From: Deltaproteobacteria bacterium
GTDB lineage: Bacteria; CG2-30-53-67
Reading direction: 5' to 3'
Length of the DNA: 20,000 bases
Assembly (NCBI GenBank): GCA_013151235.1
Contig: JAADIO010000005.1
Coordinates: 107,659 to 127,658 of the forward strand
The notes beneath the pieces are model-generated. The model worked only from the letters and a program-made list of their open reading frames with translations. It was not told where the DNA came from and did no database searches. The stretch's first letter is position 1, and each line of letters starts with the position of its first letter. Shown piece by piece: positions 1 to 20,000 of this stretch. A program made the translations under genes and the position numbers.

Positions 1-12
1 ACGGAGTTTCCG

Positions 13-666
13 ATGCCGTTGCGCCCGCTGGAAAAACAGTTCGAGCTGAAAAAAGTTGAGGAGATCCGAAAACTGGCGGAAGAGTTCCATCAGCTCCGTG
101 AACGGATGAAAGGAGAATCAGCCGGATACATGATTTCCGGGATTCACCGCTGTCTGGAAACGGGCATCCTCTTGGGGGCATTGAGTATCTCCCTCTCCCT
201 CCTCGACATGTTTGTTCACGACATGGTCATCCTCTATGAGAAAGAGAAGGACCGGGACGGAAACCACAGCAAGGACGCATTGCCCCCCCTCAAGACCGGT
301 CATCCAAGACTCCCCTTTGAAGAGGAGATCGCCGGATTTATGGAGAACCGATGGATCGACCCGCAGGACGGCCGGACCCTTCTGAAGATGTACAGGAAAA
401 TCGGGATCCCCCTTCATCACGTGCTGTCACGACGCATCGGCCCATTTTCCAAGATGATGATTATGGGGGAAGATCGTCTTCTCGATCGTTTTCTGACGCG
501 CAGCTTCGGAGATATCCACCACATCGAGGAGATGATCGAAGACAATGCGACGGAATGTATGAAAGTGATCGTCTCTTTCCTGAGAAAATATCATATCCAG
601 GAACCGGTCATGAGCCTGCAGGAGTCCGGAAACCTGCACGACGATCTCCGGGAACTCGATTCTTAG
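13..666 (+). CDS. Hypothetical protein (217 aa, predicted helical)
   Basis: ORF with GGAG upstream of the ATG and protein-like composition. No family recognised. Its TAG stop overlaps the left end of the element at 666-828. Confidence 0.75.
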   Translation: MPLRPLEKQFELKKVEEIRKLAEEFHQLRERMKGESAGYMISGIHRCLETGILLGALSISLSLLDMFVHDMVILYEKEKDRDGNHSKDALPPLKTGHPRLPFEEEIAGFMENRWIDPQDGRTLLKMYRKIGIPLHHVLSRRIGPFSKMMIMGEDRLLDRFLTRSFGDIHHIEEMIEDNATECMKVIVSFLRKYHIQEPVMSLQESGNLHDDLRELDS

Positions 667-828
667 TGGTCCTGTTCGTAAATACTGTGACGCACCGAGA
701 GGGTTGCAGGGCGGTCTCATCAAGGCGCGCGATTGAGGCGTACCCCTTGTGGTACGGCGCAGGGAGCGCAACGCAGAGGAGGCCGCTCTGCGGCACTCAA
801 ATGCCACCGTATTTACGAACAGGACCAC
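666..828 (+). mobile_element. MITE-like element A (~163 bp) with a structured internal core
   Basis: Perfect 21-bp inverted repeat AGTGGTCCTGTTCGTAAATAC (665-685 / 809-829). Flanking direct repeat TTA (663-665 / 829-831), alternatively CTTAG (662-666 / 828-832). No transposase ORF. Confidence 0.8.
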
Positions 829-871
829 TTAGGCTGCCCCATCCGTACCTATCCGGTGCGCCATCACATAC

Positions 872-1618
872 CTATAATTCCAGACGTTTCACCGCCTTGC
901 CCCCCAGGAAGAAAAGAATCCCTGCATAGAGGAGTAATATGAGAAGAGAGATCCGGGGGACTCCGTTTCCGGCGACAATGCTTCGAAGGGAAAGCGCCGC
1001 ATGGGTCAGGGGATAGATCATGACGAGGCTGGAAAAGGGTTCGGGCAAGCGGTCGGGAGGGAAAAAGGTCCCCGAAAGAAAGGCCATGGGAAGGATCACG
1101 AAATTGGTAAAGTTGGTCATATCCTCGTGGGAGCGGGCCAGCATGGCCGCCAGGACCCCGAGGGACGCGAAGACAAAACAGGTCAAAAACAGGATCAGGA
1201 AAAAGGTGGGCGTGTAGACAATCTTTACATGAAGATAGAGACTGATGCCGATGAGCAACCCTGCGGAAAAAAGCCCCTTGAAACATCCCGCCAGCGCACG
1301 ACCGAAGGCAATCGACCAAGGACCTACCGGAGAGACAAGGATCTCCTCGATGGTCCGGTAGTAAAGTTTGCTGATATTGAGCGTGATGGCCACACCGGAG
1401 AAGCTGTTGTTCATCGCGGAAAGTGCAATGATTCCCGGAAGGACAAAGATGAGGTAATCGAGGCCCTGGACATGCATTCCCCGCCCCAGTCCCCACCCGA
1501 AGGTCACCAGATAGAGCGCCGGCATGACCAGACTTCCGGCGAAAAATTTTATGAATTTTTTCCGGATGGAGAGCATCTCCCGCCAGAAGATCGTATAGAA
1601 TCCGGGCACGCGGATCAT
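872..1618 (-). CDS. ABC-2 type transporter permease (DrrB/NodJ-like)
   Basis: Multi-TM protein with Y..F.LPGI, P..FLSG.FFP and PLTH motifs. Start moved to ATG at 1618 (MIRVPG), which follows GGAGG. Confidence 0.9.
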   Translation of the reverse strand: MIRVPGFYTIFWREMLSIRKKFIKFFAGSLVMPALYLVTFGWGLGRGMHVQGLDYLIFVLPGIIALSAMNNSFSGVAITLNISKLYYRTIEEILVSPVGPWSIAFGRALAGCFKGLFSAGLLIGISLYLHVKIVYTPTFFLILFLTCFVFASLGVLAAMLARSHEDMTNFTNFVILPMAFLSGTFFPPDRLPEPFSSLVMIYPLTHAALSLRSIVAGNGVPRISLLILLLYAGILFFLGGKAVKRLEL

Positions 1619-1694
1619 CCCATCCTCCTGCCCGCAGAGAACTCCAAAAATGATCCCGACGGATTGCTCCTCCAGAAAAATACAGCGCAACATT

Positions 1695-1828
1695 TGATGG
1701 TGTCGTAAAAAGTCACGAAGCCCTTCGACAAGCCCAGGACGAACGGTGTAAGTGATTGATATTCCGTTCGTGGTGAGCTTGTCGAACCATGAACGAAATC
1801 CGGAAAACGACTTTTTACGACTTCATCA
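1695..1828. mobile_element. MITE-like element C (134 bp) enclosing a REP-like hairpin
   Basis: TIR TGATGGTGTCGTAAAAAGTC (1695-1714) / GACTTTTTACGACTTCATCA (1809-1828), 18/20 match. Flanking direct repeat CATT (or ACATTT at 1690-1695 / 1828-1833). Internal hairpin TTCGACAAGC..CGAACGG..CCGTTCG..GCTTGTCGAA. A near-identical copy starts at 19911. Confidence 0.85.
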
Positions 1829-1831
1829 CAT

Positions 1832-2671
1832 TTAGTCAAGAATCTTTTCCCCCGTAAGGTTTAAAAAAACATCTTCCAGATTGGTATGGCGGATCGTGAC
1901 ATCGATCCGCAACCGACCGGCATAGGCGACGGCCTCCTCCCGGGTCCGGCAGAAATGGATTTCGCAGCCGTTTTTATTGTTGCATTCCACGACATAGGCC
2001 CCGACCTTCTCCTTCAGCCGGCCCGGAGAATCGAGGGCGATCATCTTTCCTTTCCGCAGGATCCCGACCCGTTCACAGAGGGCTTCGGCCTCTTCAATGT
2101 AGTGCGTGGTGAGAAGGACGGTGATCCCCCGGCTCTTCAGCTCCTCGATGAGCCCCCAGATCTTCCGCCGGATCTGCGGATCGAGTCCAACCGTCGGCTC
2201 ATCCAGAAAGAGAACACGGGGATCATGCATCAAGGCCCGTGCAATCAGGAGGCGCCGCTTCATCCCGCCGGAGAAGTGATCGACCTGTACTTTCGCTTTT
2301 GCCTCCAGATCGGAAAAATTCAACAACTCGGAGATCCGCCGCCGCCGTTCACGGCGTGGCATTTGATGAAGTCTCCCGTGGTATTCAAGATTCTCTTCCG
2401 CCGTCAATTCAATCTCCAGGTTCAACCCCTGCGGGGCCACTCCGATCAACCGCTTCACCCCGATCGGCTCTTGTGCGACGTCAAGGCCATCGATCACGGC
2501 CCGGCCTTCGGTAATCTTCGCAAGGGTCGTCAACATTCGAATCGTTGTCGTTTTCCCGGCTCCGTTCGGCCCGAGAAGACCGAAGATTTCCCCTTTCGGA
2601 ACGGAGAGGTTCAGCCGGTCTACGGCAGTCAGACGTCCAAAACATTTCGTGAGATTCTCAGTCCGGATCAT
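1832..2671 (-). CDS. ABC transporter ATP-binding protein (DrrA/NodI-like)
   Basis: Walker A GPNGAGKTT, signature FSGGMKRR, Walker B LFLDEPT, H-loop TTH. Confidence 0.95.
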   Translation of the reverse strand: MIRTENLTKCFGRLTAVDRLNLSVPKGEIFGLLGPNGAGKTTTIRMLTTLAKITEGRAVIDGLDVAQEPIGVKRLIGVAPQGLNLEIELTAEENLEYHGRLHQMPRRERRRRISELLNFSDLEAKAKVQVDHFSGGMKRRLLIARALMHDPRVLFLDEPTVGLDPQIRRKIWGLIEELKSRGITVLLTTHYIEEAEALCERVGILRKGKMIALDSPGRLKEKVGAYVVECNNKNGCEIHFCRTREEAVAYAGRLRIDVTIRHTNLEDVFLNLTGEKILD

Positions 2672-2711
2672 TGAACAATTCAGGGTTGGTGAATGGCAGA
2701 AAAGTCATGAG

Positions 2712-2740
2712 ATGATAACAACCGGCGGAAAAGGTGTCAA
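2712..2740 (-). promoter_or_regulatory. Sigma70-type promoter for the ABC operon
   Basis: Minus strand TTGACA-17 bp-TATCAT with an extended -10 TG, about 40 nt upstream of the ATPase start. Confidence 0.65.
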
Positions 2741-2755
2741 GAAAAACGACTGCAA

Positions 2756-2784
2756 TTGCCCCGAACAGGGGGATATGCTATATT
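2756..2784 (+). promoter_or_regulatory. Divergent sigma70-type promoter for the FmdE-family gene
   Basis: TTGCCC-17 bp-TATATT with an extended -10 TG. Confidence 0.5.
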
Positions 2785-2928
2785 GAGGACACAAGAGAGG
2801 GAAGAATGAAGGCGGTATCGGTAAACTTCCGGCCACGAAGAACACGAATAGACACCAATCATGTAATATTCCGGTTCGTGCATTATTTGTAAGATTCGCG
2901 GCAAAAGAGTTCCAAAGAAAGGAAACAG

Positions 2929-3525
2929 ATGAAATACAATGAAACCTTGCAGAAAGTAATAGAATTTCACGGCCATATCTGTCCCGGTCTTGCGTACGGG
3001 TATCGAACCGCCGCTGCAGCCCTTGCACACTTGGGGAAGCGGGCCGTGGACGAAGAGATCGTCGCCGTGGTGGAGAACAATTCCTGTGCTGTAGATGCTA
3101 TACAGGTGATGACGGGCTGTACCTTTGGCAAAGGGAACCTGATCTTTAACGACTACGGCAAACAGGTCTATACCTTCTTCAGCCGGGCCACCGGGGAAGG
3201 GTTCCGGGTTTCCGTTCATTTCGAGCGGCAGGAGTCTCCGGAAGAGAAAAAGGTATGGGAACAATCCCGCCGTGAAGAAAAAAACCCCGAAACGGACGAA
3301 ACAGTCCGGGACATAAAAACCCGAAAAGTAGAGGCCATTCTGTCGGCCGATGAAGCGGACGTCCTGACGGTACAGGCCGTCACGCTCCCACTCCCGCCCC
3401 GGGCACAAATCTATCCGACTCTTCGATGCGACAAGTGCGGAGAGAAAACCATGGAACCCCGGATCATGGAAAAAGGGGGAATGCATCTCTGCATCCCCTG
3501 CGCTGAGGCGGAAAAGAAGAAATAG
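2929..3525 (+). CDS. FmdE (formylmethanofuran dehydrogenase subunit E) family protein with C-terminal zinc finger
   Basis: FHGHICPG, C..DAIQVMTGCTFGKGNL and C-terminal CxxC...CxxC motifs. AAGGA upstream. Confidence 0.92.
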   Translation: MKYNETLQKVIEFHGHICPGLAYGYRTAAAALAHLGKRAVDEEIVAVVENNSCAVDAIQVMTGCTFGKGNLIFNDYGKQVYTFFSRATGEGFRVSVHFERQESPEEKKVWEQSRREEKNPETDETVRDIKTRKVEAILSADEADVLTVQAVTLPLPPRAQIYPTLRCDKCGEKTMEPRIMEKGGMHLCIPCAEAEKKK

Positions 3526-3629
3526 AGCCTTCCCCTGCGGGATGAGTTGAAAAAATCGGAAAGTGCGTTATAGTTCCATACAGGGCAACATAACCTTGAA
3601 CCCCGACCGAGATTGCAAGGAGGTGTCCC

Positions 3630-4031
3630 ATGTTGGAACGCATCAAGCAAAGTCTGGATGAGGCCTATCAAGGGATCCGGAAAAGAACGTCCAAGATTAC
3701 CTTGCGGGCGGAAGAGAAGGCCAAGCTCACCCGAATCAGCATGCAGGTGAAATCTCTGCAAAAAGAGTTGGACGGGATCTTAAGACGGCTCGGAAACCGC
3801 ATCTACAATTTCCGGGAGGAACGGCGGGAAGGCGATCTCCTCCAGGACGCCATCATCCAGGAGATTCTCAAGGAGGCTGACCGGGTCCACGGTGACATGC
3901 TGCAATGCCGGATGGAAATGGACAAAATTCGTGAGGATTTTGAATCCAGAATCCAGGCCGTCACGCCCATCAAAACGAAGGAAGGGGAAGCAAAAGAGGC
4001 GGAAAAGACCGTCGAGGCCGGACGGAAATAA
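3630..4031 (+). CDS. Hypothetical charged coiled-coil protein (133 aa)
   Basis: Strong AGGAGG RBS and a helical, E/K/R-rich sequence. Confidence 0.8.
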   Translation: MLERIKQSLDEAYQGIRKRTSKITLRAEEKAKLTRISMQVKSLQKELDGILRRLGNRIYNFREERREGDLLQDAIIQEILKEADRVHGDMLQCRMEMDKIREDFESRIQAVTPIKTKEGEAKEAEKTVEAGRK

Positions 4032-4173
4032 CTCCTCTCCCGGACGACAGGGGAAAGAGCTGCATCCGTAGCGGAAGGGCTCTCAGAATCCTGCCCGCAA
4101 ATGCTGTGGTGGCACACCGATGGATGCAGAGGACAGGACTGGATACTCCGGTAAATTCTGAAAGGCGGACCTC

Positions 4174-4560
4174 ATGCATCGTTACAGGGACGGGGGAGTG
4201 TTGTTTTTGCGTCTCGGTTTGGGGATCGCCTTTCTCTTTCACGGCATCCCGAAAATCACCGGAGGGCCGGAGAAGTGGGCCGAACTGGGCAGCGCCATGG
4301 GATCAATGGGGATCACTCTCTATCCCGTTCTCTGGGGCTTCTTAGCTGCCCTTTCCGAAACCGTGGGGGGAATGCTTCTCATTCTGGGTCTCTACTTCCG
4401 GACGGCCTGCCTCTTCCTGGCCATGACCATGGCCGTGGCCCTGCAGATGCATATCCGAAAAGGGGATCCCTTTGCCGTCTACTCCCATGCACTGGAAGAT
4501 GGAATTGTTTTTCTGGCCCTGTTGTTGATCGGACCGGGGAAATATGTTCTGAAGAAATGA
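4174..4560 (+). CDS. DoxX family membrane protein
   Basis: LRLGLG..FLFHG..K, AALSE..GG.LLILGL..R and terminal GPGKY motifs. Confidence 0.92.
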   Translation: MHRYRDGGVLFLRLGLGIAFLFHGIPKITGGPEKWAELGSAMGSMGITLYPVLWGFLAALSETVGGMLLILGLYFRTACLFLAMTMAVALQMHIRKGDPFAVYSHALEDGIVFLALLLIGPGKYVLKK

Positions 4561-4587
4561 CTCCAGGCCCCGCCATGCAGGGTGAAC

Positions 4588-5493
4588 TCATTGCATAAGA
4601 TAGAAGATCCCGTTAAAGGCTTCTCCCTTGACCAGCTGAAAAACCTTTCGTAACGTCCCTTTGGCCACATAGTCCAGCCAGGAGGGACCGGCCTTTCTTT
4701 CATAAATTAACCGCGGCTTCCCCCGGATACCGGACATCCCGGCCAGAAGATCGACCGCATCCTGGAAGGACCCGAGCTTGTCAACAAGCCCAAGGCCCAG
4801 GGCCTGCCGGCCGGAGAAGATACTGCCGTCGGCAATTTTTTTCACCTTTGCAACATCCATCTTGCGACCGCTGGCTACATCCTCGACAAACTGCATATAA
4901 ATATCATTGATCACACCCTGGATTAACCGATGCTCCCGTTCGGTCATCGGGCGTGTCATATTACCGATATCCTTGAATTCCCCGCTTTTAATCACATAAC
5001 TGTCGATCCCGATCTTGTCGAGGAGTTCCCGGATGTTCGTCATCTCCATGATCACACCGATACTGCCGGTCAGACTGCCCGGGTTCGCAACAATCCGATC
5101 CGCAGCGGATGCCACATAGTAGGCCCCCGAAGCCGCCACATTCCCGAAGGAGGCAACAACCTTCTTTTTGCCTTCCTTGTGGATCTTCCGAATCTCGTCA
5201 TAGATCTCCTGGGACGGCGCCACAGCGCCGCCGGGGCTGTCAATCCGGAGGAGGATCCCCTTCACGTTCCGGTCATCCACGTAACGATTCAGCGTTTTCA
5301 GGATATGTTCGGAGTTCAGGATCACCCCTTTGATTTCCACAACACCGATCTTGTCCCCCCCCAGGGAGACGGAGCTTTCCCGATCACGGCCGAAGAATGA
5401 AGTCAGCAGATATACCGACAGAAAGGCAAAGAGAGCGAGACCGGTGAGAAATACGATAAACCTTGCAGGAGAGGAAGTTCGCAAATCAGGCAT
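4588..5493 (-). CDS. sppA: Signal peptide peptidase SppA (S49, short form)
   Basis: N-terminal TM, RIDSPGG, AASGAYY, TGSIGV, KSGEFKD. ATG at 5493 follows AAGGAGG. Usual position after rpsA. Confidence 0.93.
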   Translation of the reverse strand: MPDLRTSSPARFIVFLTGLALFAFLSVYLLTSFFGRDRESSVSLGGDKIGVVEIKGVILNSEHILKTLNRYVDDRNVKGILLRIDSPGGAVAPSQEIYDEIRKIHKEGKKKVVASFGNVAASGAYYVASAADRIVANPGSLTGSIGVIMEMTNIRELLDKIGIDSYVIKSGEFKDIGNMTRPMTEREHRLIQGVINDIYMQFVEDVASGRKMDVAKVKKIADGSIFSGRQALGLGLVDKLGSFQDAVDLLAGMSGIRGKPRLIYERKAGPSWLDYVAKGTLRKVFQLVKGEAFNGIFYLMQ

Positions 5494-5558
5494 CGTTGCA
5501 CCTCCTTTCAAAGAGACGCAATCGCTTCAGAATATTCCCAACAGAGGATGGGGGAGAT

Positions 5559-5588
5559 GCTCAGGGAGCCGGGGGTGGATCCCTGAGC
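5559..5588. other. Intergenic hairpin between rpsA and sppA (possible terminator or mRNA stabiliser)
   Basis: 9-bp stem GCTCAGGGA (5559-5567) / TCCCTGAGC (5580-5588). No clear U-tract. Confidence 0.4.
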
Positions 5589-5607
5589 CACGGTTCTTGA
5601 TTCCATA

Positions 5608-7437
5608 TTATGCAGATCCGTCAGGGTCCGTTCCTTCCGGCTCCGGATCGGATGTTTCATCGGCCGCAGGGGTCTCCTCGACAACGGGAGCGCCCGGCTG
5701 ACCGGCAATCAGATCACCCATTTTCGTCCGCATCGATTCCTGCTCACTCAAATATTGATTCAGGTCCGCTTCTTCCAGACCTTCAAGATACTTCTTAATG
5801 GAGAGACCGATCTTTCGCTCTTCCTGATCGATCTTGGAGATTACGGCCTTGACCTCACTATTGATGGCCAGCACATCTTCGATCTTCACGGAGGGATCCA
5901 GGGAAACCTCCGTCACATGAATCAAACCTTCAATCCCGTTTTCCAGAGCAACAAAGACGCCGAAATCCGTGATTTTGACCACCCGGCCGGTCACCACCGA
6001 TCCCACTGGAAACTTTTCATGGATCCCGATCCAGGGATCTTCGTTCAACTGTTTCAGCCCCAGGGAGAGACGCTCTTTCCGTTTGTCGACATGAAGAACC
6101 ACGGCTTCCACTTCGTCCCCTTTTTTGAGGATTTCCGACGGATGTTTTATCCGGCGTGTCCACGACATATCCGAGATATGAACCAGACCGTCGATCCCCT
6201 CTTCCAGACCGATGAAGGCGCCGAAGTCGGTCAGGTTCCTGACCACGCCCTTGATCCGGCTCCCGACGGGGTAGGTCTGCTCGACCAGATCCCAGGGGTT
6301 CGATTCCACCTGTTTCATTCCGAGGGAGATCCGCTTGTTGGAGACATCAAGGTTCAGGACGACCGCTTCAATGATATCGCCCACCGATACAATCTTGGCC
6401 GGATTCCGGACCTTCTGGGTCCAGGACATCTCCGACACATGAACCAAGCCTTCCACCCCTTCTTCCAGTTCCACGAAGGCACCGTAATCGGTGAGACTCA
6501 CGACCTTCCCTTGCACGCGGCTGCTGACGGGATATTTTTCTTCCGCCTTGTTCCAGGGGTTTTCCGTCTTCTGCTTATAGCCCAGTGAAACCCGTTCCCG
6601 TTCCCGGTCGAATTTCAGGACCACGACCTCCACCTCATCCCCGAAGGAAAAAAGCTCCGAGGGATGATGGACACGTCCCCAGGACATATCGGTGATATGG
6701 AGCAGGCCGTCGATGCCGCCGAGATCGATAAAGGCACCGTACTCGGTAATATTCTTGACGATCCCCTTGAGGATCTTTCCTTCCTCCAGGTTCTGCAGGG
6801 TTTCCGCTTTCAGGAGTTTCCGCTCCTCTTCAAGAAGAATCCGCCGGGAAAGGACGATATTCCCCCGCTTCTGATTCATCTTGATGATCATCATCTCCAG
6901 CTTCTTCCCGATATACTTGTCGAGATTCCGTACCGGATGGATATCCACCTGGGAACCGGGAAGAAAGGCGCGGATTCCGATATCCACGGAGAGACCGCCC
7001 TTGATCCGGGAAACCACCACCCCTTCCACACTTCGTTCTTCCGCATAGGCCTTGGAAATCTCCTCCCAAACCCGGATACGGTCGGCCTTCTCCTTCGACA
7101 GGACCACCTGGCCTTCGCTGTCTTCCACCTGTTCCAGGAGCACTTCCACCTCGTCTCCGGCCTGGATATTCAAATCTCCTTGGGTCCTGAATTCCTCCAC
7201 AGGAATGACGCCCTCGGATTTAAAGCCGACATCAACGACGACAAAATCCTTCGTCACCTTAAGGACCTTCCCCTTGATCACGGATCCTTCCTTGGCATTC
7301 TGGAAGGTCTCATCATAGAGCTGAGACATGGCTTCATGACTCAGCATCTCATCGTCCTGTACCTCCTCCGGCACATTCTGATTTTCCATGACCTCCTTCG
7401 TTTCCACCTGTTCTTCGTTCTGTTCATTCATAATCAA
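5608..7437 (-). CDS. rpsA: 30S ribosomal protein S1
   Basis: Six S1 repeats (AFLPGSQ, YGAFIDLGGIDGLLHITDMSW, EGLVHVSEMSW and others). TTG start 6 nt after GGAGG, with an alternative ATG at 7431. Confidence 0.98.
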   Translation of the reverse strand: MIMNEQNEEQVETKEVMENQNVPEEVQDDEMLSHEAMSQLYDETFQNAKEGSVIKGKVLKVTKDFVVVDVGFKSEGVIPVEEFRTQGDLNIQAGDEVEVLLEQVEDSEGQVVLSKEKADRIRVWEEISKAYAEERSVEGVVVSRIKGGLSVDIGIRAFLPGSQVDIHPVRNLDKYIGKKLEMMIIKMNQKRGNIVLSRRILLEEERKLLKAETLQNLEEGKILKGIVKNITEYGAFIDLGGIDGLLHITDMSWGRVHHPSELFSFGDEVEVVVLKFDRERERVSLGYKQKTENPWNKAEEKYPVSSRVQGKVVSLTDYGAFVELEEGVEGLVHVSEMSWTQKVRNPAKIVSVGDIIEAVVLNLDVSNKRISLGMKQVESNPWDLVEQTYPVGSRIKGVVRNLTDFGAFIGLEEGIDGLVHISDMSWTRRIKHPSEILKKGDEVEAVVLHVDKRKERLSLGLKQLNEDPWIGIHEKFPVGSVVTGRVVKITDFGVFVALENGIEGLIHVTEVSLDPSVKIEDVLAINSEVKAVISKIDQEERKIGLSIKKYLEGLEEADLNQYLSEQESMRTKMGDLIAGQPGAPVVEETPAADETSDPEPEGTDPDGSA

Positions 7438-7527
7438 TCCAGACCTCCTGAGTTTTTTTCGGATCCCGGCAGGCCTCCCGCTCGGGATTCACCGTCCGCG
7501 CAGTGCCGTCCGGTGCTGAACTTTGCA

Positions 7528-7557
7528 AGAATAGAATGATTGCGGCTGATTTGTCAA
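7528..7557 (-). promoter_or_regulatory. Candidate internal rpsA promoter overlapping the ispH stop
   Basis: Minus strand TTGACA-18 bp-TATTCT, followed by a ~85-nt hairpin-rich leader. Confidence 0.5.
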
Positions 7558-8414
7558 TCTTTAATTTGGCCTTCTCCATCCGATAGATCATGGAGTTTGT
7601 CAACAACTTCCCGGATGATCCATTCCGGCGTCGAGGCGCCTGCCGTAATTCCGACCTTCTCCACCCCTGCGAGCCAGGCCGGATCCACCTCCTTCACCGT
7701 CTCCAGATGAAGCGTTCGTGTTCCCGTCTCCCGGCAGAGTTCGGCCAGACGTGTCGTATTTCCGCTGTTCCGCCCTCCCACAACCAGCATCAGGTCGACC
7801 TTTCGGGCAATGGACTGGGCCTCTTCCTGCCGGACCCGGGTGGCATCACAAATGGTATTGAAAACCTTGACCTCTCCGGCAATCTCCAGGCATCGGCCGA
7901 CCACGCGCTGGAACCGCTCGAGGGGAATCGTCGTCTGGGCAATCACACCGATTCGGCGGACCTTCCCCAGTCCCCGAAGGTCCTCTGCATCCACCGTCAC
8001 AGAGGCCCGCTCCCCGGCATAGGCCATGATTCCCTGGACTTCGGGGTGATTCCGGTCGCCCACGATGACCACCCGGTAGCCTTCCTTGCGCAGCAGGCTT
8101 GCATAATCCTGAGCATTCTTGACGAAGGGACAAGTGGCATCGACCAGACGGACCCCGGCCCCTTCCGCCTCTTCATACACGGAGGGAGGGACACCATGGG
8201 AACGAATGATCAGGGTCTCCCCCTGAAATTCCTTCACTCCTTCCACGGGATGGACCCCCATCTCCTCCAGACGGGCCACTACCTGGGGATTGTGAATCAG
8301 CGGACCGATCGTCCCCACCTCCCCATCGTTTTCCCGGGCCGTATCATAGGTCATTTTGATGGCGCGTTTGACCCCGAAACAGAATCCGGCCTGCGCCGCA
8401 AGAAGGATCTCCAT
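7554..8414 (-). CDS. ispH: 4-hydroxy-3-methylbut-2-enyl diphosphate reductase
   Basis: GFCFGVKRA, IHNPQV, RSHG, DATCPFV, TICDAT..RQ, SGNT, TAGASTP. All three Fe-S cysteines present. Confidence 0.97.
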   Translation of the reverse strand: MEILLAAQAGFCFGVKRAIKMTYDTARENDGEVGTIGPLIHNPQVVARLEEMGVHPVEGVKEFQGETLIIRSHGVPPSVYEEAEGAGVRLVDATCPFVKNAQDYASLLRKEGYRVVIVGDRNHPEVQGIMAYAGERASVTVDAEDLRGLGKVRRIGVIAQTTIPLERFQRVVGRCLEIAGEVKVFNTICDATRVRQEEAQSIARKVDLMLVVGGRNSGNTTRLAELCRETGTRTLHLETVKEVDPAWLAGVEKVGITAGASTPEWIIREVVDKLHDLSDGEGQIKD

Positions 8415-9097
8415 TATCCGCCCTCCGCCCCCTTTTTCCGGACGACCATCAATATCTGGTTGACCACTTCGTTAAGGGTCATGGAGGTGGTGTCGATCTC
8501 CAGTGCATCCTTCGCCTTTCGTAAAGGAGCCAGTTCACGGTCTCGGTCGTGGGCATCCCTGCGGGCGAGATCCTGCTGAATCACATTACAATCGACCTGC
8601 TCGCCCCGCAGCTTGAGTTCTTCGGTCCGGCGACGGGCCCGCTCTTGCAGGGAGGCGGTGAGAAAGATCTTGACCTCGGCATCCGGAAAGACCACCGTCC
8701 CCATGTCCCGCCCCTCCAGGACGGTTTTTCCTTCCGACCCCAGAGCCCGCTGAAGGGTGGAGAGCCATGTACGCACGGAACCGATCGCGGAGATATCGGA
8801 GGCAACCATCCCCATCTCCGCCGTCCGGATCCGGTCGGTCAGGTCACGACCGTTTACGATAAGAGCCGTCCGGCCGTCCCGCTCTTCAAAAGAAAGCCGC
8901 GCCGTCTCCAGAAGGGCCGTCAGTTCCGGTCCTTCCCGGAAGGGAACCTTCTGTTCCCGGGCCAGCCAGCCGATCCCCCGGTACATCGCTCCCGTATCAA
9001 TATAGCGATATCCGAGCCGTTCCGACACGGTCCGGGCCACCGTACTCTTTCCCGAACCGGACGGACCGTCAATCGTCACAATCGGTCCTTTTTTCAT
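8414..9097 (-). CDS. cmk: Cytidylate kinase
   Basis: IDGPSGSGKST, DTGAMYR, EGRDMGTVVFPDA, RRD..D..R..APL. Confidence 0.97.
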   Translation of the reverse strand: MKKGPIVTIDGPSGSGKSTVARTVSERLGYRYIDTGAMYRGIGWLAREQKVPFREGPELTALLETARLSFEERDGRTALIVNGRDLTDRIRTAEMGMVASDISAIGSVRTWLSTLQRALGSEGKTVLEGRDMGTVVFPDAEVKIFLTASLQERARRRTEELKLRGEQVDCNVIQQDLARRDAHDRDRELAPLRKAKDALEIDTTSMTLNEVVNQILMVVRKKGAEGG

Positions 9098-10385
9098 CCC
9101 TGCTCCCGACTGACGGATTGCAGCATCTTCCAGAACCCGGGGAAAGACGTCTGAATGCAGGAGACATCTTCGATCGTTGTTCCCCGGTCACACCGCAGTC
9201 CCGCCACGGCCATGGCCATGGCCACCCTGTGATCACCGAAACTGCTGCAAAGCCCCCCCCGTAATGTGTCCCGCCCCCGGACGGCAAGGCCATCATCATA
9301 TTCTTCCACCTCCGCTCCGATGGTGCGAAGGTTCTCGACCATCGCATGAATCCGGTCGGTCTCTTTCACCCGCAGTTCGGCGGCGCCGGTAATCTTCGTC
9401 TCCCCCCGGGCAAAGGCCGCAGCAACACAGAGGATGGGGAACTCATCAATCGTGGAGGGAATCTCTTCCGGCCGGACGGTCGTCCCTTCAAGGTCCGCAT
9501 CTTCCACGTACAGATCGGCGATCGGTTCTTCTCCCCCCGCCTTCTCTTCGACCCGGATCCGCGCGCCCATCCGCTTAAGGATCTTCAACAAACCCACGCG
9601 GGTCGGATTGATCCCCACATCACGCAGGACAATCTGCGACCCTCCGATCAGGGAGGCGGCTACCAGGAAAAAAGCCGCCGAAGAAAAATCGGAAGGAACA
9701 TCAACCGTACAAGCGGAAAGCATCCCCCCCCCTGCACCGACACCGTCGTCCCCTCCCGTTCCACGGCATAACCGAACTGTCGCAGCATCCGCTCCGTGTG
9801 ATCCCTCGACAAGGTCGGTTCGGTAACCGACGTCCGGCCCGAGGCACTGAGCCCGGCAAAGAGAAGGGACGATTTCACCTGGGCGCTGGAAACGGGCGAG
9901 ACATACTCCATGCCCTGTAGCCCTCCACCGCGAACGGCCAGCGGAGCCAGGCGGGCCTCCTCCCTTCCAAGGATGGAGGCGCCCATCATCCGGAGTGGAC
10001 GGGTGACCCGCCCCATGGGACGCCGACAGAGATATTCATCCCCCGTCAGGACGGCAAAAAAATCCCGTCCCGCGAGCAAGCCGACTAAAAGACGCATCCC
10101 CGTTCCGGAGTTGCCCATATCGAGAACCCCTTCCGGTTCCTGCAACCCGGAAAGACCCTTACCCCGAAGGATGATCCGTTCCCCTTCGTCCCGGATGGCG
10201 ACACCCATTTTCCGGAAGGCCCGCAGGGTATTCAGGGAATCCTCTCCCCGAAGCAACCCCCGGATTTCCGTCTCCCCTTCCGCGATCGACCCTAAGATGA
10301 CGGCCCGGTGAGAGATCGATTTATCTCCCGGCACCCGGAGTTCTCCCTTTAATGAACCCGATTTTTTTACGACCTGTCGTTTCAT
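9094..10385 (-). CDS. aroA: 3-phosphoshikimate 1-carboxyvinyltransferase, split by a frameshift at a G9 tract (+ strand C9, 9724-9732)
   Basis: N-half has [30 protein letters not shown]-half in another frame has [25 protein letters not shown]. Adding one G gives a single ~430-aa ORF. Confidence 0.93.
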
Positions 10386-10386
10386 A

Positions 10387-11250
10387 TCAGAGTTTCTTTC
10401 GAAGGTTCTTTGCTTCCTGAAAGGTCCGGCTCAACGTTTCAAAATGGTCCCCCCGGATCTGCAACTTGATCTTTTCCAGCACCGCCTCGTACTGTTCGAT
10501 CATTTCCACGATTTTCTTCCGGTTCATCCGGCAGATGTCCCGCCACATCTCCGGATGACTCGCCGCAATGCGGGTCATATCCCGAAAACCGCCTGCCGCA
10601 TAATCGGTAATATCGGGATAGTCCTCCGTCATTTCCATCAATGTCCCGGCCAGGGCATAGGCAACCATATGAGGCAGATGGCTCACCGCGGCAAGAATCG
10701 TATCGTGTGCGTCGGCCTCCATCTCAACCACAAGGGAGCCGACCGATTCCCACATTGCATGGACCCGGGCCAACGCCTCGGAATCCGTCCGCCGGGTCGG
10801 CGTCAGGATGGTCCGGCGATGCAGAAAGAGGTCCTCCCGTGCAGCGGAAGCCCCCGACGCTTCACTCCCGGCAATGGGGTGTCCCCCCACGAAACACACA
10901 CCCGCCGGAAGGCCGGACTCCAGTTCCTTCACCAGCTCTTCTTTCACACTCCCCACATCGGTCAGGAGGGTCCCCTCCTCTAACAGGGGGGCGATTTCCT
11001 TCCCGATCGTCACGATACCCTGGACCGGTGTGGCCAGCACAACAAGATCCGCGCCGGGCAGGGCTTTTCCAGGATCATGAAAGTATACATCGACAGCGCC
11101 CCGTTCCCGGGCCTGCTCCAGGTTCTCCCGGCCTCGTCCGACACCGACGACCTTACCGAAGATCCCTTTCGCTTTCCCGGCCAGGCCGAGGGACCCTCCG
11201 ATCAGGCCGACGCCGATGATCACCACTTTTTCAAACCAACACTTTTGCAT
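10387..11250 (-). CDS. tyrA: Prephenate/arogenate dehydrogenase
   Basis: GVGLIGGS Rossmann motif, [16 protein letters not shown]...[16 protein letters not shown]. Start is uncertain among 11256, 11253 and 11250. Confidence 0.95.
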
Positions 11251-11305
11251 CATCAAGGCTCCATGCCGGCACGCTTTTCAAATTTCTATGGCTACGGGGT
11301 CCTGT

Positions 11306-12385
11306 TCATCCGGCGGAAAGGACCTTCGTCAAGGCGGTCACCAGTCGTTGATTCTCTTCCGGAAGGCCGATGGTGATCCGCAGGTATCCTCCCCCCATGG
11401 GACGAACAATCACCCCTTCCCGCAGCAACGCCTCATGCAAACCCCTTCCATCCCGTCCGGTGTCAATCCAGATGAAATTGGCCTCCGTCGGTGTAAAAGC
11501 AAGGCCGAGGCCCTTGAGTGCCCGGTAGAGAAAGTTCCTTCCTTCACGGTTGACGGCAAGGCTTTTGCCCACATGCGAATCATCTCCCAGCGCGGCGAGG
11601 GCCGCCGCCTGCGCCAGCGACCCCGTATTGAAAGGCTCCCGCACCCGGTTTAAGGCATCGATGATTTCCGGATGGGCAAATCCGTAACCGATCCGGAGCC
11701 CGGCCAGACCGTAGATCTTGGAAAAGGTCCGAAGGACCATGACATTCCGTCCCGCCTTCAAAAACTCCAGACCGTCGGGGTAATCGGGCGACTCCACGTA
11801 TTCGAAGTAGGCCTCATCCATGACAACCAGTGTCTCCGCAGGGATCGCGGCAAAAAAACGGTCGAGGGCCTCCCGGGTGACGATCGTCCCCGTCGGGTTG
11901 TTGGGATTGGCGATAAAAACGCAGAGGGTCCGCTCATCCACCCGCTCCGCAAGGGCATCGAGATCATAGGTCTCCGCCTTCATCGGAGCGGCACGGTACT
12001 CCCCTCCCACCGCCTGCGTCACCAAGGGATAGACGACAAAGGACTTTTCCGAGGAGACGGTATTCATCCCCGGTTGGTAGAAGGTCCTGACGATCAGTTC
12101 CAGCAGCTCATTCGACCCGTTACCGAGAATGATCTCCTGCGGCGTCACGTCAAACCGTTCGGCCAGGGTCCCTTTCAGATAATAGCCGTTTCCGTCGGGA
12201 TAACGATGAAGATCATGCAGATGCCTCGACACGGCGTCGAGGGCTTTCGGTGAAGGGCCGAGAGGGTTTTCATTGGAGGCAAGCTTGACGGTCTTTTTCA
12301 GTCCGAGTTCCCGTTCTACCTCGTCGATCGGTTTCCCCGGCACGTAGGGAGTCAGCTTGCGGATATGCTCCGGCACGCGGGTCAT
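11306..12385 (-). CDS. hisC: Histidinol-phosphate / aromatic aminotransferase
   Basis: KLASNENP, RYPD, GNGSNE, NPNNPTG, DEAY, RTFSKIYGLAGLRIGY. Confidence 0.96.
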   Translation of the reverse strand: MTRVPEHIRKLTPYVPGKPIDEVERELGLKKTVKLASNENPLGPSPKALDAVSRHLHDLHRYPDGNGYYLKGTLAERFDVTPQEIILGNGSNELLELIVRTFYQPGMNTVSSEKSFVVYPLVTQAVGGEYRAAPMKAETYDLDALAERVDERTLCVFIANPNNPTGTIVTREALDRFFAAIPAETLVVMDEAYFEYVESPDYPDGLEFLKAGRNVMVLRTFSKIYGLAGLRIGYGFAHPEIIDALNRVREPFNTGSLAQAAALAALGDDSHVGKSLAVNREGRNFLYRALKGLGLAFTPTEANFIWIDTGRDGRGLHEALLREGVIVRPMGGGYLRITIGLPEENQRLVTALTKVLSAG

Positions 12386-12397
12386 CCCGTCTCCCCC

Positions 12398-13468
12398 CTA
12401 CGCCCGGGCCCGGGGATAGGAACCAAGGACCTTCAGGAAGAAGGCGTCCTTTCCCAGCCGGTCCAGGGCTTTGCGTATCGGCGGGTCCTGCTCGTGACCT
12501 TCCAGATCGACGAAAAAGACATACTCCCAGGCCTTCTGGCCCGAAGGACGGGATTCAATCTTGGTCAGGTTGATCCCCTCCTCGGCAAAGGGCTGCAGGA
12601 ACCGGAACAGGGCGCCCGGCTCATTCCTGAAGGCAAACACGACCGAAGTCTTGTCATCACCGGTCGGCTGCGCCGGCTCTTTTGCAATCGTCAGGAAACG
12701 GGTAACGTTGTCGGTATTGTCTTCTATCCTTTTCTCGATCACTTTCAATCCATAGTGCCGGGCCGCGGCATCGCCGGCAATGGCGGCCGCCTCGGGATCT
12801 TCCGAGGCCCGCTGTGCCGCTCCGGCCGTACTCTCCATATCGATGATCGGCAGATGGGGGATATGCTGCTCGATCCAACGGCGGCACTGGGCCGTCGGTT
12901 GCGGAAACGAGTAGACCTTGCGGACCTTCTCCATCTCCCCGGAAAGGCTGAGGAGAGAATGAGAGATCGGAAGCAGGATCTCGGAGGTGATCTTGAGTTC
13001 AGACCTCATGAAGTTATCCAGGGCATTGTTGACCACCCCTTCGATCGAGTTTTCAATGGGAACCACACCATAGTGTACACGACCCCGTTCCACCTCATCG
13101 AAGACCTCGCTGAAACTGCGCACCGGGATCAGGCAGGCGGAACTCCCGTAATTTTTCAGACAAGCCAGATGAGAGAAGGTCCCTTCCGGACCGAGATAGG
13201 CCACCTTGACCGGTTCCTCGAGCGCCAGGGATGCGGACATGATCTCCCGGTAGATTGCCTCCAGAGCCTCGTTCGACAACGGCCCGGGATTCAACTTCCC
13301 GATTCGCTCCAGGACCGCCTTCTCGCGGGAAGGAGCATGAAAATTCCGGTTCTCCCGGCTCTTCAACTCCCCGATCCGCCGGGCAATCGAAGCCCGTTCG
13401 TTCAGCCCTTTGAGGAGGGCCTCATCGATGGAATCGATTTTCCTGCGAAGGTCTTCCAATGAAGTCAT
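12398..13468 (-). CDS. pheA: Bifunctional chorismate mutase / prephenate dehydratase (P-protein)
   Basis: N-terminal AroQ domain (LR..ID.ID), YLGPEGTFS, PIENSIEG, NVTRF, ACT domain with LTKIESRP. Confidence 0.97.
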   Translation of the reverse strand: MTSLEDLRRKIDSIDEALLKGLNERASIARRIGELKSRENRNFHAPSREKAVLERIGKLNPGPLSNEALEAIYREIMSASLALEEPVKVAYLGPEGTFSHLACLKNYGSSACLIPVRSFSEVFDEVERGRVHYGVVPIENSIEGVVNNALDNFMRSELKITSEILLPISHSLLSLSGEMEKVRKVYSFPQPTAQCRRWIEQHIPHLPIIDMESTAGAAQRASEDPEAAAIAGDAAARHYGLKVIEKRIEDNTDNVTRFLTIAKEPAQPTGDDKTSVVFAFRNEPGALFRFLQPFAEEGINLTKIESRPSGQKAWEYVFFVDLEGHEQDPPIRKALDRLGKDAFFLKVLGSYPRARA

Positions 13469-13525
13469 TGCGAAACAGTTTTCCTTTCCTGGGGCCGCAC
13501 CAGAAAATCGGGTTCAGGAATTTGC

Positions 13526-13554
13526 AGTTTAACGGACTCTCCCGAACGAATCAA
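13526..13554 (-). promoter_or_regulatory. Candidate promoter of the pheA-sppA operon
   Basis: Minus strand TTGATT-17 bp-TAAACT, about 55 nt upstream of pheA. Confidence 0.5.
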
Positions 13555-13602
13555 TCAATTTCTGAAACAGGAGCAGAACTGCGGGAAGGGGCGGCGGGCC
13601 TT

Positions 13603-14049
13603 CTATTCGGGCGGACGCACGGTCAGGACCGGACAGGAGGCGCTTCGAACCAGTTTCTCCGTTGTACTCCCGAGCAGAAAACGGGAGAGTCCTTTGCGGC
13701 CATGGGTCCCCACCACGACAAGATCGACATGCTCCTCACGAATCACCTCAAGCAGTTCATGAATCACATCGCCGATCTTCATAATTTTCTTGACGGAAAC
13801 ACCCTGGTTGATTATTTCAGCCGCATGTTGATCCAACGCCTTGGTCACCTGTTCCCGGATCAGCTCCTCCATCTGTGTCGCGGCATGGACCTCGCTGTAG
13901 GCATCATACATTTCATACCGGATATCGACGATGGAAACGAGAACGACCTCCGCCTGAAGTGCCCGGCAAAGATTCACGGCATACTCAAGGGCATAATGAG
14001 AATATTCGGAACCATCCGTGGGAATCAGGATTCTTTTGATAAAGGACAT
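13603..14049 (-). CDS. Universal stress protein (UspA family)
   Basis: ILIPTDGS, DLVVVGTHGRKG, LLGSTTEKLVR.A.CPVLTV. GGAGG RBS. Confidence 0.95.
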   Translation of the reverse strand: MSFIKRILIPTDGSEYSHYALEYAVNLCRALQAEVVLVSIVDIRYEMYDAYSEVHAATQMEELIREQVTKALDQHAAEIINQGVSVKKIMKIGDVIHELLEVIREEHVDLVVVGTHGRKGLSRFLLGSTTEKLVRSASCPVLTVRPPE

Positions 14050-14086
14050 GGCTGCACCTCCCTCTCTAATTTACCGGACCGACGGC

Positions 14087-14608
14087 TTATTCCCCGCCGC
14101 ATTCTCCTTCGTCCCCCCGGATCTTATCCAGGGCATGCGGAAGGGCGGGAAGGAGAACGGCAAGGTTTTCCCTGACCCCCCGGGGACTGCCGGGAAGATT
14201 CACGATCAACGTTTCCTTCCGGATCCCGCAGACGGCCCTCGAAATCATGGCATGGGGGGTCTTCTTCAGGGAGGCCGCCCGCATCGCTTCGGCCATCCCC
14301 GGCAGTTTCCGGTCGAGGACCCGCAGGGTTGCATCCGGTGTCACATCCCGGGGAGAAACGCCGGTTCCTCCCGTGGTCAGAATCAGATCGACTTCTCTAC
14401 TGTCCGACAACCGACGCAGAACCGCCTCAATCTCCGGCTGTTCATCGGGAAGAATCTCCTGGAACACCACCTTCGCGGAAAGGGAAAGAATCATCTCCCG
14501 CAGAACCCCGCCGCTGACATCCTCCCGTTCCCCCCGGGCCCCCTTGTCACTCAACGTCAGCAGAGCCACCCGGTAGAACCTGTTTCGTTCCTGCCCTTTT
14601 TCCACCAC
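14087..14608 (-). CDS. mog: Molybdopterin adenylyltransferase (MogA/MoaB family)
   Basis: LTLSD, D.SG, TTGGTG.SPRDVTPDAT, SRA, NLPGSP. GTG start at 14608 follows GGAGG. Confidence 0.92.
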   Translation of the reverse strand: MVEKGQERNRFYRVALLTLSDKGARGEREDVSGGVLREMILSLSAKVVFQEILPDEQPEIEAVLRRLSDSREVDLILTTGGTGVSPRDVTPDATLRVLDRKLPGMAEAMRAASLKKTPHAMISRAVCGIRKETLIVNLPGSPRGVRENLAVLLPALPHALDKIRGDEGECGGE

Positions 14609-14609
14609 T

Positions 14610-15062
14610 TCAGCGGTCCTCCCCCGACTCCAGCACCGTAAGGAGATCTCCCGGCCGGACCACACCCCCGCGTAAGACCCGCACAAAAATCCCCTCCTTC
14701 GGCATCACGCAATCACCGGCCTGACGGTAGACGGCACAGCGACTGCCGTGGCACTCCTTCCCGATCTGCGTCACCTCGATTTCAATCTCTTCCCCGATCG
14801 AAAGTTGTGTCCCCACCGGGAGACTCAGCAAGTCCATCCCCTCGGTCGTCAAATTCTCCGCAAAATCTCCGGGACCGACATCAAGTCCTTTCTCCTGCAT
14901 TCCGGCGATACTCTCAATGGCCAGCAGGGAGATCTGCCGGTGCCACTTCCCGGCATGGGCATCCGATTCGATCCCGTAACCCGCTCTCACCTCGGCCGAG
15001 GGAACGCTCTTTTTCTTCTCTCCCTTTTCGGCGCTGACATTGACGGAAACAATTCGTCCCAA
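14610..15062 (-). CDS. MOSC domain-containing protein
   Basis: DAHAG.WHRQ.SLL, GDFAENLTT, TQIGKECH..C, GDCVMPKEGIF. TTG start at 15062 follows AAGGAG. Confidence 0.92.
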   Translation of the reverse strand: MGRIVSVNVSAEKGEKKKSVPSAEVRAGYGIESDAHAGKWHRQISLLAIESIAGMQEKGLDVGPGDFAENLTTEGMDLLSLPVGTQLSIGEEIEIEVTQIGKECHGSRCAVYRQAGDCVMPKEGIFVRVLRGGVVRPGDLLTVLESGEDR

Positions 15063-15082
15063 CTCTCTTTTCTCCTTCAGAG

Positions 15083-15185
15083 ATCCAACGTCAAAAAAGG
15101 GCCCGGCAAACGGATGAGAGTCTCTCAAGATAAAACTTGGAAAGTACCGCGTTTGTCGGCGGTCCGCACGAGCGACTGGTTGGAC
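15083..15185 (-). other. Eroded attC-like site downstream of the antitoxin
   Basis: Minus strand R'' GTCCAAC (15185-15179), 5-bp spacer, then GCTCGTGCGGACCGCCG. CCGACAAACG pairs with CGTTTGCCGG. R' GTTGGAT (15089-15083). The L' box is degenerate. Confidence 0.55.
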
Positions 15186-15196
15186 CGTCCAGCTGC

Positions 15197-15493
15197 TTAC
15201 ACCGTTGCTTCCGCATGCAACTTCAAACCAAGCGCTTTCAATACCTTAAGGATCGTATCAAAATTAGGGGTTCTTTCACCGGAGAGCGCCTTGTAAAGAC
15301 TTTCACGCGACAGGCCGGCATCACGAGCCACTTGCGACATACCTTTGGCACGGGCAATATCACCTAAGGCTTTAGCAATGAATGCAGCATCACCATTTGC
15401 CTCTTCAAGACAAGCCTCAAAATAGGTGGCCATCTCTTCCGGAGTACGAAGATACTCGGCGACATCGTATCGGGTAGTGATGGTTTTCGCCAT
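15197..15493 (-). CDS. Addiction module antidote protein (HI1420/HigA-like HTH antitoxin)
   Basis: YD.AEYL...E, ALGDIARAKGMSQVARDAGLSRESLYKALS, P.F.TILKV..ALG. AGGAG RBS. Confidence 0.93.
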   Translation of the reverse strand: MAKTITTRYDVAEYLRTPEEMATYFEACLEEANGDAAFIAKALGDIARAKGMSQVARDAGLSRESLYKALSGERTPNFDTILKVLKALGLKLHAEATV

Positions 15494-15502
15494 GATATAC
15501 TC

Positions 15503-15792
15503 CTATAAATTTTGCGCCAGGCGCAAGGCAGTCCTGATATCTTCGGCCTGGCTGTTTTTGTCACCACCGGCCAGCAAAACAACCAAGGTCCTCCTGTGCT
15601 GTTTGTAATAAACCCGATAACCAAGTCCGTAGTCAATTTGCACCTCTGAGATGCCTGCACTGACAGGCCTGGCATCTCCTGGATTTTGGCTGCCGACCGT
15701 TTAACTCGCACCAGAATACGAGCACGGGCCCGAATGTCCCTTAAACCGTTGAACCATTTTGCAAAAACCTCCGTCTTGCGAATCTCAACCAT
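15503..15792 (-). pseudogene. Addiction module killer protein (HI1419/HigB, RelE superfamily), frameshifted
   Basis: MVEIRKTEVFAKW..GLRD.RARARI, then a 1-nt deletion near 15684-15687, then NPGDARPVSAGISEVQIDYGLGYRVYY...LLAGGDKNSQAEDI...L*. The span is 290 nt, one short of 97 codons. Confidence 0.88.
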
Positions 15793-15798
15793 GGCCAC

Positions 15799-15827
15799 AC
15801 TGTAGCCCAAAGGATACACAATGTCAA
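15799..15827 (-). promoter_or_regulatory. TA promoter (probably leaderless) with overlapping operator palindrome
   Basis: TTGACA-17 bp-TACAGT, only 6 nt before the toxin ATG. Inverted repeat TGTAGCC-N4-GGATACA (15801-15818) overlaps the spacer and -10. Confidence 0.75.
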
Positions 15828-15919
15828 TAGACAATTGTTAATACCATGGCAGGAGCTTGGGGTCATGCCCTCGAGAGCAGTCCTCTTGGGATCTTTAATC
15901 TTTTGGGGTCTTTAATTCT

Positions 15920-15939
15920 TGATGGTCTCGTAAAAAATC
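15920..15939 (+). repeat. Solo terminal repeat of element C family
   Basis: TGATGGTCTCGTAAAAAATC matches the TIR at 1695-1714 at 18/20 positions. No partner end was found. Confidence 0.6.
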
Positions 15940-15953
15940 CAAGACCCTTTCAT

Positions 15954-16169
15954 CTATAGCGCATGCGGAGGTGGCGGGATCACTATCCCTTGACCTGGCG
16001 ACGGTGGTGGAACCTGCCCCGGAGGTGGCGGAGGCGTTGTTTGCCCATATCCAGGGTCAGATGGCGTACCCAGCAAAGGTGTTTTGTCTTGTGCGTTTGC
16101 TATGGCCATTCCTTCCACCAACAGTAATGTTAGTACTAGCGGAACTACGATCAGTCGAAAATTAGTCAT
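15954..16169 (-). CDS. Small secreted proline-rich protein (71 aa)
   Basis: AAGGAG RBS. ATG overlaps the upstream TAA (TAATG). Signal peptide ending ANA-Q, followed by poly-Pro repeats. Confidence 0.6.
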   Translation of the reverse strand: MTNFRLIVVPLVLTLLLVEGMAIANAQDKTPLLGTPSDPGYGQTTPPPPPGQVPPPSPGQGIVIPPPPHAL

Positions 16170-16411
16170 TATAGTTCTCCTTTTGTTTTGTATTTTTTTA
16201 TCTCTTTTTCCAATGCTCCAAGTCTGGCGCCCATAGCAACCAGCTCGTGCCAGACGAAATATCCAACAACGGAGATCAACACCCATGACAATATACCCGT
16301 GCCGCCTGGGCCAACTATGGGTGGCATTGGACCGACTAAAGCACATCCGGACAATGACACAATGACCGTCGTCACGCTGATGAGGAAAACTAGTCTTGGT
16401 ACATGTTTCAT
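16169..16411 (-). CDS. Small membrane lipoprotein-like protein (80 aa), first gene after attC
   Basis: GAGG RBS, lipobox LSGC, second TM segment and a basic coiled-coil tail. Starts ~27 nt after the attC core, as expected for a cassette gene. Confidence 0.65.
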   Translation of the reverse strand: MKHVPRLVFLISVTTVIVSLSGCALVGPMPPIVGPGGTGILSWVLISVVGYFVWHELVAMGARLGALEKEIKKYKTKGEL

Positions 16412-16437
16412 GAAATCTTCCTCTTTTTATTTCTTAC

Positions 16438-16508
16438 GTGTAACGATTGAAAACATCGGCGCTAGACAGCACAGCTGTTTGGCGTCCGGGTGCCTTGATT
16501 GGTGAGCC
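16438..16508 (-). other. Integron attC recombination site (71 bp)
   Basis: Minus strand GGCTCAC-CAATC-AAGGCACCCGGACGCCAAACAGC-TGT-GCTGTCTAGCGCCGATGTTTT-CAATC-GTTACAC. The bottom strand folds into a long stem with extrahelical T and G on the R''/L'' arm and a 5x5 unpaired spacer. Confidence 0.8.
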
Positions 16509-16524
16509 AATTAGTAACACTTAT

Positions 16525-16703
16525 AAAAAATCGTTTTACACAATGACAAATAGGTCTGCTCGATACGGCGGCTGTAATGGCGGGAACGCAGGGCCTCCAA
16601 TAACCCGGTCGAGACGTCTCGGCTTTTGGGGTCGTGGCCGCTGCATGGCAAAAACGCTAAGGGGGGAGGCACAAACGATCGGAGGAGAAATAGTATCCAA
16701 CAT
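16525..16703 (-). pseudogene. intI: 5' fragment of an integron integrase (two +1 frameshifts, truncated)
   Basis: Joining three frames gives ...KPRRLDR/LLEALRSRHYSRRIEQTY/CHCVKRFF, matching the IntI N-terminal pattern KP.LLD.LR.ALR.RHYS.RTE..Y..W.KRF. ATG at 16703 follows AGGTG. Confidence 0.8.
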
Positions 16704-16735
16704 TTTGCACCTATTTTTCAGGATGAATATACGTG

Positions 16736-16764
16736 ATACTATATTTTGGACTTTCTTCTGTCAA
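16736..16764 (-). promoter_or_regulatory. Sigma70 promoter upstream of the intI remnant
   Basis: TTGACA-17 bp-TAGTAT, about 30 nt upstream of the intI ATG. Confidence 0.65.
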
Positions 16765-16782
16765 GGCCTTTTTAGCGACATC

Positions 16783-16937
16783 CGCCGAGGGTAAACCCCG
16801 GCGCTGCAAGACTTTTGCTTTTGACCTTTCAAATTCCCCCATCCCCCCTTTAGCTAAAAAGGGGGAGCACAAGGCCGTGGTCCATCGCTCTTGATCCTTG
16901 TCTTTTCCCCGTGACACCCCGTGTCCCCCGTGGTTAA
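16783..16937. repeat. Cluster of short palindromes and oligomer repeats
   Basis: Hairpin CGCCGAGGG-TAAA-CCCCGGCG (16783-16803), CCCCCTTT..AAAGGGGG palindrome (~16843-16865), and three CCCCGTG units at 9-bp period (~16907-16931). Confidence 0.5.
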
Positions 16938-17036
16938 ATGCTTCCGACTTTGATCTTGCCCTTGCCTAAGCTCGATGATCTCCGCTTCACCTGTCTCCTG
17001 CAAAACCGGGGGAAGTCCCGGTGCGGAAGCCCGGTG

Positions 17037-17924
17037 TCAGAGCAGTTGAGGATTCCGGAAGGTCCCCTGAATCCGGAAGGAATAATAACCCTTCGAATCC
17101 GGCGTTTTGTGAAAGAACCGAGCCACCCCCTTCAGGTTGATCGGATCATCCGCCTGCGCCTTGAGATGTGCCGTCAGGTTGAGTGGGCTCTCCCGTATAT
17201 CCCGTGCATCAAGTCGGACTTCACCGTCGATTTCCGCCAGCAGGATGTCGCTGGCAACATGACATTTCCGAATCCTGAGAACCCCTTCCCTCAGGTCGGT
17301 CTTCACCTCGATGGCCTGGAAGTTGAAATCGGGAAGATCGAGCCCCTGAATCAGGATATTCCGGACACTCCCGTTCTTCAGGGATGCCGTAATTTTGCCC
17401 GTTGCCTTGAGATATCTCCCCTCCTCCGGCACCCGAATTGTCCCTTCACCGCTCAGTCGTCCATCAATTTTAAAGTCCCGCAGATAAAAGGGGGACAGCA
17501 CATCCTCGATCCGGAGCTGCGCCACTTGGAGGAAATATTTCCCCGCCCCTGAAGAAAAGGGGCGCCGGATCCGGACGCTGCCGGAGAGTGTCCCGCCGTA
17601 TCCTTTCCCCTGAAAATCCGCACGGACTCTGCCTCGGAACAGAGACCAGGGGGAGACCCGGAGGGAAAGCAAATTGCCCCGGTAGATCGGGATTTGTCCG
17701 TCCCCATTGGGCAGCAGAATCTCTACGGGCTGGAATGAACAACGCAGCGGCAGGTGAAAATCGAAGTGATCATAACGCATTGTGATCTTTCGCTCTTCAC
17801 TGAAGCGGTGGATCAGGCTTTCAGCCAAGCGGCCGTAAGGAAAGAAGATCAGCAGCAGAAGGCAGAACAAAAACAGTCCGTAGAGAACGTACAGGATCGA
17901 AAAACCTCCGTGATTCCCTTTCAT
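17037..17924 (-). CDS. gspN: Type II secretion system protein GspN-like (deltaproteobacterial type)
   Basis: N-terminal TM followed by FPY, beta-rich body with V.PWSL..G, GYGG..SG, L.G.G, and a C-terminal I.GT..NP motif. Confidence 0.7.
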   Translation of the reverse strand: MKGNHGGFSILYVLYGLFLFCLLLLIFFPYGRLAESLIHRFSEERKITMRYDHFDFHLPLRCSFQPVEILLPNGDGQIPIYRGNLLSLRVSPWSLFRGRVRADFQGKGYGGTLSGSVRIRRPFSSGAGKYFLQVAQLRIEDVLSPFYLRDFKIDGRLSGEGTIRVPEEGRYLKATGKITASLKNGSVRNILIQGLDLPDFNFQAIEVKTDLREGVLRIRKCHVASDILLAEIDGEVRLDARDIRESPLNLTAHLKAQADDPINLKGVARFFHKTPDSKGYYSFRIQGTFRNPQLL

Positions 17925-17985
17925 CGGTTCTCCCCGTGAATGAATAATTCTTGTCGAAAGCCTTTGTTTTTTGATAAGTTAAATG

Positions 17986-18128
17986 GTAACTACTCAGGTC
18001 ACCTCTCTTTTTCCGTATGACTGCGTTGTTGCGGTGCTCAAATCCTCAACGTATGAAAAATACGCCGAAGGTGTCCGCGCTCCTCACGCCTTGTCCTGCA
18101 GGAAAATAGAAGCAACCTGAGCAGTTAC
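17986..18128 (-). mobile_element. MITE-like element B (143 bp) with a structured internal core
   Basis: TIR GTAACTACTCAGGT (17986-17999) / ACCTGAGCAGTTAC (18115-18128), 13/14, extending imperfectly ~22 bp further in. Flanking 8-bp repeat GTTAAATG (17978-17985) / GTTAAGTG (18129-18136). Confidence 0.78.
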
Positions 18129-18163
18129 GTTAAGTGAATTAACCTAACGAGGGAAGGAAAGCA

Positions 18164-18823
18164 ATGTCAAGAAGAAAGTTGGCGCTGGAATGTTCGCTGG
18201 TTACGCTTTTTCTCTTTCTCTTTGTGGCAGCGCTCCATCTTCTGCCCCTGCCCTCCGGGCTTCTCCGTTTCGGGAATGCGCTACTCACCCCCGGCTGGAT
18301 CCTCCTCCCCTGGATTCTGCTGACCCTTCACGGAGAACCGTTCGAAAATTTCGGATACCATCTTAACGATCTTCGCCGGTCGATCGGAACGGGACTGCTC
18401 GTATCGGTCCTGCTCCTAGTCCCCTATTTTCTTCTCTATCGATTCTGGATCGGCAAACCTTCCCTGCACTTCGGAAACGGACACGAGACGGCCCGCTGGC
18501 TGAAGATGTGCCTCTACCAGTTCACCGTCATAGCCCTGCCGGAAGAGTTCTATTTCCGGGGGTACCTCCAGACCCGCCTCAATCGGATTTGGGGTCGCCC
18601 CCATCACCTCTTCGGTGCCCCCTTCGGCCCGGGGCTGATCGTCACCTCCCTGATCTTCATGTTCTTTCATCTCCTCCTTGCCGTCAACCTCTGGAACGTG
18701 GGGATTTTCTTTTCCGCCCTCGTCTTCGGATGGCTCCGGGAAAAGACCGATTCCATCATCGCGCCGATCCTCTTCCATGCCCTTTCCAATATCGCCCTTT
18801 TTTCCTTTCAGGGGAGGTTCTAA
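18164..18823 (+). CDS. CPBP/Abi (type II CAAX) glutamic intramembrane protease, myxosortase-like
   Basis: PEEFYFRGYLQ (EExxxR), FxxxH and HxxxN catalytic motifs in a multi-TM protein. Confidence 0.9.
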   Translation: MSRRKLALECSLVTLFLFLFVAALHLLPLPSGLLRFGNALLTPGWILLPWILLTLHGEPFENFGYHLNDLRRSIGTGLLVSVLLLVPYFLLYRFWIGKPSLHFGNGHETARWLKMCLYQFTVIALPEEFYFRGYLQTRLNRIWGRPHHLFGAPFGPGLIVTSLIFMFFHLLLAVNLWNVGIFFSALVFGWLREKTDSIIAPILFHALSNIALFSFQGRF

Positions 18824-18831
18824 AAGGAAGA

Positions 18832-19827
18832 ATGAAAAGCGCCTCATTCAACTTTGAACCGGATCTCGCGCTCTCCTTCCAGGGGTTGACCCTCCTCGTC
18901 GGATCGAACAACCCCCGTCTCGTGAGGGAGATTGAAAGGGAACTTTCCTTTCTGACGACAACGGGTACCGGAGGGAGCGAAGTGCTCCGCTACTTCTTCC
19001 ACGATCGGACCCTTCCGGTCCGGGACGATTTTTCTCCCCCCCCCGTCGAGCCAAAAGATCAGATGCAACTTTCTGAAAGGATAACCGGATTCTTTCCCCT
19101 CGATAAGCCCGGCGCGTGGGTGATAGCGGATCGGGGATACCGATGGGATGAGGCGGTCATCGCCTCCATCAATATCCTCTCCAATCTCGCCACCCTGGCG
19201 CTTGGAAGAAGCCGAGGCACCTTTACCTTCCACGGGGCCGCCCTCGTCCGGAACGACTCGGCGCTACTCCTGCCGGGAATGACCGGCTCCGGAAAAACGA
19301 CGGTCAGTTTCGCCGCCACTCTCTCCGGCTGGACCTGCCTGACCGATGAATGGACCATCCTCCTCCCCGGTCCCCCTTTCAAACTTATGGGCTTTCCCCG
19401 CGGATTCCGGGTCTACGGGGAAATTGTCAAACGCTATCCGCAGATCTTCCGGAAAGAACGATTGGCCGGCAAATATGCCGCCTTCGAGGACCGCGGTTTT
19501 CTCATCCTCCAGGAGATCCGGGACCGGACCCCCTTCGACCGCTCCTATCCCATCGCAAAAATCGTCATCCTGGACCATCAGGCGGGAACGGATCAACCGG
19601 TGCTGACGCCCGCCGGCACGGGGGAGGCGACCTACGAACTCCTGACCTCACTCTTTGGAGCCAGCCGGAAGGAGGAAGGGATAAGTGCCACGGAGTACAA
19701 CCGCCAGGGTTTCTCCATCGTCCGGAGCCTCATTGAATATGTACCGGTCTTCCGTCTCACCTGTAATATCTTCCGACACCTCCCTGAGATCCCCTCCCTT
19801 CTCGACACACTGGTCCCCGGCCCCTGA
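18832..19827 (+). CDS. HprK-related P-loop kinase (331 aa)
   Basis: FHGAAL...ALLLPGMTGSGKTT...GW.CLTDE...FPR pattern. Likely start is ATG 18832, 8 nt after the protease stop and following AAGGA. Confidence 0.8.
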   Translation: MKSASFNFEPDLALSFQGLTLLVGSNNPRLVREIERELSFLTTTGTGGSEVLRYFFHDRTLPVRDDFSPPPVEPKDQMQLSERITGFFPLDKPGAWVIADRGYRWDEAVIASINILSNLATLALGRSRGTFTFHGAALVRNDSALLLPGMTGSGKTTVSFAATLSGWTCLTDEWTILLPGPPFKLMGFPRGFRVYGEIVKRYPQIFRKERLAGKYAAFEDRGFLILQEIRDRTPFDRSYPIAKIVILDHQAGTDQPVLTPAGTGEATYELLTSLFGASRKEEGISATEYNRQGFSIVRSLIEYVPVFRLTCNIFRHLPEIPSLLDTLVPGP

Positions 19828-19847
19828 TCTGCAGACGGAGGATTTTA

Positions 19848-19877
19848 TTGACAGACTGCGGGAGCGTCGGTTAAACT
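19848..19877 (+). promoter_or_regulatory. Candidate sigma70 promoter reading into element C copy 2
   Basis: TTGACA-18 bp-TAAACT. Confidence 0.45.
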
Positions 19878-19910
19878 ATAATAAAGTCGTGTTTTTACAG
19901 GGATTTTTAT

Positions 19911-20000
19911 TGATGGTGTCGTAAAAAGTCACGAAGCCCTTCGACAAGCTCAGGGCGAACGGTGTAAGTGATTGATATTCCGTTCGTGGTGAGCCTGTCG
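19911..20000. mobile_element. Second copy of element C (cut by the window edge)
   Basis: 87/90 nt identical to 1695-1784, same orientation. Confidence 0.88.

Follow-up and report, generated by a model that had tools for sequence, protein, structure and literature searches.

A probable fossil integron of the inverted-integrase type in a gspN-MOSC spacer

Integrons of the inverted integron-integrase group (Treponema denticola-type) have an intI gene that is read in the direction of the cassettes, as set out in those parts of Wu et al. 2013 (PMC3607928) and Cury et al. 2016 (PMC4889954) that treat the group, and the locus reported here has the same polarity. It departs from the group in that just the promoter and about 60 damaged intI codons are left, no attI is recognisable and the host is a member of a small phylum, represented by 14 species genomes in the searched collection. 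Inverted-type chromosomal integrons were already known; the decayed example described here extends the type to a barely studied phylum. An inverted-type chromosomal integron has likewise lost its integrase and left static cassettes behind in Treponema phagedenis, whose remnant is described in the corresponding section of Wu et al. 2013 (PMC3607928) as attC sites and cassettes without intI. That remnant occupies the syntenic integron site of its genus, whereas here the site is empty in the genus relatives and more integrase fragments lie elsewhere.

According to the section of Cury et al. 2016 (PMC4889954) that counts them, intI pseudogenes lie near 15 of 279 CALIN, the attC clusters without integrase. 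The present locus resembles these in having two attC-type sites, no working integrase and an adjoining pseudogene, but its two attC are degenerate and unlikely to pass the usual thresholds. The pseudogene search described in that section used the C-terminal IntI-specific domain, and this locus would escape such a procedure because its pseudogene keeps the N-terminal end alone. Toxin-antitoxin cassettes of sedentary chromosomal integrons, treated in part of Richard et al. 2024 (PMC13108822), are likewise self-promoted type II pairs in an array; here, however, the toxin is frameshifted and the module's relatives lie outside attC-bounded cassettes at 13 of 13 loci.

We think it likely that the segment is a fossil chromosomal integron of the inverted-integrase type that decayed in the gspN-MOSC spacer, a case of integron decay caught midway. 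Such remnants escape the usual detectors, with integrase HMMs blank and attC scores below threshold. Consequently, surveys of integrons, In0 and CALIN probably undercount old losses.

The insertion and the integrase remnant

Within the window (the whole 20,000-nt stretch analysed), the spacer between gspN (TIGR04411, E 1.5e-38) and the MOSC-domain and mog-like genes measures 1974 nt and is filled by an insertion specific to this genome (Table 1). Similarity to the genomes G001 and G002 stops at 17037, the gspN stop, and restarts at 15062, the MOSC start. G001, of the same genus, has 180 nt between gspN and MOSC, that is, an empty site; in G002 the interval is 673 nt long and contains an unrelated ORF. 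GC content is 0.465-0.505 in the segment against 0.55-0.61 in the flanks. The first-pass annotation had described an AT-rich segment between gspN and the MOSC/mog genes and had pointed to this interval in relatives; base composition, the profile matches of the flanking genes and the empty site in G001 all agree with it, and every feature that it listed lies on the minus strand, at or a few bases off the position it gave. Multi-copy repeats are found in the left part of the segment (16896-17021) and again inside it (15936-15918), and the motif of the latter repeat, TTTTTACGA[GC]ACCATC, occurs 76 times across 40 contigs of the genome. An Rfam scan of 14000-18200 at E<=5 gave no match, so the pre-MOSC spacer is no known riboswitch.

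Table 1. Features of the segment, in window coordinates
Feature	Position	Strand	Basis
Genome-specific insertion	15063..17036	-	comparison with G001/G002; lower GC
Integrase promoter, TTGACA-17 nt-TAGTAT	16736..16764	-	10/12 consensus matches; kept in the C42, C45 and C73 copies
Leader/upstream reading frame and ~60 codons of intI pseudogene, inverted-integrase lineage, cut off at ~16527	16527..16703	-	blastn, alignments, tblastn
Degenerate attC, R'' GGCTCAC, R' GTTACAC (to 16438)	16440..16508	-	model R2, 14.5 bits
Cassette gene 1 (ORF1), 80 aa, predicted lipoprotein-like small membrane protein, intact	16169..16411	-	ORF and ribosome-binding site
Cassette gene 2 (ORF2), truncated to 71 aa that comprise just the signal peptide and proline-rich linker	15954..16169	-	alignment to homologues
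End fragment of multi-copy genome repeat, at truncation joint	15918..15936	-	repeat match
Toxin-antitoxin promoter, TTGACA-17 nt-TACAGT	15799..15827	-	promoter scan; homology to other loci begins here
RelE/ParE-family toxin gene (TIGR02683), frameshifted near 15690	15503..15792	-	profile match in two frames
Antitoxin (TIGR02684 / PF21716, helix-turn-helix), intact	15197..15493	-	profile match
Degenerate attC, R'' GTCCAAC, R' GTTGGAT	15083..15185	-	R1 8.9 bits, R2 12.9 bits

Promoter-like sites are in no excess in the region (2 observed against 1.9 expected from shuffles). The one proposed as a near-consensus promoter ahead of the integrase is conserved at three paralogous loci (C42, C45 and C73), and together with the leader it is 86-89% identical to these copies. 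Measured against C42, promoter and leader match at 64/72 and 52/57 positions and the dead coding part at 90/124, so that promoter and leader are better conserved than the part that once encoded the integrase.

The N-terminal IntI remnant claimed behind this promoter is borne out by DNA homology of 81-87% to the three copies. By blastn, window 16535-16771 aligns with C42:301-535 (84.5% over 238 nt, E 1e-65), 16529-16776 with C45:5648-5893 (81.5%, E 2e-61) and 16678-16771 with C73:1709-1802 (87.2%), and tblastn with the integrase ORF of C45 finds 16703-16602 at 73.5% identity (E 6e-10). Alignments with the paralogous copies reveal a frame broken by at least two 1-nt insertions. Pfam and NCBIfam searches of the remnant returned 0 families at E<=0.1, and genome scans with TIGR02249 and PF13495 gave no match on this contig. 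Its assignment to the IntI family thus holds by blastn and tblastn to the integrase lineage but not by HMMs, no profile of which matched. Only the 5' end of the gene is present; a full intI with an IntI-specific domain (TIGR02249 or intI_Cterm) is absent from the window. Its homology to the C42, C45 and C73 copies and to the full-length IntI of the genomes G004 and G007 nevertheless shows that the remnant descends from such a gene. As for attI, no significant similarity was found between the joint at 16545-16412 and the DNA that follows intI in G004, G007, G008, C45 and C73 or flanks the C55 intI on either side, a weak test given that the attI of this lineage is undefined. The genome is 99% complete, and a search for LexA (TIGR00498) found none.

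Fragments of intI of this lineage are dispersed in the genome in four copies, in the window and on C42, C45 and C73. All are decayed; the promoter is kept in each of them, while the integrase body has been destroyed differently every time. A fragment on C41 was rejected as a copy of this lineage, being just 49% identical to the C45 protein. At the intI-fragment loci on C45, C42, C73 and C41, no attC was found at E<=5 in the fetched parts.

The window fragment is too short for a tree and is tied to its lineage via the C45 copy, whose protein shares 67-71% identity with the full-length IntI of G004 and G007 and 36-56% with the IntI of C55. The G004 and G007 proteins exceed the TIGR02249 cut-off of 265 (488.8 and 485.7 bits). 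Both of these family relatives with intact IntI have their attC sites on the intI strand and downstream of the gene, scoring 52.8 and 45.8 bits in G004 and 54 bits in G007 (L036 11731-11797 and 13708-13773, plus strand, and L037 160-101, minus strand), and none lies upstream. We built a quick IQ-TREE phylogeny of 80 rows (75 of the 80 fetched loci, four relatives or paralogues and one Xer outgroup), in which the IntI of G004 and G007 fall into a subclade (SH-aLRT 100) with those of Treponema, Chlorobiaceae, Coriobacteriia and Omnitrophota. The enclosing clade (SH-aLRT 96) contains 13 of the 14 rows that have co-oriented attC and none of the 23 classical rows. The window has this inverted arrangement too: its attC sites follow the intI remnant, and every feature is on the minus strand. 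An inverted-type origin, as put forward by the first-pass annotation, is thus supported, because the intact IntI of the family relatives has co-oriented attC downstream, with none upstream, and clades with that of Treponema and Chlorobiaceae. Co-orientation by itself has even odds of arising by chance.

The attC-type sites and the two-gene cassette

Searches for attC relied on two home-made covariance models (R1 and the broader R2), whose seeds were chosen by an AAC...GTT and TAAC/GTTA filter and whose E-values are rough. The site next to the intI remnant retains both L boxes and has lost the AAC triplet of R''. It is the best match of the window with R2 (E ~0.1) and has no match with R1. The site next to MOSC retains R'', L'' and R' and has lost L', the MOSC start codon following 20 nt further on; both models match it over its full length at exactly the coordinates proposed beforehand (E 0.24 with R2). 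Both of the attC sites that had been read from the letters, the second of them as eroded, were therefore recovered, with sub-threshold scores. They rank first and second among 10 R2 matches in the window and form a pair of co-oriented attC-type matches on one strand within 1.4 kb. The definitions of Cury et al. 2016 (PMC4889954) call for two or more attC sites on one strand within 4 kb; the scores of the present pair are far under those of true sites (21.7-54 bits) and, going by the model's own E-values, neither would stand out genome-wide.

It could be argued that beyond the intI scrap nothing here derives from an integron, the attC-like matches being chance hairpins and the ORFs and toxin-antitoxin genes an unrelated islet. 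The low scores and window E-values just given fit such an explanation, as do toxin-antitoxin relatives without attC and an unremarkable single-strand folding, in which the strands of the first attC stretch gave z of -2.1 and -2.25 and those of the second -0.08 and -0.78 (a free fold being a poor test for degenerate sites). However, both matches fall on coordinates set in advance, on the expected strand and at the two top ranks of the window, and a control of 80 kb taken from elsewhere in this genome gave 11.2 bits as its best R2 score, below the weaker of the two sites. The gene content between the sites also bears on the question.

The two small coupled ORFs of the first-pass annotation are found as described, the stop of ORF1 and the start of ORF2 overlapping in TAATG, and the second proved to be a truncated gene. 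Its homologues have 223 and 238 aa, the alignment is limited to residues 1-68, and no trace of the C-terminal domain was found in the window. ORF1 belongs to no Pfam or NCBIfam family. A word-indexed protein search returned the query itself as sole match, and an exhaustive HMMER search found rare homologues at 49-52% identity, with homologues in L128 and L129; the gene was not found in the phylum's 13 other genomes. No paralogue of ORF1, ORF2 or the toxin-antitoxin genes exists in this genome, and a first ~1.1 Mb of fetched loci, mostly around IntI genes, contained no homologue. On the metagenome contig L128 an attC of 50.6 bits stands behind a full-length ORF1-ORF2 homologue, and this true attC array continues with a further cassette (attC of 35.3 bits) and a third attC (21.7 bits). 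Moreover, R' at the start of the window cassette (GTTACAC) fits R'' of the homologous L128 cassette (GTATAAC) at 6/7 positions. Given the homologue in an attC array and this fit, the ORF1-ORF2 unit qualifies as a gene cassette. A homologue within a true array and a boundary that fits the R''/R' rule speak against chance hairpins, and we consider that explanation disfavoured and very improbable. Between ORF2 and the toxin-antitoxin promoter neither model found an attC at E<=10, and the gap holds repeat scrap.

The attC behind the L128 cassette shares its central sequence with one in this genome, at C40:504-576. As its attC matches the type of the C40 array, the ORF1-ORF2 cassette could stem from another integron's pool. 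The genome's other integron has its intI on C55 and its attC array on C40, and more attC sites adjoin insertion-sequence genes on C5 and C28. It may thus be asked whether the joint between the intI fragment and the attC cluster is chimeric, the cluster having arisen independently, either when cassettes inserted at a secondary site or through a rearrangement that detached it from the C55/C40 integron, and having later been joined to the fragment via recombination among dispersed repeats. The central sequence shared with C40, the attC sites beside insertion-sequence genes, the four dispersed intI fragments and the multi-copy repeats of the segment are consistent with such a history, and insertion at a secondary site and rearrangement are among the CALIN origins listed in the relevant part of Cury et al. 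2016 (PMC4889954). Nevertheless, the intI fragment ends just ~18 nt before the first attC, it is oriented as expected for its lineage, and the chimeric joint takes one event more than decay in place. We regard it as unlikely, and favour the decay in place of an inverted-type integron.

The toxin-antitoxin module, decay and residual transcription

The module described as self-promoted does have a promoter of its own and an intact antitoxin (TIGR02684, 124 bits against a cut-off of 53.7). Its toxin is split, the N-terminal part (positions 2-33 of the TIGR02683 profile) and the C-terminal part (50-94) lying in different frames; the two pieces score 26.6 and 61.1 bits, and the family cut-off is 62.85. 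A pair with both genes intact above the family cut-offs is thus not present, whereas homologous loci elsewhere have intact toxins of 96-97 aa. The antitoxin is 81-89% identical to antitoxins of nine other genomes. DNA homology to the toxin-antitoxin loci of other genomes begins at 15837-15827 and reaches as far as the antitoxin stop, short of the eroded attC, and no attC was seen beside any of 13 such loci in the ~1.5 kb examined on each side. Since the close relatives lie outside attC-bounded cassettes, the module is at most a putative cassette.

We hypothesize that an inverted-type integron entered the gspN-MOSC spacer after the species had split from its genus relatives. One deletion would have taken the integrase from about codon 60 on, attI and, at a minimum, the coding sequence of the first cassette, of which the attC at 16508-16440 may be the leftover. 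The next cassette would be the two-gene unit for small exported proteins, which kept its 5' boundary and first gene and would have lost two thirds of the second gene together with its own attC, at a joint marked by the repeat scrap. The self-contained toxin-antitoxin module with its own promoter and frameshifted toxin would come next, and a final eroded attC would abut MOSC. The first-pass annotation had proposed one deletion of most of intI, attI and the first cassette or cassettes from an inverted-type integron. The loss is supported, but a single deletion does not suffice: more than one is required, since the second cassette gene has lost its remainder as well and the attC of that cassette is gone.

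The element is very probably fixed in place and no longer recombining, judged from the loss of defining parts in both attC sites (R'' of the first lacks its AAC, and the second has no L' box) and from the dead local integrase. Any residual role would be transcriptional. The conserved integrase promoter is predicted to read into cassette gene 1, and the toxin-antitoxin promoter may read through the antitoxin into MOSC-mog. The antitoxin of such modules usually represses its own promoter. It is tempting to propose, although we hold it to be quite improbable, that integrase promoter and leader were retained as a portable expression module once the integrase had been lost and that MOSC-mog is run from integron-derived promoters, perhaps under control of the antitoxin. 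The locus is a concrete, testable example of how the transcription of a housekeeping operon may have passed to the debris of a mobile element. By annotation, MOSC-mog is a molybdenum-cofactor-related operon. Among the genus relatives the MOSC-mog spacer is conserved and has a promoter-like sequence; here the insertion has taken its place.

Setting of the remnant between gspN and MOSC

A decayed same-strand integron, more AT-rich than its surroundings, had been proposed between gspN and the MOSC/mog genes in the first-pass annotation. Both flanking genes were found, and the spacer has a G+C content of 0.465-0.505 versus 0.55-0.61 in the flanks. The interval was compared in the two same-genus relatives: it measures 180 nt in G001 and 673 nt in G002, where an unrelated ORF lies in between. 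Similarity of the window to both relatives breaks off where gspN stops (17037) and picks up again where MOSC starts (15062), and a conserved spacer sequence common to G001 and G002 is absent from the window's genome. Thus the spacer is an insertion or replacement specific to this genome. G002 carries a second gspN copy (locus L040, contig C271, 1884-2965), 69% identical to the window's gspN, and the next ORF resembles by eye a nucleoside-diphosphate kinase gene, not MOSC; the G002 assembly may contain mixed strains or a second such locus.

Coordinates of the spacer, attC sites, integrase genes and repeats (C, contigs of the window's genome; R2, the broader attC model)
Feature	Location	Strand	Remarks
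gspN	17924-17037	minus	TIGR04411, E 1.5e-38
gspN-MOSC spacer	1974 nt	minus	order gspN, spacer, MOSC, mog-like gene
MOSC-domain gene	start TTG at 15062	minus	
mog-like gene	after MOSC	minus	
attC candidate 1	16508-16440	minus	R2 14.5 bits, best in window
attC candidate 2	15185-15083	minus	R2 12.9 bits, second in window
Repeat pieces in window	16896-17021; 19876-19998; about 1700-1720		
Decayed integrase copies	C45:5227-5893; C42:37-535; C73:1595-1802		each broken differently
C40 array attC	504-576, 1026-1088, 2202-2322, 3058-3182	plus	23.6-47.8 bits
Single strong attC	C5:12275-12366	minus	49.4 bits, near contig end
Single strong attC	C28:11910-11981	plus	37.4 bits, near contig end
G004 (locus L036) intI	9817-10860	plus	
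G004 (L036) attC	11731-11797, 13708-13773	plus	R2, 52.8 and 45.8 bits
G007 (locus L037) intI	3368-2235	minus	
G007 (L037) attC	160-101	minus	R2, 54 bits

attC sites and cassettes

Sites were scored with two home-made covariance models derived from 80 loci around IntI relatives, in which candidates were picked by a crude AAC...GTT hairpin scan. The first model, R1, was aligned from 34 sites of 13 loci; in a check of the R-box/L-box structure, 87.4% of cells were paired versus 23.5-39.8% with the partners slid. Across the 80 loci (934 kb) it gave 176 matches at E<=0.05. By our own reading of this table, 25 loci are classical (sites upstream of intI, opposite strand) and 13 are inverted (sites downstream, same strand). 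With a downstream, co-oriented array at 13 of the 38 loci with attC matches (L052 and L072 among them), the inverted arrangement is not rare in environmental genomes; the sources are Acidobacteriota, Gemmatimonadota, Coriobacteriia, Omnitrophota, Elusimicrobiota and Gemmata. For the second model, R2, 104 matches of 38 sources were used. As the seeds were chosen by a TAAC/GTTA filter and calibration was short, scores are more trustworthy than E-values.

With filters off, R1 matched 15185-15083 (minus strand) over its full length at 8.9 bits and found nothing at 16508-16438. R2 gave 10 matches in the window at E<=10, the third-best at 10.1 bits. The eroded attC proposed at 15185-15083 is thus recovered full length by both models, whereas the one proposed at 16508-16438 is the top R2 match, on the expected strand, but is missed by R1. 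R2 reached at most 11.2 bits across 80 kb taken from elsewhere in this genome, and true attC sites score 23.6-54 bits (relatives and contig C40) or 21.7-50.6 bits (metagenome contig L128). As the window scores lie above the control but below true sites, both appear real yet degenerate. The 16508-16440 site keeps its L boxes, and its R'' reads GGCTCAC, the AAC end missing; the 15185-15083 site keeps R'' (GTCCAAC), L'' and R' (GTTGGAT), and L' is gone.

The two small coupled ORFs are present as described. ORF1 (80 aa; by eye, a lipoprotein-type signal and a membrane helix) overlaps ORF2 (71 aa; signal peptide and proline-rich stretch) in TAATG. Relatives of ORF1 are rare: the search returned 7 proteins at E<=0.001, the query itself included, three of them small proteins with 49-52% identity. 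The pair is present in two metagenome contigs, L128 and L129, with 69-71% DNA identity to window 16344-16003. ORF2 homologues there have 223 and 238 aa; window ORF2 aligns across residues 1-68 only, and nothing of the remaining sequence is left within the window. At the truncation joint lie 19 nt from the end of a repeat that has 76 occurrences on 40 contigs of the genome. In L128 a 50.6-bit attC directly follows the pair; further on come a second cassette, whose attC scores 35.3 bits, and a third attC, of 21.7 bits. By rule, a cassette has complementary ends. The R'' behind the L128 pair (GTATAAC) and the 5' edges of the cassette (L129, GATATAC; window 16444-16438, GTTACAC) fit this rule, giving independent support to the 16508-16438 site.

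The toxin-antitoxin module was said to be self-promoted, and its DNA homology to relatives indeed begins at its own -35 box (15837-15827), running to the antitoxin stop (15207-15204). The antitoxin is intact (TIGR02684, 124 bits), and the toxin (TIGR02683) changes reading frame at ~15690. Antitoxin matches at E<=1e-20 occur in 19 of 401 genomes, this one included, with 81-89% identity in nine others (among them G004, G007 and unrelated families). Neighbouring toxin genes were translated at 5 of 9 loci, all five being intact (96-97 aa). No attC at E<=2 was found near module relatives at 13 loci (39 kb). Given these homology limits and relatives without attC, the module is a self-contained mobile unit; it may have occupied this position as a cassette or have inserted into an existing one.

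Integrase remnant, promoter and lineage

Profile searches did not detect the proposed IntI N-terminal remnant: Pfam and NCBIfam returned no family for either of its reading frames, and whole-genome scans with TIGR02249 and PF13495 gave no match on the window's contig. DNA homology, however, upholds it. Three window stretches align with other contigs of the genome: 16535-16771 with C42:301-535 (84.5% identity), 16529-16776 with C45:5648-5893 (81.5%) and 16678-16771 with C73:1709-1802 (87.2%). Each of these places is where a decayed integron-integrase gene, detected with TIGR02249, begins, and the C45 protein aligns with window 16703-16602 at 73.5% identity (tblastn, E 6e-10). By DNA comparison, the integrase ancestry of the remnant is unambiguous. 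The C45 copy lacks model positions 44-188 in frame, the C42 copy is frameshifted, and in C73 the first codons are fused to a C-terminal piece (a large internal loss). The copy in the window is put out of frame by two 1-nt insertions, and its homology stops at ~16527. No attC was found in the fetched parts around the three copies.

The near-consensus promoter ahead of the remnant was borne out. The block common to the window and the copies starts ~12 nt before the -35 box and takes in the promoter TTGACA-17-TAGTAT, then a leader that has an upstream ATG, then the start of the integrase; C42, C45 and C73 all retain this promoter and leader. Identity between window and C42 is 64/72 in the promoter-leader and 52/57 up to the internal ATG versus 90/124 past it, small numbers that suggest lasting constraint on the promoter region. 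The 57 nt from the upstream ATG to the likely true integrase start (window 16647-16703) are 84-91% identical among the window, C42 and C45 copies. Their frame also aligns (tblastn) with sequence that precedes the start of the integrase in G004 and G007, family relatives with an intact integrase, at 67-71% identity over whole alignments running on into the integrase. This stretch could encode a leader peptide or act as a regulatory leader.

The genome has one full-length IntI, on C55 (445.6 bits, 265-bit cut-off). The C45 protein is 67-71% identical to full-length IntI of G004 and G007 versus 36-56% to the C55 protein, and the decayed copies belong to a lineage other than C55 IntI. Matches over the integrase cut-off occur in 10 of 61 genomes, this one included, and in neither same-genus genome. 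An inverted-type origin agrees with the arrangement in G004 and G007, where attC lies downstream of intI on the same strand; the upstream side has no attC and carries a conserved small-gene pair and thiC. Each G004 attC comes after a co-oriented ORF, the first with an HNH domain. In G007 the order is intI, EcoRV-type restriction gene, D12 methylase gene, attC; this complete restriction-modification pair (locus L037 on G007 contig C20, 101-2126, minus strand) is a single two-gene cassette directly behind the inverted-type integrase, closed by the 54-bit attC.

A quick IQ-TREE of 80 rows comprised 75 of the 80 loci, four relatives or paralogues and a Xer outgroup, leaving out five loci with a match <280 aa or containing a stop. 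The IntI of G004 and G007 groups with Treponema, Chlorobiaceae, Coriobacteriia, Omnitrophota and Nitrospirales rows in one subclade (SH-aLRT 100). The enclosing clade (SH-aLRT 96) holds 13 of 14 inverted rows, L052 being the one outside, and none of the 23 classical rows, among which the C55 protein places. The inverted integron-integrase group and its Treponema members are already known (PMC4889954, PMC3607928).

History and present role

The observation of a decayed same-strand integron is confirmed and its interpretation supported. The simplest history would be decay in place: an inverted-type integron would have entered the gspN-MOSC spacer, then lost integrase, attI and the first cassette body, then the 3' part of the next cassette, after which the attC sites would have eroded. 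A less likely alternative is that rearrangement brought together an attC cluster of independent origin and a piece of integrase gene. In its favour, the attC of the L128 cassette is of the type found in the other array of the genome (C40:504-576), and both repeats and scattered attC sites abound in this genome (four sites on C40, one on C5, one on C28; with 150 of 789 first-look candidates scored, there may be more). Decay in place remains our preferred reading.

The remnant is ordinary in principle and belongs to known kinds: as in inverted integrons, the attC-type sites lie downstream of the intI remnant on the same strand, and as in attC clusters with integrase pseudogenes, such sites lie beside a broken intI. 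What stands out is the extent of decay, the blindness of standard detectors to it and the possibility that it has taken over transcription of a housekeeping operon. Between integrase promoter and ORF1 there is one weak terminator-like hairpin, inside the first attC, and no strong terminator was found; none was found between antitoxin and MOSC. The conserved spacer of G001 and G002 contains a promoter-like motif (by eye). With that sequence gone and no terminator ahead of MOSC, MOSC-mog would probably be transcribed from the toxin-antitoxin promoter or further upstream.

Other integron parts exist in this genome. The C55 gene (474-1475, plus strand; classical-type clade) lies at a contig end, as does a true four-site cassette array (C40:1-3200), which has a SnoaL-like gene and a Phd/PIN toxin-antitoxin pair among its cassettes and stops 39 nt short of a core gene; C55 and C40 may be parts of a single working integron. 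The first attC of the C40 array (504-576) and the attC at 857-929 of L128, an unrelated metagenome contig, have an identical central stretch of ~33 nt, a sign of a cassette pool in common or of a close relative. The C5 attC adjoins a 402-aa ORF resembling, by eye only, a transposase. Two kinds of multi-copy intergenic repeat occur on many contigs, often side by side. The second ends ...GACTTTTTACGAGACCATCAA (76 occurrences, 40 contigs); the first reads ...TTAACCACGGGGGACACGGGGTGTCACGGGG..., and on C42 and C45 pieces of it are also present upstream of the intI copy.
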